Below are positions 1 to 64,000 of a stretch of 64,000 nt of DNA, piece by piece. Position 1 is the stretch's first letter, and each line of letters starts with the position of its first letter. A program made the position numbers and the translations under genes. The notes beneath the pieces are model-generated. The model ran no database searches. It saw nothing but the letters and a program-made list of their open reading frames with translations, and had not been told where the DNA came from. Source of the DNA: Capsulimonadaceae bacterium (GTDB lineage: Bacteria; Armatimonadota; Armatimonadia; Armatimonadales; Capsulimonadaceae). The stretch spans positions 3,584,001 to 3,648,000 of the forward strand of contig OZ244065.1 in assembly GCA_965215505.1 (NCBI GenBank), in the 5' to 3' direction.

Positions 1-42
1 CATGCGTTCCTCCTTTACTGCGGCAAACATGAGGCTTACGGG

Positions 43-336
43 ATGGCGCTCACGCGCGGGATGTTCCTCGCCAGTTTCGGGCTGGCCGGGTTAGTTGCCG
101 GCAGCCTGTTCCCCAAGCGGGCCGTGCGCGGCGCGTGTCTGGGTCTGGCCCTCTATTGGGTCGGCTGGGCCGCCGTTGACGGCATCGGGCGTGGCGGGAT
201 CTGGTCTTTCTTGTTTTACGGGGATCAAGCAGGCTGGATGCTGGCGGCGGTCGTATCGGCCTGGGCGGGCAGCCGGTCCCGGCGGGCGTGGGGAAGGCGG
301 AGGCGGGGGGCGCGGGGGCGGTTAATGCGGGGGTGA
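43..336 (+). CDS. small hypothetical membrane protein (may be the 3' part of a gene starting upstream)
   Basis: 97-aa ORF with three hydrophobic segments and a basic tail. Confidence 0.4.
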   Translation: MALTRGMFLASFGLAGLVAGSLFPKRAVRGACLGLALYWVGWAAVDGIGRGGIWSFLFYGDQAGWMLAAVVSAWAGSRSRRAWGRRRRGARGRLMRG

Positions 337-361
337 TCTTAGCGCGTGCGCCGAAGTCAGT

Positions 362-447
362 CCCGGCCCTGAAGGGCCGGTCTCCTCCCGGCTTCGCCGG
401 CGGGCCGCCCCTTCGGGGCTGAGGACCGTGTTGTAGGGGCGCGATTC
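362..447. repeat. REP-like palindromic cluster
   Basis: CCGGCCCTGAAGGGCCGGTCT unit (also at ~3566 and ~36191; inverted at ~24409) followed by GTAGGGGCGCGATTCATCGCGCCC. Confidence 0.7.
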
Positions 448-475
448 ATCGCGCCCTCGTTCCCTGTCCGCGCCC

Positions 476-1396
476 CTACGGTTGCGGACCGCCCTCCGCC
501 TCGGCCAGCCACCCTTCCCGCGCCGCGCCCATGCGCGTCCGCCAGGCTTCGGTCTCGCCCGCGCCGAGCCGCTGCACGAAGCCGAGCGAGACCCAGGCGG
601 CGTACAGGGCCACCAGCGCCCGCTGGTCCGCCGTTAGGGCCAGCAGCCGGCAGAGTTCGTCCACATAGAACAGTTCGCGCGTGCCGACATCACAGACCAC
701 GGCCGTCGCGGTCAGGCCCAGCCAGAACAGCGGGTCGCCGTAGCAGACGGCGTCGAAGTCCACCAGCCCCTGCAATTCGCCGCCCGACACGATGACGTTC
801 TTGGTCGTGATGTCGTCCAGGAAACAGGTGGGCGGGTGGTGACGGAAGTAGCCCTCGCGCGACGCGAGGAGCGCGGCGAGGCGCGGCTCCCACAGGCCCG
901 CCGTGGCCGCCTCCTCGGCGCGGAGCAGGTCCCACAGCGACGCGAACGGCCCCGGCTCGCCGAGCGGGACGTAGCCGAAGCCGGTCCCCGCCGGCAAGGC
1001 CATGACGCGCTTATGGAAGCCGGCGATCTGCCCGGCCAGATGCGTCATCTGCCCCTCGGTCATGGCGGGCAGCTCGTACCGCAGGTCGCAGCCCGGTATC
1101 CTTTCCAGCAGCATCCAGCCGAACGGGAAGCGGCCCGCCGTAAGGTCTGCGGCCAGGACGCGCGAAACCGGCAGGCCCAGCCCGGCCAGGGCCGCCAGGG
1201 TGTGCGCGGTCCCGGCGAAGGTCTGGGCGTCATCATTGGTGCGGACGATGACGTTTCGCCCGGCCAGGGCCACGTCGAAGGTCAGGCTCCGGTGGCCGAA
1301 GTCCTGGTGCGTGACCGTCACGGGTTCCTCGCCCAGAACGTCCCGCACCAGGGCGCGCACCTGCCCCGCCCGGTCTTGAACGGCCTCGGGCCTCAC
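476..1396 (-). CDS. aminoglycoside phosphotransferase (APH)/kinase-like protein
   Basis: FLDDITTKNVIV and GLVDFDAVCYGDP motifs; GTG start overlaps the upstream TGA. Confidence 0.75.
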   Translation of the reverse strand: MRPEAVQDRAGQVRALVRDVLGEEPVTVTHQDFGHRSLTFDVALAGRNVIVRTNDDAQTFAGTAHTLAALAGLGLPVSRVLAADLTAGRFPFGWMLLERIPGCDLRYELPAMTEGQMTHLAGQIAGFHKRVMALPAGTGFGYVPLGEPGPFASLWDLLRAEEAATAGLWEPRLAALLASREGYFRHHPPTCFLDDITTKNVIVSGGELQGLVDFDAVCYGDPLFWLGLTATAVVCDVGTRELFYVDELCRLLALTADQRALVALYAAWVSLGFVQRLGAGETEAWRTRMGAAREGWLAEAEGGPQP

Positions 1397-1719
1397 TCCG
1401 ACTCGTACTCCTGCGCGTCCGCGAGGGCGGCGTCGAACCACTCCCCGAAGCCCGCGTAGTGCCGCGCCGCGCCGCCGTCCTGCGCCTCCAGGTCCTCGAA
1501 CACCAGGACGGCCTTGCCCGCCCCGTCGGGGCCTTTGTCGAAGCAGGCCACGGCGTCCGTGTCGGTCCGCCGGGCGATGGCGACCAGGTTCCGGCCCGGA
1601 CGCCGCTCGCGCAGCCGGGCCGTCTGCGACTCGATGCCGTCCTCGTCCAGCATCTCCCACGGGGCGATGCTGTCCGGAGCGTCCGCCGCCGTGAGTTCCT
1701 TGCGCTTGCGTTTGAACAT
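1393..1719 (-). CDS. hypothetical protein, SMI1/KNR4-like
   Basis: PWEML...LVAIARRTDTDAVACFD...FGEWF pattern; translationally coupled to the next gene. Confidence 0.55.
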   Translation of the reverse strand: MFKRKRKELTAADAPDSIAPWEMLDEDGIESQTARLRERRPGRNLVAIARRTDTDAVACFDKGPDGAGKAVLVFEDLEAQDGGAARHYAGFGEWFDAALADAQEYESE

Positions 1720-1723
1720 GTGG

Positions 1724-2497
1724 CTAGGCTGCTTTCTTCGCCTGCGTGAAGCGGTCGTTGACGAAGTCCCAGTTGACCGTGTTGTACCAGGCGGCGACGT
1801 AGTCCGCACGCCGGTTCTGGTACTTGAGGTAGTAGGCGTGTTCCCAGACGTCTATCCCCAGCAGGGGCGTCCGGCCCAGCATCAGCGGGCTGTCCTGGTT
1901 GGCCGTGGACTCCACCTTCAGCGTGCCGTCGGGCGCGAGCGAGAGCCAGGCCCAGCCGCTGCCGAACTGGCCCAGGGCGGCCTTGGTGAGCTGGTCCTGG
2001 AACTGCGTGTAGGACCCGAACTGCTTGTCCACCGCCGAGGCAAGGTCCGCGGTCGGCTTGCCGCCCCCGCCCTTCTTCATCAGGGGCCAGAACAGGGAGT
2101 GGTTGTAGTGCCCGCCGCCGTTGTTGCGGACGACTTTGAACGTCGGGTCGGTCGGGTCCGTGATGCCGAAGGAGGCGGCGAGGAGCAGGCCGCGCACGAG
2201 CGCGGCGGGGTCGCCGCCCGCCGTCAGGGCGGGCGGCAGCTTGGCGGCGACCGCGTTCAGGTTCTTCACATAGGTGGCGTGGTGCCTGTCGTGGTGGAGC
2301 ATCATCGTTTGGGCATCGATGTACGGCTCCAGGGCGTCGAACGCATACGGCAGCGGCGGCAGCGTGAACGGCCCCGCTGCCATGGGGGCGGCGGGCGCGG
2401 CGGGCGTCGCCTGGCCCCAGGCAGGGAGGTGAGCGGCGGCGGCAAAGGCCGCCGCCGAGAACAGGGCCGTCTTGATGGCGTCACGTCGGGTCAGCAT
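1724..2497 (-). CDS. sodA: Fe/Mn superoxide dismutase with Tat signal peptide
   Basis: [35 protein letters not shown] and DVWEHAYY motifs; N-terminal TRRDAIK twin-arginine leader. Confidence 0.93.
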
Positions 2498-2501
2498 GGG
2501 T

Positions 2502-3197
2502 CTAGTCTCCTTCTCGTGGCAGTAGATCGGCGAAGACGAAGCCGTCGCGGGTGACGACCTCGCCCGCCGTGGTTGGGATCGAGCGTGAGAACATCGGCCC
2601 TCCGTGGGCGAACGTGTGGAACTCGCCGCCCTCGCCGCAGGGGTCCACGTCCGGCGGCAGGTCTCTGAGCAGGGCCGCATCAAAAGCGCGGCCCGCAAAC
2701 GAGGTGGGCAGCCGCCTCGGGTCCACGCAGGTCAGCCGCGCTTCCAGGCCGCCCGCGATCATCTCCCGCGCCAGCGTATCGGTCGGCAAGCCCCACAGCG
2801 GGAACAGCGGCGTCAGCCCCGTCCCGGCCAGCTGACGCTCCCGGTAGGCGCGGACCTCCTCTAGAAACAGGTCCCCGAACGCGATGTGCGTCACGCCCCA
2901 CGTCTCGCGCGCCTCGGCCAGCGCCAACCCCAGAGCCGCCTCGTACTCGGCATTGGAACACGGCCACGGCAGCGGGACTTGCAGCAACGGCAAGCCCGCC
3001 GCCTCCGCCTGGGCCTCCAAGAGCGCCCGCCGGACGGCGTGCATGGCGACCCGGTCGAAGGCCGCGTTCAAGGTCGTCAGCAGCCCGGCGACCTCAACGG
3101 CCCCGCTCTGGCGCAAAGTGTGCAGCGCCCAGGCGGCGTCCTTGCCGCTGCTCCAGGACAGCAGGGCGCGCGGCCTGACGGGGGTGGGGGACGGCAT
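2502..3197 (-). CDS. Dph6-like adenine nucleotide alpha-hydrolase (PP-loop ATPase)
   Basis: SWSSGKD, FGDLFL and [12 protein letters not shown] motifs. Confidence 0.85.
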
Positions 3198-3255
3198 GGG
3201 GTGTAGTTCCCGCTTGCCCGCCCTGTTTCCTGCCTCCGTGTGCTATAATCCTGTC

Positions 3256-3483
3256 ATGGAAGTTCCTACAACGCTTTCCTCGGCACGGCCTGTCTCGACA
3301 CCAACACTGGAAGGGCAGGTCCAGCGCAAGCTAGAGGCGCTTTTTCCTCCCGCAGAAGCGCGGCGCTGGCTGGAAGCACCGCAAGCGCAACTTGACGGCA
3401 GCCCACGCGAGCTGATGGCGCGCGGCGAAGCCGAGCGCGTCCTGCGTATGCTGACCCGCTTGGAGCAGGGCATCCCGACCTGA
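3256..3483 (+). CDS. Xre/MbcA/ParS-type antitoxin C-terminal domain protein
   Basis: LF...ARRWLEAPQAQLDGSPRELM...ERVLRMLTRLEQG pattern. Confidence 0.65.
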   Translation: MEVPTTLSSARPVSTPTLEGQVQRKLEALFPPAEARRWLEAPQAQLDGSPRELMARGEAERVLRMLTRLEQGIPT

Positions 3484-3564
3484 CGCGGCGCGGCGGCTTC
3501 CACACCCCCCAAGGCGTCCCGGCACGCGAGGCGGTCCCGCCCGTCGCGTCTGCCACGGATATGA

Positions 3565-3880
3565 CCCGGCCCTGAAGGGCCGGTCTACTCTGGAATGAAA
3601 ACCGCTGCGCGGTTGAAAATCAGCCCGTAGGGGCACCGCTTGCCGCGCCCTCTTTCCCATCCTTGTTCTTGCCGCACCTTCATCAGAGAGGGCGTGATGG
3701 ATCGCGCCCCTGCACCGAATGCCTCCCCGAAGCTTCAAAGAGGCGGCCCATCCGTGTAGGCCGTCGGTTTAACGCCGGGTCTTCCGCGACCGTGGTGACA
3801 GGGGTAGGGCGGCGTCCCCCCGCCCTTGCCCTCCCACCCTATGGTTCTTGTCCGGTGCCCTGGGCTTCAACCCGTGGCTT
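3565..3880. repeat. cluster of REP-like palindromes
   Basis: several GTAGGG(G)C...GCCC hairpins; 3725-3780 is inversely related to 56961-57012. Confidence 0.6.
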
Positions 3881-3901
3881 CCCTGTTGAGCGAGCGAGCT
3901 T

Positions 3902-5023
3902 ATGAAAGTCATCGTCGTCGGCATCGGCGGGACCGGCAGCGCGGCGGCGCGCTTCCTGGCGCGGGCAGGCCATGAAGTGGTCGCCTTCGAGCAGTTCGCC
4001 GTCGGGCACGCCCTGGGCAGCTCGCACGGCCAGTCGCGCATCATCCGGTACACCTACCCGGACGAGGTCTACACCCGCATGATGGGCGCGGCTTACCCCC
4101 TGTGGCTGGCCTTGCAGGAGGAGGCGGGCGAAAGCCTGCTGGCGCGCACCGGCGGCGTCTTCTTCGGGGACAAGTCCGGCCCGCTCCTCGCGTCGGCGCG
4201 GGCCGCGCTGGCGGGGAATGGTGTCGCCCACGAGATGCTGGACGCCGCCGAAGCGTCGGGCCGCTTCCCCGCCCTGCGCCTGGCGGGCACCGAGGCCGCC
4301 CTGTATCAGCCGGATATGGGCTACCTGCGCTCCACGGCCTGCGTCTTGGCGAACGTCCGGCTGGCGCGCTCGCTGGGCGCGGACATCCGGGAGCAGACCG
4401 CCGTTTCCGCCGTGACCCAGCGCGGCGACAAAGCCGTCGTCACGGCAGGGGACGGGGAGCAGCATGAGGCCGACCGGGTCATCGTCACGGCAGGCCCGTG
4501 GATGGGCCGGCTATTTTCCTCCCTCAACCTGCCCCTGCGCGTCACCCGCCAGCAGGTCGTCTACCTGGAGCCTGAGCCGGAAAAGGCGCGGGACTTCGAG
4601 GCGGACCGCCTGCCGGTCTGGATAGACGCCGACGCCAACCTGTACGGCTTCCCCGCAGACGGCCACATCGCGGGCGTCAAGCTGGCTTCGCACGACCTGG
4701 GCGAACCCGCAGACCCCGACGCCGCCCGCCGCCCGCCGGACGAGGCTTATGCGGCCCAGATGGCGGGCTACGCCGCCGCCCGGTTTGTCGGCCTGACCGG
4801 GAGGGTGACACACGCCCAGACCTGCCTCTACACCAGCACCCCCAATGAGGACTTCATCCTGGACGCCGCCCCCGACATGCCCCACGTCTGGCTCGTCAGC
4901 GGCTGCTCCGGTCACGGCTTCAAGTTCACCGTCCTGCTCGGCAGGCTCGCCGCCGAGGCCGCGACATCAGGCGTGACGCCGCCCTACCTCTCCCGCTTCG
5001 CCCTGGCCCGCTTCCTGCCTTGA
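3902..5023 (+). CDS. solA: N-methyl-L-tryptophan oxidase / monomeric sarcosine oxidase
   Basis: GIGGTG FAD-binding motif, GSSHGQSRIIR, CLYT and SGHGFKF. Confidence 0.85.
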   Translation: MKVIVVGIGGTGSAAARFLARAGHEVVAFEQFAVGHALGSSHGQSRIIRYTYPDEVYTRMMGAAYPLWLALQEEAGESLLARTGGVFFGDKSGPLLASARAALAGNGVAHEMLDAAEASGRFPALRLAGTEAALYQPDMGYLRSTACVLANVRLARSLGADIREQTAVSAVTQRGDKAVVTAGDGEQHEADRVIVTAGPWMGRLFSSLNLPLRVTRQQVVYLEPEPEKARDFEADRLPVWIDADANLYGFPADGHIAGVKLASHDLGEPADPDAARRPPDEAYAAQMAGYAAARFVGLTGRVTHAQTCLYTSTPNEDFILDAAPDMPHVWLVSGCSGHGFKFTVLLGRLAAEAATSGVTPPYLSRFALARFLP

Positions 5024-5031
5024 CCCGGCAC

Positions 5032-5061
5032 TTGACTTAGGCCGCCGCCGGGGGCTATACT
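5032..5061 (+). promoter_or_regulatory. sigma70-type promoter of tRNA-Leu
   Basis: TTGACT-18 nt-TATACT, 15 nt upstream of the tRNA. Confidence 0.7.
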
Positions 5062-5076
5062 TCCTTGGCGATTCAC

Positions 5077-5412
5077 GCCTAGGTGGTGGAATGGCAGACA
5101 CAGGGGACTTAGAGAATTGGGTCGCGGTCGGGGAAACCCGGCCGTAGCAGCTCCCTAATTCGGGGAACTCTAAACCCTGCACCGAGCAGGGCAAGACAAT
5201 CCCGAGCTAGGCGCACTGGTCATCCCAGCGCGCCGAGTGTAGAGACTGTACAGGAGCTATCTAAACCGCCAGGTTGTTGTCCCGGCGGCAGGATAAAGAG
5301 ACAGTCCAGACCACAAACGGCCTTTCCATGGAGAGGCAGGCCGCGAAAGCGGTAGCGGTAAGTAAAATCCCCCGAGGGCGACCTCATAAGGGTTCGAGTC
5401 CCTTCCTTGGCA
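5077..5412 (+). tRNA. trnL: tRNA-Leu(UAA), intron-containing (exons 5077-5109 and 5363-5412)
   Basis: acceptor GCCTAGG/CCTTGGC-A, D-arm GTGGAATGGCAGACAC, spliced anticodon arm GGGGA-CTTAAAA-TCCCC, long variable arm, T-arm AAGGG-TTCGAGT-CCCTT; CCA not encoded. Confidence 0.93.
5110..5362 (+). ncRNA. group I self-splicing intron (253 nt, no ORF)
   Basis: P AATTCGGGGAA, Q AATCCCGAGC, R GTAGAGACTG, S AAGAGACAGTCC; P3 GCTCC/GGAGC; P1 GACU|UA...UGGGUC with U.G pair; terminal G. Confidence 0.92.
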
Positions 5413-5461
5413 TTGGTTGATGGGACGCGGCGGCCTCTACGGACGGCTGACGAGAGGCCGA

Positions 5462-5628
5462 AGGACGAGCCGGAAAGACGAGTGATTGAAATCACTCGCT
5501 TCGGCAGGATTTGTCCAGGGGACAACCGGACGGGAGGATGCCGAACATGCTCCCCTTCCCTCTTCTGTCCCCTGGACAGGTCCGGCGGCAGCGAGTGATT
5601 TCAATCACTCGTCTTTCCGGCTCGTCCT
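5462..5628. repeat. REPIN/MITE-like element with long terminal inverted repeats
   Basis: AGGACGAGCCGGAAAGACGAGTGATTGAAATCACTCGCT and its reverse complement; related copies at ~49729 and 61000-61174. Confidence 0.8.
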
Positions 5629-5692
5629 AACCCGGCCTCACTCATTCCCGAGCGTCAGGCACAAACCGCGCCCGTCCGGTGTTAGTAAAGAC

Positions 5693-6013
5693 ATGAGCGG
5701 TACGTTCCATTGTCCCCTCTGCGAGCGCGAGGGGGCATTTCTTATGCCCTCCAAACATCACCTCGTCCCCAAATCGAAGGACGGGCGCGTCACGGTGGAG
5801 ATTTGCGCGGACTGCCACCGGCAGATCCACGCCCTGTTCACGCTGCAAGAGCTGGAGCGCGAACACAACACCATTGAGGCCCTGCGAGCGACCGAGCCGA
5901 TGCGGCGCTGGATCAAGTGGGCGGGCAAACAGGGCGGGGGCCGCGTCGCGGTCCGGGCCAGCCACGCGAAGAAGAATTGGCACCAGAAGGATAAAGTTTA
6001 TGGCGCAATATGA
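5693..6013 (+). CDS. small HNH endonuclease-like protein
   Basis: CPLC...HHLVPKSKDG...ICADCHRQIH. Confidence 0.75.
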   Translation: MSGTFHCPLCEREGAFLMPSKHHLVPKSKDGRVTVEICADCHRQIHALFTLQELEREHNTIEALRATEPMRRWIKWAGKQGGGRVAVRASHAKKNWHQKDKVYGAI

Positions 6014-7511
6014 CGTAGACCTCATGGTCATCGGCGGCGGGCCGGGCGGATACCCCGCCGCCATCCACGCGGCCAAGATGGGCGCGAAAGTGGCCTGCAT
6101 TGACTTCGACAATGCCGGCGGGACCTGCCTCAACTGGGGCTGCATCCCGACAAAGACGATGATCGGGTCGGTCGCCGCGTTGGAGACGGCCCGGCACGCC
6201 GCCGACTTCGGCCTGACCATCACGGGCGAGGTCGGCTTCGACTTCGGGGCGGTCATGGCCCGCAAGGACAAGATCGTCAAGACCCTGGTGGGCGGCGTCG
6301 AGTTCCTGTTCAAGAAGAGCGGCGTCCGGTTCATCAAGGGCAAGGGGCGCTTGATTGACCCGCACACGGTCGAGGTGACTTTAGAGGACGGCAAGACCGA
6401 GACGGTCACTGCCGCCAACATCATTATCGCCACCGGCAGCGTCCCCTCCCGCGTCCCCATCCAGGGCCTGGACGGCGGCGGGGCCGACTCGGACGTCTTC
6501 ATTGACAACCGCGAGGCGAAGAAGCGCCGGGCGGCGGGCACGCTGGGCACGACCGCTTTGTGGACCTCGAACGAGGCCGTGTCGGCGGGCGAAGTCCCCA
6601 AGCGGCTGGCCGTCATCGGCGGCGGCGTCATCGGCTGCGAGTTCGCCTACACTTACCGGGGCTTGGGGGCCGAAGTCACCGTGGTCGAGTTCCGGCCCAA
6701 CATCCTGCACGGCCCTCGGGACGCCCCCGCGTTCGACACCGAGATTTCGGGCGAATTGCAGAAGCTCATGGTCAAGGCGGGCGTCAAGTTCCTCCTCAGC
6801 ACTAAGGTGGTGGCCGTGGACGTGCCGGGCCGCAAGCTGAAATATGTCAGCGAGAAGGGCGACGGGGAACTAGAGTTCGACAAGCTGCTGGTCGCCGTGG
6901 GCCGCAAGGCCTTCGTGGACGGCGTCGGCCTTGAAGCCGCAGGCGTCCAGTTCGATGGCCGCGCCGTCGCCACCGACGACTTCATGCGGACCAATGTCCC
7001 GCACATCTACGCCATCGGCGACGTGGCCGCCCATGAGCAGCCCTTCCACGGGACCTACGGCGGCGGCCTGGCCCACGTCGCCACCCGCGAGGGCGAGGTG
7101 GCGGCCGAGAACGCCTTGGGCCATCAGACCAAGATGGACTGGCGCGCGATCCCGAACTGCGTCTACACCGAACCCGAGGTGGCCTGCACCGGCCTGACCG
7201 AGCAGCAGGCGCGCGAAGCGGGCTACGATGTCAAGGTCGGCAAGTTCACCTTCAAGTCGCTCGGCAAGGCCATGGCGATCAACGAGAACGTCGGCCTGGT
7301 CAAGATCGTCACCGACGGCAAGTACGGCGAGATTCTGGGCGTCCACATCGTCGGCCCCCACGCCACCGACCTGATCCACGAGGCCTGCGTCTCGATCAAA
7401 TTAGAGTCCACCATTGAGGAGCTGATGCACACCATCCACGCCCACCCAACCTTGTCCGAGGCCATCATGGAAGCCGCCCAGGACGTCAAGGGCGAGAGCG
7501 TCCACAAGTAG
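6000..7511 (+). CDS. lpdA: dihydrolipoyl dehydrogenase
   Basis: GGGPGG, GGTCLNWGCIPTK, GGGVIG and HAHPTLSE motifs. Confidence 0.93.
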   Translation: MAQYDVDLMVIGGGPGGYPAAIHAAKMGAKVACIDFDNAGGTCLNWGCIPTKTMIGSVAALETARHAADFGLTITGEVGFDFGAVMARKDKIVKTLVGGVEFLFKKSGVRFIKGKGRLIDPHTVEVTLEDGKTETVTAANIIIATGSVPSRVPIQGLDGGGADSDVFIDNREAKKRRAAGTLGTTALWTSNEAVSAGEVPKRLAVIGGGVIGCEFAYTYRGLGAEVTVVEFRPNILHGPRDAPAFDTEISGELQKLMVKAGVKFLLSTKVVAVDVPGRKLKYVSEKGDGELEFDKLLVAVGRKAFVDGVGLEAAGVQFDGRAVATDDFMRTNVPHIYAIGDVAAHEQPFHGTYGGGLAHVATREGEVAAENALGHQTKMDWRAIPNCVYTEPEVACTGLTEQQAREAGYDVKVGKFTFKSLGKAMAINENVGLVKIVTDGKYGEILGVHIVGPHATDLIHEACVSIKLESTIEELMHTIHAHPTLSEAIMEAAQDVKGESVHK

Positions 7512-7520
7512 GGGCGGCCC

Positions 7521-7645
7521 GCCGGGGCTGTGGAAAGCCCCGGCAGGGGATGTCCTTCGGACCGGGGATTCAGGATTTCTCCTTCGGCCCCCTCCCTCTT
7601 CGCCCGAAGGGCGGCACACTGCCGGGGCTTTCCACAGCCCCGGCA
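7521..7645. repeat. inverted REP-like pair
   Basis: GCCGGGGCTGTGGAAAGCCCCGGCAG and its reverse complement; a related unit at ~48312. Confidence 0.65.
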
Positions 7646-7716
7646 CCTATGGCAAAGCAGCCCTCGTACCGCCCGGTGCGGGGGCTGTCGTCTTTTCACC
7701 CCCCAAGGAGAACGTC

Positions 7717-8922
7717 ATGCGGGTCACGGAGTTACACATCCAGGGCTACCGGACCTTGAAAGATGTTCGCTGGCAGCCGGGCGCGCTGAACATCGTCATC
7801 GGCCCGAACGCCAGTGGCAAATCCAACCTGCTGAAGTTCCTGCGGCTCATCAGCGCCTCTGCGCGGGCGGGCCTTAATGATTTGGTGCTGCGTGAGGGCG
7901 GCATGGGGGCTATCCTGTGGGGCGGTAAAGGCGAAGAGATTTCCTTTGCCTTGCTTGTTGGTGAGCCAGAGTTGACGCAGGCGGAGGACTTTCAATATGG
8001 TTCTTCGCTGAGACGCCTTGGGGCCAGTGCTGGTTTCGTAGTGGACATGGAGGCTTTGGTTAGCTTATATAGCCGAGGAGAGAACTTTGAGGAAGGGTCT
8101 GAGTATATGCTACGGACACAAACCGAGGCAAACTACCATGACCCCAATGGTACTTTTATTCTTGACCCGCGGGAGTTGAATGCTTCGGAAACATTGTTGG
8201 GACAAATCAGTGGGCTAACCCCGCAGTCGCCGGAGATCAAAAGCTTCCGGCAGTTCCTTAGCGGCTGGTCCATCTACGACGACATCCACACCGAGAGCGG
8301 GACGGCCATCCGCCGCGCCGTCACCTCCCGCTTCGACGAGCGCCTGGATGCGGACGGGCAGAACCTCGCGTCCGTCCTGCACACCCACTACACCAACGAC
8401 ATGGACTTCAAAGACCGCGTGGACGAGGCGATGCGGGCCGCCTTCGGCGAGGACTACCGGGGCCTGGCCTTCCCACCCGCCGCCGACCAGCAGATTCAAC
8501 TCGCGGTCCAGTGGAACACCCCCAAGCGCCCGCAGTCGGCGGCCAGCCTGTCCGACGGCACGTTGCGGTTTCTGTGCCTGCTGGCCGTGCTCGCCCAGCC
8601 GAACCCGCCCGGCCTGATCGCCTTCGATGAGCCGGAGACGGGCCTGCACCCCCGGATGATGCGGATCGTGGCGGAGCTAGCGGAGGATGCCGCACTGCGA
8701 ACGCAGGTGATTTTCACCACCCACTCCGCCGCCTTCCTGGACGGGTTCAGCAAGGAGACGCCCCCGACGACGACCGTGGTAGCCCTGGCGGACGGCCAGA
8801 GTGCGCTAAAAACGGTCCAGGCGGAGGAACTGGCCGGGTGGCTCGAAGACTACTCGCTGGGGTCGCTCTACCAGAGTCGGACACTGGAGAACCTGTCGGA
8901 AGCCGGGGCCGCCCGCCCATGA
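7717..8922 (+). CDS. ABC-type AAA ATPase (AAA_21-like)
   Basis: GPNASGKSN Walker A, LSDGT signature, FDEPETGLHP Walker B, TTHS H-loop. Confidence 0.88.
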   Translation: MRVTELHIQGYRTLKDVRWQPGALNIVIGPNASGKSNLLKFLRLISASARAGLNDLVLREGGMGAILWGGKGEEISFALLVGEPELTQAEDFQYGSSLRRLGASAGFVVDMEALVSLYSRGENFEEGSEYMLRTQTEANYHDPNGTFILDPRELNASETLLGQISGLTPQSPEIKSFRQFLSGWSIYDDIHTESGTAIRRAVTSRFDERLDADGQNLASVLHTHYTNDMDFKDRVDEAMRAAFGEDYRGLAFPPAADQQIQLAVQWNTPKRPQSAASLSDGTLRFLCLLAVLAQPNPPGLIAFDEPETGLHPRMMRIVAELAEDAALRTQVIFTTHSAAFLDGFSKETPPTTTVVALADGQSALKTVQAEELAGWLEDYSLGSLYQSRTLENLSEAGAARP

Positions 8923-9647
8923 AGTTCATCCTGCTCCTGGAAGGGGCCACCGAGGAGAAGGGAGTACCCGGCTTCCTCAACCGGTGGCTGAACCAGTTCT
9001 TCGCCGTGGGCGTCGGCGTTCAGCCCGACACGTTTGAGGGTTGGCCGGACCTCCACGACAGCGCCCCCAAGAAGGCGGCGCGCTTTCTCACCGACGCCCG
9101 CTCCCCCGACGTCATCGCCGTCGTCTCGCTCCTGGACCTATACGGCCCGACGTTCTATCCCGCCGACACAGTGACGGTGAGCGAGCGATACGCCTGGGGC
9201 ACTGAGTACATGGAAGGCCGCGTCCGGCAATACTTCCACGGCAAGGGGCTTTCGGACGATCTCGCGGCGAAGTACCGGCACTTCTTCGCCGTCCACGAGA
9301 CAGAAGCGTGGTTTCTGGCACAGCCTTCCCTGTTCCCCGACGAAATCCGCCAGTTCCTGGAGAAGCAGCCAAAGGCACCGGAGGCCGTCAACTTCCAAAC
9401 GCCCCCCGGCAAGATGCTCCAACAGCAGTACCTACAAAAGCTAAAGGTGCGCTACCCCAAGACCACAAAGGCCCGAAACTTCTTCCCGCGCCTTGACACG
9501 GAAATGGTCGTGAGCCGCTGCCCCTATCTGAAGGCGATGCTCCACGAACTCAGACAGATGGCCCTGGACGCCGGGGTGCCGCCCAAAGGCGATTGGCATT
9601 CAGTGGCAGCGATGGAAGCCGCCCAGGACGAGAGCATCCGCAGGTAG
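8919..9647 (+). CDS. DUF4276 family (Toprim-like) protein
   Basis: LLEGATEE, LLDLYG, VHETEAWFLA, PEAVN and CPYLK motifs; ATGA overlap with the ATPase. Confidence 0.75.
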   Translation: MKFILLLEGATEEKGVPGFLNRWLNQFFAVGVGVQPDTFEGWPDLHDSAPKKAARFLTDARSPDVIAVVSLLDLYGPTFYPADTVTVSERYAWGTEYMEGRVRQYFHGKGLSDDLAAKYRHFFAVHETEAWFLAQPSLFPDEIRQFLEKQPKAPEAVNFQTPPGKMLQQQYLQKLKVRYPKTTKARNFFPRLDTEMVVSRCPYLKAMLHELRQMALDAGVPPKGDWHSVAAMEAAQDESIRR

Positions 9648-9782
9648 GGGCGGACCCCCGTGTCCGCCCTTTCTAGGGCGGGTCCCCCGGCGACAATGAG
9701 ACAGCCCCCGCGCCATCGGCGCGGGGGCCGTCGTCTTTCTCCATGGCCGTCCAGGTCCCGTCGCACGCATCGTCTGCGGCCA

Positions 9783-10046
9783 TCAACCCATGCGCTTTGC
9801 TCGCGTGAGTAGGAACCCCTCGACGGCTTTCCCTTTCCGGCGCTGCGCTTCCTTCCAGACGGCGCGGGCGTTGCGGTAGCGGGCTTCCAGCTCGTCCAGC
9901 GTCGCCGGCAGCACAGGCGGCAGGGGAAACGCGCCGACCCCGGCGGGATCAGCCGCTTCATTCTGATCCTCGGAACGCGGCCAGATCGCCTCCAGGAGCA
10001 GGGACAGCTCCGCGCGGACTTGGCGCAGCGCCAGAGCGGCATTCAT
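9783..10046 (-). CDS. hypothetical protein (start uncertain)
   Basis: plausible short helical ORF MNAALALRQVRAEL...; no recognisable motif. Confidence 0.3.
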   Translation of the reverse strand: MNAALALRQVRAELSLLLEAIWPRSEDQNEAADPAGVGAFPLPPVLPATLDELEARYRNARAVWKEAQRRKGKAVEGFLLTRAKRMG

Positions 10047-10311
10047 CTCCCGCTCGGTCGCCTGTAGAAGACGGCCTGCCGCCTGACTGCACCGCTCTGC
10101 ACTGTACTTCCCTGCCATGCCGCCCGCGAATATGCTTGCAGCCGGCCTGTCCCTCTTTTCGGCCAAAGAGCCGTTCTCACCCGGAGCGCCTCCCCAAAGC
10201 AGTCCGGGGTTCATTCGCAAGGCCATAGATCTCCTCTTCCATGTGTCCGGGGGCGGGGACGACTTCATCCGTCCTCTGGGAACTCCCGGCAGTGCCGGAA
10301 ACTCAGCACGG

Positions 10312-12030
10312 CTAGTGTCCAGGCCGGATGCGGACCGCCGGTGCCGACCGAGTTCTGCGGTGGACCAGCAGCAGGGCCACGGGGACGGAGACGGCGGAGA
10401 CGGCCGCCAGCAGCAGGAAAGCGTCGTCATAAGCCAGCGTCGCGGCCTGCCGCTGCACCAGACGGTCGAGGACGGCGACCGCGGCGGCATGCGCGCCCGC
10501 CGGGCTGAGGCCGGCGGCCAGGAAGCGGGCCGCGGTCCCGGACACGCGGGCGTCCAGGATCGGGTTGCCGGCGTACAGGTGCAGGACCAGGGCCGCGCGG
10601 TGCCGGGCGGCCTGGCCGGTGACGTAGGTGTTGACGAGGGCGATGCCGAACGAGCCGCCGAGCTGCCGGAACAGGTTGGTCAGCCCCGCCCCCTGCGCGA
10701 TCTCCGCCCCGCGCAGCGGCGACAGCGCGGCCACCGTCACCGGGGTCAGCAACAGCCCCAGGCCCGCCCCCCGCAGGATCAGGCCCGCCTGCACGTCGCC
10801 CGCCCCGCTCTGCGGAGTCAGGTGCCCGAGCAGCGACTGCGAGAGCGCGAACAGGCCGAACCCCGCCGCGATCAGGGCCGGCGGCTTCACCAGCGGGCGG
10901 GCGCCGTTGAGCAGCAGCCCGCACGCCACCGTGCCGAGGATGGTGGCGACGCCGGCCGGCAGGAACAGCAGCCCGGTCTCGGTCGGCGAGAAGCCCAGGA
11001 CGCCCTGGACGAACAGCGGCAGGATGAAGACGCCCCCGTAGATGCCGACGCCGCTGACCATCAGCAGGAGCGACCCCACCGCCAGGTCGCGGTGTCTCAG
11101 GACGCGCAGGCTGACGACCGCCCGCGTGTTGGCGGGCGAGAGCTCCCAGGCGACGAAGGCCGCGAGCGTCCCGGCGGCGAGGACGGCCAGGCGGGTGATC
11201 GCGGGGTCGTCGAACCAGTCGTAGCGCTCCCCCTCCTCCAGGACGTATTGCAGCGACCCCAGCCCGACGGCCAGCAGCCCGATCCCCTGCCAGTCCAGCC
11301 CGCGCGGCTTCTCCCGGATCTGCGAGTCCGCCAGGAAGCGCCAGATCAGGGCGGCCGCGCCCAGCCCGAGGGGCGACTTCGCCAGGAAGATCCACTGCCA
11401 CGAGTAGTTGTCCGTGACCCAGCCGCCGAACGCCGGGCCGAGCGTCGGCCCTGCGACGACCACGACGATGAAGAGCGCCTGGATCAAGCCCTGCTGCTCC
11501 TTCGGGAAGACTTCGCTCAGGCTGGCCTGGGCCGTCGAGAGCAGGGCCGCCCCGCCCGCCCCCTGCACGATGCGCCAGAAGACCAGCGCACCGAGGGTGC
11601 CGGACAGGCCGCACAGGATCGAGGCGAACGTGAACAGCAGGATGGAGGCGGTGAGATAGCGCCGCCGGCCGAAGACCGATGCCAGCCAGGCGGTCATGGG
11701 CAGGATGACGACATTGGAAAGGATGTATCCCGTGGAGATCCAGGCGACCTCGTCCGAAGTCGCGCCGAGGTTCCCCTGGATCTGGCGCAGGGCGACGTTG
11801 ACGCTGGTGGTGTCGAGCAGTTCCAGGAAGGCGCCCGTCAGGACGGCCACCAGGATGATCCACCGGTGCGGGTTCAAGCCCCCCGTGGCAGGCGGCGCAG
11901 GCGGAAGGGGCCGGGCCGGCGCCGACCGGACGCGCTGCGGGCGTTCGACGCCCCGGCGTTCCCGCGCGTGATCGGCGGGCGAGGTGGTTGTTGAGGGCAC
12001 AAGCGTGGCCTTGTCCGGGCGGACTAGCAT
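10312..12030 (-). CDS. DHA2 (EmrB/QacA) MFS efflux transporter
   Basis: LDTTSVNVAL, WISTGY, FGRRR, GPAFGG and RQLGGSFG motifs; about 14 TM segments. Confidence 0.9.
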   Translation of the reverse strand: MLVRPDKATLVPSTTTSPADHARERRGVERPQRVRSAPARPLPPAPPATGGLNPHRWIILVAVLTGAFLELLDTTSVNVALRQIQGNLGATSDEVAWISTGYILSNVVILPMTAWLASVFGRRRYLTASILLFTFASILCGLSGTLGALVFWRIVQGAGGAALLSTAQASLSEVFPKEQQGLIQALFIVVVVAGPTLGPAFGGWVTDNYSWQWIFLAKSPLGLGAAALIWRFLADSQIREKPRGLDWQGIGLLAVGLGSLQYVLEEGERYDWFDDPAITRLAVLAAGTLAAFVAWELSPANTRAVVSLRVLRHRDLAVGSLLLMVSGVGIYGGVFILPLFVQGVLGFSPTETGLLFLPAGVATILGTVACGLLLNGARPLVKPPALIAAGFGLFALSQSLLGHLTPQSGAGDVQAGLILRGAGLGLLLTPVTVAALSPLRGAEIAQGAGLTNLFRQLGGSFGIALVNTYVTGQAARHRAALVLHLYAGNPILDARVSGTAARFLAAGLSPAGAHAAAVAVLDRLVQRQAATLAYDDAFLLLAAVSAVSVPVALLLVHRRTRSAPAVRIRPGH

Positions 12031-12344
12031 GATCGTTCCCCCATCGGTGCCGCGCTGCGGTCCGCGTGCGCGGAGACATCCGCGCGGGCGAGAACGCGGG
12101 CGCTGAAGGCGGCGTGCAGGTTCCCGAAGAGCCAGGCGAGCGTGCTGCGCGACCGCAGAGACTCGGGGGTGCGCCGCCGCCGGAACTGATCGTAAGACCG
12201 CGAGGCGCGGACGTAGGCCGCCACGACCAGGTCGGCGGCGGCCTCCGGGCTGCCCGTCAGGCAGAAGGCGTCCGAGTAGACCGCGTCCACGAAGGGAAAG
12301 GTTTCTGCGCGGAAGGCCGCGCCCGAGGTGTTCTTTGGTTCCAT
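12024..12344 (-). CDS. truncated ECF sigma factor-like protein (region 2 only)
   Basis: FVDAVYSDAFCLTGSPEAAADLV...YVRA...AWLF resembles sigma region 2; no region 4. Confidence 0.55.
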   Translation of the reverse strand: MEPKNTSGAAFRAETFPFVDAVYSDAFCLTGSPEAAADLVVAAYVRASRSYDQFRRRRTPESLRSRSTLAWLFGNLHAAFSARVLARADVSAHADRSAAPMGERSC

Positions 12345-12418
12345 GGGCCGCCTGCCTTCTGCCGCTGCGGGCCAGCCTCCCCCCATAAATGGAGGGAAAG
12401 GCCGGCCCTGGACACCGA

Positions 12419-13228
12419 TCACCTGGCTGCCGCCGCTTCCTGGACCGGAGCCGTTGCCGCTTCTTCGATCAGCCGGGCGATCTGCTGGGGGTGGGAGATG
12501 AAGGCCACATGGCTGGCCTTGATCTCGCTCGTGTGTGCGCCCATGCGCTTGGCGTAGAAGCGCTCCAGGTCCGGATTGATGGCCTGATCCTCCTGGGACA
12601 CCAAGTACCAGGATGGGACCGTCTTCCAGGCCGGGACGGGCACGGACTGGCCGAAGACCGCGCCGGCGAGCGGCTTCTGGGTGACCGCCATGATGTTCGC
12701 CTCGGCCGCCGGCACGTCGGCGCAGAAGACGGCGTGGAACTTGGCCCGGTCAATGTACAGGAAGCCGGCCGCGTCCGGCGCGACCGCTTTGGCGAGCGGG
12801 ATTTTGTCGTTGAACGCGCCGACCGGCTCCCCGGCTTCCGGGGCGAAGGCGGCCAGGTAGACCAGCGCCTTGACGTTCGGCTGGCCCGCCGCGCCCGTGA
12901 TGACCGCGCCGCCGTAGGAGTGGCCGACGACGACCACGGGGCCTTTCTGGGCGTCAATGACGCGCTTGGTGGTGATGACGTCGGCGTCCAGGGAGACGAG
13001 CGAGTTCTGCACGGCGATGACCGTGTAGCCGTCCTTCTCCAGCAGGGGGATGACGTGCTGCCAGCCCGTGCCGTCGGCGAACGCGCCGTGGACCAGCACG
13101 ATCACGGGCTTGGCGGCCGGGGCGGCAGTCGGCGTCAGGTCGGCGGCGCGGGCGGCCCCGAGGGAGCCGGTCACCGCCGCGAGGGAGAGGGCGACGAGAG
13201 AGAGTCGGTTTGTGCTGCTGAGTGTCAT
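12419..13228 (-). CDS. secreted alpha/beta hydrolase
   Basis: VLVHGAFADG, GHSYGG and ASH motifs; signal peptide. Confidence 0.88.
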   Translation of the reverse strand: MTLSSTNRLSLVALSLAAVTGSLGAARAADLTPTAAPAAKPVIVLVHGAFADGTGWQHVIPLLEKDGYTVIAVQNSLVSLDADVITTKRVIDAQKGPVVVVGHSYGGAVITGAAGQPNVKALVYLAAFAPEAGEPVGAFNDKIPLAKAVAPDAAGFLYIDRAKFHAVFCADVPAAEANIMAVTQKPLAGAVFGQSVPVPAWKTVPSWYLVSQEDQAINPDLERFYAKRMGAHTSEIKASHVAFISHPQQIARLIEEAATAPVQEAAAAR

Positions 13229-13307
13229 GGTCGTTTTTCCTTCTGTCTTTCTCCGAGTCTGTTGCCTGCGATTCAAATCCTGTAGGGGGCGCTGCTTGCT
13301 GCGCCCT

Positions 13308-13673
13308 CTAGTCTTGCTGCGCCCTCCAGTCTTGCTGCGGCTTCTTCCCTGCGGGGAACACGTCGCCGAACATCGGGATTCCGCTTCGGGACCGTTCCCG
13401 CGTCACCTCGTCCCGGATGACGTCCCAGTGATCGGCGAAGACGCCGTCCTTCAGGCGGATGATGTCCACCGCGACCCAATCCGCCGGCAGTCCGAGGCTG
13501 GAGTATCGGCCATGCATCATCACGAAGTCGCCCTCTGCGGCGATCAGGCCCGGCTCGTATTTCGCTGCGGGCGGGAGCGCCCGGACCAGGGCGAACAGGC
13601 CCTCCCGACCCGACGGGATGCTGGCGCTGTGCTGGGCGAGCGCCTTGTTGCGTTCCTGAGTGCTGATTTGCAT
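13308..13673 (-). pseudogene. SnoaL/NTF2-like protein with probable internal deletion
   Basis: QHSASIPSGREGL, IAAEGDFV, HWDV and SGIPMFG; the helix expected between NKAL and QHS is absent. Confidence 0.55.
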
Positions 13674-13688
13674 GTGTCCGGTCTCCTT

Positions 13689-14825
13689 TTATTTCTCGTT
13701 GTAGAATGGGTAGTCGGTGTAGCCGTGCGCGCCGCCCCCGTAGAAGGTCGCACGATCGGGCGCGTTAAGCGGTGCGCTCTTTCGGATGCGCTCGGGGAGG
13801 TCGGGGTTGGCGAGGAACAGCCGCCCGAAGGCGACGCCATCGGCCTCCCCCGATTTGACTGTCGCCGCCGCGCTTTCCGGCGTGTAGGCCGCCGCCGAGA
13901 TCAGCGGCCCGTCGAATAGGGGGCGGAACAGGGCGGCGTTGTTCACCGCCCGCGCGTGGAGGTCGTCGCTCAGGCCGATCTCGGAGCCGAGGGCTTCGAT
14001 CAGGTGCAGATACGCGATCCGGCGCTCACTTAGCCGGGCGATGACGTAGGAGAAAAGGCCGACGGGGTCACCGTCGGAGATGCCCCCGAACTGCCCGTGC
14101 GGCGACAGGCGCACCCCGAGCCGGTCCATGCCGATGGCCCCGCCGACCGCCTCCACCACTTCCAGGAGCAGCCGCGCCCGGTTCTCAATGCCGCCGCCGT
14201 AGCCGTCCGTGCGCTTGTTCGTCCCGTCCTCCAAGAACTGCTCCAGCAGGTGGCCGTTGGCCCCCTGGACGCAGGCCCCGTCGAACCCGGCCTCCATCGC
14301 ATTCACAGCCGCCCGGCGAAAGGAATCAACGATGCCGGGAAGCTCGGACGTTTCCAGGGCGCGCGGCGTCTCATAAGCGACCGCCTCAAAGGCGGGCGTG
14401 TGGGCCTGCCCGGTCGGCGGGATCGCGGACGGGGCGACGGGCAGTTCGCCGTCCGGCATGTACGAAGAGTGCGAGTTGCGGCCGTTGTGGGCGATCTGCA
14501 TGACGATCCGCCCGCCCCGCGCATGCACCCCGTCCGTGACGGCCCGCCAGCCTGCGACCTGGGCGGGCGTGAACGCGCCGGGGACATCGGGGTAGCCCTG
14601 CCCCTGCCGGCTGACCGTCGTGTCTTCCGTGAAGAGCAGCGCCGCCGAGGCGCGCTGGGCGTAGTATTCGGCGTTCAAGGCCGTGGGTATCCCGCCCGGC
14701 CCCGCCCGCATCCGGGTGAGCGGGGCCATGAGGACGCGGTGCGGGAGTTCGAGCGCCCCGAGCCGTAGGGGCGTGAAAAGCGTATCCGAGAGCGTGTCGG
14801 CAAGCAAAGTGTCCCTCCAGTCCAT
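13689..14825 (-). CDS. alkene reductase (Old Yellow Enzyme, NemA-like)
   Basis: MAPLTRMRA, YYAQRASA, NKRTDGYGG, FGRLFLANPDL and GYTDYP motifs. Confidence 0.9.
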   Translation of the reverse strand: MDWRDTLLADTLSDTLFTPLRLGALELPHRVLMAPLTRMRAGPGGIPTALNAEYYAQRASAALLFTEDTTVSRQGQGYPDVPGAFTPAQVAGWRAVTDGVHARGGRIVMQIAHNGRNSHSSYMPDGELPVAPSAIPPTGQAHTPAFEAVAYETPRALETSELPGIVDSFRRAAVNAMEAGFDGACVQGANGHLLEQFLEDGTNKRTDGYGGGIENRARLLLEVVEAVGGAIGMDRLGVRLSPHGQFGGISDGDPVGLFSYVIARLSERRIAYLHLIEALGSEIGLSDDLHARAVNNAALFRPLFDGPLISAAAYTPESAAATVKSGEADGVAFGRLFLANPDLPERIRKSAPLNAPDRATFYGGGAHGYTDYPFYNEK

Positions 14826-14827
14826 CG

Positions 14828-14892
14828 CAGTCGGGCCTCAACAGTGGGCCTAACAGTGGGCCTCAGCAGTGGGCCTCAGCAGTGGGCCTCAG
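14828..14892. repeat. short tandem repeat CAGTGGGCCT(C)A(G/A) x5
   Basis: 12-14 bp units read directly, intergenic. Confidence 0.85.
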
Positions 14893-15605
14893 CGGAAAGT
14901 GATCTCGCCCATGTCTATGGCGACCAGCACCGGATCCGGCACCTTGACGTAATCGTCCTCGTAGGCGTAGATCCGCCGCCGGGTCGGGACGATGATGCCC
15001 TGCACGTCGCGGTACTCCGAGGCGTAGTTGAGGCCGGTCGCGCCGCCGAGGATGTCCACGGTGTAGTCGTGCCGGCGCAGCAGGCCGTCGGGGCCGAAGC
15101 AGGAGAACTGTTCACGGGTGTGGCTCTTCACCCAGTCCGGGAAGGTGACCTTCAGACGCCGCCACGTCTCACCGTCGGCCCGGATCGGGGCGATCTCCTC
15201 GGTCTGGAACCCCACCTGGGTGTAGAGGAAAGGGGTGTTGAGGTACGTCCACAGCGCCTCGCCCTGGAAGTAGGCGACGTGGATGTCGTCCCAGGGAGTC
15301 TCCCTCTGCTGCCACTCGAAGGACTTCTCCGGGTCGTCGCGGGCCTCAATCAGTGTCCCGTCCGCCCGCTCCATCACGACGCGGTCCGGCTGGAAGATCG
15401 AGCGCTTGTCCAAGCCGGGGAAGTCCGTGACCAGGCGCTCGGCCTTCGTGTCTACGGTCATGACCACGTCTTTAAGGACATCGGGCTTGCCCTTGACGTG
15501 CCAGATCGCCCCGGTGATCGCCGCCTCCACCCGCACCGTCGTCAGCTCGTTCCAGCGGTCCAGTCCGCCGTGCGCGTTGACCGCCGTTTTCAATAAGTCG
15601 TTCAT
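14889..15605 (-). CDS. conserved hypothetical protein
   Basis: AHGGLDRW...ALWTYLNTPF...RRHDY; typical codon usage; lies in an operon. Confidence 0.75.
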   Translation of the reverse strand: MNDLLKTAVNAHGGLDRWNELTTVRVEAAITGAIWHVKGKPDVLKDVVMTVDTKAERLVTDFPGLDKRSIFQPDRVVMERADGTLIEARDDPEKSFEWQQRETPWDDIHVAYFQGEALWTYLNTPFLYTQVGFQTEEIAPIRADGETWRRLKVTFPDWVKSHTREQFSCFGPDGLLRRHDYTVDILGGATGLNYASEYRDVQGIIVPTRRRIYAYEDDYVKVPDPVLVAIDMGEITFR

Positions 15606-15615
15606 GATCTTTCCT

Positions 15616-16488
15616 TCACTTGGTCGCGGAAAAGTCCGTGCCGTCGGTCACGGGCTGCCAGTCCGCGATCTCCTGCTCGATCCCGTCCGTCTTCCGGCGG
15701 TACTGGGCGACGCTGTCCGGCCCCAGCGGCAGGTGGACCGGCGGGCGGTCCGAGGCCGCCAGCCGGAGCAGCGCCTGCGCCAGCTTGGCGGGGTCCCCCG
15801 GCTGCGCGCCATGGAAGCCGCCGGCGCGCGCCCTCATCCGGCCGACGGTGTCCGCGTAGTCCGGGAGGGAGCCGGCCGCAGCGGCGAACGAGTCTGCGCC
15901 CAGGAAGTTGGTGCGGAACAGGCCCGGCTCGACGGCGGTGGCGAACAGCCCCAGCGGGGCGATCTCGGCGGCCAGGGCCTCGGTGATGCCCTCGACGGCG
16001 AACTTAGTCGAGGAGTAAATGCCCCACCCGACCTGACTGCCCAGGCCGTACATGGACGAGACGTTGATCACACGGCCCGCATGCCGGGAGCGCATGGGCG
16101 GCAGGACGGCGCGGGTGACGTTGAGCAGCCCGAAGACGTTGGTGTCGTACTGCCGCCGGACTTCGGCGTCCGACGCCTCCTCGACCCCGCCGAGCAGGCC
16201 GTAGCCGGCGTTGTTGACCAGGACATCAATGCGCCCGAACCGGGCGAGGGCCTGGGCCACGGCGGCTTTGACCTGCGCCTCGTCGGTGACATCCATGACG
16301 GCGACGAAGAGGCAGGGGTCGTTTTGAAGGGCCGCCCGCAGCGCCTCGGGCCGGCTGCGGACGGTGGCGACGACCTGATGGCCCGTCGCAAGGGCGGCTT
16401 TGGCGATCTCGAAGCCGAGGCCTTTGGCGGCCCCGGTCACGAGCCAGACTTGCTGGTCTTTCGTTTGCTTCTCCGTGTTCATTTGCAT
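15616..16488 (-). CDS. short-chain dehydrogenase/reductase
   Basis: TGAAKGLG, NNAG and YSSTK motifs. Confidence 0.9.
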   Translation of the reverse strand: MQMNTEKQTKDQQVWLVTGAAKGLGFEIAKAALATGHQVVATVRSRPEALRAALQNDPCLFVAVMDVTDEAQVKAAVAQALARFGRIDVLVNNAGYGLLGGVEEASDAEVRRQYDTNVFGLLNVTRAVLPPMRSRHAGRVINVSSMYGLGSQVGWGIYSSTKFAVEGITEALAAEIAPLGLFATAVEPGLFRTNFLGADSFAAAAGSLPDYADTVGRMRARAGGFHGAQPGDPAKLAQALLRLAASDRPPVHLPLGPDSVAQYRRKTDGIEQEIADWQPVTDGTDFSATK

Positions 16489-16519
16489 CTCCGTTCTCCT
16501 TTTCTTGAAGTCGTGCTTA

Positions 16520-16728
16520 TCATCCCAGGCCGGCATTCTCCGCAGCGTCCTCTAGACAGAAGGAAAGCGGAAAGCCTCCGCCCACGCGCCGTGGACGAGG
16601 ACGATGACCGGCCTGATGGAGTGGCCCGGTGTGTTGGCCGGGGCATCGGCGAGGGCGACCGCGCCTGCGGCGAGCGGGCCGACGGCGGCGAGAATGCCGA
16701 TTTTGGTCGTGAGCGTGCTGAGTTTCAT
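16520..16728 (-). pseudogene. remnant of an alpha/beta hydrolase paralog
   Basis: MKLSTLTTKIGILAAVG...PVIVLVHGAWAE ends at TAG 16552; a C-terminus-like LEDAAENAGLG* follows in another frame. Confidence 0.65.
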
Positions 16729-16841
16729 GGTGTGTTCCTTTTCTCCTGCGTACCGAGGGGACGGCGGAGCCGGTGCTCTGCGTTCGCTCCTGCCGCGCCT
16801 CTGAGGAGCCGACGAGGACGCGAAGGCCTTCCCTCACGCCG

Positions 16842-17597
16842 TTACATGGTCGCTCCGCCGCCGGCGATGATCCGCTGGCCGTTGACCCAGTAGGCGTCGT
16901 CCGAGGCGAGGAAGGCGGCGATGCGGGCGATGTCCTCGGGCCGACCGATGCGGCCCAGCGGGGTGATCTTGAGCGTAGCGTCATAGAACGCGCCCTCCAG
17001 GACACCCTGGGACCGCGTCCCTTCCGTCTCGACCATGCCGGGGTTGAGGCCGTTGACGCGGATATGGCGCGCGCCCAGCTCTTTGGAGAGCGAAACCGTG
17101 ATCGAGTCCACCGCGCCTTTGGTGGCGGCGTAGATCGAGCCGTAGGCGGGCGGCATGGAGCCGACGATGGAGCCGATGTTGATGATCGAGCCGCCGTCCG
17201 GGCCGAAGAGCGGCAGGGCGGCCTGGGTGGAGAGCAGGAGGCCCAGGACATTCAGGTTGAACTGGCGGTGGAACTCAGCGGGCGTGACTTCCTCGATCGG
17301 GCCGAAGTCATAGACCCCGGCATTGTTGACGAGGATGTCGAGCTTCCTGTGCTGCTGCTTGACTGCGGCGAAGACACGGGTGATGTCTTCCGGCTTCGAG
17401 AAGTCGCCCTGAACGGCGGTGGCCGTGCCGCCGGCGGCGCAGATCTCGCTGACGACCTTGTCCGCGCCAGCTTGACTGGTGGCGTAGTTGACGACTACCG
17501 AAGCGCCGGCGTCGGCCAAATGCTTGGCGATGGACGCCCCGATGCCTTTGGAGGCTCCGGTGACGAGTGCGACCTTGTTTGTGAGCGTGTTCATCAT
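16842..17597 (-). CDS. SDR oxidoreductase (glucose 1-dehydrogenase-like)
   Basis: TGASKGIG, NNAG, YAATK and PLGRIGRPEDIA motifs. Confidence 0.9.
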   Translation of the reverse strand: MMNTLTNKVALVTGASKGIGASIAKHLADAGASVVVNYATSQAGADKVVSEICAAGGTATAVQGDFSKPEDITRVFAAVKQQHRKLDILVNNAGVYDFGPIEEVTPAEFHRQFNLNVLGLLLSTQAALPLFGPDGGSIINIGSIVGSMPPAYGSIYAATKGAVDSITVSLSKELGARHIRVNGLNPGMVETEGTRSQGVLEGAFYDATLKITPLGRIGRPEDIARIAAFLASDDAYWVNGQRIIAGGGATM

Positions 17598-17791
17598 GAT
17601 CCGTCTCCTTCTTCCGTCGAGTGCCTTTTGTTCGGCCTGGGATGATTATCCCTGGCCTCCATTCCCGCAGCATTCTAATCGCAGGAGGAAAAGCGTTCCC
17701 GGCCCCGGAACTCTTTCTTGGGATACACATTCAAGTATCAGCAGAGCATCAAAGGAGCATCAAAGCTGCCCCATATCGAAAGGGAACCGCC

Positions 17792-20700
17792 ATGGCTATG
17801 ACCGCTGCGAAGGTCCCGCCAGACACTCCGCCGGATACAGTGCCGGTGGCCGCTGCACCGTTCACGATCACCCTGTTCGGGCCGATGCGTGTTCTCGTGG
17901 AAGGCAGGCCGCTGCCCCACATGCACTCGCGCAAGGCGCTCTGGCTGCTCGCGCTCCTGACGCTGCGCCATGGCCGGCCCGTGGAGCGGGAGTGGCTGGC
18001 CGGCACGCTCTGGCCCGACGCCGACCCGGTGCAGGCATTCGCCAGCCTGCGTCCGGTGTTGAGCGCGCTGCGCCAGGCCATGGGAAGTCAGGGGGGGCGG
18101 CTGCAATCCCCGAACCGCCATACCCTCTGCCTGGACCTAGTGGGGGCTGAGGTGGACGTTCTGGCGTTTGATCGCGCGGTCGCGAGTCAAAAGCCTGTGG
18201 CGACGGAGCAGGCGGTGGCGCTGTATCTCGGGCCGTTGCTCGAGGGGTGTGCCGAGGAGTGGGTGGCCCAGGAACGTGCCGCCCGCGAGCAGGATTTCCT
18301 CCAAGCGCTCCAGGCCCTGGCGGAGACCGCCCTCCGGGCGGGAGATCCGGGGGGGGCGGCCGGCCACCACCGGCGGGCGATCACCCTGGACCCCTGGCGG
18401 GAGGCCGCGCAGCGGGGGCTGATGGAGGCGCTCTCCCAAGGCGGGGAGGGCAATGCGGCCCTGGACGTCTATCAGGCCTTCGTGCGCCTCCTGCACAGAG
18501 ACGACCCGAGGGCGGCTCCCGACGAAGCGACGACCGCGCTCTACGCCCGCCTGCGCGCCGAAGCGCGGCGGCGGGCCGCCGCCCCGGTTGTGATCGCCCT
18601 CGAGGACGCAGCCGTCCCTACGGTGACCGGGTATCTTCCCCATCCACTCACGGGTCTGGTCGGACGCGAGGACGAGCGCGAGGAGGTCGTCGAGCGGCTG
18701 CGCCGGTCGCGGCTGGTGACTCTGACCGGGCCAGGCGGCATCGGTAAGACGCGGCTCGCCCTGGCAGTGGCTGAAGGGGCGGCCTCGGGCTTCGCCGACG
18801 GGGTCTGGCTCGTGGCTCTGGACGCTCTTTCCGAGGGCGCGCAGGTGCCCGCCCAGATCGCTCGCGTTCTGGGAGTGAAGGAAGAAACGGGCCGGACGGT
18901 GCGGGACACCCTGACCGGCCACTTGCGCGCCCGGCGGCTCCTGCTGGTACTGGACAACTGCGAGCACCTGCTGGAAGCGAGCGCCGGGATGGCTGCCCAC
19001 TTGCTCCGGGAGTGTGCGGGGCTGCGCGTTCTGGCGACGAGCCGGGAGGCGCTGGGCATCACCGGGGAGGTGGCCTGGGCCTTGCCGCCCCTTACTGTCC
19101 CCGACCCCGCCCACCTGCCGACGGGCGGGGCCACCCTCCTCCGGGTGCTGGCCGGGTACGAGGGCGTGCGGCTCTTCGTGGAGCGGGCACAGGGCGTGCA
19201 GAAGCTGTTCGCCCTGACGCGGGAAAACGCGCTGCCGGTGGCCCAGGTGTGCGCCCGCCTGGAAGGCATCCCGCTGGCAATCGAGCTGGCCGCCACGCGC
19301 ATCAGGTCCCTGACCGTCGAGCAGATCGCGGCCCGGCTGGACGATCACCTGGCGCTGCTGACAGGCGGGAACCGGACCGCCCAATCCCGCCAGCAGACAT
19401 TGCGGGCGACGCTCGACTGGTCGTATGGACTCCTCAGCGTGCCGGAGCAGGCCCTGCTGGAGCGCGTGGCGGTCTTCTCCGGCGGCTGGACCTTAGGGGC
19501 GGCCGAGGCGGTCTGTTCCGGGGAGGGGATCAAGGCGCGCGAGGTGCTGGACCTGCTGACATCACTGGTGGACAAGTCCCTGGTCATCTTCAAGGATGGG
19601 TTCAAGGATGGGTTCAAGGACGGGACCGACGGCGGAAGGTATCGCCTGCTGGAGATGGTACGGCAGTACGCCGCCGGGCGGCTGGGGAAGGGCGGCGGGG
19701 CGGACCGGCTCCAGGCCCGGCACCGAGACTTCTTCCTAGCACTGGCGGAGGAGACCGAGCCGCACCTGTGGGAGGCCGACCAGTGGGCGTGGCTGCGGCA
19801 CCTGGAGGCCGAGCGCGATAACCTGCGGGCCGCCCTGGCCTGGTGTGAGGAGGCCGCGCCGGGGGCGGAGGATGAGGCCGGGTTGCGGCTAGCGGGCGCT
19901 CTGTGGCTGTTCTGGTCCACGCACGGCGACTTCAGCGAGGGGCGGGGGCATCTGCACCGGGCGCTGGCCCGGCCGGGCGCTCAGCGGGCGACCGCCGCGC
20001 GAAGCCGGGCCCTTAAATGGGCCGGCAAACTCGCTGACCGTCAAGGCGATTACGAGGCGGCGCGGGCGCTGCACGAACAGAGCCTGGACATCGCCCGGCG
20101 GCTGGGGGACAAGAAGTGGATCGCCAGCGCCCTCGGCGACCTGAACGATCTGGCCCATCGTCAAGGCGACGTGGCTGCGGCACGGGCGTTCTATCAAGAG
20201 TCGCGCGCGTTCTATGAGGAGCGCCTGGACCTTTACCGGGAGTCGGGGGACAAGAGGGGCATGGCACACGAGATGGCCCACCTCGGTCTCCTGGCGTACA
20301 ATCAAGGCGACTATGGCTCGGCGCGGGCATTCGATGAAGAGTGCCTAGGCCTTTATCGGGAGATGCGTGACGCCACAGGCATCGTCATAGCACTCAACAA
20401 CTTGGGCGAAATCGCCTATCATCAAGGCGACCACGCCTCGGCACGGGCGTTCTACGAGGAGTGCCTAAACTTCTACCAGGAGTTGGGAGCCAAGCAGGGC
20501 ATCGCCAGACAGGTCGGTAACCTCGGTTTCCTGGCCCATCATCAGGGCGACCACGGGGCGGCGCGGGCGCTCTACGAGCAGAGCCTGGACCTCTACCGGG
20601 AGCTAGGGGACAGGAAGAGCGTCGTCGGCACGCTGAACGCCCTGGCCCTCGTCGTGGGGGATCAAGGGGACTACGGCTTGGCACGGGCGTTCCAGGAGGA

Positions 20701-21001
20701 GGAGATCCTCCTGTGCAAAGAGATGGGGGACCGGGCAGGGTTGGCAGGCGGGCTGGAGGGGATGGCGACGGTGCTGCTGGCGCAGGGGGAGACACACCGG
20801 GCGGTGCGCCTGTGGGGGGCGGCCCGGTCGCTGCGGGAGGGCATTGGCGCTCCCCTGCCTCTGGGTGAGCAGGAGGAGTACGACCGGGGGGTGGGTCAGG
20901 CCCGGCTGGCGCAGGGCGCGGACGCCTTTGCCGCCGCCTGGGAGCAGGGCCGGGCCATGACTTTGGAACAGGCGACCGCCCATGCGCTGGGGGGCGAGTA
21001 G
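17792..21001 (+). CDS. AfsR/SARP-like regulator: wHTH-BTAD + NB-ARC ATPase + TPR
   Basis: LFGPMRV...LWPD, BTAD DPWREAAQRGLM, GPGGIGKT, LDNCEH, GIPLAIELAA and tandem TPRs. Confidence 0.88.
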   Translation: MAMTAAKVPPDTPPDTVPVAAAPFTITLFGPMRVLVEGRPLPHMHSRKALWLLALLTLRHGRPVEREWLAGTLWPDADPVQAFASLRPVLSALRQAMGSQGGRLQSPNRHTLCLDLVGAEVDVLAFDRAVASQKPVATEQAVALYLGPLLEGCAEEWVAQERAAREQDFLQALQALAETALRAGDPGGAAGHHRRAITLDPWREAAQRGLMEALSQGGEGNAALDVYQAFVRLLHRDDPRAAPDEATTALYARLRAEARRRAAAPVVIALEDAAVPTVTGYLPHPLTGLVGREDEREEVVERLRRSRLVTLTGPGGIGKTRLALAVAEGAASGFADGVWLVALDALSEGAQVPAQIARVLGVKEETGRTVRDTLTGHLRARRLLLVLDNCEHLLEASAGMAAHLLRECAGLRVLATSREALGITGEVAWALPPLTVPDPAHLPTGGATLLRVLAGYEGVRLFVERAQGVQKLFALTRENALPVAQVCARLEGIPLAIELAATRIRSLTVEQIAARLDDHLALLTGGNRTAQSRQQTLRATLDWSYGLLSVPEQALLERVAVFSGGWTLGAAEAVCSGEGIKAREVLDLLTSLVDKSLVIFKDGFKDGFKDGTDGGRYRLLEMVRQYAAGRLGKGGGADRLQARHRDFFLALAEETEPHLWEADQWAWLRHLEAERDNLRAALAWCEEAAPGAEDEAGLRLAGALWLFWSTHGDFSEGRGHLHRALARPGAQRATAARSRALKWAGKLADRQGDYEAARALHEQSLDIARRLGDKKWIASALGDLNDLAHRQGDVAAARAFYQESRAFYEERLDLYRESGDKRGMAHEMAHLGLLAYNQGDYGSARAFDEECLGLYREMRDATGIVIALNNLGEIAYHQGDHASARAFYEECLNFYQELGAKQGIARQVGNLGFLAHHQGDHGAARALYEQSLDLYRELGDRKSVVGTLNALALVVGDQGDYGLARAFQEEEILLCKEMGDRAGLAGGLEGMATVLLAQGETHRAVRLWGAARSLREGIGAPLPLGEQEEYDRGVGQARLAQGADAFAAAWEQGRAMTLEQATAHALGGE

Positions 21002-21029
21002 ACTTTCAGCCCGCCGCCTCCCCCGCGCC

Positions 21030-21821
21030 CTAGCCCACCCCCTTCGGCGGGTTGCGGCCGATCATCGGGTACTGCTCCAGCTCGACCACTGCGCCGCTGA
21101 CCGGGCCGCCGCCCGGCTCGACGAAGGCCAGGGCGAAGTGGGCGATCTCGTCGGGCGTCAGCAGGCGGCCCGAAGGGGCGCTCGAGGGCGGCAGGCGCTC
21201 CGGCCAGTCGCCGGGCAGGCCCTCGCGGAGCTTCAGGGCGTACTCGCTTTTCGTCAGCACCCAGCCCAGGTTGAAGTGGTTCACCCGGACGCCGTCCGGC
21301 CCGAGGGCGTCGGCTAGGTTGCGGGAGAGGGTCATCAGGGCGCCCTTGCTGACCGCATAGGCGAGCTGGTTCCTTTCGCCGCAGTAGCCGTTGACGCTGC
21401 CGATGTTCAGGACCGCCCCCCGGCCCCGTTTCAGGGACTCCAGCGCGGCCTGGATCAGCAGCAGGGGCGCGCGCGTGTTGACGGCCAGGGTGCGGTCGAA
21501 GACGTCCGCCGTGGTCGAGCCGAGGTCGCTGCGCGTCATCAGGGCGGCGTTGTTGACCAGGATGTCCAGCCCGCCGAACCGCTCCAAAACCGCCCCCACC
21601 AGGCGTGAACACCCCTCCGGGTCGGACAGGTCTTCGATGGTGTAGGCGGCCTCGCCGCCCCGGTCCGTGATGGCCCGGACCACCGGCTCGGCTTCGGACG
21701 CCGACAGCCCGTGGACCATGACCCTGGCACCCTCCGAGGCGAAGCGCACCGCCATCGCCTCGCCGATGCCGGTCGTCGAGCCGGTCACGAGGGCGATCCG
21801 GCCCGCGAGTCTGCCGCTCAT
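21030..21821 (-). CDS. SDR oxidoreductase
   Basis: TGSTTGIG, NNAA and YAVSK motifs. Confidence 0.88.
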   Translation of the reverse strand: MSGRLAGRIALVTGSTTGIGEAMAVRFASEGARVMVHGLSASEAEPVVRAITDRGGEAAYTIEDLSDPEGCSRLVGAVLERFGGLDILVNNAALMTRSDLGSTTADVFDRTLAVNTRAPLLLIQAALESLKRGRGAVLNIGSVNGYCGERNQLAYAVSKGALMTLSRNLADALGPDGVRVNHFNLGWVLTKSEYALKLREGLPGDWPERLPPSSAPSGRLLTPDEIAHFALAFVEPGGGPVSGAVVELEQYPMIGRNPPKGVG

Positions 21822-21896
21822 GTCTGAACCCTCCCTGTCTGAACCCTCCTGGTGGCGATTCTCCCCGCTTTCGCCGCGCGCGGGTATAATGACCGC

Positions 21897-23249
21897 ATGA
21901 ACATCCTCCACGGCGCGCTGCCGCGCCTCCTCGTCTGTGCCTTCGCGCTTGCCGCCGCCGCCGCCCGCGCCGCCGACACGCCGGCCAGCCCCGCGCCGCC
22001 CGCCAATGCGGCCTCGTACCGGCGCGTCGCGGGCGAGGTGGAGACCAACCTCCAGAAGCAGGTGCTGGCGCAGTGGTTCCCGCGCGCCCTGGACCCGGCG
22101 GGCGGCTTCTACCAGAACTACGGCGAGGACTGGACGCGCGGAGCCGCGAACGACAAGGCCATCGTCTACCAGTCGCGCCTGACCTGGGTGGCGGCCCAGG
22201 CCGCCCTGCGCTACCCGGCCCAGGCGGAGGCCTACCGCGCGGACGCCCGGCACGGCCTGGACTTCCTGGCCGGTCCGATGACCGACAAACAGGACGGCGG
22301 GCTGTACTGGGGCCTGGATGACAGGGGCGCACCCGTCCGGGGCGGCGAGAAGCACGCCTACGGCATCTCGTTCGCCATCTACGCCGCCTGCGGCGAGTAT
22401 TCGGCCACGCACGACGCGAAGGCTCTGGATTTCGCCAAGACCGCCTACCGGTGGCTGGACTCGCACGCGCACGACCCGAAGAACGGCGGCTATTACGAGG
22501 CCCTGACGCGGGCGGGCAAGCCGGTCCTGACGATCACCGACGCCGCCCAGCCGAATGACGAGATCGGGACGCGCTACGGCTTCAAGACGATGAACACGCA
22601 CATCCACCTGCTGGAGTCGCTGTCCGCCCTGTACGCGGTCTGGCCGGATGCGGGCCTGCGGGCGCGTCTGGAAGAGATGTTCGCCCTGGTCCGGGACAAG
22701 GTCGCCGTCGAGTCGGTCGGCTGCCTGAACTACCAGTTCACGCCCGAGTGGCAGCCGCTGCCGGACCACGACTCGTTCGGCCACGATGTCGAGACCGCGT
22801 ATCTGCTGACCGAAGCCTCCGCCGTTTTGGGCCGGCCCGAGGATGCCCGGACGTGGGCCTTGGCCCGAGGCATCGTGGACCACGCCCTGGACTTCGGCTT
22901 CGACGCGGATAGCGGCGGCTTCTACGACTCCGGCTCGGTCTTCGGCAGCGCGCCCTACACGACCGACAAGATCTGGTGGGTGCAGGCGGAGGGCCTGAAC
23001 GCCCTGCTGCTGATGCACGCGCGCTACGGCAAAGAAACGCCGCGCTACTGGGCGGCGTTTAATCGCCAGTGGGCGTTCATCCAGAACCATCAGATAGACG
23101 CCGCGCGGGGCGGCTGGTACGCCACCGTCACGCGCGAGGGGGCGGCCTTCCCCGGCCGCGCCAAGAGCGACGGCTGGACGGAGGCGTACCACCAGGGCCG
23201 CGCCCTGCTGAACGTCTCCGCCGACCTGCGTAAGCTGGCGGGGGACTAG
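21897..23249 (+). CDS. AGE family epimerase (cellobiose 2-epimerase-like) with signal peptide
   Basis: KTMNTHIHLLE, SFGHDVE, KIWWVQAE and YHQGR motifs; N-terminal signal peptide. Confidence 0.85.
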   Translation: MNILHGALPRLLVCAFALAAAAARAADTPASPAPPANAASYRRVAGEVETNLQKQVLAQWFPRALDPAGGFYQNYGEDWTRGAANDKAIVYQSRLTWVAAQAALRYPAQAEAYRADARHGLDFLAGPMTDKQDGGLYWGLDDRGAPVRGGEKHAYGISFAIYAACGEYSATHDAKALDFAKTAYRWLDSHAHDPKNGGYYEALTRAGKPVLTITDAAQPNDEIGTRYGFKTMNTHIHLLESLSALYAVWPDAGLRARLEEMFALVRDKVAVESVGCLNYQFTPEWQPLPDHDSFGHDVETAYLLTEASAVLGRPEDARTWALARGIVDHALDFGFDADSGGFYDSGSVFGSAPYTTDKIWWVQAEGLNALLLMHARYGKETPRYWAAFNRQWAFIQNHQIDAARGGWYATVTREGAAFPGRAKSDGWTEAYHQGRALLNVSADLRKLAGD

Positions 23250-24304
23250 GCCCCCAGATACGCCGCCGCCTTCTCGGTGTCCACCTGCCAAATGCACCGC
23301 GATAGGTACGGCTTGAAGCCCAGGGCGTGGTTGATGCCGAGCATCGCCGCGTTCGAGTCGGCATTGCTGGTGCGGACGAACTGCGCCTCGGGCCGCTCCC
23401 GCAGGACGCGGTCCAGCATCGCCGCCTTCAGCCACCGGCCAAGCCCCAGGCCCCGGAAGTCGGGGAAAACGCCCGTCGCGCCCTGGCCCACGACGAGGGG
23501 CCGGTTCGGGTTCCAGAAGACTTCGGTGAAGCCCGCGAACCGGCCCGTCGCGGCCTCGGCGGCATAAAGGCTCCAGCGCTGGGTCCCGGACGCTACCATC
23601 CCCTGCTCCATCTGCCGCAGGTGTTCCGCCGTGAAGTGCATGTCCTCCACATCCAGCTTCTCGCGCGGGGCCGTGTTCATCACCTCGTTCAAAGCGGCGA
23701 TGGCCTCCAATTGGTCCTCGGGGTACGGGCCGTCCCAGAAGCCCAGGGTGAAGCCCGATGCCCGCTCCTGCCCCGCCTCCTGCCACCGCGCGACCAGGCC
23801 CCGGTCCAGGTCGGCCAGCGCGAGCTGGTTGGTGTGGTCTTCCATCCCGCGCTCCGCCCCGACGCGCTCCATGAAGGCCGCCCCGGCGGGGACGCGCTCG
23901 TTGGTGTCGGTCATCATCAGCCGCCGCCCCTCGGCCCGCGCCGCGCCGACGGCCAGCCGCAGCAGCTCGCGCCCGACGCCCCGGCGGCGGTATTCGGGGT
24001 CCACGCTGATCTCGAACTGGGCCAGGTGCCTGTTCTCCTCGGTCTTCAGGAACGAGACGACCAGGCTCGCCAGCATCTCCGCGCCGTCCGCGCTCCACCC
24101 GGCCCAGGGGTACACGGCGACGAACGGCGGGATGTTCCGCAGCCGCGCCATGGTTTCTTCCAGCGGCGTGGGCGGGTCGTCCGGCAGCGTCTCGGCGCGG
24201 GCGCGGTTGAAGTGGCGGTTCAGGGCGGCGTACTCGGCGTCGCTCGCGGCGGCCAGGTCGAACGGGCGGATGGTGACGGGCAGTGCGGCGGGCGTCGTGG
24301 TCAT
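23246..24304 (-). CDS. tandem-domain GNAT N-acetyltransferase
   Basis: VDPEYRRRGVG and TGVFPDFRGLGLG motifs; NAAMLGINHALGF. Confidence 0.85.
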   Translation of the reverse strand: MTTTPAALPVTIRPFDLAAASDAEYAALNRHFNRARAETLPDDPPTPLEETMARLRNIPPFVAVYPWAGWSADGAEMLASLVVSFLKTEENRHLAQFEISVDPEYRRRGVGRELLRLAVGAARAEGRRLMMTDTNERVPAGAAFMERVGAERGMEDHTNQLALADLDRGLVARWQEAGQERASGFTLGFWDGPYPEDQLEAIAALNEVMNTAPREKLDVEDMHFTAEHLRQMEQGMVASGTQRWSLYAAEAATGRFAGFTEVFWNPNRPLVVGQGATGVFPDFRGLGLGRWLKAAMLDRVLRERPEAQFVRTSNADSNAAMLGINHALGFKPYLSRCIWQVDTEKAAAYLGA

Positions 24305-24590
24305 GGGGGCAGGTTCCCTTCGGGCAGTAGGATGGCGTTCAGTTCGCCCGCCGGGGCGGGTTTTCCTGCACACGGGCAGCGGCGTTTCGTTCCAGCCCGG
24401 CGCAGCGGTCCGGCCCTTCAGGGCCGGGACCTAATCCGCGCGTGCCGGGACATGCCGGGCCGGGACCCGCACGCGCGCCGGGACCCACGGCAGGTCCTTT
24501 TTGTCGCCCTCCCCTAGACAGTCCTATCGCGAGTATGATACACTGTGCCTAGCAGACCGCAGCACCCCTGACCGCAAGGAGAATCCAGCA

Positions 24591-25490
24591 ATGCCGACCG
24601 CCATGCTCACCGACGAACAGGTCCAGTCCTTCCGCGAGAACGGCTTCCTCAACTACGGGCGCGTCCTGACCGACGAACAGCTCCAGGCGCTGCGCGAGTC
24701 GCTGGGCCGCGTCCTCTCCGGCGAGAGCGAGGCATCGCCCGAGGCCATGAACAACATCGGCGGCGGCGCGGACTCGGTCGTCACCCAGGTCGTCAACATG
24801 TGGGAGGCCGAACCCGCCTTCCGCGACCACCTCTACAACGAAACCATCGTGCCGATGGCCGCGCAGCTCATGGGCACCGACACCGTCCGCGTCTGGCACG
24901 ACCAGATGCAGCTCAAGCCCGCCCACATCGGCGGGCCGACGATCTGGCACCAAGACCACCCCTACTGGCCCGTCATCCAGCCCGCCGACCTCGTCAGCGC
25001 CTGGGTCGCTTTGGAGGACGCCACGGCGGAGAACGGCGCGATGAGCATGGTCCGCCGCAGCCACCTGTGGGGCCAGTACAACGGCGGCACGGTGGGGATC
25101 AACCCGGACTATTCGCCCGCCCACGACCCCGCCTTCATCCCCGAGGGCGAGACGGTCGAGGTGGTGTCCTGCGAGGTGCCTGCGGGCGGGGTCGTTTTCC
25201 ACCACTGCCGGACCTGGCACGGCGCTCCGGCCAACCACTCGGGCAACCCGCGCCCGGCCATCGCCGTCCACTACATGCCCGGCTGGACCCGGTATGAGCC
25301 GTCGGACCGGACGCACATGGTGGAGCATCACATCCACGTCAAGCCGGGCGAGACACTGGTGGGCGACCACTTCCCGACGGTGATGGAGGCGGGGAAGATG
25401 GAACCCACCCCGGCGCAAGCGCCGACCCTCCCGCCCCTGCTCGCAGGGCCTCGGCAGCGGGTACAACGGGAAGGTGGGGTGAGAAGGTAG
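24591..25490 (+). CDS. phytanoyl-CoA dioxygenase (PhyH) family protein
   Basis: WHQD, SAWVALEDATAENG and HCRTWHG motifs. Confidence 0.87.
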   Translation: MPTAMLTDEQVQSFRENGFLNYGRVLTDEQLQALRESLGRVLSGESEASPEAMNNIGGGADSVVTQVVNMWEAEPAFRDHLYNETIVPMAAQLMGTDTVRVWHDQMQLKPAHIGGPTIWHQDHPYWPVIQPADLVSAWVALEDATAENGAMSMVRRSHLWGQYNGGTVGINPDYSPAHDPAFIPEGETVEVVSCEVPAGGVVFHHCRTWHGAPANHSGNPRPAIAVHYMPGWTRYEPSDRTHMVEHHIHVKPGETLVGDHFPTVMEAGKMEPTPAQAPTLPPLLAGPRQRVQREGGVRR

Positions 25491-25692
25491 TTGAGAGGTT
25501 TGGCGGGGTGATTAGGGGGCAGTACGGTTAAGGGTGCTGTTCGGCCGTGTTCGCGGACCCTTGACAGGGCAGCCCCCCACTCGTCCCACCACACCCCCCG
25601 ATCACCCTCCCAGTCCACCCTCCCGTTGTACCCGCTGCCGAGGCCCTGCGAGCAGGGGCGGGAGGGTCGGCGCTCGCGCCGGGGTGGGTTCC
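25400..25692. repeat. REPIN/MITE-like element with ~78-bp inverted repeats
   Basis: 25400-25477 and 25615-25692 are near-perfect reverse complements. Confidence 0.8.
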
Positions 25693-25715
25693 CGGCACAC
25701 CGAAGAGGCCACCCG

Positions 25716-26516
25716 ATGACTACGACGCCGTTCTCTTACCTCCAAAAGACCTTCGCCCTCGACCAAGTGGGCGAGATGGCCGGGGCTATCCGCGAAGACG
25801 GCTTCGCGCTCGTCCCCGGCGTCCTGTCCGCCGAGGAGGTGGCCGCGCTGCGGGAGGCGACCGACCGGCTCCGGCCCTTCGGGCTGGACCACAGCAGCCC
25901 GGCGGGCGACCACTACAAGTGCGTCTTCAACCGCGAGCGGGTCTTCCTGGACCAGATCGACCGGCCCGGCATCGTGGATCTGGCCGAGAAGACGATGGGC
26001 GACCAGTGCCACATCATCGGCGAAACCGCCTGGCGGTCGCGGCCCGGCCATGACGGCTGGGCACCCCACGCCGACCAGGTCTGGGTGACATTCCCCGAGT
26101 CGAACTTCGGCGACCCCGCGTTCGAGCTGCCGGTCTACGTCTGCACCGCCCACTACTACCTCAGCGACATCCCCACCGAGGCCCACAGCCCGACCTACGT
26201 CATCCCCGGCAGCCACAAGTCGGGGCGGGGCATCGGGTGGGGCGCGGACCCGAACCCGGCCTGGCACGGCAAGACGCTGGAGCCGGTCTTGGTGAAGGCG
26301 GGCGACGTGCTGTTCTTCCGCAGCGAGATCTGGCATTCGGGCAGCAAAAACACCTCGGACACGACGCGCTACCTCCTGCAAGTGCATTACTCGCACCGCT
26401 TCATCAGCCAGAAGTTCTCGCCGTGGCCGTTCCAGTACAACCCGGAGATCCTGGCGGTCGCCAACGAGCGGCAACTGCGTCTACTAGGTAAGCACCCCGA
26501 ATCGAGCTACGGCTGA
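25716..26516 (+). CDS. PhyH family dioxygenase
   Basis: HAD facial-triad motif, IPGSHK and GDVLFFRSEIWHSG. Confidence 0.82.
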   Translation: MTTTPFSYLQKTFALDQVGEMAGAIREDGFALVPGVLSAEEVAALREATDRLRPFGLDHSSPAGDHYKCVFNRERVFLDQIDRPGIVDLAEKTMGDQCHIIGETAWRSRPGHDGWAPHADQVWVTFPESNFGDPAFELPVYVCTAHYYLSDIPTEAHSPTYVIPGSHKSGRGIGWGADPNPAWHGKTLEPVLVKAGDVLFFRSEIWHSGSKNTSDTTRYLLQVHYSHRFISQKFSPWPFQYNPEILAVANERQLRLLGKHPESSYG

Positions 26517-26533
26517 GGCCGATTGGAGACCAA

Positions 26534-27769
26534 ATGACCTCTTTCCGCAAACCAGCAGCCATCGCCGCCGTGATGGCCGCGTTCTCCCTCTGCCTCTGCG
26601 CGGGGCCGGGCCGGGCGGCGGACCCGTTCATCCCCGGCGCGTACCTCTGGACGCAGGCCCATGACGCCGACCTCAAAGGGACGGCGGGGCAGGGCAACGG
26701 CGACTGGGCCGCCTACAAGTCGTGGCTCGGCGTGCCCGCGCTGGCCGTCGAGTCCGACGCGGGGTGGGGGCCGGGCGACTGGTACGATAGCTCGCAGCAC
26801 GTCAACTGGAACGCCCCGTGGGGGACGATGCAGCAGCGGCAGGGGGCGGCCCTCCCGGTCGTCATGCTGGGCATCGCCCAGATGCCCTCGGACCCGAACG
26901 CCAATGACCCGTGGGAGAAGAAGCTGGCCTGGGAGGACAAGACCTGGCAGCTCGAGGCCGACGGCGACCCCGCGACCATGGCCTACTTCGCGACCTACGC
27001 CCAGGAGCTGGACAAAGGCTCGACCGGCTTCGGCGCGTTCAGGAGCGTCATCATCCGCCTGGGCTACGAGTTCGACGGCGGCTGGAACCCCTTCGGCAAC
27101 CTCAACGCCATGTCCAAGATGCCCGGCAACTACATCCAGGCCTGGCGCAACATCGTCAAGACCATGCGCGCCAACGACCCCAAGCACGTCATCAAGGGCT
27201 TCTGCTGGAACCCCACCGACGGGAATGTCCAGATTGACCAGTTCGCCTACTATCCGGGCGACGACTCTGTGGACTACATCGGGTTTGACGAGTACGATTT
27301 CGGCTACAACGGCGACTACAAGGTGACCGCCGAGCAGCCCACCCAGGCCCAGCAGGACGCCGCCTGGAAGGACATGGAGCTGCCCCGCATCAACCGCTTC
27401 GCGGACTTCTCCAGGGCGCACGGCAACAAGCCGGTCGTCGTGGGCGAGTGGGGCCTGTGGCAGCTCAATGACAAGAGCCACCCGAGCGGCGGCGACAACC
27501 CCTCTTACATCCGCCGGATGCACGACTGGATGGCGGACCCCAGGAACCACGTCTATCTGGAGGTCTACTTCGAGACGCCCTCCGACGGCGTCTCCCAGCT
27601 CTGGCCGGGCGGCAGGAACGGGGGCTGGCACCACGGGACGACGTTCCCGAAGTCCGCGGCCCTGTACCGGACGCTGTTCGGCGCGGCCTCCTACGCGCCG
27701 CCGGTCAAGAAGCCGGTCGTCAAAGCCGCGCCGCCGAAGGCCAAACGCGCGAGGGCCAAACGGCGATGA
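26534..27769 (+). CDS. secreted glycoside hydrolase family 26
   Basis: RLGYEFDGGW, YPGDDSVDYIGFD and GEWG motifs; signal peptide. Confidence 0.8.
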   Translation: MTSFRKPAAIAAVMAAFSLCLCAGPGRAADPFIPGAYLWTQAHDADLKGTAGQGNGDWAAYKSWLGVPALAVESDAGWGPGDWYDSSQHVNWNAPWGTMQQRQGAALPVVMLGIAQMPSDPNANDPWEKKLAWEDKTWQLEADGDPATMAYFATYAQELDKGSTGFGAFRSVIIRLGYEFDGGWNPFGNLNAMSKMPGNYIQAWRNIVKTMRANDPKHVIKGFCWNPTDGNVQIDQFAYYPGDDSVDYIGFDEYDFGYNGDYKVTAEQPTQAQQDAAWKDMELPRINRFADFSRAHGNKPVVVGEWGLWQLNDKSHPSGGDNPSYIRRMHDWMADPRNHVYLEVYFETPSDGVSQLWPGGRNGGWHHGTTFPKSAALYRTLFGAASYAPPVKKPVVKAAPPKAKRARAKRR

Positions 27770-29130
27770 CGCATGGAAAGAACTGGCTCCTCCTCGCCGC
27801 CGCCCTCCTGGCCTCCTGCGGGTCCGCGCGGGCACAGGCGCAACTATTGAGCGCAATCCCGCGCAGCATCACGGCGCGGGACTTCGCCGACACCTTCGGC
27901 GTCAACGTCCACTTCGGCGAGAACGGCTACCGGGACGTGCAGGCCGTCGCCGACGCCATGAACCTCATCGGCTTCTCGCGGGTGCGTGGGAGCTGCGTCA
28001 GCGCCTCCGAGGTCGCCGCCTGGAAGGCGCTGGCGGGCAGAGCGCGCCGCCATTTCCCGGCGGGGCTGAAGGCCGACGTCCTCATCGGCGGCTACCTGAA
28101 CGCGCCCGGCGTGACATTGGCGGGCCAGGAAGCGCTCGTCCCCCAGCTCGGCGGCCTGGTCGAGAGCGTGGAAGGGCCAAACGAGATCAACAACTACTCC
28201 GTCGGGCACGGGACGCACGGGCCGGGCGACTTTTCCGACCGGACGGAAAGCTTCGCCGACAACTCCGTGGCGTGGGCCAGGGCGCTGTATGACTGGCGCA
28301 AAAGCACTCCCGCCCTGTCCGGAGTCCGGCTGTTCGGGCCGACCATCGCCAGCGGCGACCCCAAAGACTACGCCGCCCTGCCGGACATTTCCCCCTTTGT
28401 AGATGCCGGCAGCGTCCACTTCTACGCCGGGAACGGCCGCCAGCCTTCCGGCTTCGGCGGGGGCAATTTCGCGGCCATTTACCGCTGGTGCCGGGCATCG
28501 GCCACACCTGGGAAAAGCCTCGCGCTCACCGAATGGGGGCAGACGACGGCGGGCCGGCCCGGACAGGGCGGGTGCGACGAGGCGACGCAGGCGCGGTACG
28601 TCCTGAACCAGATGTTCGATGCGGTGGCAGTCGGCGCGAGCCGGGCCTACTTCTATCAGCTCATGGACGACACCCCGGACGGCGACCCGACCGGCGCGGG
28701 CGGCTCCGAGTCGCATTTCGGGCTGTTCGACTACAAGTGGCGTCCGAAGCCCGCCGCACTGGCGCTCGCGAACGTCAAGACCCTGCTGGCCGACACGTCC
28801 GCCCGCCCCGCGCCCCGTGTCCCGGCGTACCGCGTCAGCGGCGTCACGAGTCCGGGGGCGGCGGGCGACTGCCTCGCGGTCAGCAAAGGCGGCGGCACGG
28901 TCCTCGTCGTCTGGAACGAGCCGCCGATCTGGGACCCTAAGAGCAACCGCACCGTCGCGCCGCCCGCCGACGCGGTGACGGTGGACTTCGGCGGCGTCTA
29001 CTCGTACCAGGTCTATGACCCGCTGCTGGGCGTGAGCGCCATCGCGGCGGGCCGTGGCCCGAGCGTCAGCGTCAACGTCACCGGCTCCCCCATCCTGGTA
29101 CGGATCATCCCGACGAAAGGCTACCAATGA
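27766..29130 (+). CDS. secreted clan GH-A glycoside hydrolase-like protein
   Basis: FGVNVH, EGPNE, TEWG and HFGLF motifs. Confidence 0.65.
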   Translation: MTHGKNWLLLAAALLASCGSARAQAQLLSAIPRSITARDFADTFGVNVHFGENGYRDVQAVADAMNLIGFSRVRGSCVSASEVAAWKALAGRARRHFPAGLKADVLIGGYLNAPGVTLAGQEALVPQLGGLVESVEGPNEINNYSVGHGTHGPGDFSDRTESFADNSVAWARALYDWRKSTPALSGVRLFGPTIASGDPKDYAALPDISPFVDAGSVHFYAGNGRQPSGFGGGNFAAIYRWCRASATPGKSLALTEWGQTTAGRPGQGGCDEATQARYVLNQMFDAVAVGASRAYFYQLMDDTPDGDPTGAGGSESHFGLFDYKWRPKPAALALANVKTLLADTSARPAPRVPAYRVSGVTSPGAAGDCLAVSKGGGTVLVVWNEPPIWDPKSNRTVAPPADAVTVDFGGVYSYQVYDPLLGVSAIAAGRGPSVSVNVTGSPILVRIIPTKGYQ

Positions 29131-30599
29131 CCGACACCGCCACCGACTACCGCGCCCGCGTCATGGGCTGCTGGCTGGGCAAGGCCGTCGGCGGCACCCT
29201 GGGGATGCCGTTTGAGGGGCAGGACGGGCCTCTAGACGTCGCCTTCTACACGCCCGTTCCCACCGAGATGCTGCCCAACGACGACCTGGATTTGCAGGTG
29301 CTGTGGGCCTGCGTCCTGGACCGCCGGGACCCGGTGCGCGTGGACAGACACGTCCTCGCCCGCGCCTGGCGCGACAACTGCGGTTTCCCGTGGGACGAGT
29401 ACGGGGTCGCCAAGCGCAACCTGGCCGAGGGGCTTGCCCCGCCGCTCTCCGGCTCGTTCGACAACTGGTTCACGCGCGGCATGGGCGCGGCCATCCGCTC
29501 CGAGGTCTGGGCCTGCCTCGCCCCCGGTGACCCGGCTCTGGCGGCCAAGTACGCCTACGAAGACGCCTGCGTGGACCACGCGGGCGAGGGCATCTGGGCG
29601 GAGGTCTTCTTCGCCGCCCTGCAAAGCGCCGCCTTCGCCGAGTCCGACCCGGCCGCGCTTCTGGACCAGGCGGAGGACGCCCTGCCCACGACCAGTGAGG
29701 TCCGGCGGGCCGTCCGCAACACCCGGCGCTGGTGGCGCGAGTCGCACGACTGGCGCACGGTCCGCGAGAAGGTCTTGAAGTATCACGGGCACGAGAACTT
29801 CACCGACATCGTGATGAACGTCGCCTTCACCGTGCTGGGCTGGCTCGCCGGGGCGGGCGATTTCGGGCGATCCATTTGCATCGCCAACAACTGCGGCAAG
29901 GACACCGACTGCACGGCGGCGACGGTCGGGGCACTGCTGGGCATTCTGGACCCCGGCGGCATCCCCGAACGCTGGCTGGCCCCCATCGGGCGCGACCTGG
30001 TCCTCAGCCCGGAGATCGTCGGCATCACCGCCCCCGCAACCCTGGACGGGCTGACCGACCTGATCCTCAGCCTGCGGGCGCGGCTGGATGGACGCGCCCC
30101 GGAGCCGCCGGAGGAAGACGGGCCGGGGCTGGTGCCGCCGCCCGGCCTGGTCGTCCAGGTGGGCTGGACGGAGGCCCTGCCAGAACCCGACTCGCCCACA
30201 CCCGACCTGCCGCCGGGACACGCGCCGCTGACCCTGCCGGGGACGTCCGCCACGCTGCCCGCCGATAAGTTCCGGGGGGAGGTCCTGCTGCTGCGCTACA
30301 CGTTCACTCTCGGCCAGGCCGAAAATGCGCGCGTCCTGTTCAACACGCGCGAGGCCTGCCGGGTCTGGGTGGACGGCGTCTACGCCTTCGGGCGCGAGGG
30401 CGGCCTGATGGCCCCCTCCCTGCACCGGGTCCCGCCGGGGCAGGCGGCGAACCTGGCGCTGGATGCCGGGGAACACGTCCTGCTCGCGGCCCTGCGCCGC
30501 CCGGACGGGGGCCGGGCGGCGGCGGAGTGGGTGGCGGCCATCGGGGACGCCCGCACGAACCAGTGGCTCCCCGGCGTCTTCCGCACCGAACGAGAGTAG
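29127..30599 (+). CDS. ADP-ribosylglycohydrolase family protein with C-terminal extension
   Basis: GKAVGGTLGMPFE, NDDLD and GKDTDCTAAT motifs. Confidence 0.85.
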   Translation: MTDTATDYRARVMGCWLGKAVGGTLGMPFEGQDGPLDVAFYTPVPTEMLPNDDLDLQVLWACVLDRRDPVRVDRHVLARAWRDNCGFPWDEYGVAKRNLAEGLAPPLSGSFDNWFTRGMGAAIRSEVWACLAPGDPALAAKYAYEDACVDHAGEGIWAEVFFAALQSAAFAESDPAALLDQAEDALPTTSEVRRAVRNTRRWWRESHDWRTVREKVLKYHGHENFTDIVMNVAFTVLGWLAGAGDFGRSICIANNCGKDTDCTAATVGALLGILDPGGIPERWLAPIGRDLVLSPEIVGITAPATLDGLTDLILSLRARLDGRAPEPPEEDGPGLVPPPGLVVQVGWTEALPEPDSPTPDLPPGHAPLTLPGTSATLPADKFRGEVLLLRYTFTLGQAENARVLFNTREACRVWVDGVYAFGREGGLMAPSLHRVPPGQAANLALDAGEHVLLAALRRPDGGRAAAEWVAAIGDARTNQWLPGVFRTERE

Positions 30600-30615
30600 A
30601 CCCGAGAGTAAACCC

Positions 30616-31374
30616 ATGATTGATCTGACCGGGAGACACGTCTTCATCGCGGGCGGCAGCCGGGGCATCGGGGCGGCCACGGCGCGGATGGCCGGGGCGG
30701 CGGGCGCGTCCGTCTCGGTGAACTACCGGCACGAACGGGAGGCGGCGGGCGCGGTGGTGGCGCAAATCGAGGCGGCGGGCGGCAGGGCCTTCGCCGTGCG
30801 CGCGGACGTGGCCGAGGACGGCGCATTGGACCAGGCGATGGACGCCGCCGCCCAGTGCCTCGGGCCGCTGAACGGGCTGGTCGTCTCGGCGGGGGTCTTC
30901 GAAGGGGCCGCGCTCCAGGACATGACGGCGGACTTCTGGGACCGGACTCTGGCGATCAACCTGCGCGGGACGTTCCTCGCCGTCCGCGCCGCCGCCCGCC
31001 ATTTCCGGCTGGGCGGCAAGGGCGGCAGCGTCGTCATCTACACGAGTACGGCGGGCCAGCGCGGCAGCGCGGACTACTCGGCCTATGCCACCTCCAAGGG
31101 CGCGCAGATCGTCTTCATGCGCTCGATGGCGCAGGAGCTTGCCGGGGACAGAATCCGGGTCAACTGCATCGCCCCGGCCTGGACCGAGACGGACATGGCC
31201 GCGCCCAGCCTGGAGGCTTTGGGCCGGGACGCGGTGGCGGCGCGCTTTCCCCTGGGCCGGATCGGGCTGCCCGGCGACGTGGCGGGCGCATCCTGTTTCC
31301 TGCTGAGTGACCTGGCCGCCTTCATCACCGGCACGACGATGACGGTGGACGGGGGGATGGACATGCGGGGGTGA
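30616..31374 (+). CDS. SDR oxidoreductase
   Basis: GGSRGIG, YATSK and PLGRIG motifs. Confidence 0.88.
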   Translation: MIDLTGRHVFIAGGSRGIGAATARMAGAAGASVSVNYRHEREAAGAVVAQIEAAGGRAFAVRADVAEDGALDQAMDAAAQCLGPLNGLVVSAGVFEGAALQDMTADFWDRTLAINLRGTFLAVRAAARHFRLGGKGGSVVIYTSTAGQRGSADYSAYATSKGAQIVFMRSMAQELAGDRIRVNCIAPAWTETDMAAPSLEALGRDAVAARFPLGRIGLPGDVAGASCFLLSDLAAFITGTTMTVDGGMDMRG

Positions 31375-31557
31375 GGACCCCCGCCCCCCGCCCCTGCCCC
31401 CGCAAGCGGGAGAGGGGAGTTAGAGGGGCAGGAGTCAGTGGGACAGGAGAACAGACGGGCATTCGGCGGGCATTCCCCTCGCCTCCGCCCTCTTCTCACG
31501 CCCTCTTCTCATGCCCCCCTCTCCCGCTAGCGGGGGAGGGGCGGGGGGCGGGGGTCC
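31375..31557. repeat. inverted REP-like pair
   Basis: GGACCCCCGCCCCCCGCCCC...CCCCCGCAAGCGGGAGAGGGG and its reverse complement, between convergent genes. Confidence 0.7.
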
Positions 31558-32411
31558 TACCCCCCCAGCGCCTGCGCTTCGAGCCGGCGGCCGATCTCGC
31601 CCAGGGCCTGGAGCTGCGGCAGGGTTAGGGGTTTGGGCGACCTGACCCCCGGATGCGCGGGCGCTGTCTCGCGCAGGAACGAGGCCAGGGCGTCGCGCAG
31701 GGCGGCCTGCTCGGGCGTCGGCGCGTCCGGGAGGCGCAGCGCGAGCCAGTCGCGCAGGCCGCGCAGGTCCGTCGCGACCTGCTGGGCGGGCGGCAGCAGG
31801 CTCGGCATCCCGTGGGCGGCGGCCGTCTGGGCCAGCGCGACGATCTCGCCCTCGCCGTACCAGACGGCCGCCGACCGGGCGAGCGAGGGGGTGTCCAGCC
31901 ACGCCCGCAGGGCGGGGTCTTCGGGCAGCGACGAGAGCGCCTCGAACTCGTTCAGCGACGACAGCGCGCGGGCCGCCTCCCGGTTGAACAGCAGCAGCGG
32001 CTTGGCGTCGTCGGAGATCGGCAGCGGCCCGGCCAGGCGTTGGGCCGCCTTCTCCACCGGGGCCAGGGCGGCGGGCGGGGCGTCCATCGCCCGCATCAGG
32101 GCCAGGGCGCGGGCGACAGTCTCCCCCGCCGCCTTCCGGTTCCGCTCGGCGAGCGGCGCGAGCTTCGCCAGCTTCCCCACCTGCGCGAGCCGGCTGCGCG
32201 TCCGCGCCACCTCGGTCGCCGCCTTCGCCAGCTCGGCGTAGGCGAACGCGCCGCGCGCGAGCGTCACCCCCAGGGCGAAGAACTGCCGCTCGTCCGGCTC
32301 CATCAGGAGCGTTCCGGGCGGGGCCGACTCGGGACCGTCCGCCGGCAGCCCCCACGCCGAGGCGGGCAGGGCGAGCAGGAACAGGAGGGCCAGGATCAAG
32401 CACGGTTTCAT
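31557..32411 (-). CDS. hypothetical secreted alpha-helical protein
   Basis: signal peptide MKPCLILALLFLLALPASA. Confidence 0.65.
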   Translation of the reverse strand: MKPCLILALLFLLALPASAWGLPADGPESAPPGTLLMEPDERQFFALGVTLARGAFAYAELAKAATEVARTRSRLAQVGKLAKLAPLAERNRKAAGETVARALALMRAMDAPPAALAPVEKAAQRLAGPLPISDDAKPLLLFNREAARALSSLNEFEALSSLPEDPALRAWLDTPSLARSAAVWYGEGEIVALAQTAAAHGMPSLLPPAQQVATDLRGLRDWLALRLPDAPTPEQAALRDALASFLRETAPAHPGVRSPKPLTLPQLQALGEIGRRLEAQALGG

Positions 32412-32467
32412 GGGGTCATTCTACCCGAACCGGGCGGGAATGCCGCCGCCAGCAGGTATAACAGAGG

Positions 32468-35335
32468 GTGGGACGGGGCCGCCGGGACAGACTTCCAGAA
32501 CAGGCCGGAACAGACTTGACGCGCCCCGCCGAGGGAAAGAAGACTTCCTTGTCTCCGCCATCCGCACCGCCGGCCGGGAACACACTGCCGGCCGGGACAA
32601 TCGCCTTCCTGTTCACCGACATCGAGGGCAGCACCAAGCTCTGGGAGCATCAGCCGGACGCCATGCGTCCGGCCCTGGCCCGCCACGACGCCCTGCTGCG
32701 CGCGGTCATCGGGCGTCACGGCGGCCACGTCTTCAAGACCATCGGGGACGCCTTCTGCGCCGCCTTCACCGCCGCCCCGGACGCCCTGGCAGCAGCGGGG
32801 GAGTGCCAATCGGTCCTGGAGGCGGAGCCGTGGGAGACGGACACGCCGCTGCGCGTCCGGATGGCTTTGTACGTCGGGGCGGCGGAGGAGCGGGACGGCG
32901 ACTACTTCGGCCAGCCCCTGAACCGCGTCGCCCGGCTCCTGGCGGCCGGCCACGGCGGGCAGGTCCTCGTCTCCTCGACCGCCCAGAAGCTTGTCCATGG
33001 GAACCTCCCGGCCGGCGTCGGCCTGCGGGACATGGGCGAACACATCCTCAAGGACCTGGGCCGGCCCGAACACGTCTTCCAGCTCCTCGCGCCCGGCCTG
33101 CCGCGCGACTTCCCGCCCCTGCGGTCCCTCAATAGCCCCGGCCTGCGGAACAACCTGCCCCAGCAGATCTCGAGCTTCATCGGGCGGGCCGAGGAGGTCG
33201 CCCACGTCGAAGCCCTGCTGGGTAGGTCGCGGCTCTTGACCCTGACCGGCATGGGCGGAACCGGCAAGACCCGGCTCGCCCTCCAGGCCGCCGCGAACCT
33301 CCTGACCGGCGAGGGCGACGGGGTCTGGCTCGCCGAGCTTGCCCCGCTCGCCGACCCCGCCCTGGTCCCGCAGGCGGTCGCCTCGGCTCTGGGAGTCCGC
33401 GAGTCGCCCGGCACCCCCCTCAGCCGGACTCTGACCGAGGCTCTGAAAGAGAAGCGCCTGCTGCTGGTGCTGGACAACTGCGAACACGTCCTGGCCGCCT
33501 GCGCCGCGCTCGCCTCCGACCTGCTGCGCGCCTGCCCGCAGGTCCACATCCTCGCCACCAGCCGGGAGGCCCTGGGCATCGCGGGCGAGCAGACCTTCCG
33601 CGTCCCCAGCCTGTCCGTCCCCGAGAAGAAGGCGCAGACCGCCCTGGAGATGGCCGGGTGCGGGGCCGTCCACCTGTTCACCGAGCGCGCCCGCTCGGTC
33701 CAGCCCTCCTTCGCCGTCACGGATCGGAACGCCCCCGCCGTCGCCGCCGTCTGCCGCCGCCTGGACGGCATCCCCCTGGCCCTGGAACTGGCCGCGGCCC
33801 GCGTCCGCGCGCTCTCGGTCGAGGAGATCAATGACCGCCTGGGGGGCCGGTTCCGGCTGCTGACGGGCGGCTCGCGGACCGCCCTTCCGCGCCAGCAGAC
33901 CCTGCGCGCCCTGATAGACTGGTCTTACGACCTGCTCCAGCCCCCCGAGAAGGCGGTCCTGGCCCGCCTGTCCGTCTTCGCGGGCGACTGGAGCCTGGAA
34001 GCCGCCGAGGCGGTGTGCGTCGGCGACGATGTCGAGGACTGGGAGGTGCTGGACCTGGTGACGGCACTCGCCGACAAGAGCCTGCTCGTGGTGGAGCAGA
34101 GCGGCGACCGGATGCGTTACCGCCTGCTGGAGAGCGTCCGCCAGTACGCCGCCGACCGGCTGGCGGAGGGCGGCGGGGGGCCGGAGGCGCGCGCCCGGCA
34201 CCGCGACCACTTCCTCGCGCTCGCCGAGGAGGCGGACGCCGGCACGCGCGGCCCGGAGCAGGCGGCCTGGCTGGACCGCCTGGAGTCCGAACACGACAAC
34301 CTGCGGGCCGCCCTAGACTGGTGCCGGGAGGACGAGGCGGGTGCCGAGCCGGGCCTGCGCCTGGCGCGCGCCCTGTACCGGTTCTGGCGCGTGCGCGGCC
34401 ACCTGGCCGAAGGCCGGGGCAGGCTGGCGGCGGCGACCGGGCACCCCGGCGCGCGCGAACACCCGTTGGAGCGGGCCTCCGCCCTGCGGTTCGCGTCCGG
34501 GCTGGAACAGGTGCAGGGGGACCTCGCCGCCGCCCGCGCGCTGGCCGAGGAGGCATTGGCGCTTTTTGAATCCACCGAAGACGCGCGGGGCGGGGCGGGG
34601 GTCCTGCTGACGCTGGGGAACGTGGCCTTGATGCAGGACGACCTGGCCGGCGCGCGGGCCTATTACGAGCGCGGGCTGCCGCTCTACCGCCGGTTCGGCG
34701 AGCTGGCGGGGGTCGCGAAGGCCCTGGGCAACCTGGGCGTGGTCATGCAGGCGCAGGGGGACCTGGCGGGGGCGGCCCTGGTGGGCGAGGAGAGCCTGGC
34801 CTTCTTCCAGAAGGAGGGGGACGCGGAGGGCGCGGCGCGGGCACTGAGCAGCCTGGGGGAGATCGCCCACGCGCGGGGCGACGACGACGGGGCGCGGGCG
34901 CGGCTGGAAGAAACCCTGGCCCTATACCACCAAATCGGGGCGCGCAGCGGCAGCCTCGCCGGCAGCCTGCGCCTGCTGGGGATGGTGTCGCTGCGGCAGG
35001 GGCGCGTCGGCGAGGCGCGGGCGCGGGTGCGGGAGGGGCTGGCCCTGGCGCGGGAGATCGGCGACGGCCGGAGCGGGACGGACGCCCTGGAAGCGTGGGC
35101 GAAGCTGTGTCTCGCCCAGGGCCAGGCCGCCGAGGCCGCCCGCGTGCTGGGGGCGGCGTCCCGGTCGCGGCTCGCGCTGAACGCCCCGAACGGTGCCGCG
35201 TCCCAGGCCGACCTAGAGGGGGACGTCCGGGCCGCCGAGGCTTCGCTGGGTGCGGCGGCCTTCGGCGCGGCCTGGGCGGAGGGGGCGGCGCTGACCTGGG
35301 AGCAGGCCGCCGAGGGTGCCTTGGCGGACGGCTGA
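32468..35335 (+). CDS. class III nucleotide cyclase + NB-ARC ATPase + TPR protein (true start may be ~50-80 nt downstream)
   Basis: FTDIEGST, GDAF, DYFGQPLNRVARL, GMGGTGKT, LDNCEH and TPRs. Confidence 0.88.
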   Translation: MGRGRRDRLPEQAGTDLTRPAEGKKTSLSPPSAPPAGNTLPAGTIAFLFTDIEGSTKLWEHQPDAMRPALARHDALLRAVIGRHGGHVFKTIGDAFCAAFTAAPDALAAAGECQSVLEAEPWETDTPLRVRMALYVGAAEERDGDYFGQPLNRVARLLAAGHGGQVLVSSTAQKLVHGNLPAGVGLRDMGEHILKDLGRPEHVFQLLAPGLPRDFPPLRSLNSPGLRNNLPQQISSFIGRAEEVAHVEALLGRSRLLTLTGMGGTGKTRLALQAAANLLTGEGDGVWLAELAPLADPALVPQAVASALGVRESPGTPLSRTLTEALKEKRLLLVLDNCEHVLAACAALASDLLRACPQVHILATSREALGIAGEQTFRVPSLSVPEKKAQTALEMAGCGAVHLFTERARSVQPSFAVTDRNAPAVAAVCRRLDGIPLALELAAARVRALSVEEINDRLGGRFRLLTGGSRTALPRQQTLRALIDWSYDLLQPPEKAVLARLSVFAGDWSLEAAEAVCVGDDVEDWEVLDLVTALADKSLLVVEQSGDRMRYRLLESVRQYAADRLAEGGGGPEARARHRDHFLALAEEADAGTRGPEQAAWLDRLESEHDNLRAALDWCREDEAGAEPGLRLARALYRFWRVRGHLAEGRGRLAAATGHPGAREHPLERASALRFASGLEQVQGDLAAARALAEEALALFESTEDARGGAGVLLTLGNVALMQDDLAGARAYYERGLPLYRRFGELAGVAKALGNLGVVMQAQGDLAGAALVGEESLAFFQKEGDAEGAARALSSLGEIAHARGDDDGARARLEETLALYHQIGARSGSLAGSLRLLGMVSLRQGRVGEARARVREGLALAREIGDGRSGTDALEAWAKLCLAQGQAAEAARVLGAASRSRLALNAPNGAASQADLEGDVRAAEASLGAAAFGAAWAEGAALTWEQAAEGALADG

Positions 35336-35485
35336 AGGCGGCCGTTTCTGCCAAATCCCGGCGGCGGCGCGGGCGGCGTCATGTTGGCACGAATTATGCT
35401 GTAATGATTACCAGATGCGCCGCCGCGCATCTGCCCACTAATCTTTTGAATGATCTTTACGCCCTTCTGGAAAGGAAACCGCCCG

Positions 35486-36136
35486 ATGTCCCCTCGCACC
35501 TTCACTGCCGCCCGCCTCGCTGCGGGCCTGCTGGCCCTGACGCCGCTCCTCCTGCTGCTGCCCGCCGCCTCCCAGGCGCAGACGCAGCCCGTGGACCCGA
35601 AGGCCGGGCTGCCGGTCATCACCGCGTCGTTCAACCACACCAGCGTCGTCTCCGTCGCCGGCACGCCGTTCAACTTCAACTACTACGACTTCAGCATCAC
35701 CGGGTTCACGAACGTCGGGGCCGGCAACAGCGCCTACGACATCTTCAGCTTCAGCAACTCCACGCTGGAGAAGCAGCCCGGCGTCGTCGGCGTCGCCTCG
35801 TCGTACCTGCCGTCCGGCTGGACCTTCGACGACAGCCACGATTTCGACCTCTCGACGGGCCTGATCGGCATCCACCCCGACGACCCCCAGTTCGGCCTGA
35901 TCTTCATCCAGAGCCTGGGCACGACCGCGATCAACCCGACAAACGCCCCCTTCGCGATCTTCCACCAGAACGGCGGCGTGGACCCCTTCACCCTGAACGG
36001 GACGCCCCTGACCGTGCGGGTGAACGCGCCCGTGCCGGAAGCCCCGACCACGGCCTCCTTCGGCCTGCTGCTCCTGCTGGGCGCGGGCGGCGTCGCGGTC
36101 GCCGCCCGCCGGCGGAAGGGCACGCTGCCGGAATGA
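35486..36136 (+). CDS. PEP-CTERM sorting domain surface protein
   Basis: signal peptide; C-terminal VPEAPTTASFGLLLLLGAGGVAVAARRRK. Confidence 0.8.
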   Translation: MSPRTFTAARLAAGLLALTPLLLLLPAASQAQTQPVDPKAGLPVITASFNHTSVVSVAGTPFNFNYYDFSITGFTNVGAGNSAYDIFSFSNSTLEKQPGVVGVASSYLPSGWTFDDSHDFDLSTGLIGIHPDDPQFGLIFIQSLGTTAINPTNAPFAIFHQNGGVDPFTLNGTPLTVRVNAPVPEAPTTASFGLLLLLGAGGVAVAARRRKGTLPE

Positions 36137-36137
36137 C

Positions 36138-36353
36138 GTAGGGGCGCCGCTTGCCGCGCCCTCCTTGATGGGTCGCGGCCCGCAGCGCACCCGGCCCTAA
36201 AGGGCCGGTCTACTCCCGGCTTCGCCGGTGGGCCGCCCCTTCGGGGCTTTGGAGGGCATTATCCGGGCTTCGTAGGGGCGCCGCTTGCCGCGCCCTCCTG
36301 TCCCCTCCTGCCGCCGGCGGACCCGCAGGAGGGCGCGGCAAGCGGCGCCCCTA
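36138..36353. repeat. REP cluster (GTAGGGGCGCCGCTTGCCGCGCCCT x2 plus an inverted copy)
   Basis: direct and inverted copies visible. Confidence 0.75.
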
Positions 36354-36445
36354 CAAAGCCCGAAGGACACCGCCCCGCCGGCAGGACAATCGGCCCCGCG
36401 CGGCGAACCGTGCGGGCAGTCACCCGCCGAAAGGTCACGCCCCCA

Positions 36446-38545
36446 ATGAAACCGCCGACGCTGTCGTCCCTCGCCCTCCTGCTCGCCGCGTCCCAAATCG
36501 CCGCCCTAGCCGCGCCCAGCACGGCTGCCCCGCTCGCGATTTTCGTCTCCCCGAAGGGCCGTGACACCGCCTCGGGCCGGCTGAACGACCCCCTGGCGAC
36601 ATTGGCCGGGGCGCGGGACCGGCTCCGCAGCCTCAAACGGGCGGGCAAAGTGCCGCGCGCGGGCGCGAATGTCCTGCTGCTGCCCGGCACCTACCCACTC
36701 AGGGAGACATTCACGCTGACCGCCCAGGATGACCTGTCCCCAGCCCCCGTCACCTATGAACCGCTCGTGGCCTACCCCACTGGGACGGTCCGGCTGACCG
36801 GCGGGCGGGAGGTGGCCGGGTGGAAGCCGGTCACGGACGGGGCGATTTTAGCCCGGCTCGACCCCGCCGCGCGCGGCCACGTCTTGCAGGCCGACCTGAA
36901 GGCATTGGGTATCACCGACTACGGGCAGATCACGCCGCGCGGCTTTACCAAGCCGGTCACCCCCGCCGGGCTGGAACTGTTCTTCGCCGACGCCCCCATG
37001 ACACTGGCCCGCTGGCCCAATGCCGGCCAGTGGGCGCACATCGCCGGGGCGGCCGGGGACCAGGCCGCCGGCCACTTCACCTATGACGGCGACCGGCCCG
37101 CACGCTGGGCGCAGGCCGAAGACGCCTGGGTCTACGGCTACTGGCAGTTCGACTGGGCCGACAGCTACACGAAGATCACCGGCACTGATGCCGCCCACCA
37201 TCAGATCCAGACCGCCCCGGCCACCGACCTGCTCTCCTACACGCCCGGCCACCGCTGGTATGCCCTGAACCTGCTGGAAGAGCTGGACACGCCGGGCGAG
37301 TGGTATCTGGACCGGCGGACCGGCCTGCTCTACTTCTGGCCGCCCTCCGACATCCGTAGGGGCCACCCGACCGTCTCCCTGACCCGTGACCTGGTTAGGC
37401 TGGAGGGCGTGTCGAACGTCACCCTGCGCGGGCTGACCCTGGAAGCCTGCCGGGGCGACGCCGTCACGATCAAGGGCGGATCACACGACCTGATCGAAGA
37501 CTGCACCCTCCGCAACGCGGGCGACCGGGGCGCAACGGTTGCGGGCGCGACCGACAGCGGCGTGCGCGGCGGCGAAGTGGTCCACACCGGCGAGGGTGGC
37601 ATTTCGCTCGACGGCGGCGACCGCAAAACTCTGACACCGGGGCGCAACTTTGTTGAGAACTGCCGCATCCACGATTACAGCCGCTGGGCGCGGACGTACC
37701 GCCCCGGCGTCGGCATCGACGGCGTCGGCAACCGCATCGCCCACGACCTGATCTATGACGCCCCGCACAACGCCATCCTGCTGGGCGGCAACGACCATGT
37801 CATCGAGTACAACGAGGTCCACGATGTCTGCAAGCAGACCGGCGACTCGGGGGCCTTCTACATGGGCCGCGACTGGACCATGCGCGGCAACGTCGTCCGC
37901 TTCAACTACTTCCACGACTTGAGGAACGAGACCGGCGTGAAGGGCGAGTTTCACGACGTCATGGCGGTCTACCTCGACGACACGGCGGCGGGGACGACCG
38001 TCTTCGGCAACGTCTTCGTCCGGGCGGGCCACGCCATCGAGATCGGCGGCGGGCGCGACATCGCCGTCCAGAACAACGTCTTTGTGGACTGCCGCCCCGC
38101 CGTCTCCCTGGACGCGCGCGGCACCGGCTGGGCGGCCAAGTACCTCGTCCCCGGCGGCGGCTGGACCATGCAGGAGCGGCTGGCCGCCGTGCCTTATGAC
38201 GGCCCGCTCTACGCCGCGCGCTACCCGCACCTGGCGAACCTCCTGAGCGACAACCCGGCCGCGCCCAAATACGACGTCATCCAGAACAACGTCGCCGCCC
38301 ACTGCCCGGACTGGCTGCAAATTCAGGACAAAGCGGACACCCTGCCAGGCATCACGATCAAGGACAACCTGACCGATCAGAACCCGACCTTCAACGCGAT
38401 CCAGAGCGACCTGACGGAAAAAGACCATGTCTTCGTGGACGCCGCGCACGGGAACTACCGGCTTCAGGGCGGCGCCGTGTCGTTCGCACCCGGCTTCCGG
38501 CCCGTGCCGTTCGCGAAGATGGGGCTGGAGAAGGCCCAAAAATAG
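36446..38545 (+). CDS. secreted right-handed parallel beta-helix protein (probable polysaccharide-active enzyme)
   Basis: FVSPKGRD, LARWPN, ELDTPGEWY, beta-helix repeats and VYLDD. Confidence 0.8.
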   Translation: MKPPTLSSLALLLAASQIAALAAPSTAAPLAIFVSPKGRDTASGRLNDPLATLAGARDRLRSLKRAGKVPRAGANVLLLPGTYPLRETFTLTAQDDLSPAPVTYEPLVAYPTGTVRLTGGREVAGWKPVTDGAILARLDPAARGHVLQADLKALGITDYGQITPRGFTKPVTPAGLELFFADAPMTLARWPNAGQWAHIAGAAGDQAAGHFTYDGDRPARWAQAEDAWVYGYWQFDWADSYTKITGTDAAHHQIQTAPATDLLSYTPGHRWYALNLLEELDTPGEWYLDRRTGLLYFWPPSDIRRGHPTVSLTRDLVRLEGVSNVTLRGLTLEACRGDAVTIKGGSHDLIEDCTLRNAGDRGATVAGATDSGVRGGEVVHTGEGGISLDGGDRKTLTPGRNFVENCRIHDYSRWARTYRPGVGIDGVGNRIAHDLIYDAPHNAILLGGNDHVIEYNEVHDVCKQTGDSGAFYMGRDWTMRGNVVRFNYFHDLRNETGVKGEFHDVMAVYLDDTAAGTTVFGNVFVRAGHAIEIGGGRDIAVQNNVFVDCRPAVSLDARGTGWAAKYLVPGGGWTMQERLAAVPYDGPLYAARYPHLANLLSDNPAAPKYDVIQNNVAAHCPDWLQIQDKADTLPGITIKDNLTDQNPTFNAIQSDLTEKDHVFVDAAHGNYRLQGGAVSFAPGFRPVPFAKMGLEKAQK

Positions 38546-38581
38546 GAGGGCGGGGGATAGGAGGGCGGGGGGACCCCGCCC

Positions 38582-40243
38582 CTACGGCATCCCGCCGGTT
38601 CCGTGTAGGGGCGGGGTCCCCCCGCCCTCTTTCCCTCCTGCGCCCTCTCCGCTCCCCAACGCCGCCCCCCACGCAATCAAAGCGTAATAACACACCACCA
38701 GCGGGGCAGGCGGCGGCGGGACGGCGCGGAAGGACCAGGGCGACGCGCCGAAGGCGCGGACGACGGCCAGGACCCGCCCGATGCCCCAGCCCGCCCCCGC
38801 CAGCAGCCACAGGCCCGCCGCGTGCCACACGCCCAGCAGCAGGACGCCCGCAAAGCCCAAAGGGATCAGGACGAACAGGGCCGGGACGACGAGCAGGTTC
38901 GCGAGCCACCCGGAGAGCGAGACCTGATCGTAGGAGGCGGCGACGACCGGGAGCGACCCGAGCTGCGCCAGCCCGGCCAGCCCGATGCCCTCCACGGCCC
39001 ACAGGACGGCTTTTGCGGCGGGCGGGAAGGAAATGCGGGCCATGACGCGCGGACGCCAGAAGCCGTCCCACAGGGGCATCGTCAGTGAGAGGGTGAGGAT
39101 GGTCAGGAACGACAGTTGGAAGCCCGGTTCGAGCAGGGCCGTCGGCTGGAGCAGGAGGATGAGCAGGGAGGCCGCGCCTACCGTCGTCGGCCCGTCCGGC
39201 TCGCGCTCGAACAGGACCGCCCCGAAGTAGAGCGAGGCCATGAGGACCGCGCGCACCACGGCGGGCCGGCCCCCGCAGACCAGGGCGTACAGAACGAGGC
39301 AGCCGATCAGAATCACCACTTGGAGCTTGCGCGGCAGGGTCAGCCTCCGGCCCAGCCTCTCCAGCCAGAACGCCAGGATGCCGACGTGCAGCCCCGCCGA
39401 GGCCAGGATGTGGACGGTGCCGGTATGCACGAAGTCCGCCAGCAGGTCCGGCGACAGCTCGGTCCGGTGCCCAATCAGGATTCCTGACAGCACGGCCGCC
39501 TCGGTCGGCGGCAGCCCGTCGTGCAGGGCATCCAGCACGCGCCGCCGCACGGCCACGGCCAGGTGCAGGAACGGGTTGAGCCGGGTCGGCCCCAAATCGG
39601 TGACCGCGCCGGGCCGCTTCACCCGTAATTCGCAGTAGACCGCCTGCCGCGCCAGATAGTCCCGCCAGGAGAACGCGCCGGGGTTCGTCGCCCCTTCGGG
39701 CGTCACCAGCGTCCCTTCCAGACGCACCCGGTCGCCGTAGTCCAGGCCCAGCCCGTGCGCCGCGTCCGGCTCCAGAGTCACGGCCGCCTCGCCCGACGCG
39801 CTTGACTCCCGCCCCGACGCCCTGACGCCCTCCGCCCGCAGGAAGAACGTCCACCGCCCCCCGCGCCGCGCCTCGGGGTCGCTGACCACGGTTCCGGTGA
39901 CCGTCACCGGTGCGGGCCGGTCCGCCCAATGGGACACGCCCGTGGCCGCCACCGTCTGGAACGAGGCCAGCCGCAAGGCCCCCGTGCCCAGCCCCAGCAG
40001 GAGCAGCCCGGACACGAAAAAGGCCGGGCGACGCCCCAGCGCCAGCCCGGCCAATCCTATTGCCGCGAGGCAGAGCGCGGCGGCGAGCGGCAGCCACCCC
40101 GACGCCCCCATCCCGATGCCCGTCGCGAACGCCGCCGCCCAGGCCAGAAGCGGCCGGTGCTGTATCCCCAAAAGCGCCCTCCGTGGAAGTTCATTCCTAA
40201 AGCCCCCGCGCGTGGCGTCGTTTCCTGCGCCGGGCGATCGCAA
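38582..40243 (-). CDS. comEC: ComEC/Rec2 competence protein (OB + Competence domains, no beta-lactamase domain)
   Basis: TNPGAFSW, TGTVHILASAGLHV, PAVVRAVLM, PGFQLSF and LANLL motifs. Confidence 0.85.
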   Translation of the reverse strand: MRSPGAGNDATRGGFRNELPRRALLGIQHRPLLAWAAAFATGIGMGASGWLPLAAALCLAAIGLAGLALGRRPAFFVSGLLLLGLGTGALRLASFQTVAATGVSHWADRPAPVTVTGTVVSDPEARRGGRWTFFLRAEGVRASGRESSASGEAAVTLEPDAAHGLGLDYGDRVRLEGTLVTPEGATNPGAFSWRDYLARQAVYCELRVKRPGAVTDLGPTRLNPFLHLAVAVRRRVLDALHDGLPPTEAAVLSGILIGHRTELSPDLLADFVHTGTVHILASAGLHVGILAFWLERLGRRLTLPRKLQVVILIGCLVLYALVCGGRPAVVRAVLMASLYFGAVLFEREPDGPTTVGAASLLILLLQPTALLEPGFQLSFLTILTLSLTMPLWDGFWRPRVMARISFPPAAKAVLWAVEGIGLAGLAQLGSLPVVAASYDQVSLSGWLANLLVVPALFVLIPLGFAGVLLLGVWHAAGLWLLAGAGWGIGRVLAVVRAFGASPWSFRAVPPPPAPLVVCYYALIAWGAALGSGEGAGGKEGGGTPPLHGTGGMP

Positions 40244-40244
40244 G

Positions 40245-40438
40245 TCAGGCCATGCCGTTCAGGCCATGCCGTTCAGGCCATGCCGTTCAGGCCATGCCGT
40301 TCAGGCCATGCCGTTCAGGCCATGCCGTTCAGGCCATGCCGTTCAGGCCATGCCGTTCAGGCCATGCCGTTCAGGCCATGCCGTTCAGGCCATGCCGTTC
40401 AGGCCATGCCGTTCAGGCCATGCCGTTCAGGCCATGCC
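40245..40438. repeat. tandem repeat (TCAGGCCATGCCGT) x ~14
   Basis: perfect 14-bp units over 194 bp. Confidence 0.95.
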
Positions 40439-40575
40439 ATGAATGGCACGGCTATTCAGCCTTCGGCTAGAAAGCACCGCTTCGCGGGGCTAGGATTCTG
40501 TCCGAGTGCCGCGAAGCGGTACTTCCTGGCGTCTTCGCCGTCTAGCCGTGCCATTCATGGCATGGTCTGAACGGC
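40421..40575. repeat. REPIN-like element whose left arm is expanded into the tandem array
   Basis: TGCCGTTCAGGCCATGCCATGAATGGCACGGCTA pairs with TAGCCGTGCCATTCATGGCATGGTCTGAACGGCA. Confidence 0.75.
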
Positions 40576-40658
40576 ACGGGTGGATTTCGGCCATGGCGCT
40601 ATTGTACCAGATGCCGCCACACGGCTTCTACCTTGAAGGCTCCCCCCTACCGACTCCA

Positions 40659-41735
40659 TCACCTGCGGCTGCTCGCGGTCGTCAGCAGGGGCGAAACATC
40701 GAGAAGCCAGAGGGTGGCACTTTTGTATCCCATCAGAACCCGACCTGCCCCCGCCGAATGAAGCGATGTCAGGCCGCCCTCATAGGCGAGGATGCTGCCC
40801 GGATCGTCCGTCTCCTTGCCCCTTTGGTCGTACCCGCGCAGGCTGTATCCGGGCGGCCAGACGGTCCCGATCAACTGCATCGTCCGACGGTCAATGAGCA
40901 ACAGACGGCCAAACCGCGTGTCGGCGAGCAGATGGTCATCGTCTAGAAAGATGGCTTGGTAGCCGATCTCGTCCCCGAACTCGCCGCCGAGATCATCCGC
41001 CGCGAAAATCACTCTGCCCTCAATGGAGGCGGCCACCTGCCCGCCTGGAAAGGAGTGGACCTCCACGGCGTCGCCCGAATGCGCCCCGGTCGCGAACTCA
41101 CCGCCGCCGGGGGAGAGGCTGGGCATGGTCCGGTCGTCGAGGGGATATCCCTCGACCGTCAAGCCCGCGCCCGTCAGCCGCGCCAGGTGGAGAAAGCTCC
41201 CATCCTGGCCGCACGCGACGTCAATCAGCGCGCCGGCTTGGTCCGGCAGTGGGAACAGGTAGTAGTGTCCGACATCGCCTGTGATCTCCTGTTCGAAGAG
41301 CGCCGCGCCTGAGGCCGGGTCCAGGACCGTCAGCATGGCTTCAGTCCATGTATCTTTATAGGGGCGGACGTACCAGAGCCTGCCTTGCGCGTCGAAGAAG
41401 CAGCCGCTGCCGGTGAACGACTCCCAGGGGTCGTGCGGGAGGTAATGCAGGATGGCCCCACGCCGGTCGGCGATACGCAGCTCAGTCCGGCCCGACAGCG
41501 CAAGCAGCGCGCCGTCCCGGCTCATCGTAACCTGCGTCGAGCAGTAGTCCTCGGACTGTGTCCGGAGGTCGAGGTGCTGGACCTCATTCAGCCGGGAGTC
41601 GAGGATGATGACCTCCGGATGGTCTTGAAACGAGAGGACCCAGCCGCCATCGTGCGTCGGCACCGGCAGGTTCGGGCTGTGGGTAAATTCCCGTGCCGCG
41701 ATGATTTCGACTGTCAGCGACTTACCCAGGTTCAT
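40659..41735 (-). CDS. hypothetical protein, possibly beta-propeller
   Basis: beta-rich repeats such as MSRDGALLALSG and LSPGGGEFATG. Confidence 0.6.
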   Translation of the reverse strand: MNLGKSLTVEIIAAREFTHSPNLPVPTHDGGWVLSFQDHPEVIILDSRLNEVQHLDLRTQSEDYCSTQVTMSRDGALLALSGRTELRIADRRGAILHYLPHDPWESFTGSGCFFDAQGRLWYVRPYKDTWTEAMLTVLDPASGAALFEQEITGDVGHYYLFPLPDQAGALIDVACGQDGSFLHLARLTGAGLTVEGYPLDDRTMPSLSPGGGEFATGAHSGDAVEVHSFPGGQVAASIEGRVIFAADDLGGEFGDEIGYQAIFLDDDHLLADTRFGRLLLIDRRTMQLIGTVWPPGYSLRGYDQRGKETDDPGSILAYEGGLTSLHSAGAGRVLMGYKSATLWLLDVSPLLTTASSRR

Positions 41736-41837
41736 ACATACCCCCCAAGACGCCAAAGGCATGGGGCCTGACCGCGCGTGTCCGTCCGCGCCCTGCGCTT
41801 TCGGTGGCTATCTACGAAGCCTCTAATTCTTTGATGC

Positions 41838-42305
41838 TCATGGCACTATCGTACCAGACTCTTCCGGCGTCTGGTGGACCGCCCTGACCCAGTCCCACGC
41901 GGGGTCCGTCGCCAGGCGGATGAAGGCCACCTGCCCGGCGTGGTAGCTGTCCTCGCTGGAGAGGCCCGCCAGGACGCTCCCCAGGGCGAGGCCGTTCGGG
42001 AACGGCGAGTCCATCGCTGCGTCCGCGTACTGCTCGCGGAACCCGCCGCCGAAGCGTTGGCCGGCCTCCTGCATCAGCCGCTGCACGGCGGCGACATCGG
42101 GCGTGGCCGTCTTCAGTGCCGCCCGCAGCGGCGTCTCGCCGGGGGAGAACAGGTCCGCCCAGTGCAGCAGTATCTCCCGGATGGACCGGCAGGCGGGGAA
42201 CGGCTTCCAGTCCCACTGCTCCTCCCGCATCCCGTTCAGGTGGGCGCGGAAGGACCGCTGGGAGCGGTAGAAGTTGTCCAGGATTTCGTCTAAGCCTACT
42301 GCCAT
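41838..42305 (-). CDS. DinB/YfiT family protein
   Basis: EEQWDWKP..RSIREILLHW and YHAGQVAFIR motifs. Confidence 0.75.
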   Translation of the reverse strand: MAVGLDEILDNFYRSQRSFRAHLNGMREEQWDWKPFPACRSIREILLHWADLFSPGETPLRAALKTATPDVAAVQRLMQEAGQRFGGGFREQYADAAMDSPFPNGLALGSVLAGLSSEDSYHAGQVAFIRLATDPAWDWVRAVHQTPEESGTIVP

Positions 42306-42364
42306 TGATATGCCTCCCTCGCGGCCGAAACCACAACGGGTACTTTTGCGGGGCCGGGCGCGGC

Positions 42365-42790
42365 CTACTTTATGACGGGATTTGGGCGGGCGGATTGCGA
42401 AGGGAGCGAACGACTTGCCCTGACCTTTTGCAGCGGGTAGCGGGCGATCAGCACGTCGGCGCTCAGGTTGAAGTGGGAATGCAGCCGGCGTATCATCGTC
42501 ATCGTGAGTGGCCGCCGTCCGTCCAAGACTTCGCCGACGCGCCCGGCGGGGCCGAGGATCGGTTCCAGGTCGCGGCGCGAGAGGCCGCGCTTTTCCATCT
42601 CGTATTCGATGGCCGCGAGGGGGCTTGGCGGGGCGATGGGGCAGTGCTTGGCTTCGTAAGCCTCAACGAGTGTCGCCAGGACGTCCAACCGGTCGAAGTC
42701 CTCCGTCCCTTCGTGCGCGTTGAAAAGGCGGTTGATCTCCGAAAGGGCGGCTTTGTAGTCTTCTTCGGTCTTGATAGGCTTGATGGTCAT
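42365..42790 (-). CDS. higA: HigA-type antitoxin (HTH)
   Basis: IKPIKTEEDY, LATLVEAYE, MEKRGLSRRDL and RRPLTMTMIRRL motifs. Confidence 0.85.
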   Translation of the reverse strand: MTIKPIKTEEDYKAALSEINRLFNAHEGTEDFDRLDVLATLVEAYEAKHCPIAPPSPLAAIEYEMEKRGLSRRDLEPILGPAGRVGEVLDGRRPLTMTMIRRLHSHFNLSADVLIARYPLQKVRASRSLPSQSARPNPVIK

Positions 42791-42810
42791 GGCGGCCCTT
42801 CCTGGGAACA

Positions 42811-43114
42811 TCATCCCAGTTCCACGGTTTCGGCATCCACTCTGTCATACTCGGCGTGGGTGCCGACGAACTTGATGAGGATGATCTGGGCGCGGTAAGA
42901 CACCGCCACGATCAGGCGGTAGTCGTTACCCTTGACGCTGAACACGATGCGGTTGTTGTCGAGGATGCTGGCATTGCCGTAGTCAGTCTTGACATCATGC
43001 GGCGTCTTCCACTCCGCCTTCTGTGCATCCGCCAGCCAAGCCCGCAGCGGCTCCTCTGCGTCGGCATGGCGGCTCCAGTAACGCGCGCAGGGGTGGGACA
43101 GCGATCACTCTCAT
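42811..43114 (-). pseudogene. higB: HigB toxin with a 1-nt frameshift near codon 12
   Basis: MRVIAVPPLRA, then one extra base, then YWSRHADAEEPLRAW...RIVFSVKGNDYRLIV...FVGTHAEYDRVDA; 304 nt. Confidence 0.8.
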
Positions 43115-43191
43115 CCAGAAGCTCCTCCCGATGGCGCGGAGGTACGCTGCCCGATCTGGAAATGATTGTACCTCGTTTCAGCCGAATTGCC

Positions 43192-43821
43192 TTACCCCAC
43201 CCCCGCCCGGCACAGGGCACACAGCGGCATCGTTTCGGCCTCGGCGCCCTCAGACCCGCCGGGGGCGGCCAGCGCGCCGCAGCGGGCGCAGGGGGACCAG
43301 CCGCGGCGGCGTTTCCACTCGTCGGCGCGGGCGGCGTGGAGCATGACGGCGCGGATGCGCCCGCGCAGGGAGTCCTCGGTGATGGCGGCGAGGGCCGTTT
43401 CGATCCGCAGGCTCGCTTCCCTCGGGAGCGTGATGCGGGCCAGCTCCTGGGCGGTCGGGGTTGCCGGGGCGGCGGCGGGCGGCTTCTTCTTGTCGCGGGC
43501 CAGCCCGGAAGCCTTGAAGTGGATGTCGGTCAGGACGCGCCCGCCCAGCTTGCTGTTCAGGCGGCGCAGCATGTCCTCTTTGAGCAAAGTCAGCTCGTTG
43601 GCCCACACGCTGTTCTTGACGCGCACGAACAGGACGCCGTCGCGCACCGACTCGACCTGGGTGACGCCCGCCACCTGGGGGCCGACGACGCCGACCCAGT
43701 GGACTTTCGCCAGGTGGGGGCGGAGCATCTGCGCGATCTCCTGCGACTGCAAGAAGCCGCTGACGGCGCTTGACGCCGGTGCCATCCCGCGCGTCCTCCG
43801 GGGGGCTTGCGGATCTCTCAT
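43192..43821 (-). CDS. dciA: DciA/DUF721 family protein with C-terminal Zn ribbon
   Basis: WVGVVGPQVA...GVLFVRVKNSVWANEL; CxxC pairs; ATGA-coupled to recF. Confidence 0.78.
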   Translation of the reverse strand: MRDPQAPRRTRGMAPASSAVSGFLQSQEIAQMLRPHLAKVHWVGVVGPQVAGVTQVESVRDGVLFVRVKNSVWANELTLLKEDMLRRLNSKLGGRVLTDIHFKASGLARDKKKPPAAAPATPTAQELARITLPREASLRIETALAAITEDSLRGRIRAVMLHAARADEWKRRRGWSPCARCGALAAPGGSEGAEAETMPLCALCRAGVG

Positions 43822-44948
43822 TGCTTGGTGACCTCCCCGTCGGTGACGGAGTAGACGGCGGCGCGCTCCAGAACGGCGGGCGAGAAGGCGCGCAGGTTGG
43901 TACACGAGAGGAAGGTCTGCGACCCGGCCCGCGCGGTCAGGTCGAACAGCAGGCCGCGCCGGGCGTCGTCGAGGTCCGAAAGCACGTCGTCCAGCAGCAG
44001 CAGGGGCGGCTCGCCGACCAGCTCTTCTATCAGTTGCCGCTCGGCGAGTTTCAGGGACAGGGCGACGGTCCGCTGCTGGCCCTGCGACCCGAACAGGCGG
44101 CAGTCCTGGCCATTGACCAGGAAGGCGATGTCGTCGCGCTGCGGCCCGCGCACGGTGACGCCGCGCGCCGCCTCCTCCCCGGCGACGGAGGCGAGTTCTT
44201 CCAGGAACCGGCCCTGGATGGCGGACGCTTCGGTCAGGCCGTCAATCGGGAACGACGGCAGGTAGGTGACTTGCAGCTCGTCGCGCTGGTCGCTCAGGGT
44301 CCGGTGCGTCTCGGAGGCGAGCTGGGCCAGCCGTTCCAGGAACAGCCGGCGGCGCTCGACCAGCCGCGCCCCGTGCTGGGCCAGGCCCTCGTTCCAGGCC
44401 GGCAGGCTCTCGCGGGCCGCGCCGGAGATGCGCCCGTCGCGCAGGTCGCGCAGGAGCCGGTTGCGCTGCTCCAGAGTCTTGCGGTAGGACCCGAGGGCGA
44501 GGACGTAGCGCGGGGAGGTCTGGGCGATCTCCAGGTCCAGGAACCGGCGGCGGATCGCCGGCTCGCCCCGGATGATCTCCAGGTCGCCGCTGTCAAAGAG
44601 AACGGCGTTGAGCTGCCCGATGACCTCCGAAAGCCGCGTGTGCTTGACGCCGTTGATCCGGGCGGCCTTCTTCTCGGTCTGGGACAGCGTCATCTCGACC
44701 TCGATGTCGCTGGTCTTCTCCCGGACGACGTCGGCGGTGATCCGGGCGGCGGGCGTGCCGAATCGGACCAGCTCGACGTCCTTGCCGGCCCGCGACGACT
44801 TGCTGGTCGCCAGGATGTAGAGGCTTTCCAGCAGGTTGCTCTTGCCCTGGGCGTTGCGCCCGACAAAGATGTTCAGGCCCTCCCCCGGCTCGATGCGGAG
44901 CGTCCCGTAATTCCGAAAGTTGTCCAGTTTGAGCGATGTGACGTGCAT
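43818..44948 (-). CDS. recF: DNA replication/repair protein RecF
   Basis: NFRNY, GRNAQGKSN, GPQRDD, SQGQQR and LLDDVLSDLD motifs. Confidence 0.95.
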   Translation of the reverse strand: MHVTSLKLDNFRNYGTLRIEPGEGLNIFVGRNAQGKSNLLESLYILATSKSSRAGKDVELVRFGTPAARITADVVREKTSDIEVEMTLSQTEKKAARINGVKHTRLSEVIGQLNAVLFDSGDLEIIRGEPAIRRRFLDLEIAQTSPRYVLALGSYRKTLEQRNRLLRDLRDGRISGAARESLPAWNEGLAQHGARLVERRRLFLERLAQLASETHRTLSDQRDELQVTYLPSFPIDGLTEASAIQGRFLEELASVAGEEAARGVTVRGPQRDDIAFLVNGQDCRLFGSQGQQRTVALSLKLAERQLIEELVGEPPLLLLDDVLSDLDDARRGLLFDLTARAGSQTFLSCTNLRAFSPAVLERAAVYSVTDGEVTKQ

Positions 44949-44952
44949 GGCG

Positions 44953-45429
44953 CGTGACTCTTCTATTCTTAGCATAAGAGTCTAAATTCTTAGTAGTGAT
45001 AGTAGTAGGTGTGTGACTCACATGTGACTCAACGAATCCCGGCGGGGCCGATGTGCCCGGATCGCCCGGTTTTTGCCAGATTCCCGCGAGTCTCCCCAGG
45101 CGGTTTGACGACCTGGGGCTGGAATCGCTTAATTCCGAGAGTCACGCTGAGTCACAGTCGCCTGTGACTCAACTGTGACTCAACTGTGACTCAAGGCCGG
45201 ATTTTGTGACTCTGTGACTCTCGCGGATTCGTTAAGTCACAAAAGGTGGTCGTTGAGTCACACTATGTCACACTGAGTCACAGGTTGAGTCACAGGCTCT
45301 CGGCCCTAACCCCGGCGCTCGCGCCGGGGTTAGGGCCGAAACGACACGGCCTCGTGTTCTGTCACAGTGTCACACCTTCTGTCACACCTGTGACACAAGG
45401 CGCTTTTGTGTGACACAGCCTGTGACACT
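44953..45429. other. oriC: putative chromosomal replication origin (oriC) with non-canonical boxes
   Basis: directly downstream of dnaA; AT-rich tract, TAG-trio run at 44991-45008 and ~19 TGTGAC(T/A)C(A/T)-type repeats. Confidence 0.85.
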
Positions 45430-47209
45430 ACCCGCCCCGCTCGATCTCCTGCCGGATTCTGCCGATCAAGGACAGTATCTGCGGGTCCTCCTCGATCTCC
45501 TTCTGGAGACGCACGGCGGCGTGGACGATGGCCGTGTGACTCTTCAGGCCGAACGTCGCCGCAAGTGCGGACAGCGGCACGCCGCCCAGTTCTTTCGTCA
45601 GGTACATCGCCACCTGGCGCGCGAACCCGGCGTCGCCGTGCAAGCGCGTCGCCCGGTTGCTGCGCCCGCCGCCGGCCAGGATCTGGTCCCGCGAGACGCC
45701 CATCTGCGAGGCGACCGCGTCAATGATCCGGTCCACCGTCGGCCCGCCCGCGCTCATCGGCAGGCGCGGCGGCAGGACGAAGTCGCCATTGGTCGGCGGC
45801 GCGTGGTCCTCGGGATGAGCAGACGCCGACTCGCGTCCAAACCCTTCGCGCGGCGGCATCTGTTTGACGTAGTAGCTGCTCAGGACGTCTGAGGCGAGCT
45901 GCTTGGTGACGGGGCTGCGGGCCAGCGAGGCGTAGGCCATCAGCTTGATCAGGGCGCCCTCCAGGGAGCGGATGTTGCTCTGGATGAGGTTCGCCATGAA
46001 GGTGATCACGTCGTCGGGGATCGCCAGGTTCTCCAGAATGGCTTTGCGCTGGAGGATCGCCTCCCGCATCTCGAGTTCCGGCGGGGCGATGTCGGCGACC
46101 AGGCCGCACTCGAAGCGCGACTGGAGCCGCTCGTCCATCGCCTTCAGCTCGCGCGGCGAGCGGTCGCTGGTCAGGACGATCTGCTTGTTCATCTGGTGCA
46201 GGACGTTGAAGGTGTGGAAGAACTCTTCTTTGGTCTGCTCCTTGGAGGCCAGCATCTGGACATCATCCACCAGCCACACGTCCACGCTGCGGTAGGCCCG
46301 CCGGAAGTCCTCCATCTTCTTGTCGCGCAGGGCGGCCACATAGTGGTTCGTGAAGGTCTCCCCGCTGACGTAGGCCACGCGCGCCTGCGGCAGCATCAGG
46401 CGGATCTGGTGGCCGATGGCGTGAGCTAAATGAGTCTTTCCAAGACCTGGGCTGCCGTACAAGAACAGTGGATTATACGTCTTGCCGGGCGACTGCGCGA
46501 CGGCGACCGCGCCGGCCTGGGCGAGCCGGTTGGACTTGCCGACGACGAAGTTGTCGAAGGTGTAGCGCGGGTTGAGCGGCGAGGCGATCAGCTCATTGGT
46601 GAGCTGGCTGCGGACGCCGCGCCCGATGCTGCCGCCGCTGCCGCCCGCGTCCGACCCATCGGGGACCAGGGCGAGTTCGGACTGCCCGGCGGGGACCGGC
46701 AAGAGCGACTCGGGCGAGGGGGCGGGCCGGGCCAGCGGCGCGGCGGCCTGCTGCAACGGCAATGGCTGTTCGCCGAGGAGCGGCTGGACGTCGGGCGTCG
46801 AGATGACGAACCGGACCTGGACGGCGGGGATGTCCAGGAACTGCGCCAGGTGCAGGGCCAGGGTCTGGGCGTACTTGGCCTCGACGAAGGTCCGGGCGAA
46901 CGACGACGGGGCACCCAGGACGACGACCGGCAGGCTGCCGGCGGAGGGCGGGCTGTAGGAGAGCGGCTTGAGCGGGCGGAGCCAGTTGCCGATGGTCTGG
47001 GGGGTGGCCGACCCGGCCAGGGCGCGCAGGGTCCGCTCCCAGGCCTTGCGGAGCGCGGTCAGGCCCTCCTCCTCGCCCAGTTCCAGCTGCTGGTCCCGAA
47101 AAGACTGGTCTTTGAAAGACTGGTCTTTGAGGGGCTGGTCGGAGGCGTCGTCGCTGGGTGTCGGGTGGCTGCTCACGGGTTTCCTGGGAAGACAAGAGTG
47201 GGAAGACAA
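45428..47209 (-). CDS. dnaA: chromosomal replication initiator DnaA (start uncertain)
   Basis: YTFDNFVVGKSN, YNPLFLYGSPGLGKTHL, DDVQ, EEFFHTFN, RLQSRF, NIRSLEGAL and ARQVAMYL motifs. Confidence 0.95.
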   Translation of the reverse strand: MSSHSCLPRKPVSSHPTPSDDASDQPLKDQSFKDQSFRDQQLELGEEEGLTALRKAWERTLRALAGSATPQTIGNWLRPLKPLSYSPPSAGSLPVVVLGAPSSFARTFVEAKYAQTLALHLAQFLDIPAVQVRFVISTPDVQPLLGEQPLPLQQAAAPLARPAPSPESLLPVPAGQSELALVPDGSDAGGSGGSIGRGVRSQLTNELIASPLNPRYTFDNFVVGKSNRLAQAGAVAVAQSPGKTYNPLFLYGSPGLGKTHLAHAIGHQIRLMLPQARVAYVSGETFTNHYVAALRDKKMEDFRRAYRSVDVWLVDDVQMLASKEQTKEEFFHTFNVLHQMNKQIVLTSDRSPRELKAMDERLQSRFECGLVADIAPPELEMREAILQRKAILENLAIPDDVITFMANLIQSNIRSLEGALIKLMAYASLARSPVTKQLASDVLSSYYVKQMPPREGFGRESASAHPEDHAPPTNGDFVLPPRLPMSAGGPTVDRIIDAVASQMGVSRDQILAGGGRSNRATRLHGDAGFARQVAMYLTKELGGVPLSALAATFGLKSHTAIVHAAVRLQKEIEEDPQILSLIGRIRQEIERGG

Positions 47210-47361
47210 TAGAAGGAGGCGGCCATTTCGATCCCGAAATCGCCGCCCCGTCGCCGTCCATTATACCGCATATCCCGCCGCCCGGCAAGCCGATTTTTCC
47301 GCCCGCCTGCTTTGGTCTCGTGCGCTTGACGCCTGCGGGAATATGGCCCATGATGCTCCCC

Positions 47362-48306
47362 ATGGACACTTTCCCACGCGAAGACGGCGCGCTGATCGCG
47401 CTGCACGAGGCGACGGCGGGCGGGGTGGCGCTCGGCTCCCGGCCGGCGGTCCCGCCCGGCTATGCCGGGGTCGTCGTCAAGGACGGCAGGCCGCTGGACA
47501 TCCTGCCGCTGGACGTCCTGCCGCCCGACGACCATCTGCTCGAACCCGCCCTGCTGCCGGGCCTGACCCAGAAACTCAAGCCGCGCTTCGTGGCGGCGCA
47601 GGACCCCGGCGGGGCGGCCCTGCCCGCCGTCATCTTCCTGGTGCCGGTGGGGGTGCCCGCCTCACTTCCCTAAGGGCGCTGCACGGTCCAGGTCGTGGAC
47701 CCAGGCCGCTTCTGCGCCGCCGTCTTCGCGGCGGGGGCCAAAGCTTTATCGTCGGGGGAGGCGTCGCCGGCACAGGTCGCATCCGCGTTCCTGCGCGGCG
47801 GGGTGGGGGGACGGGCGGGCGAGGCGGTGTCGGCGATGGACCTGCCGCCCGACCAGGCCGCCCGAGCGGGCGAGGCGATCCGGGCCTCGGCGGGCCGGGC
47901 GGGGGCGGCGTGGCTCTCGGGCGTTGGGGCGGCGTGTACGTCCTTCGACGTGGACTCCGTGACCGAGCCGGACCGGACTCCTTGCGCCGGTTGCGGCTCT
48001 CAGGTTGCGCTGACCGGCTACGGCGTCTTCCACCGTAACATCAGCCTGCTCTACCGGCGGTTCACGGCCCGGAAGGAGGGCAACTTCTGTACCCCTTGCG
48101 CCTGGAAGATCAGCGCGGGCTACAACGGCGTGATGCTCGTTTTGGGCTGGTGGGGTCTGATCGGGCTGGTCCTGACGCTGGTATATTTCGTGCAGAACCT
48201 GTACAACCTGACCTGGATCGTCTCGGGGCCGAAGGCCGCAGCGAGGTCGGTGCAGGCCGCCGTCCTGGACGAGGGCGTCTGGCCGCCCCCGCCGAGAGTC
48301 TCGTAG
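47362..48306 (+). pseudogene. SPFH-like protein with Zn-ribbon/TM tail, interrupted by an in-frame TAA at 47671
   Basis: VPPGYAGVVVKDG...SLP*GRCTVQVVDP continues in the same frame to CAGC...CTPC and a TM segment. Confidence 0.5.
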
Positions 48307-48343
48307 GAGGGCCGGGGCTGTGGAAGGCCCCGGCACTCGTGTC

Positions 48344-48910
48344 TCAGGCCCCGGCCACCGCGCGCGCGGCGGCCAGGACGGCGTCGTAGTCCGGCTCGCT
48401 GGCGATCTCGGGGACGGTCTGGACGTAGCGGACGACCCCGTCCTTGTCGGCGAGGTAGATGGAGCGCGACAGCAGGCCGAGTTCCTTGATCTGCGCCCCG
48501 AAGGCCTCGCCGACCGTCCGGTCCTTGTGGTCGGAGAGCATCTGGATGTTGTCCACGCCCTCCGCCTTCGCCCACCGGGCCTGGGCGAACGGCGTGTCGG
48601 CGCTCATCGTCACGACCTTGATCTTGTCGGCGGGCAGGTTTGCCACCTGGCGGTTGAACTTCCCGGTTTCCATGGCGCAGACGCTGGTGTCTATGGAGGG
48701 GATCAGGATCATCAGGACCGCCTTCGTGCCGCCCTCGCTCAGATCGTCCCAGCCGACCGTCTGGAGCTTGTCGGCGGTCTGGACCTGGAAGTCGGGGACC
48801 CTGTCGCCGACCTTCAGCTCTTTACCCACCAGGGTCAGGGGGTTGCCCTGCATCGTGATCGCGCCGGGGCGCTCGGTCTGCGAAGCGGTCGTCTGTGAAA
48901 CCATCGTCAT
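48344..48910 (-). CDS. tpx: thiol peroxidase (atypical 2-Cys peroxiredoxin)
   Basis: PSIDTSVC, SADTPFAQARW and EPDYD motifs. Confidence 0.9.
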   Translation of the reverse strand: MTMVSQTTASQTERPGAITMQGNPLTLVGKELKVGDRVPDFQVQTADKLQTVGWDDLSEGGTKAVLMILIPSIDTSVCAMETGKFNRQVANLPADKIKVVTMSADTPFAQARWAKAEGVDNIQMLSDHKDRTVGEAFGAQIKELGLLSRSIYLADKDGVVRYVQTVPEIASEPDYDAVLAAARAVAGA

Positions 48911-49000
48911 CGGTGTGTCTCCTTCAAGCAATGTGATCTTTGGTGCAGTATACCCGCCGTCAGAGGAGAACGCGCGCCGGGCGTCGTATAGGGGTGTACC

Positions 49001-49702
49001 ATGGTTAAATACGTCTTCTTTGACATCGGCGACGTGCTGTTCGACGAGAGCGCCCAGCACCAGTGGCTCTTCCACGACCTGTTGCTGACCCTGCGCGGGC
49101 ACGGCAAGGACGTCCTGTGGGACGACTTCGATGCCACCCGCAAGCGGCTGACGGCGGCCGGGCCGAACCCCGAAGCGGCCATCAAGGGGACCCTGGCCTT
49201 CTACTGCGCCAACGACTCCGAAACTGAGGTCCTGTGGCACGAGGCGCGCGACCTGTACCAGCAGATGCGGAAGCCGCGCCCCTACGGGCAGCTCTTGGAC
49301 GGCATCACGCCCGCGCTGGAGGACCTGGGCCGGGACTACAAGCTGGGCATCATCGCCAACCAGCACCCGCCGGTCAAAGAAGCCGTCGAGGCTTACGGCA
49401 TCGGCGGGCTGTTCGAGGTCATGGTCATCAGCGAGATCGTCCACCTCTTCAAGCCCGACCCGGCCATCTTCCGCGCGGGTCTGGACCAGGCGGGCATTAC
49501 GGGAGCCGAGGCCGTGTTCGTCGGCGACCGCCCCGACAACGACATCGGCCCGGCGAAGGCGGCGGGGATGAAGACGGTGCGATTCAAGCGCGGAATCCAG
49601 TATACTCTGTTCAACCCCGAAGACCCGGCCATGATCGCCGACGAGACCGTCACGGACGTGGCGGACCTCGCCGCGGCGGTGCGGCGGGCGGCGGCGGGAT
49701 GA
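49001..49702 (+). CDS. HAD family hydrolase
   Basis: FFDIGDVL, KPDPAIF and VGDRPDNDI motifs. Confidence 0.87.
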   Translation: MVKYVFFDIGDVLFDESAQHQWLFHDLLLTLRGHGKDVLWDDFDATRKRLTAAGPNPEAAIKGTLAFYCANDSETEVLWHEARDLYQQMRKPRPYGQLLDGITPALEDLGRDYKLGIIANQHPPVKEAVEAYGIGGLFEVMVISEIVHLFKPDPAIFRAGLDQAGITGAEAVFVGDRPDNDIGPAKAAGMKTVRFKRGIQYTLFNPEDPAMIADETVTDVADLAAAVRRAAAG

Positions 49703-49728
49703 GTTAGGATGGGGATGGGACCAGTTAA

Positions 49729-49815
49729 GACGAGTGATTGAAATCACTCGCTGCCGCCGGACCTGTCCAGGGGACAGAAGATGGCGTCTGTGTAGGGGCG
49801 CTGCTTGCTGCGCCC
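49729..49815. repeat. half REPIN arm plus a GTAG-type REP
   Basis: ACGAGTGATTGAAATCACTCGCTGCCGCCGGACCTGTCCAGGGGACAGAAG is the reverse complement of the 5562-5612 arm. Confidence 0.75.
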
Positions 49816-49889
49816 GCTTGCCTTCCGCGCCGGATTGTTCCGAGCCATGCAGCCTGCTGTGTCACCCCACGAAAGCAAGGACCGCGCTG

Positions 49890-50465
49890 ATGTTTGATGT
49901 TCGCTGCCTCATCCACTCCGAGCCGGGCGACGGCCACATCAACGAGGATGTCGTCGCCGTGCGCCCGCACCCCGGCAACGCCGATGTCGTGCTGTGTGCG
50001 CTCGCCGACGGGCAGGGCGGGCAGGCGGGCGGCGCGGCGGATGATGCGGTCCGCGAGGACGACGCGGCGGGGTATTGCAGCCTGGTCAGCCTGTGCCTCT
50101 CGGGGCAGGGGGTCTGGGGCGCGTCCTGCGGCGACGGCGGGGCGCTCCTCCTCAGCGGCGGCCGGGACATCTTGCTGACGGACGACCAGCGCAAAAACCC
50201 GCCGGTGGGATCGGGCGTCTCCTGCCCTGTGGCGTTCTCCGCCCGGCTCGCGCCGGGTTGGGTGCTGCTGGTGGTGTCGGACGGCGTCTGGAAGTACGTC
50301 GGCTGGGACCAGATCACCCGCATGGCCGCTCGGCATCAGGGGCCGGAACTGATTACCGCCCTGCGCCAAGCGGCTCTGGACGCCAGCGGCGGCAGCCTGC
50401 CGGACGACTTCAGCGTCGCGCTGCTGTACGACGGGGGAACACAGATGGAACAGAACGGATCGTAG
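49890..50465 (+). CDS. PP2C-like phosphatase, probably with an internal deletion
   Basis: NED, ADGQGG, CGDG, VSDGVW and DDFS motifs. Confidence 0.65.
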   Translation: MFDVRCLIHSEPGDGHINEDVVAVRPHPGNADVVLCALADGQGGQAGGAADDAVREDDAAGYCSLVSLCLSGQGVWGASCGDGGALLLSGGRDILLTDDQRKNPPVGSGVSCPVAFSARLAPGWVLLVVSDGVWKYVGWDQITRMAARHQGPELITALRQAALDASGGSLPDDFSVALLYDGGTQMEQNGS

Positions 50466-51263
50466 ATGATCATCGAAGCGCGTGAAGACGTCGTGAAACT
50501 CGAAGGCACCCTGGACAAGAACCTGTGGCCGACCATCCAGGCCGCCGCGAACCTGCTGCTGCGCCACCACCCGCAGGGCATCATCGTGGACGGCAGCGGC
50601 CTCCTCGGCTGCTCCGCCGAGGGCGCGAAGACTTTCCGGGACGCCATGGACTACATCGAGCGCTACAGGGCGCATATCGTCGTCTCCGCCCTGCCCGATG
50701 GCGTGATGGAGGTCATCCGGGCCGTGCCGGGCGTTCGCTCGCGCCTGCCCGTGGCGGCCACCATCGAGGAGGCGCGCGCTTCGCTGAACCTCTCCAAGCC
50801 CGGCGGGGGCCGGGCGACGGCCGGGGGGGACGCGCCGCAGAACATCCTCGTGCCGCTCCTGCGCCCGGACGACCCCCAGGCCGCCGCCGCCCTGGCCTGC
50901 CGGCTGGCGCGGGCTGACCCCTCCCACAAGTCCCGCCTGCACCTGGTCTACGTCCTGGAAGTGCCGCGCCACCTGCCGCTGGCCGCGCCCCTGCCCGAAG
51001 AGGAGGCCGAGGCCGCCCGGACCCTGGCGGCGGCGGCCCGCTGCGCCTCGGGCGCGGGCGTGACGGTCGAGCCGCACGTCACACGCGCCCGCGACGCCGG
51101 GGAGGAGATCGTCGCCCAGGCCACGTCTCTGGGCGCGTCCCTGATCGTCCTGACCTACCTGCCCTCGGGCGACCCCTCAGACACCCTGATGGCGCGCACC
51201 GCCCGCACCGTCCTGGACCGCGCCCCGTGCGAGGTGGTGCTGGACAAGCAGGCGGCGCGCTAG
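50466..51263 (+). CDS. STAS-like + universal stress protein (USP) fusion
   Basis: N-terminal VVKLEGTLD...IIVDGSGL; C-terminal LHLVYVLEVP...VLDRAPCEV. Confidence 0.7.
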   Translation: MIIEAREDVVKLEGTLDKNLWPTIQAAANLLLRHHPQGIIVDGSGLLGCSAEGAKTFRDAMDYIERYRAHIVVSALPDGVMEVIRAVPGVRSRLPVAATIEEARASLNLSKPGGGRATAGGDAPQNILVPLLRPDDPQAAAALACRLARADPSHKSRLHLVYVLEVPRHLPLAAPLPEEEAEAARTLAAAARCASGAGVTVEPHVTRARDAGEEIVAQATSLGASLIVLTYLPSGDPSDTLMARTARTVLDRAPCEVVLDKQAAR

Positions 51264-51298
51264 ACCGTCTGGTCAGGCGGCTTCCGCCGCACGGTCTG

Positions 51299-51715
51299 TC
51301 AATGACTGTGATCGCTGACTTCCGCCTCGAACTCCGCAAGGCTGGCCTTGAGGTACTTCACCACCTTCTGCCGATAGGGCCAGGTCATCGCCCGCAGGGG
51401 GAGGCGGTTCAGCCAGTGGTTGCTGGGGCCGTAGCCGCTGCCGCGCCTGCGCGTGAGTCTCAGGTTGGACGGCAGGACGCGCTGGGAGAGCGTGTCAATG
51501 CAGACCCGAAGCTCGGCCAGCGAGGCGAACCAAAGGACGGCGCTGTCGTACTCGACGACGAAGGCCGGGAAGCCCTTGCCGGGGACCGGGCGCGGCGCGG
51601 GCGGGTCGAAGACCTGCGCGTCCCGCCATTCTCGGCCATCAGCGGGGAGATGCACCCAAAAGGTCATCGGCCCCTCCCGCCAGGCTGGGTAGTAGACGAT
51701 GCGGCGTTTCTTCAT
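51299..51715 (-). CDS. hypothetical basic protein
   Basis: 138-aa ORF with RBS (GAGG); overlaps the upstream ORF. Confidence 0.6.
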   Translation of the reverse strand: MKKRRIVYYPAWREGPMTFWVHLPADGREWRDAQVFDPPAPRPVPGKGFPAFVVEYDSAVLWFASLAELRVCIDTLSQRVLPSNLRLTRRRGSGYGPSNHWLNRLPLRAMTWPYRQKVVKYLKASLAEFEAEVSDHSH

Positions 51716-52094
51716 CGCGTCCTCGTATCAGTTGTCTCAGATACTCCGCATAGTTCTCCCTGTTCAATGGGTCTTCCACTTCCGCACTCTCCACGGCCTG
51801 TTCGGCGCAGGTGATTGCCTCGCTGTGTCGCCCCTGCGCTTCGTAGATGCGGGCAGTCATTACCAATAGGTGCGGGTCGCCCGCATCAATCTTTTCCAGC
51901 TCCGCCGCGCGGAGTAGGGCTTCCTCATGCAATCCCAAGTCGAAGGCGAACAGCAGCAGGACCATGTTTGCGTGCCATAAATTGTGTGGCTTGCCGGCCT
52001 CCCGTGCCCAATCCAGCATCACGGTGGAGGCCGAGGCATAATCACCCTCAGCCCGATACTGCCGGAAGAGTTCAGACGCCTGCCTCAAGTTCAT
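51639..52094 (-). CDS. TPR-like hypothetical protein
   Basis: ARIYEAQGRHSEAITCAEQA pattern; lower GC. Confidence 0.55.
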   Translation of the reverse strand: MNLRQASELFRQYRAEGDYASASTVMLDWAREAGKPHNLWHANMVLLLFAFDLGLHEEALLRAAELEKIDAGDPHLLVMTARIYEAQGRHSEAITCAEQAVESAEVEDPLNRENYAEYLRQLIRGRDEETPHRLLPSLAGGADDLLGASPR

Positions 52095-52099
52095 CGCGC

Positions 52100-53191
52100 C
52101 TATCCTAGCACTTCCAACCCGTTCGGCAGGTGCGTCAATATCTCGCAGCCGTCTTCCGTCACCAGGATGTCTTCCTCCACCCGGACGCCGCCCCAGTTCT
52201 CCAGGTAGATGCCCGGCTCGACCGTCATCACCATGCCGGGCGCGAGGACCAGCGACTCGGCGCGGGCGGAGAAGCCGGGGCCGTCGTGGACCGAGCGGCC
52301 CAGGGAGTGCCCCAGGCCGTGGCCGAAGGCCTCGCCGTAGCCCTTTTCCGTGATGAAGTCGCGGGCGACGGCGTCTATCTCCTTGCCGGTCTTGCCGGGC
52401 TTAACGGCGGCGATGGCCCGCTTCTGCGCTTCCAGGACGACGGCGTAGACCTCGCGCTGCTTGTCCGTGACCTGCCCGATGGCGACCGTGCGGGTGATGT
52501 CCGAGTTGTAGCCGTCCACGGCCGCGCCCCAGTCGATGGTCACGAAGTCGCCGGGTGCCAGCGGGCGCACCCCGGCGTGGTGGTGCGGGTGCGCGCCCAG
52601 GGTGCCCGAGGCGACGATGGTGTCGAAGGCGACGCCTTCCGCCCCGCCCCGGCGCATGGCGAACTCCAGCTCGATGGCGAAGTCCCGCTCGCGCGTGCCG
52701 GGCCGGAGCAGATGCTTGACCGACTCGAAGGCGGCCTCGGCGACGGCGATGGCCCGCCGGATCGTCTCCACCTCGCCCGCGTCCTTGACCAGCCGCAGGG
52801 TTGAAACGACGTCTTTGGTGTTCACCCACTCGGTTTCGGGCATCAATGCCTTGAACGCCTCCCACTGCGCGACCGTGACGTGGCCCGCCTCGAAGCCCAG
52901 CCGATGCACGGCGGGGCGCTCCTTGAGGACGTTCTGCAAGGCCTCCCCGTACCCGCCGCTGCCCGCCGGCGTCTCGACGACCTCGAAGCCCTTGCACTCG
53001 GCCAGGGCGCGCAGGGTGTAGCGCGAGTCGGTGATGAACAGGGCCTCGTCCGGCGTGATCACTGCCTGCGCCGTGGAGCCGGTGAAGCCGGAAACGTAGC
53101 CGAGGCTACCGATGTCGGTCAGCAGCAGGGCGTCGGGGGCGTTGTCGAGTGCCTGGAAGGCGCGGCGGACGTTGTCGAGGCGTGTTGGCAT
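52100..53191 (-). CDS. Xaa-Pro aminopeptidase (M24)
   Basis: TDSRY, YNSDITRT, HGLGHSLG, TVEPGIY and GVRVEED motifs. Confidence 0.92.
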   Translation of the reverse strand: MPTRLDNVRRAFQALDNAPDALLLTDIGSLGYVSGFTGSTAQAVITPDEALFITDSRYTLRALAECKGFEVVETPAGSGGYGEALQNVLKERPAVHRLGFEAGHVTVAQWEAFKALMPETEWVNTKDVVSTLRLVKDAGEVETIRRAIAVAEAAFESVKHLLRPGTRERDFAIELEFAMRRGGAEGVAFDTIVASGTLGAHPHHHAGVRPLAPGDFVTIDWGAAVDGYNSDITRTVAIGQVTDKQREVYAVVLEAQKRAIAAVKPGKTGKEIDAVARDFITEKGYGEAFGHGLGHSLGRSVHDGPGFSARAESLVLAPGMVMTVEPGIYLENWGGVRVEEDILVTEDGCEILTHLPNGLEVLG

Positions 53192-53433
53192 TGGGGATTC
53201 CTTTTGGGCCGGTCTTTGCGCGGCGTAGTGCGGCTATTATACCTAAGCGGCGGCTCGCAAATCTTTCAGCCCGGCGACTGAAGTCACGGCAACAAAGGCA
53301 CGAAGTCACCCTTCGGCGACTCAGACTCCGAACCCGCGAAGGCAGGTTTTGTGATCTCGTTGGCGCGGTTTCAACCGCCCGCTCGACGCCAGCGCGCGCG
53401 CGTGTTACAATGGGGCATCGAGGACACGACGCC

Positions 53434-54387
53434 ATGACCACACCACGACCCACGTTCCGCAACCCGCTGAAACTGGACGGCGCGGACCCGTTCCTGACTT
53501 ATTTTGACGGCTGGTACTATTTGTCCACCACGGCGGGGGCCGACATCAGCCTGCGCCGCGCCCGGCGTATCGGCGATCTCAAAGACGCGCCCGATGAGGT
53601 GATCTGGCGGGACGACGCGCCGGGCCGGTTCCGGGACATGTGGGCGCAGGAGTTCTTCCTGCTCGACGGCCCCAACGGACGACGCTGGTATCTGTACTAC
53701 ACCGCCTCGGACGGCGAGGACGGTCACCACCGGATGTTCGTCTGCGAGGGGTCGGACGACGACCCGCGCGGACCGTACACGTTCAAGGCGAAGCTCCAAA
53801 CCGACCCCGACGACGCCTTCTACGCCATTGACGGGTCGGCCCTGCGCCTGCCCGACGGCCGCTTGTACTTTCTCTGGTGCGGCCGGCCCAGCCCCGCCGG
53901 TCAGGGACTCTACATCTCCCGCATGGCCGACCCGTGGACCCTGACCGGCTCGCGCGTCTATCTGCCCGCCGAGGGCTTCGGCTGCGACGAGGTCCGTGAG
54001 GGGCCGGTGACGATCCAGCGCGGCGGCAGAGTCTTCCTGACCTACTCGGCCTGCGACACCGGCAAGCCGGACTACAAGCTTGGGCTGCTGGTCGCGGATG
54101 ACGACGCGGACCTGATGGACCCCGCCGCCTGGAAACAGCACCCCGCCCCGGTCTTCACCCGCTGCGACGAACACGGCGTCTACGGGCCGGGCCACAACAA
54201 CTTCTTCCAGTCCCCCGACGGGTCAGAGGACTGGATCGTCTACCACGCCAAGACCGACGGCGGCTATACCTACCAAGAACGCTCCGCGCGGGCGCAGCGG
54301 TTCGGCTGGAGCGCGGACGGCCTGCCGGACTTCGGGCGGCCCCTGGCGCTGGACACGGAGATTGCGGTGCCGTCGGGGGAGGAGTGA
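53434..54387 (+). CDS. glycoside hydrolase family 43
   Basis: GADPF, WAQE, AIDG, EGP and GPGHN motifs. Confidence 0.88.
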
Positions 54388-54464
54388 CCGCTGAAGGCAG
54401 GAGAGGAGGGCAGGGGGACCCTGCCCCTACACTACGTCCAACACATCTTGCGGAAGGGGTTCCC

Positions 54465-55277
54465 ATGAACGAAAGAGGTCTGCGCGGCTTTACCCTGATT
54501 GAGCTTCTAGTCGTCGCCGCCATCATCGGCGTCTTGGCCGCGCTTCTGCTCTCGGCCTTCGCGCGTTCGCGCGACAACGGCCGCCGGGCGAGCTGCCTCT
54601 CCAACGAGCGGCAGCTCGGGATGGCGTTCCTGCAATACGAGCAGGAGAGCGACGAGCGATACCCCAACGGCACGGTGAAACGCACCGGCTGGGACCCGCC
54701 CTCGGAGACGCCGCCGTCCGGCGAAGGCTGGGCGGGGCAGATCTACCCCTACGTCAAGAATGCGGGCGTCTTCGGATGCCCGGACGACTCGACCCCGCCC
54801 GCCCCGCCCGCTCAGAGGGTTTCCTACGGCTACAACAACTGGCTGCTCGCCTCGGCGGACGTCTCGGCGGTGCCGGGGCGCGTCCTCTCCACGCCTAGGA
54901 CCGTCCTGCTGTACGAGACCATCGGCAACACCGCCCAGATCACGCAGCCCGACGAAGGGGCCGCCCAGGGCGCACGGGAGTTCTCGGCGGCAGGCGACGG
55001 CGGCCTTCTTATCTCAGCCCCCAACGCCGGAACGGGGCAGGCACTCTATGCGACCGGCTGGATGGGCGGGCGTGATCCGAGCAGAGACAGCAACAGCAAC
55101 CAGTTCCCGGAGCGCAGTGGGCGTCACGCGGGCGGCGCGGATTATTTGATGACGGACGGGCACGTCAGGTGGCTCTTGCCGGCTAATGTCCTCTCCGCCA
55201 TTCACACGACAGTGACCGACGACGAGTTCGGCAAGTATGACGCCTGTTTCGAGAACCAGAACTACCGCCGGAAGTAG
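54465..55277 (+). CDS. DUF1559 prepilin-type protein with H-X9-DG motif
   Basis: [14 protein letters not shown] and [15 protein letters not shown] motifs. Confidence 0.85.
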
Positions 55278-55279
55278 CG

Positions 55280-55469
55280 TCCTGATCCTACCCCCGCGAC
55301 AAGTCGCGCCCCCTCCCTCGGAGGGAAGGGCAGGTTCAATGGAGGGCGGGGCACCTCGTCTTGTAGGCTCACCATGACCGGCGGGCCATCCGACAGTATA
55401 GACCAGCCTCCATTCCCTCACCCTTCCCTCCGAGGGAGGGGGCGCGACTTGTCGCGGGGGTAGGTCAGG
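55280..55469. repeat. inverted REP-like pair
   Basis: CCTACCCCCGCGACAAGTCGCGCCCCCTCCCTCGGAGGGAAGGG and its reverse complement. Confidence 0.75.
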
Positions 55470-55491
55470 CCCCGAATATTTTCCCCACCAC

Positions 55492-55542
55492 TTGACAATC
55501 CCCCAAACTACCACTATACTGTACTATGTCACTTAGTACAGT
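55492..55542 (+). promoter_or_regulatory. sigma70 promoter with overlapping GntR(YtrA)-type operator
   Basis: TTGACA-17 nt-TATACT; palindrome ACTGTACTA-N7-TAGTACAGT at 55518-55542. Confidence 0.85.
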
Positions 55543-55545
55543 TAG

Positions 55546-55980
55546 TTGAATCAATCGAGGCGAGACTTGGCCCTGGAACTTTCAATCGCGACTGGGAGCA
55601 GCGTGCCGATCTACCGGCAGATCACCGACCAGGTGTGCCTGGCGATCGCGGCGGGCCAGCTCCTGCCCGGCGACCCGCTACCCAGCGTCCGGGCGGTGGC
55701 GGAGCGGCTGGTCGTCAACCCGAACACGGTGGCGCGGGCCTACGCGGACCTTGCGCGGGACGGGCGGGTCGTCACTCAGCCGGGCCGCGCCCTGACCGTC
55801 GCCCCGCGCCGGCAGATACTCTCGGAGGAGGAGCGCGGGCGGCGGCTCGACGCCGCCCTGGACGAGTTCGTCCGCGAGGTGGTCCTGCTGGGCTTCGGGC
55901 GCGAGGAGATCGGGAGGCGGCTGGCCGACAAACTGGCCGAGGCGATGCCGTTGGCGGGAGCGGAAAGGGTGGGCGCATGA
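55546..55980 (+). CDS. GntR family (YtrA-like) regulator
   Basis: PIYRQI...LPSVRAVAERLVVNPNTVARAY. Confidence 0.9.
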   Translation: MNQSRRDLALELSIATGSSVPIYRQITDQVCLAIAAGQLLPGDPLPSVRAVAERLVVNPNTVARAYADLARDGRVVTQPGRALTVAPRRQILSEEERGRRLDAALDEFVREVVLLGFGREEIGRRLADKLAEAMPLAGAERVGA

Positions 55981-56969
55981 GCGAGACGAGGATGGGCGAG
56001 ACGAGGATGGGCGATGGTCTGTTGGGAGACAACGTCATCGAGACGCGCGGGCTGACCCGCTACTTCGGCGGGCGGTGCGTCGTGGACTCGCTGGACCTTT
56101 CGGTCCCGCGCGGCTGCATCTTCGGGTTCCTGGGCCGCAACGGGGCCGGCAAAAGCACGACGATACGGATGCTGCTGGGCCTGCTGGCCCCGACGCGCGG
56201 GTCGGCGTCCGTGCTGGGGGCGGACAGCCGCGCCCTGCCGCCGGATGTGCGCGCTCGGATCGGCTATCTGGCCGAGGGGCACCACGTCTACGGCTGGATG
56301 AGCGCGGCCGAGTGCGGCCGGTTCCAGTCCGCCTTCTTCCCCCGCTGGAACGACCGCGTGTTCCAGTCGGTCCTGTCCCACTTCGGCCTGAAGGGAACCG
56401 CCCGCGCCGGGGACCTGTCGCGCGGCGAGCGGGCCGGGCTGTGCCTCGCCCTGACGCTGGCCCCGGAGCCGGAGCTGCTGATTCTGGACGACCCCGCCCT
56501 GGGCCTGGACCCGGTGGCCCGGCGCGGCCTGCTCCAGTCCATGATCTATTTGACGCGCCGGGCCGACCAGACCGTCTTCTTCTCCTCGCACCTGCTGTCC
56601 GACGTCGAGCGCGTCGCCGACCGCATCGCCGTCCTGGACGGGTCCCTGCTCCGGGCGGACTGCTCTTTAGACACGTTCCGCAGCCGGGTCCGGCAGTTCA
56701 TCCTGACTTTCCCGTCCGCGCCGCCCGCCCTGCCGCCCCTGCCGGGCCTGCTGCAAACCTTCCGTGCGGGCCGGGAGGTGACGGTGACGTTAGCCTCCTG
56801 CGACGACGGCACGGAGCGCCGCCTGGCCGCGCTCGGGGCCGACCGGGTCGAGCCGGTCCCGCTGGGCCTGGAAGACGCCTTCGTCAGCTACCTCAGCGAC
56901 CGGGGCGAGAAGTCCTACTTTTTGGAAGACGTGGAGCAGAGCGACGAGGCGGATTCCCGCCCGGCCTGA
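55977..56969 (+). CDS. ABC transporter ATP-binding protein (YtrB-like)
   Basis: GRNGAGKST, LSRGE, LDDP and SSH motifs. Confidence 0.9.
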   Translation: MSETRMGETRMGDGLLGDNVIETRGLTRYFGGRCVVDSLDLSVPRGCIFGFLGRNGAGKSTTIRMLLGLLAPTRGSASVLGADSRALPPDVRARIGYLAEGHHVYGWMSAAECGRFQSAFFPRWNDRVFQSVLSHFGLKGTARAGDLSRGERAGLCLALTLAPEPELLILDDPALGLDPVARRGLLQSMIYLTRRADQTVFFSSHLLSDVERVADRIAVLDGSLLRADCSLDTFRSRVRQFILTFPSAPPALPPLPGLLQTFRAGREVTVTLASCDDGTERRLAALGADRVEPVPLGLEDAFVSYLSDRGEKSYFLEDVEQSDEADSRPA

Positions 56970-57173
56970 ACGCCGGGCCTACACGGATGGGCCGCCCGCT
57001 TCGGGGCTTCGGATAGCGTGATGCCCGGCGGGCGGGGGATTGAAGAGGGCGGGGGGACCCCGCCCCTACGCGGCCCGAATGTCGCCGTCCCTGTAGGGGC
57101 CGGGTCCCCCGACCCTCCTTCCTGCATCACTTCTCCCGGCTTTGGCCCTTCCCGAATCTTAGGAGCGAACGCA

Positions 57174-59306
57174 ATGAACACCTCCCCCCTGAAAGCCTTG
57201 TTCTGGAAAGAATGCCGCGAGAACGCCCGCTGGGCCGTCCTGTCCGCCCTGGCCCTGACCCTCAGCCTGGCCTACGCCGTGTACCACGAGGCGGCGGCGA
57301 ACACCGCCGCCAGCCCCGACCCTGCCAACGGCCTGCGGCTCGGCTATGTCTGGGAGAACGCCACCCTGGTGTTCACGCTCGGGGCACCGCTCGTCGGCCT
57401 CCTTTTGGGGCTGCTCCAGATCCTGCCCGAATTGCGCCGCGACCAGTGGGCGTTCCTCGTCCACCGGCCCGCCTCGCGCACGACTCTGTTCTTCGGCAAG
57501 GCCCTCCCCGGCGTCTGCCTGTACCTCGCGGCGACGACCCTGCCGCTGCTGGCCCTGGCCGCCTGGGACGGCCTGCCGGGCCGCTCGGCCGCGCCCTTCG
57601 ACTGGCGGTTCACGCTGGGCGGCTGGGCGGCGATCCTCGCTGGCCTGCCCCTCTACTTCGCGGGGCTGACGACGGCCCTGCGGCCCGCCCGGTGGTACGG
57701 CAGCCGCGCCCTGCCGATCTTCGCCGCCTTGCTCGCGCCGCTTGGGATTGGGGCCATGACCGAGTTCTGGCAGGCCGCCCTGGTCTGCCTCCCGCTGACG
57801 GCGGCCCTGGCGGCGGCGGCCTGGGGCAGCTTCCTGACATCGGGCCAGTACGCCGGCCTGCCGCGCACGGCCCGCCTGGGCCTGGGCCTGTCCCTGCTTG
57901 CGGGAATCGCGGCCCTGGTGGTCGGTGCCGTCACGCTGTCGGCGACGGTGTACCTGTCGCTGTTCCCCCAGCCCCGCGCGCCCTTCAGCATGACGCAGTA
58001 CACCGTGGACACGGACGGACAGGTCCTGCGGACCGCCTATGCCGACAATGACGTCCGCTACTCGGACGTCCGGGGCCGGCCGCTGTCCGCCTCTGCTGCC
58101 TCAAAGCGGGAGGACAGCGGCATCCAGACTCTGAATTTCGTGCCGGTCATCAACCCCTCGGCACGCGACCCGCACCTGGGCCACGGCTACAACTCCCCCG
58201 AGCGGTATGTCGCCCCCTTGCAGACCTTCCTGTACCACTCCGAGGACACGGCCTGGTACTACCCCTACGCCCAGGGCCAGGCGGTCGGCTACTCCCTGCG
58301 GACGCGCCGGGCCGTCGGCTACCTCGGGCCGCGCGGCTTCGCGGACACGCCGGAGGGCGCGGGGCGGTTCCCGGAGCCGCTCCTCGGCAGCGAACACATC
58401 AGCAACCAGGTGAGCCTGCTGCACTTCGCGCACTCCGTCCTCTGGTTCAACACGGGCCGGTCGGAGATCAAGCCCCTGTGGCCGCCGTCGGGGACCGCCC
58501 GCATTGACGGCCTGTGTCATGTGACGCAGCCAGGTCCGGGGGAAACCTCCGAGGACACCGTCGTGGTCGCCGCCGACGGCCGGTTCCACCTCTTCACCGA
58601 GGGTAATCTGGTCCTGACGACCCCTTATGCCACCCCTTATGCCGCCGACGCCGCGCGCTACCCTGTCGTCCAGGTCGGCACCGCCCCGCTGACGCCGGGC
58701 ATGATGCCGCCGCCGGCGCGGTTCTTCTTCTGGTACAGCATGAACGGCTTCGGGGCGCAGTCCTGGACCGACTCTGAGCTTGTGGCGCTTTCCACAAGCG
58801 GGCGCGTCGTGGAGGCCGTCACGCTTCCCGCCCTGGCGCAACCCCCGCGCTCCTCGATGCCCGCCCTGCTCGGCGCACTCCCTCCCCCGGCGGGGGACGT
58901 CTACGGCCTCGGCATCGCGCTCCGCGACCGCTGGCTCGGGGACACCCGGCAGAAGGAGAACTGGAACCCGCTGGCCCACGAGACGGGCCTGCCCGCCGTC
59001 CTGGTCCTCTCGGCCCTGGCCGGCCTCCTCTCCGCCCTGACAGCCTGGCTGATCTCCCGCCGTCTGGGCGACGGGCGGCGCGGGCAGCTCGCGTGGGCGC
59101 TGGGGGCCTTCTGGCTGGGCCTCTACGGCGTCCTGCTGCTGCTGGCCCTGCGCGCCTGGCCCGCCCGCGTCCCGTGCCCGGACTGCCGGAGGCAGAGGGC
59201 GGTGGACAACGCGGCCTGTGAACACTGCGGGGCACCCTTCGCGCGGCCCCGGCGGGACGGGACGGAAATCTTCGACGCGGGGGATCGGGAGGCGGCGGCG
59301 CGGTGA
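57174..59306 (+). CDS. ABC permease-like membrane protein with C-terminal Zn ribbon
   Basis: LFWKECRE, FLVHRPASR, multiple TM segments, CPDC...CEHC. Confidence 0.75.
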   Translation: MNTSPLKALFWKECRENARWAVLSALALTLSLAYAVYHEAAANTAASPDPANGLRLGYVWENATLVFTLGAPLVGLLLGLLQILPELRRDQWAFLVHRPASRTTLFFGKALPGVCLYLAATTLPLLALAAWDGLPGRSAAPFDWRFTLGGWAAILAGLPLYFAGLTTALRPARWYGSRALPIFAALLAPLGIGAMTEFWQAALVCLPLTAALAAAAWGSFLTSGQYAGLPRTARLGLGLSLLAGIAALVVGAVTLSATVYLSLFPQPRAPFSMTQYTVDTDGQVLRTAYADNDVRYSDVRGRPLSASAASKREDSGIQTLNFVPVINPSARDPHLGHGYNSPERYVAPLQTFLYHSEDTAWYYPYAQGQAVGYSLRTRRAVGYLGPRGFADTPEGAGRFPEPLLGSEHISNQVSLLHFAHSVLWFNTGRSEIKPLWPPSGTARIDGLCHVTQPGPGETSEDTVVVAADGRFHLFTEGNLVLTTPYATPYAADAARYPVVQVGTAPLTPGMMPPPARFFFWYSMNGFGAQSWTDSELVALSTSGRVVEAVTLPALAQPPRSSMPALLGALPPPAGDVYGLGIALRDRWLGDTRQKENWNPLAHETGLPAVLVLSALAGLLSALTAWLISRRLGDGRRGQLAWALGAFWLGLYGVLLLLALRAWPARVPCPDCRRQRAVDNAACEHCGAPFARPRRDGTEIFDAGDREAAAR

Positions 59307-59407
59307 GGGCCGGTTCCCGCGCCGCGAACCGAATCCGCACGCGTTCGCGTATCACCTCTCAGTACCCTATTAGTGTCCCGCCCGCGAGGGCGGCAGAGGA
59401 GTGACTC

Positions 59408-60118
59408 ATGCGGAAAAACCGGGCGTTTACGCTGATCGAATTGCTCGTCGTCATCGCCATCATCGGGATACTCGCGGCCATCCTGTTCCCGACCTTCGCC
59501 AAGGTCCGGGAGAACGCCCGGCGGACGGCCTGCCTGTCCAACCTGAAGCAGCTCGGCCTGGCCTTCACCCAGTACACGCAGGACAGCGACGAGCGGATGC
59601 CGGGCGCGACCGACGGCGGCAACGGCGGCGCGGGCGTTCACGGCGGCTGGATGTTCTTCGGGACGTTCGACTCGCCGCCCGCGCCCGGCGCGTTCGACCC
59701 CGCCCAGGGGGCCGTCTACCCTTACGTCAAGAGCCAGGCGGTCTACGTCTGCCCGGACGACTCGCCGGGACAGTCGGCGGGCGACTCGTATGCGATCAAT
59801 TCCTGCGTCACCGACACGCACACCGGCGCGCAGCCCAATCCAGGCCGGGCGCTGGCCGCCTTTGATGCGCCCGCCTCGTTCGCCCTGCTGGCCGAGGAGA
59901 CCTACGCCGGCGGCTCCCCGCTCGCCGGGCTGGGCGCAGGCGCGTCCACGGATGACGGCATCCTGTGGTACGTTGACACCGACAACGCCCTCTCGACGCG
60001 CCACAACGGCGGCTCGGACGTCGCCTTCATGGACGGCCACGTCAAGTGGTATCGGCCCGCCGTCCTGGACGCGCAGTTCTTGCGCTCGGGCGGCGTGCCG
60101 GGCGCGGCCTGCCAGTGA
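59408..60118 (+). CDS. DUF1559 prepilin-type protein with H-X9-DG motif
   Basis: [14 protein letters not shown] and [16 protein letters not shown] motifs. Confidence 0.88.
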
Positions 60119-60138
60119 GGCGGAGAATGGAGACCCCA

Positions 60139-60948
60139 ATGAAGCGAACGGACGACCATTCGCGCGCCTTCACGCTGATCGAGCTGCTCGTCGTCATCGC
60201 CATCATCGCGATCCTCGCCGCCCTGCTGTTCCCGACGTTCTCTAAAGTCCGAGAGAACGCGCGGCGGGCGACCTGCGCCTCGAACCAGCGTCAGATCGGG
60301 ATGGCGATCATGCAGTACGTCCAGGACACCGACGAGCAGTTCCCGTGGTCCTACAGCGTGGACAGCGGGCAGATGGTGACCTGGCCGGATGAGATCGGCG
60401 GCTACGTCGGGAAGAACGCCATTGGGGGCCTGAGCGGGGGGCTGAACTGTCCTGACTCGGGGGTGATCGGCCAGACCTACGCGACGAACGGCCAGATCGT
60501 CGGCCTGCTGGACACATCGGATAAGACGCCGGCCCTGGGCTTCTACAACACCGTCATCGGCCTGCCCCGGATCACGTCGCCGAGTTCCATCATCCTGCTG
60601 ACCGACGCCAACGCGAACACCAGCCAGGTCCTGGGGCGCTCGGCGATGGAGGTGGCCTACCCGCACGCCGCCGACAGCCGCGACCATACGAACGAGGAAT
60701 GGGACCACCCGTGGCTCGGCGTCGGCTGGGCCAACAACAAGCAGGTGGCCTGGCGGCACGCGGGCGGTGCGAGCTTCCTCTATGCCGACGGCCACGTCAA
60801 ATACGCCAAGCGCGGGACGATCCGCGACGAGAACTGGGACGTGCGCTGCACCTATGGGGCGGCCTGCGCGGGTGCCCCCGGCTCGCCGACCTACCCCGCC
60901 CCGGACGGGACGTGCGGCGACCAGTCGCCGATTAACTGCGTGCCGTAG
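60139..60948 (+). CDS. DUF1559 prepilin-type protein with H-X9-DG motif
   Basis: [14 protein letters not shown] and [16 protein letters not shown] motifs. Confidence 0.88.
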
Positions 60949-60999
60949 GGGCTAGGGCCGGGCCTGGATAGGCCGAGGCGACAGTCAGGCCGAGGATAG

Positions 61000-61174
61000 G
61001 ACGAGTGATTGAAATCACTCGCTGCCGCCGGATTTGTCCAAGGGACAAGGGAGCGGAGCAGAGGGACAGGACCGGCCTCCTCTGACTCGTCCCTCTTGTG
61101 TCCTCCCTCTTGCGTCCTTCCCCTCTTCTGTCCCCTGGACAGGTCCCCATCAGCGAGTGATTTTAATCACTCGT
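61000..61174. repeat. REPIN-like element, same family as 5462-5628
   Basis: GACGAGTGATTGAAATCACTCGCTG ... CAGCGAGTGATTTTAATCACTCGTC. Confidence 0.8.
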
Positions 61175-61187
61175 CCCCCTCCCCGTG

Positions 61188-61793
61188 CTATCGTGCTATC
61201 AGAGCCTCCAGATGCGCCCGGACGGCGGGCCACTCGGGGGCGATGACGCTGTACATCACCGTGTCGCGGACGAAGCCGTCCGGCATGACCATGTGGGCGC
61301 GCAGGACTCCCTCGCGCCGCGCCCCGATGCGCGCGATGGCGGCCTGGGAGCGCGTGTTGCGCGCGTCGGTCTTGATCTGGACGCGGTGGCAGCCCAGCGA
61401 CTCGAAGCAGTGGCCCAGCAGCAGGAACTTCGCCTCGGTGTTCAGCGCGGTCCGCTGGTAGGGCCGGCCCAGCCAGGTGCGCCCGATCTCCAGCCGCCGG
61501 TGCAGGGCCGAAATGTCGTACAGGCTGGTGGAGCCGGCGGCCCGGCCCGTGGCCGCCTCCACGACGGCGAAGGCCAGCCCCTCCCCGCGCTCCTGCTCCT
61601 CCAAAGCCTCTTCCAGCCAGAGGCGCAGGGCGTCCGGCCTCCCCATGTCCCCGAAGCTCATGTACCGCCAGAGGTTCCGGTCGGCGCAGAAGGGGGTCAG
61701 GTCGCCCAGGTGCCGGGCGGCCAGCGGCTCCAGCCGGACGTGACGCCCGGCCAGGGTGACGGGACGGACGGCGAACGCGGGCGGGGCACTCAC
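61188..61793 (-). CDS. GNAT family acetyltransferase (RimJ/RimL-like)
   Basis: EIGRTW, NTEAKFLLL, TDARNTRS and RDTVMYS motifs. Confidence 0.88.
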   Translation of the reverse strand: MSAPPAFAVRPVTLAGRHVRLEPLAARHLGDLTPFCADRNLWRYMSFGDMGRPDALRLWLEEALEEQERGEGLAFAVVEAATGRAAGSTSLYDISALHRRLEIGRTWLGRPYQRTALNTEAKFLLLGHCFESLGCHRVQIKTDARNTRSQAAIARIGARREGVLRAHMVMPDGFVRDTVMYSVIAPEWPAVRAHLEALIAR

Positions 61794-62302
61794 CGGTGGC
61801 TCTCCTGGACCAGGTTCTTCGCCGCGTCCAGGGCCAGCAGATACCCATACGGCCCCAGCCCGACGATCTGGCCCGTGGAAACCGGCGAGACGACGGAATG
61901 GCGGCGGAACTCCTCGCGGGCGTGGACGTTCGACAGGTGGACCTCGATGGTCGGCAGGCGCGAGTCGGCGATGGCGTCCCGGATGGCGTAGGAGTAGTGG
62001 GTGTACGCGCCGGGGTTGATGACGATGGCGGACGCCCAGCCCATCGCCTCCTGCACGAAGTCAACGATCGCGCCTTCCGAATTGGACTGTTGGATGCGGA
62101 CCTCCACGCCTAATACTTTCGCGTGGGCCTCGATCTTCTTGTTGACCGATTCGAACGTGTCCTTGCCGTAGATGTCCGGGTCGCGGACGCCGAGCATGTT
62201 GAGGTTGGGGCCGTGGATCAGCGCGATGCGGATCAGGGCGGTGCGGGTGAGCTGCACGGTGGTCTCCAGTGCGGGAGGGTCATTACTGCTTGGGGGTGTC
62301 AC
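61790..62302 (-). CDS. aroQ: type II 3-dehydroquinate dehydratase
   Basis: HGPNLNMLGVRDPDIYG, INPGAYTHYS and EVHLSNVHAREEFR motifs. Confidence 0.95.
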   Translation of the reverse strand: MTPPSSNDPPALETTVQLTRTALIRIALIHGPNLNMLGVRDPDIYGKDTFESVNKKIEAHAKVLGVEVRIQQSNSEGAIVDFVQEAMGWASAIVINPGAYTHYSYAIRDAIADSRLPTIEVHLSNVHAREEFRRHSVVSPVSTGQIVGLGPYGYLLALDAAKNLVQESHR

Positions 62303-62326
62303 TTTCTACTCGTCATCTTCTATCTG

Positions 62327-62503
62327 TCACTTGCTGCCCGGAATCGTCGCCTCCTCGGGCAGCAGGATCGGGATGCCGTCGCGGATCGGGTAGACGCGCC
62401 CGCACTGGTCGCAGACGAGGGTTTCGCCCTCCTGCCGCAGCGGCGGGCGGTCGTCGTCGGCGGGGCAGGCGAGGACGGCTAAAAACTTCGGGTCGAGGGG
62501 CAT
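62327..62503 (-). CDS. Trm112 family protein (58 aa, below the ORF-track cutoff)
   Basis: MPLDPKFLAVLACPADDDRPPLRQEGETLVCDQCGRVYPIRDGIPILLPEEA. Confidence 0.85.
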   Translation of the reverse strand: MPLDPKFLAVLACPADDDRPPLRQEGETLVCDQCGRVYPIRDGIPILLPEEATIPGSK

Positions 62504-62515
62504 GGGGATGGTCCT

Positions 62516-62989
62516 TTAGATGATCTGGAAACAGCGGTCGAGGAACTTCAGCATGTTAACCATGCCGCGCCCGTCGAACTGAAGATTGAGGAATTGATAG
62601 TCAGCCGGCGCGACCACGCCCCCCGGCACCTGCCAGGGATACTCGGGGTTCGGCCCGTCACTTGCGATGGATGGCGCTTCCTCGATGAGCCTCGCCTGCG
62701 GCAGAAGCGAGGCGATGTAGGCGTCGACCTGACTGGGGCCACAATGACAGGCCTGCCGCAACTGATTGCTGCTCCGCACCGAGCGCAGGAACCCGACAAA
62801 TGCCCGATGCACTTTTGGGGGCTGAGGCCCACCCGGTGCCGTGGCAAACCCCTTGCCGAGTTTCTCTGTCGCCATCTGCAAGAAGTGCAACTGGTGACAG
62901 AAGGGTGCCTGGTGGCTACGCAGGAATTGCAGCATCTCGAAGTCCGAACGCGCCTGCACGAGCAAGGCGTCTCGCCAGTCCATTGGCAT
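62516..62989 (-). CDS. HEPN-like hypothetical protein
   Basis: QARSDF...LHFLQMATEKLGKG...PEYPW resembles HEPN helices. Confidence 0.55.
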   Translation of the reverse strand: MPMDWRDALLVQARSDFEMLQFLRSHQAPFCHQLHFLQMATEKLGKGFATAPGGPQPPKVHRAFVGFLRSVRSSNQLRQACHCGPSQVDAYIASLLPQARLIEEAPSIASDGPNPEYPWQVPGGVVAPADYQFLNLQFDGRGMVNMLKFLDRCFQII

Positions 62990-63002
62990 GGCAGTTGTAT
63001 CC

Positions 63003-63701
63003 TTATCCCTTTGGCCGGAGTTGTACGGCCGTTTCCCACGATCCCCAGTCGGGCGGCGGCGGCAGGACGACTTTTTCCTCCGGGCGCATCACCACAATCG
63101 CGGAGGGATAGGCAACGCCGCCTTGCGGGAAAGCGTTGAAATAGTAGGGGACCATCTCCTCACTCGGAATCGTGACCGGATCGAGCAGCACCAGCCGGAT
63201 AGTGTCTTCCGCCGGGAACAGATAGATGCCTACCAGGTCAGGCGAAACCTCCATGTTGTAGTCGGCGAGCTTCCGGGCGGCGTCATAAATGCTCTCCGTG
63301 TTCGTCATGCTTTCTTGAACGACTGTCATCTTAATGTACTCCTCGCATACCACCGAATGTTGTGCCACCGAATGTTGTTCCCTAATTTGTTCTCCCGGCC
63401 ACAACCGCCGCGCGTCTTCCCACGTTCCCCAGCCGGGCGGCGCGAGGTGTTCCTTCTCCTCGGGCCGGATCAATACCACCGCGTAAGGGTAAGGGATGCC
63501 TCCCTGTGGATAAGGCCCGAAAGAGAAAGCGGCCATCTTCTCACTCGGAAGTGTGATCGGGTCGAGCATGACCAGCCGGATGATGTCTTCCGCCGGGAAC
63601 CAGTAGATCGCCTCCAAATCCGGTGCGTTCTGTATGTTGCCGTCCGCCAGCCGTTGAGCCGCTTCCCTAATGCTTCCGACACCTTCCTGAGCGACCGTCA
63701 C
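63003..63701 (-). CDS. hypothetical protein made of two tandem homologous ~105-aa units (second unit has its own RBS and ATG at 63329)
   Basis: both units contain PDL..IY.FPAED.IRLV.LDP.T.PSE and PQGG..YP.A.V..RPEEK...WG.WE.A. Confidence 0.7.
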
Positions 63702-64000
63702 CTGACACACTCCTCGTAAATCTCCAGAGTCTCGCGGGCGGCTTTCTCCCACGAGAACAGGGCGGCGCGGGCCGGGCCGCGCTCGCGCCAGCGGGCGAGG
63801 ATCGGCGGCGCGGACAGCAGCTTGCCCAGGGCGCGCGCCCAGGCGTCCGAGTCGTCGGGGGGCAGCAGTATCCCCGCATCGCCGACCACTTCGGGCAGGG
63901 ACGACGACCGGCTGCACAGGACGGGACAGCCGCAGGCCAGGGCCTCCAGCGGCGGGAGGCCGAAGCCCTCGTAGCGCGACGGGTAGCACAGGGCCTCCGC
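63698..64000 (-). CDS. glycosyltransferase family 4, 3' end (truncated by the window)
   Basis: [22 protein letters not shown]...SLPEVVGDA...FSWEKAA. Confidence 0.9.

Follow-up and report, generated by a model that had tools for sequence, protein, structure and literature searches.

The intergenic region between dnaA and recF in this bacterium, an Armatimonadota member whose relatives are labelled Capsulimonadaceae or Armatimonadales, is very probably a chromosomal replication origin of the Bacillus type in which DnaA would bind boxes of the consensus WGWGTCACA, a reading that we base on sequence comparison. The region occupies positions 44949-45427 (479 bp, at approximately 3.629 Mb of the genome) of the 64-kb stretch of DNA that we analysed, hereafter called the window. 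The DnaA box is among the most conserved protein-binding sites in bacteria, and a literature search returned no published account of these rewritten boxes.

The genes around the gap lie on the minus strand. The dnaA gene (45428..47209, minus strand) is single copy in the genome, and its product passes the Pfam cut-offs for Bac_DnaA (228 bits against 23) and Bac_DnaA_C (42.4 bits against 31.5), with DnaA_N matched at 27 bits. Its longest open reading frame encodes 593 amino acids from a TTG start, and the database form has 582, implying a start near 47176. On the other side of the gap, recF (43818..44948, minus strand; Pfam SMC_N and AAA_15/23/21) has an N terminus common to its relatives, and this comparison makes the ATG at 44948 (MHVTSLKLDNFRNY, matching the relatives) the most likely start, ahead of an upstream ATG at 44975. 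Directly downstream of recF is dciA, a helicase operator gene (43192..43905, minus strand; Pfam DciA at 66.9 bits).

The first-pass annotation had described nine perfect copies of TGAGTCACA/TGTGACTCA in the gap, and all nine were recovered (45012, 45023, 45148, 45163, 45174, 45185, 45254, 45274, and 45286). The expectation for the window from shuffled sequences is 0.16, and none of 100 shuffles reached nine or more. Genome-wide (6,177,771 bp), TGAGTCACA occurs 17 times perfectly, with 9 of these 17 copies inside one 283-bp stretch of the gap. The box is better described as WGWGTCACA with T fixed at position 5. This form matches 16 times in the window, where 0.59 matches would be expected, and every match falls within 45012-45543; 15 are in the gap, and the remaining one is slightly inside the 3' end of dnaA. 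Scanning for NNNGTCA(C/T)N gave 21 9-mers with the GTCAC core in the 479-bp gap, or in about 500 bp; 12 of these are nonperfect sites, making the earlier count of about ten variants a fair one. The cluster adjoins dnaA, contains 20 GTCACA sites in 600 bp, and has no counterpart elsewhere in the 6.18-Mb genome.

We pooled 129 sites from 8 loci and found G at position 2 in 99, C at position 8 in 126, and A at position 9 in 116; G at position 4 and CA at positions 6 and 7 are present in 129 of 129 but are demanded by the scan pattern. TGAGTCACA differs from TTATCCACA at three positions (2, 4, and 5) and from TTATNCACA at two, sharing 6 of 9 positions with the canonical box, including the entire CACA half. 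The window's boxes do not show the canonical combination of T at positions 2 and 4, A or T at position 3, and CACA at positions 6 to 9. A second class of box with T at position 3 (TGTGTCACA) clusters beside the dnaA stop codon, and sites of this class (TGTGNCACA) are near-palindromic.

Canonical boxes are lacking from the gap, as previously claimed: no match to TTATCCACA with up to one mismatch was present there, a search that also covers TTATNCACA. In the whole window, TTATCCACA at this stringency matched twice, at 41678 and 63505, as often as chance alone would give. A genome-wide search for a canonical DnaA-box cluster likewise found none, with TTATNCACA occurring at 21 sites and no pair of these less than 1 kb apart. 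Small groups of TKWTNCACA recur with similar spacing at 3.14-3.155 Mb.

Beginning at dnaA, the gap contains a dnaA-proximal cluster of six class-2 boxes (TCTGTCACA, AGTGTCACA, and TGTGTCACA; 45358..45429), the last of which overlaps the dnaA stop codon; equivalents of this cluster are found in relatives L004, L010, L020, L084, L085, and L086. A perfect 19-bp inverted repeat with a 2-nucleotide loop (45300..45339) separates it from the next cluster and may be a dnaA terminator or a structural element, and other GC-rich palindromes occupy this position in relatives. We rejected a microRNA identity for the gap hairpin, as the sole Rfam match was at the level of a hairpin (27 bits, where the gathering score is 74). 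The central array (45138..45294) consists of 12 boxes in both orientations (seven perfect TGAGTCACA, two AGAGTCACA, and AGAGTCACG, TAAGTCACA, and TATGTCACA), spaced by 8-21 bp and mostly by 10-12 bp, and is presumed to be a DnaA oligomerisation region.

The recF-proximal part of the gap carries the putative unwinding module. Two tandem perfect TGAGTCACA boxes (45012..45031, minus strand) are 11 bp apart start to start, both facing trios. A 3-bp G+C spacer (45009..45011, CAC on the minus strand) lies between the proximal box and the first of six DnaA-trio-like triplets, CTA CTA CTA TCA CTA CTA (44991..45008, minus strand). Next comes an AT-rich tract (44957..44990) that coincides with the AT maximum and is a candidate unwinding element. 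We thereby confirmed the earlier reading of the minus strand as TGAGTCACA-TG-TGAGTCACA-CAC-CTA CTA CTA TCA CTA CTA with AT-rich DNA beyond. The 40-mer with the highest AT content in the window (44964-45003, 72.5% AT) falls here and ranks in the top 0.03% of genome windows, and a TAAGAAT-TA-CTTAT block in the tract is conserved among relatives. The tract probably also contains the recF promoter; a scan of 44800-45600 for sigma-70-like promoters gave 0 sites. A single AGAGTCACG box (44953..44961, minus strand) is located 4 bp upstream of the recF start codon.

The published rule for a basal unwinding system (BUS), as worded in PMC8287927, calls for at least three DnaA-trios (3'-NAN-5', consensus 3'-GAT-5') no more than 16 bp from a DnaA box. 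Here, the central A is on the bound strand in all six triplets and 3'-GAT-5' is read on the plus strand in five of the six. The trios are separated from the proximal box by 3 bp and from the distal box by 14 bp, inside the published 16-bp limit (PMC8287927). The boxes are in tandem and in the same orientation, AT-rich DNA lies past the trios, and both features are conserved in eight relatives. The one departure is the box itself: a standard box in this scheme has at most two mismatches to TTATCCACA or is a species-specific box from DoriC, and TGAGTCACA has three mismatches, so that it would be missed by the published search rule of up to two mismatches to the E. coli box (PMC8287927). Ori-Finder, DoriC, and the published BUS search all take TTATCCACA, allowing one or two mismatches, as their starting point and would therefore overlook this origin or put it in the wrong place. 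The supplement text of the BUS study (PMC8287927) has no entry for Armatimonadetes, Chthonomonas, Fimbriimonas, or Capsulimonas, and the origin passage of the first Armatimonadota genome paper records only two canonical boxes and an oriC that could not be defined (PMC4072686).

The first-pass annotation had likened this arrangement to the unwinding region of a Bacillus subtilis-type origin, which is supported by its position, by the conserved layout in relatives, and by the protein comparison. As in incC of the B. subtilis oriC, the region is downstream of dnaA and tandem boxes in the same direction face the trios past a short G+C spacer (as described in PMC8287927, PMC6669920, and PMC10721633), with at least three trios of the 3'-GAT-5' type preceding an AT-rich tract (PMC8287927). 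The tandem boxes at 45012..45031 stand where B. subtilis has DnaA-boxes 6 and 7. In contrast to B. subtilis, the box is TGAGTCACA, three mismatches from TTATCCACA; the downstream gene is recF rather than dnaN, which is 0.6 Mb away; no box cluster was found upstream of dnaA in our window and genome scans; and the helicase partner is DciA rather than DnaD/DnaB/DnaI. The trio of C. difficile oriC2 (5'-CACCTACTACTATTACTACTATGA-3', as printed in PMC7561715) is nearly identical to the window's CAC CTA CTA CTA TCA CTA CTA AGA, from which it departs at only a few bases, and boxes immediately upstream of the trio and an unwinding element downstream are common to both. C. difficile differs in belonging to another phylum and in having canonical boxes of the TTWTNCACA type.

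Conservation across relatives further supports this assignment. The order of box, box, spacer, trio, and AT-rich tract is kept in eight loci whose DnaA proteins are 63-84% identical (L004, L005, L008, L010, L020, L084, L085, and L086), with the spacer reading cac, tct, ccc, or cct. Tandem or triple boxes in steps of 9-11 bp were found in 8 of 9 loci, L020 having two boxes 21 bp apart. Among 80 dnaA loci from all phyla, five contain a perfect TGAGTCACA, and every one of these carries an Armatimonadota, Armatimonadales, or Capsulimonadaceae label. The three examined loci from the sister family in the same order (L088, L089, and L091) have 5-15 canonical boxes and a canonical domain IV in every case. 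Downstream of dnaA, two of these, L088 and L091, have a clear run of TTATCCACA, spacer, and CTA trios that leads into an AT-rich tract, and L089 is looser. The earlier proposal that TGAGTCACA occupies the DnaA-box position with re-specification at positions 2 and 4 is supported by this sister-family counterpart, by an altered domain IV, and by joint changes of box and protein, all judged from sequence.

At the scale of the chromosome, strand asymmetries and dif-like sites place the origin at approximately 3.3-3.7 Mb without pinpointing it, a range that includes the cluster at 3.629 Mb. Two dif-like sites are located at 0.617 Mb, at a sharp switch in GGGTGGGG polarity, and their antipode at 3.706 Mb is 77 kb from the cluster, giving replichores of 3.17 and 3.01 Mb. 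With the cluster as origin and dif as terminus, 532 of 692 GGGTGGGG copies and 53% of coding bases are on the leading strand, and the single 16S gene (4.113 Mb, plus strand) is co-directional with replication. The whole-genome GC-skew check suggested with the original annotation was not clean: the cumulative curve peaks at 3.29 Mb and reaches its low point at 6.16 Mb, a polarity opposite to the usual convention. The finding named there as contrary, namely a GC-skew switch located elsewhere at a group of canonical boxes, was absent because the genome is without any canonical cluster. GC3 skew analyzed by gene strand revealed a strand effect beyond gene orientation, with the leading strand C-rich. 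We rejected an origin at approximately 6.16 Mb, where the convention of the GC-skew minimum would put it, as the lagging strand would then carry 56.5% of coding bases and 71% of GGGTGGGG copies, and the sole rRNA operon would be head-on. In this group, GC skew can be both inverted and offset, which is a warning for its use in locating origins.

The asymmetries also raise the possibility that the array is a DnaA-binding locus but a relic, a regulatory site, or a titration site (like datA or dnaA/recF autoregulation), with replication beginning 0.2-0.3 Mb away. The switches lie 0.23-0.34 Mb from the cluster, and the GC-skew maximum (3.29 Mb), the gene-strand switch (approximately 3.2-3.3 Mb, or about 3.25 Mb), and the GGGTGGGG switch (approximately 3.40 Mb) are all to its left, as is the ParB gene at 3.297 Mb. 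Relative G112 has a similar displacement, with a GGGTGGGG switch at approximately 2.97 Mb, the cluster at 3.133 Mb, and 8 forward and 0 reverse copies in the intervening 160 kb; relative G121 has, among the matches listed, a switch at approximately 1.01 Mb and the cluster at 1.079 Mb. We nonetheless consider a nonorigin role improbable. The genome has no second cluster of these or of canonical boxes, and a full unwinding module of oriented tandem boxes, trios, and an AT maximum, conserved in eight relatives, is needless for titration. The rRNA operon of G112 (3.045-3.051 Mb, minus strand) is co-directional only with an origin to its right, which agrees with the cluster and not with the switch. 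Furthermore, origin-proximal synteny is heavily scrambled (G000 versus G112), so that asymmetries may lag behind rearrangements, and the offset is merely 2-6% of the chromosome.

The DnaA protein itself bears on whether these boxes are DnaA sites. Its closest solved structure is B. subtilis DnaA (8btg, E = 1.4e-97), and residues 489-590 make up domain IV. In this domain, the basic loop (residues 513-526), which connects helices 2 and 3, is 8 residues longer in this genus, with G513-G515, R516, S517, R519, A520, G525, and D526 invariant in 41 aligned sequences. The block bearing the loop has a pLDDT of 62-79 in an AlphaFold model whose full-length quality is poor (mean pLDDT of 58 and pTM of 0.29) and which is usable for domains I and IV only. 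No described DnaA with a basic loop 8 residues longer is known to us, and a literature search returned none.

We took per-base contacts from PMC5742627 and PMC5043019. As summarized there, the basic loop and Arg399 read 5'-TTA in the minor groove (PMC5742627), residue 399 sits in the basic loop, and the base-contacting residues are E. coli 399, 423, 432-435, and 438-439 (PMC5043019). Residues aligned to E. coli 434, 435, and 439 (His434, Thr435, and His439) are kept, and 86 of 89 proteins carry the motif FGLKSH[TS]A. Substitutions relative to E. coli are found at 423 (P to S), 432 (R to K), 433 (D to S), and 438 (L to V), and position 399 is not alignable owing to the 8-residue longer loop, which contains three Arg. 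This comparison supports a DnaA that appears to be altered in the element reading the 5' half of the box, with the helix residues for the retained CACA apparently unchanged. Species-specific boxes are described for Epsilonproteobacteria (T fixed at position 5), M. tuberculosis (YWRTCCACA), and E. coli (TTWTNCACA) (PMC5043019). Like these, the boxes reported here are lineage-variable and retain the CACA half, with the variation in those cases attributed to the basic loop and the beginning of helix 5 (PMC5043019); the three consensus boxes quoted from that paper all have T at position 4, where all 129 of our sites have G, as the scan pattern demanded. The Thermotoga maritima oriC is reportedly also among the cases with known species-specific DnaA boxes.

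Alternatively, the repeats could be sites of another protein, either an origin regulator or a dimeric transcription factor acting on TGAGTCA or TGTGNCACA, with DnaA recognising something else. The TGAGTCA inside the 9-mer is palindromic, the class-2 sites are TGTG-N-CACA palindromes, and the Bac_DnaA_C match is weak (42 bits), meaning that the specificity of domain IV is not readable from homology alone. Against this, the boxes behave as asymmetric monomer sites, being direct repeats in 10-11-bp steps with a conserved orientation to the trios, and they hold the same place relative to the trios as the canonical boxes of the sister family. The retention of 6 of 9 canonical positions with the CACA half, the change of DnaA reading residues along with the box, and the lack of any other candidate DnaA site cluster in the genome also argue for DnaA as the ligand, and we regard recognition by another protein as very improbable. 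That the repeats arose by chance or are a selfish REP- or MITE-like family without a replication role can be dismissed as barely credible: the gap does hold a perfect GC-rich hairpin, with other palindromes there in relatives, but 9 of the 17 genome copies of perfect TGAGTCACA are in this one gap, the array stays at the same locus despite scrambled flanking synteny, and the motif changes in step with DnaA.

These observations are consistent with a model of a Bacillus-type origin in which DnaA domain IV would bind approximately 21 nine-base boxes of the consensus WGWGTCACA. The tandem boxes at 45012-45031 may direct a DnaA-ATP oligomer onto one strand of the six adjoining CTA-type trios, and the neighbouring AT-rich tract would then open for helicase loading with DciA, encoded two genes downstream. 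The kept CACA half would be read by the kept helix residues aligned to E. coli His434, Thr435, and His439. The presence of G instead of T at positions 2 and 4 matches the lengthening by 8 residues of the basic loop, whose usual role is to set Arg399 into the minor groove over the 5' half of the box, and also the substitutions aligned to 423, 432, and 433.

How this specificity arose is suggested by a sister genus (G053), whose 9 GATTCAC boxes (0.73 expected) are upstream of recF and whose DnaA has a loop 5 residues longer than the canonical one and a DISHSA helix. Neither flank of dnaA in G053 has a box array, and trios are not evident at the array upstream of recF. Because this sister genus uses (T/C)GATTCAC(A/G), with TGATTCAC as the intermediate, the box change appears to have come stepwise. 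We propose, tentatively and at slightly less than an even chance, that the DnaA-DNA recognition code was rewritten stepwise within one bacterial order with the enlarged basic loop as driver. The series would run from TTATCCACA in the sister family, through (T/C)GATTCAC(A/G) in the sister genus with a loop longer by 5 residues, to WGWGTCACA in this genus with a loop longer by 8 residues and three Arg, and then to WGWGTCA(C/T)(G/C) in one relative with Arg for His434. That relative, L005, uses TGAGTCACG, has NNRT instead of KSHT in the helix with Arg at the 434 position, and has boxes ending in A at 0 of 19 sites versus 116 of 129 in the other loci. In such a scheme, the enlarged loop would turn the single minor-groove contact of Arg399 into a reading head specifying G at positions 2 and 4. 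The cases in which box and protein changed together reflect just two or three evolutionary events in closely related lineages.

Because the canonical, the intermediate, and the rewritten box each occur in a close relative alongside a matching change in domain IV, the residues that determine specificity can be tested directly. Boxes of the form TTTTCAACA are used by other Armatimonadota families, so that, if the proposal is correct, the phylum would offer a natural series for deriving a DnaA recognition code and for building orthogonal pairs of initiators and origins.

The gap of 479 bp between dnaA (minus strand, 45428-47209) and recF (minus strand, 43818-44948) is very probably a replication origin, with 9-mers of consensus WGWGTCACA as its putative DnaA-binding sites. 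The first-pass annotation had proposed an origin with a non-canonical DnaA box at this place, and its reading is supported by a conserved unwinding module, by the layout in a sister family, and by joint change of box and DnaA. All nine perfect TGAGTCACA boxes that it had located in the window were recovered, against 0.16 expected from shuffles. The genome (G000), of which the window spans 3,584,001-3,648,000, is a single contig of 6,177,771 bp with 66.5% G+C and one dnaA copy, in the order dnaA-gap-recF-dciA, dciA also lying on the minus strand. dnaN is not adjacent to dnaA, being found 0.6 Mb away at 3.018 Mb.

Read from dnaA to recF, the gap opens with six boxes of a second class with T at position 3 (TGTGTCACA, AGTGTCACA, and TCTGTCACA; 45358-45429), the last of which overlaps the dnaA stop codon. 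A hairpin follows between two box clusters (45300-45339; a perfect 19-bp inverted repeat with a 2-nt loop), the place of which is taken in relatives by GC-rich palindromes of different sequence. Next come twelve boxes in both orientations, mostly 10-12 bp apart (45138-45294), a box-free stretch of about 100 bp, and a tandem pair of perfect boxes 11 bp apart (45012-45031). The spacer CAC separates the proximal tandem box from six triplets, CTA CTA CTA TCA CTA CTA (44991-45008), and beyond these is an AT-rich tract. No 40-mer of the window has a higher AT content than 44964-45003 (72.5%), which ranks in the top 0.03% genome-wide. A single box, AGAGTCACG, lies 4 bp before the recF ATG.

In the passages of PMC8287927 that define the basal unwinding system, a DnaA box, often a tandem pair, lies at most 16 bp from at least three trios (3'-NAN-5', most often 3'-GAT-5'), with 10-13 bp as the commonest distance from the better box. 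In the gap, five of the six trios read GAT on the plus strand and the sixth AGT, and the run is separated from the proximal box by 3 bp and from the distal box by 14 bp. The gap module departs from the definition in those passages only in its box sequence, as TGAGTCACA has three mismatches to the canonical box TTATCCACA, one above the limit of the published program (PMC8287927). The trio run is also almost identical to the one published for C. difficile (5'-CACCTACTACTATTACTACTATGA-3'), which has boxes directly upstream and the unwinding element downstream (PMC7561715).

The boxes are confined to this locus to a striking degree. WGWGTCACA has 16 matches in the window against 0.59 expected, every one within 45012-45543, and 21 9-mers with a GTCAC core fall in 500 bp. 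The GTCACA cluster in the gap is the sole one in the genome, which contains 17 perfect TGAGTCACA copies, including the 9 in the gap. Rough scaling of the window shuffle value predicts about 15 copies per genome, so that with 8 found elsewhere the motif is, if anything, under-represented outside the gap. Across the 6.18 Mb, the canonical TTATNCACA has 21 copies, no two of them within 1 kb of each other, and no match to TTATCCACA with up to one mismatch was found in the dnaA-recF gap. Small groups of three TKWTNCACA matches at similar spacing were seen at 3.140-3.155 Mb and at 14,148-14,487 of the genome.

Scanning with DnaA, one genome per species, gave 80 dnaA loci. Five contained perfect TGAGTCACA, all labelled Armatimonadota, Armatimonadales, or Capsulimonadaceae, and a sixth (L005) contained six copies of TGAGTCACG; both sequences were absent from the other 74. 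In eight loci (L004, L005, L008, L010, L020, and those of the same-genus genomes G112, G103, and G066), dnaA is followed within about 1 kb by a box cluster, and each cluster ends in the same module of two or three tandem boxes, a 3-bp spacer, and six NTA triplets. Tandem boxes step by 9-11 bp (21 bp in L020), a TAAGAAT-TA-CTTAT block is conserved between the triplets and recF, and 129 sites from the eight loci give the consensus W-G-W-G-T-C-A-C-A. The first two boxes are visible in the 361 bp available after dnaA in L003.

We also surveyed 121 Armatimonadota genomes, of which 113 had a DnaA match; the best 30 of the 113 loci were kept and 29 inspected, and with one running off a contig end the box count covers 28 loci, the remaining 83 matching genomes falling outside it. 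A box cluster together with an altered DNA-binding domain IV of DnaA occurred in 3 of these 28, exactly the three same-genus genomes. In the sister family of the same order, domain IV was canonical in all three loci inspected, with two further genomes of the family left out, and dnaA was followed by 12, 5, and 15 canonical boxes. Sister-family locus L088 reads TTATCCACA-ATGC-CTA x5 and L091 reads TTATCCACA-14 bp-CTA x5, each followed by an AT-rich tract; the new box thus occupies the position beside the trios that is held by the canonical box in the nearest outgroup. No array was found beside dnaA in G053, which represents the other genus of the family; here 9 GATTCAC boxes, against 0.73 expected, lie upstream of recF together with an AT-rich tract. 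The consensus of these boxes, (T/C)GATTCAC(A/G), with G at position 2 and T still at position 4, is an intermediate form between the canonical and new boxes. Boxes of TTTTCAACA type, 7-13 per locus and within 900 bp downstream of dnaA, were found in all seven loci of another Armatimonadota family and one of a further family (L097, L099, L101-L105, and L090), pointing to a phylum with at least four putative DnaA-box dialects: TTATCCACA, TTTTCAACA, TGATTCAC, and WGWGTCACA.

Chromosome position is the weakest part of the case for an origin. Cumulative GC skew has its maximum at 3.29 Mb and its minimum at 6.16 Mb, and the usual GC-skew rule would put the origin at 6.16 Mb, a placement opposed by gene strands, 16S, polarised octamers, and dif-like sites. 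Genes are predominantly on the minus strand from 0 to 3.3 Mb and on the plus strand from 3.3 to 6.2 Mb, and the only 16S gene is on the plus strand at 4.113 Mb. The most polarised octamer, GGGTGGGG, which we take to behave like an FtsK-orienting sequence, has a sharp polarity switch near 0.57 Mb, where the counts per 200 kb go from 22:1 to 2:24, and a diffuse one at 3.3-3.6 Mb. At the sharp switch are two dif-like sites of the form TTTCCATAAT-GGnnAT-TATGTGACTG, at 617,056 and 617,742, 686 bp apart in the same orientation; the pair might flank a small integrated element. Polarity, gene strands, 16S, and dif-like sites therefore place the origin in the 3.3-3.7 Mb region. Of three ParB-like genes (3.297, 3.765, and 2.163 Mb), the first coincides with the skew maximum.

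With the box cluster (3.629 Mb, 77 kb from the antipode of the dif-like sites) as origin and the dif-like sites as terminus, the replichores measure 3.17 and 3.01 Mb, and the leading strand holds 532 of 692 GGGTGGGG (77%) and 53.3% of coding bases, with an inverted GC skew of -0.014 (C > G). Under the conventional skew reading, the leading-strand share would fall to 198 of 692 for GGGTGGGG and to 43.5% for coding bases. On the coding strand, third codon positions favour C over G (skew about -0.13), and the skew extremes at 3.29 and 6.16 Mb are offset from both the putative origin (~3.63 Mb) and the putative terminus (~0.62 Mb).

The asymmetry switch points lie 0.23-0.34 Mb left of the cluster, an offset that would fit an array that is a real DnaA locus and not the firing origin. 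We consider this improbable, as a complete, conserved unwinding module does not fit such a locus and the genome has no other cluster. In same-genus G112 (800 kb of 4.38 Mb examined), the GGGTGGGG switch falls near 2.97 Mb, and all 8 copies between it and the cluster (3.133 Mb) are forward; in genome G121, where the cluster is near 1.079 Mb, forward GGGTGGGG becomes dense from about 1.011 Mb onward among the 100 of 198 matches listed. The offset is softened because synteny between G000 and G112 around the cluster (G112 2.73-3.53 Mb) survives only as blocks of either orientation, ranging in size from a few kb to tens of kb, and because the G112 rRNA operon (3.045-3.051 Mb, minus) is co-directional only if the origin is to its right, as the cluster is. 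The strand asymmetries are thus compatible with the cluster as origin, without pinpointing it. In the G000-G112 comparison, the roughly 25-kb dnaA-oriC-recF block has the opposite orientation to the blocks beside it, and the rRNA operon is 82 kb from the origin in G112 and 484 kb in G000.

According to the contact descriptions in PMC5742627, the domain IV helix 434-451 reads the 3' part TnCACA in the major groove and Arg399, in a loop, reads the 5' TTA in the minor groove; the base-specific residues named in PMC5043019 are 399 (basic loop, helices 2-3), 423 (helix 4), and 432-435 and 438-439 (helix 5). Aligned to E. coli chain 1j1v and B. subtilis 8btg, the window DnaA keeps the residues at 434 (His558), 435 (Thr559), and 439 (His563) and changes those at 423 (P to S547), 432 (R to K556), 433 (D to S557), and 438 (L to V562; E. 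coli numbering). Together with the published contacts, this pattern suggests that the kept half of the box would be read by kept residues and that the changed half would face a rebuilt loop. That loop, 8 residues longer than the canonical one and holding three Arg, is under constraint: in 41 aligned proteins (40 of 88 matches chosen, 548 to 613 residues, forms with an intein domain excluded), G513-G515, R516, S517, R519, A520, G525, and D526 do not vary, and R522 is retained in at least 90%. The helix motif FGLKSH[TS]A is present in 86 of 89 proteins, with one FGCKNRTA and two truncated. The AlphaFold model is poor for the whole DnaA (mean pLDDT 58); most 10-residue blocks of domain IV reach 82-92 and the basic-loop blocks 62-79.

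Box and protein also differ together among relatives. None of the 19 boxes in L005 ends in A (12 in G, 7 in C), and its helix starts NNRT versus KSHT, with Arg at the His434 position. In G053, which has the TGATTCAC box, the loop exceeds the canonical length by about 5 residues and the helix reads DISHSA, and all eight TTTTCAACA-type loci have the helix GKNHST. We regard these changes as supportive rather than as statistical proof, because they represent few events among kin. They nevertheless count against a protein other than DnaA binding the repeats, which the palindromic box cores would fit; the directional tandem arrangement does not fit it, nor does the trio-adjacent position shared with the canonical boxes of the sister family, and we hold it to be improbable. 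A selfish repeat family has a negligible probability.

Three box consensuses quoted in PMC5043019, for E. coli (TTWTNCACA), M. tuberculosis (YWRTCCACA), and Epsilonproteobacteria, all have T at position 4, and for Fimbriimonas the genome paper mentions just two canonical boxes together with an unusual GC skew (PMC4072686). Literature text searches on the box motif with DnaA, Armatimonadetes/Armatimonadota origins, and Capsulimonas returned no report of a WGWGTCACA-type box. By these comparisons the box type is apparently new, and the system itself would be a variant of a known origin type. The window dnaA is without an intein; many DnaA proteins of the genus reach 829-1000 aa because their Walker A loop is interrupted by one, some 380 aa in size and bearing a LAGLIDADG domain, including P0083 (genome of L008), P0015, P0027, about 25 other matches, and a 946-aa open frame in G066 (L086). 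This intein begins with C and finishes in HN, and it lies between an N-extein whose last residues are GLGK and the T of GKT.

Follow-up and report, generated by a model that had tools for sequence, protein, structure and literature searches.

Few protein-DNA pairs in bacteria are as conserved as DnaA and its 9-mer box. Thermotoga maritima DnaA uses a 12-mer box that departs from the consensus, and its domain IV (PDB 2Z4R), likewise divergent, reads ..FN-RSHPVVV.. in our alignment. For E. coli, where domain IV has been solved on TTATCCACA (PDB 1J1V), an excerpt of PMC5742627 has TTA read from the minor groove by Arg399, and TnCACA by the helix 434-451. In Epsilonproteobacteria, a lineage-wide shift of the box consensus to a TTCAC core (H. 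pylori TCATTCACN), backed by footprinting, is paired with K432, S435, and S438 in helix 5 of DnaA (PMC5043019, in excerpt). Strand opening in B. subtilis involves a basal unwinding system (PDB 8BTG), in which tandem boxes and a GC-rich spacer of ~4 bp precede DnaA-trios, defined as 3'-NAN-5' with the consensus GAT (PMC8287927, in excerpt).

The locus described here lies in the window, that is, the whole 64,000-nucleotide stretch of DNA analyzed, from a genome of a family of soil bacteria in the phylum Armatimonadota (f1; its sister family is f2). The dnaA-recF spacer of this genome is very probably the chromosomal origin, at which the lone DnaA would read a recoded 9-mer, TGWGTCACA, instead of TTWTCCACA. 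Its layout resembles that of B. subtilis in the tandem boxes, the 4-bp GC-rich spacer, the presence of at least three GAT trios and the AT-rich DNA; unlike B. subtilis, the box sequence is variant, the origin would lie between dnaA and recF, and dnaN is 0.6 Mb away. The closest structural match to the window domain IV is that of M. tuberculosis DnaA with box2 DNA (PDB 3PVP), whereas the mycobacterial consensus, quoted in the PMC5043019 excerpt as YWRTCCACA, retains the T4 and C5 that the window boxes have lost. The basal genera of f1 share with Epsilonproteobacteria both the TTCAC core (g13 TCATTCACA; g17 and g10 xGATTCACA) and S435 and S438, in what appears to be an independent parallel. Unlike Epsilonproteobacteria, the clade of the window has moved on to a GTCAC core (T4 to G), with residue 435 back to T and 438 changed to V or A. 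In the literature searched, we found nothing relevant on a GTCAC-core DnaA box or on the taxon in combination with origin terms.

DnaA and its domain IV

The genome is a single contig of 6.18 Mb with a GC content of 66.5%. Its DnaA has the architecture of the bacterial chromosomal replication initiator, with Pfam matches over cut-off for domain I (DnaA_N PF11638, 27 bits), the AAA+ domain III (Bac_DnaA PF00308, 228 bits) and the helix-turn-helix domain IV (Bac_DnaA_C PF08299, 42.4 bits against a cut-off of 31.5). Domain III aligns to PDB 8BTG at an E-value of 2e-87, and, in line with the intact AAA+ motifs of the first-pass annotation, the ATP-binding and oligomerization motifs can all be read in the translation: Walker A (GSPGLGKTHL), Walker B (WLVDDVQ), SRFECG with the box VII Arg, and NIRSLEGAL (sensor II). 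A second, canonical dnaA might have been the real initiator; the single-contig genome contains neither a second dnaA nor a second Bac_DnaA_C domain. The one other PF00308 match scores 19.2 bits, under the cut-off, and lacks domain IV, and was rejected as a dnaA.

Table 1. Features of the dnaA-recF region, in window coordinates.
Feature	Position	Strand	Remarks
dciA (helicase operator family)	43192..43905	-	PF05258, 66.9 bits
recF	43818..44948	-	probable start MHVTSLKLDNFRNY
AT-rich putative unwinding element	44958..45007	-	30% GC across 50 bp
DnaA-trio-like repeat	44987..45007	-	TAC TAC TAT CAC TAC TAA GAA; complement 3'-GAT GAT GAT AGT GAT GAT-5'
Two tandem TGAGTCACA boxes	45012..45031	-	2 bp apart, then 4-bp spacer CACC; adjoin unwinding element
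Distal array of nine GAGTCACA boxes	45149..45294		three at 11-bp spacing
GC-rich hairpin between the two box modules	45302..45337	-	read from sequence
GTGTCACA/TGTGACA module	45349..45428		immediately past dnaA stop; four full 8-mers plus partials
dnaA	45428..47209	-	sole copy in genome; 593 aa from TTG; true start maybe slightly downstream
DnaA domain IV (DNA-binding helix-turn-helix)	45431..45760	-	AF2 model, pLDDT 88
Helix 4-helix 5 motif LSALAATFGLKSHTAIVHA	45518..45574	-	DnaA residues 546-564 = E. coli 422-440
Basic loop GGGRSNRATRLHGDAGFARQVAMYL	45599..45673	-	DnaA residues 513-537; 7 residues longer

The modeled fold of domain IV is that of the solved DnaA-DNA complexes: Foldseek placed 3PVP (TM 0.89, rmsd 1.8 Å) and 1J1V (TM 0.85) at the top, and ranks 1-10 were DnaA chains throughout. 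An altered recognition helix and a lengthened basic loop had both been proposed for positions 45470-45680, and both are found there. The helix 4-helix 5 motif corresponds to LPEIGDAFGGRDHTTVLHA in E. coli (aligned to 1J1V chain A) and to LPKIGEEFGGRDHTTVIHA in B. subtilis (aligned to 8BTG), and differs from the former by P423S, G431L, R432K, D433S, and T436A, with H434, T435, and H439 retained. At the base-contact positions given in the PMC5043019 excerpt (P423, R432, D433, H434, T435, L/M438, H439; per-base contacts were taken from excerpts of review literature) the window protein reads S, K, S, H, T, V, H, so that three of seven are unchanged. The T-to-A substitution, proposed to change specificity, falls at E. 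coli position 436, absent from the base contacts listed in the literature consulted, and the contact residue T435 is retained. Counted between the Gly and the ARQ motif, the loop has 20 residues, compared with 13 in the sister family. It keeps an Arg aligned to E. coli R399, although the alignment is ambiguous, the candidates for the equivalent being R33, R36, and R39 of the model. The window system is like that of E. coli in its fold, these retained residues, the CACA half of the box and an A or T at box position 3, and unlike it in the substitutions listed, the longer loop and the boxes, which have G2, G4, and T5. Given the contact assignment in the PMC5742627 excerpt, the contacts reading G2 and G4 must differ in the window DnaA. 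The altered helix reflects neither drift nor a dying gene, since FGLKSHTA is identical in 15 of 15 aligned DnaA sequences from the same genus.

Putative boxes and unwinding module of the dnaA-recF spacer

The word GWGTCACA occurs 16 times in the window (1.88 expected), 15 of them in the dnaA-recF spacer at 45012-45428, and the window has nine exact copies of TGAGTCACA (0.16 expected). Across the 6.18-Mb genome the spacer, with its 15 words in 410 bp, is the sole large GWGTCACA cluster. There is no TTATCCACA with up to one mismatch in the spacer, and no 500-bp window of the genome holds more than one TTWTNCACA. The consensus of the spacer boxes is [TA]G[AT]GTCACA, with G at positions 2 and 4 and positions 6-9 alone matching the canonical TTWTNCACA. 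The distal array has its dnaA-nearest boxes reversed and the remainder mostly forward; the hairpin between the two modules is probably the dnaA terminator. Five of the six trios are GAT, and, as in a basal unwinding system, two boxes lie within 16 bp of at least three trios and AT-rich DNA follows. Together, the tandem boxes, GC spacer, trios, and 30%-GC stretch read as a standard origin unwinding module.

The sister family provides the canonical counterpart of this arrangement. Members of f2 have the canonical helix GGRDHTTV and 12-15 TTATCCACA boxes, in TTATCCACA/TTTTCCACA clusters, in a matching origin layout beside the same TACTACTAC trios. Their unwinding region runs ...gagtTATCCACAgg...cccc TAC TAC TAC TAC TAA GAG and into AT-rich DNA, where the window has ...TGAGTCACAtgTGAGTCACAcacc followed by its own trios and AT-rich DNA. 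In both, the distal array includes reverse-oriented boxes and an 11-bp spacing.

DnaA is inferred to bind the GWGTCACA boxes, and the specificity residues and unwinding steps that follow are a proposal. Domain IV would retain the helix-turn-helix fold and H434, T435, and H439, just as the box retains CACA as its 3' half. The replacements P423S, G431L, R432K, and D433S would fall in helix 4 and at the N terminus of the recognition helix, alongside changes at positions 2 (T to G), 4 (T to G), and 5 (C to T) of the box. DnaA on the two tandem proximal boxes may then seed an ATP-DnaA oligomer on the adjoining 3'-GAT-5' trios, which would open the 30%-GC stretch, after which DciA would aid helicase loading.

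Covariation of helix and box among relatives

Helix and origin motif of the relatives were placed on a phylogeny of domain III alone (39 rows). The two co-vary in a nested manner. The outgroups and f2 have TTWTCCACA boxes with the canonical helix. The basal f1 genera g17, g10, and g13 have CGATTCACA or TCATTCACA boxes, with a TTCAC core, and a helix of the form ..[SD]HSA[IV]SHA. A clade of six genera (g18, g15, g12, g16, g14, and g1; support 100/99) has xGAGTCACA boxes with the helix FG[CL]K[NS]H.., and within f1 GTCACA boxes pair with ..K[NS]H[TS]A. Nested inside this GTCACA clade, genus g14 combines H434 to R with TGAGTCACG (GTCACG) boxes. When 401 genomes drawn across the phylum were searched with a profile of this altered domain IV, 24 matched at E ≤ 1e-20, all in six f1 genera, with no match in f2 or the other families sampled.

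Helix and box states do not map one-to-one. P423 is already absent from the basal genera, whose boxes keep T at position 4; helix residues 435 (T/A) and 439 (Q/H) vary between the two g16 species, with GAGTCACA boxes in both; and within g1 the box changes between GAG and GTG with the helix constant. Genus g15 has 10-12 GAGTCACA boxes and a near-canonical loop, so that the GAGTCACA core does not depend on the long basic loop, which was rejected as a requirement for reading G2 and G4. There are also few nested events, in a single clade, and statistical independence is consequently low.

Co-evolution of DnaA domain IV and its boxes is nevertheless well supported by the combination of the sister-family and nested own-family sequence comparisons. 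The suggestion that the particular substitutions P to S, D to S, and T to A co-evolved with the box stands in part: helix and box do change together, but the loss of P423 preceded the change at box position 4, and residue 436 is not a listed contact. We consider the chances evenly balanced that the family preserves a recoding series, TTWTCCACA to xSATTCACA to xGAGTCACA to TGAGTCACG, with a matching recognition-helix change at each step, including H434R with A9 to G.

Alternative readings and significance

Specificity may have been broadened rather than switched, with positions 2-5 read loosely, the boxes drifting and canonical boxes still bound, in which case the pair would not be orthogonal. 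We regard this as unlikely. E. coli boxes, with the consensus TTWTNCACA, already allow any base at position 5 (PMC5835720, in excerpt), and position 3 is A or T in the window and in the canonical family alike. The variant boxes, however, show conservation as sharp as that of the canonical boxes. Of the 16 g1, g12, and g16 loci analyzed, 11 have TGAGTCACA as their top 9-mer and one more has AGAGTCACA, the remaining four, all from g1, having the GTG form (TGTGACACA or TGTGACACT), and TATCCACA has zero copies across the 16 variant loci. Such sharp conservation and the absence of TATCCACA argue for a positive reading of G2 and G4, and the g14 change of H434 to R with A9 to G resembles recognition gained, not lost. 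A relative with the same helix and canonical boxes would also have counted against a recoded pair; among FGLKSHTA relatives with the spacer on the contig, all have GAGTCACA/GTGTCACA clusters and none has TATCCACA. Thus neither such a relative nor a second dnaA speaks against the first-pass annotation.

It is very improbable that the origin lies instead at the skew minimum, near 0/6.17 Mb, and that the cluster beside dnaA is a datA-like titration or autoregulation locus near the terminus. The cumulative GC skew has its minimum at 6,173,469 and its maximum at 3,304,626, which by the usual rule would place dnaA near the terminus, and the switch in skew near 3.63 Mb has the sign opposite to that expected of an origin. 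The coding strand is C-rich (skew about -0.03), but its composition was rejected as the full cause of the inverted skew, since a replichore-linked component of +0.014/-0.022 remains and the inverted sign is seen in the genes of either strand taken separately and in uncalled DNA. Against an origin at 0, no repeated box-like word was found within ±25 kb of the minimum, and replication from there would run head-on into everything that is co-oriented with replication from 3.63 Mb: 39 of 60 tRNA genes, rpoB (2.047 Mb, -), the S10 operon (2.036 Mb, -), the rRNA operon (sole 16S gene at 4.113 Mb, +), and protein-coding genes amounting to ~57% and 54% by length. The cluster beside dnaA also has the trios and AT-rich element expected of an unwinding site. 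A strict dif pattern built from short motifs gave 0 matches, and a looser one gave a weak signal, a pair at 617,056/617,742 and a few others, with 0.617 Mb roughly opposite 3.63 Mb.

Also very improbable is that the GWGTCACA repeats serve another protein, for example a regulator acting as a dimer, or one involved in partition or nucleoid structure, with DnaA binding some other sequence or binding with little specificity: TGAGTCA is nearly palindromic, small inverted GTGTCACA-N5-TGTGACAC pairs resembling a dimer operator occur at three other intergenic sites (3,023,010; 4,460,186; 2,786,456), and the GTGTCACA module by the dnaA stop codon also includes inverted pairs, but the repeats hold the exact positions of the canonical boxes of the sister family beside conserved trios, form head-to-tail arrays with the 11-bp spacing of canonical arrays, retain the CACA half, and at three nested nodes change alongside the recognition helix of DnaA, in a genome that has no alternative DnaA-box-like cluster.

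The putative f1 origins would escape origin finders, which presuppose the canonical word. The known box dialects, those of Epsilonproteobacteria, Thermotoga, and mycobacteria, come from isolated lineages, which makes it hard to link residues to bases. Unlike Thermotoga maritima, an isolated deep lineage without graded relatives, f1 retains intermediates within one family; f1 and f2 together would preserve the ancestral state, at least two intermediate dialects, and one further derived, with the origin layout otherwise constant. If the recoding series is true, living genera would hold mutually incompatible initiator-origin pairs, natural candidates for orthogonal pairs, and f1 would allow the rules by which DnaA recognizes its box to be deduced and engineered. 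The long-standing question of which domain IV residue reads which box position would become directly testable with few proteins and oligonucleotides, making f1 a natural system for learning how DnaA reads DNA.

The dnaA gene and its altered domain IV

All three Pfam domains of the window's DnaA scored above cut-offs, and its AAA+ domain aligned to B. subtilis DnaA (PDB 8BTG) with an E-value of 2e-87. The helix and loop strings that the first-pass annotation had quoted from domain IV, LSALAATFGLKSHTAIVHA and GGGRSNRATRLHGDAGFARQVAMYL, are both present in the protein. The former aligns opposite LPEIGDAFGGRDHTTVLHA of E. coli domain IV (PDB 1J1V chain). Numbering the residues as in an excerpt of PMC5043019, which places P423, R432, the 433-434 dyad, T435, a hydrophobic residue at 438 and H439, the 1J1V alignment gives the substitutions P423S, G431L, R432K, D433S, T436A, V437I and L438V, with H434, T435 and H439 unchanged. 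A T to A change had been proposed among the specificity-changing substitutions; it is present, but by that numbering it falls at position 436 and not at the contact residue, T435, which is kept. The loop from the glycine run to ARQ has 20 residues, vs. 13 in canonical relatives. AlphaFold2 modelled the final 110 residues with confidence (pLDDT 88, lower in loop residues 29-43), and the model's best structural matches were the DnaA domain IV-DNA complexes 3PVP (TM 0.89) and 1J1V (TM 0.85).

The possibility that a second dnaA is the real initiator was also considered. No second initiator was found in the genome: one gene scored above cut-off for PF00308 and one for PF08299, and a further PF00308 match (19.2 bits) is without domain IV.

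The DnaA of many relatives has an in-frame insertion of ~370 aa at the Walker A region. The insertion is probably an intein, with a match to a LAGLIDADG homing-endonuclease domain and a weak one to an intein splicing domain. The window's own dnaA is without it.

Features of the dnaA-recF region and of related loci (G000, the window's genome)
Feature	Location	Strand	Remarks
dnaA	window 45428-47209	minus	
Helix string	window 45518-45574		DnaA residues 546-564
Loop string	window 45599-45673		DnaA residues 513-537
Box word in helix codons	window 45535-45542	minus	AAG AGT CAC ACG (K-S-H-T)
GTGTCACA module			abuts dnaA stop codon
GC-rich hairpin	window 45302-45337		between GTGTCACA module and box array
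Box array			after hairpin; dnaA-nearest boxes reverse, remainder mostly forward; three at 11-bp spacing
Box-free stretch, ~115 bp			between array and proximal boxes
Tandem proximal boxes			TGAGTCACA-tg-TGAGTCACA, then spacer CACC
Trio-like repeat			after CACC; TAC TAC TAT CAC TAC TAA GAA (complement 3'-GAT GAT GAT AGT GAT GAT-5')
50-bp stretch, 30% GC			extends nearly to recF start
recF	window 43818-44948	minus	after dnaA and spacer
dciA-family gene	window 43192-43905	minus	after recF
Small intergenic box groups	G000 3,023,010-3,023,046; 4,460,186-4,460,207; 2,786,456-2,786,475		GTGTCACA / TGTGACAC
dnaN	G000 3,017,858-3,018,505		0.6 Mb from dnaA
dif-like palindromes TTTCCATAATGnnnATTATGTGACT	G000 617,056 and 617,742		686 bp apart
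DnaA insertion in relatives	L014:391-1500; dnaA of G001, G006, G009, G013, G014, G015, G017, G033, G041, G043, G045		

Boxes in the dnaA-recF spacer

The 479-bp spacer between dnaA and recF has nine exact copies of TGAGTCACA (0.16 expected) and 15 of the window's 16 copies of GWGTCACA (1.88 expected), and no match to TTATCCACA with at most one mismatch. These 15 words in 410 bp form the only large cluster in the 6,177,771-bp single-contig genome, the next largest having three, and of the 71 TTWTNCACA words genome-wide no two lie within 500 bp. The sixteenth GWGTCACA of the window is inside dnaA, where the K-S-H-T codons of the recognition helix themselves spell the box AGAGTCACA; several relatives have a match with at most one mismatch at the equivalent place.

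The layout of the spacer is that of the basal unwinding system as excerpted from PMC8287927: tandem boxes, a GC-rich spacer of ~4 bp, at least three trios (consensus 3'-GAT-5') and AT-rich DNA. Elsewhere in the genome there are small intergenic groups of box words, some as inverted pairs with a gap of 5 bp and one (3,023,010-3,023,046) ~4.5 kb downstream of dnaN, which could be DnaA-controlled promoters, titration sites, or another protein's operator.

Origin placement and GC skew

By the usual skew rule the dnaA region would be the terminus, as cumulative GC skew has its minimum at 6,173,469 and its maximum at 3,304,626, and dnaA (3.629 Mb) is on a plateau (3.45-3.9 Mb). The coding strand is C-rich (about -0.03); with genes separated by strand, a replichore-linked component persists (+0.014 for 0-3.30 Mb, -0.022 for 3.63-6.18 Mb), and therefore the sign of the skew is not merely an effect of gene orientation. 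Against a terminus at dnaA, however, coding length is 57% minus-strand to the left of 3.30 Mb and 54% plus-strand to the right of 3.63 Mb. Replication starting at 3.63 Mb would also run in the direction of 39 of the 60 tRNA genes outside the 3.30-3.63 Mb gap (which holds three more). The same holds for the single 16S gene (4.113 Mb, +), for the S10 operon (2.036 Mb, -) and for rpoB (2.047 Mb, -), all of which would meet forks from an origin at 0 head-on. Around the skew minimum there is no box-like repeat; a pair of dif-like sites at 0.617 Mb is a weak further indication. We conclude that the origin most probably lies at the dnaA-recF spacer and that the GC skew of this genome is inverted.

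With genes split by strand, the leading strands still appear C-rich. The dif-like palindromes lie roughly opposite the proposed origin; they may mark a site for terminus resolution, which an integrated element may have duplicated. The dnaA-dnaN-recF order is broken, with recF-dciA directly following the origin.

Boxes and helices across the family

The first-pass annotation had proposed that helix and boxes changed in step. In the window's genus (g1), FGLKSHTA is present in 16/16 loci reaching the helix (one more stops short of it) and is invariant in the genus alignment A1 (15 sequences); the g1 spacers on contig have clusters of GAGTCACA and/or GTGTCACA without TTATCCACA, in counts from two locus sets that share several genomes and so are not independent. 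The variant domain IV matches public records whose titles name Armatimonadota, Armatimonadales or Capsulimonadaceae. In the sister family (f2), which belongs to the same order, all eight loci reaching domain IV have a short loop and read G[GK-][RK]DH[TS][TS]V, and the spacers have canonical boxes, with up to 15 exact TTATCCACA, or TTTTCCACA in two genera; one Fimbriimonadia genome is canonical too. Origin layouts in f2 and the window's family (f1) are alike, including a cccc/cacc spacer and TACTACTAC repeat beside the proximal box, and thus the variant boxes occupy the positions of canonical boxes in the nearest relatives.

Within f1, which has ten genera among the 39 genomes searched, dnaA regions were obtained for nine genera (no dnaA match was found in g11), and recF-upstream regions were added where the origin had moved from dnaA.

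Helix, loop and box types in f1 genera
Genus	Helix	Loop	Box
g13	FGGVSHSAVSHA / FGNVDHSAISHA	+5	TCATTCACA, weak in second genome
g17	FGDISHSAISHA / FGDVSHSAVSHA	+5	CGATTCACA
g10	FGDVSHSAISHA	+5	xGATTCAC repeats, read from sequence (missed by automatic consensus)
g15	FGCKNHSAIAHA	+1	[CG]GAGTCACA, 10-12 copies
g18	FGCKNHTAIAHA	short	AGAGTCACA beside trios (contig end)
g16	FGCKNHTSVAQA / FGCKTHAAITHA	long	[TA]GAGTCACA
g12	FGLKSHTAIVHA	long	TGAGTCACA
g1	FGLKSHTAIVHA	long	TG[AT]GTCACA
g14	FGC[NK]NRTAVTHA (H434->R)	long	[TA]GAGTCACG, including three tandem proximal boxes

Domain III on its own (39 rows, leaving out domain IV) gave a maximum-likelihood tree in which the outgroups and f2 fall outside, the base of f1 is formed by g17, g10 and g13, and a single clade (support 100/99) unites all GTCAC-core genera, with g14 nested within. 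The same branches therefore carry the changes in box type and in helix type, at three nested levels. A variant domain IV profile (E<=1e-20) matched 24 of 401 genomes drawn across the phylum, all in g1, g12, g14, g15, g16 and g18; the basal f1 genera, f2 and the other sampled families gave no match. In g17 (L129, L130) and g13 (L131, L132) the origin is still upstream of recF and dnaA is relocated. The repeat beside their proximal box is ATG ATG ATG, not TAC TAC TAC, and the trio element may have changed in strand or sequence as well.

In an excerpt of PMC5742627, TnCACA is recognized by helix 434-451 via the major groove and TTA by Arg399 via the minor groove. The conserved box half CACA accompanies conserved H434, T435 and H439, and the changed box positions 2, 4 and 5 accompany replaced residues 423 and 431-433, a pairing consistent, at the level of sequence, with the proposed co-evolution, in which these residues would be candidate specificity determinants and the pair a potentially orthogonal one. 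A simple residue-to-base assignment sits poorly with several details, however: P423 has gone from helices whose boxes retain T4, g15 has GAGTCACA boxes with a near-canonical loop, the helices of the two g16 species diverge at 435 and 439 with boxes visibly alike, and GAG vs. GTG varies among g1 species with a constant helix. In the canonical family, box position 3 is likewise A/T. The basal f1 genera resemble the Epsilonproteobacteria, where, in the excerpted PMC5043019, a TTCAC core is paired with Ser at both 435 and 438; this is an independent parallel. In g14, H434->R together with A->G at box position 9 would resemble a gained Arg-guanine contact.

Box dialects with helix changes are known from Thermotoga and mycobacteria. 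They are also described, in the excerpt of PMC5043019, for Epsilonproteobacteria. Literature searches covering main texts returned no replication paper for the box word, alone or with DnaA, and, for the taxon with origin terms, one Fimbriimonas genome paper, in which canonical boxes are reported to be few and the skew jagged, among otherwise unrelated work. The new elements are the G at box positions 2 and 4 and, most of all, the survival of a graded series inside one family.
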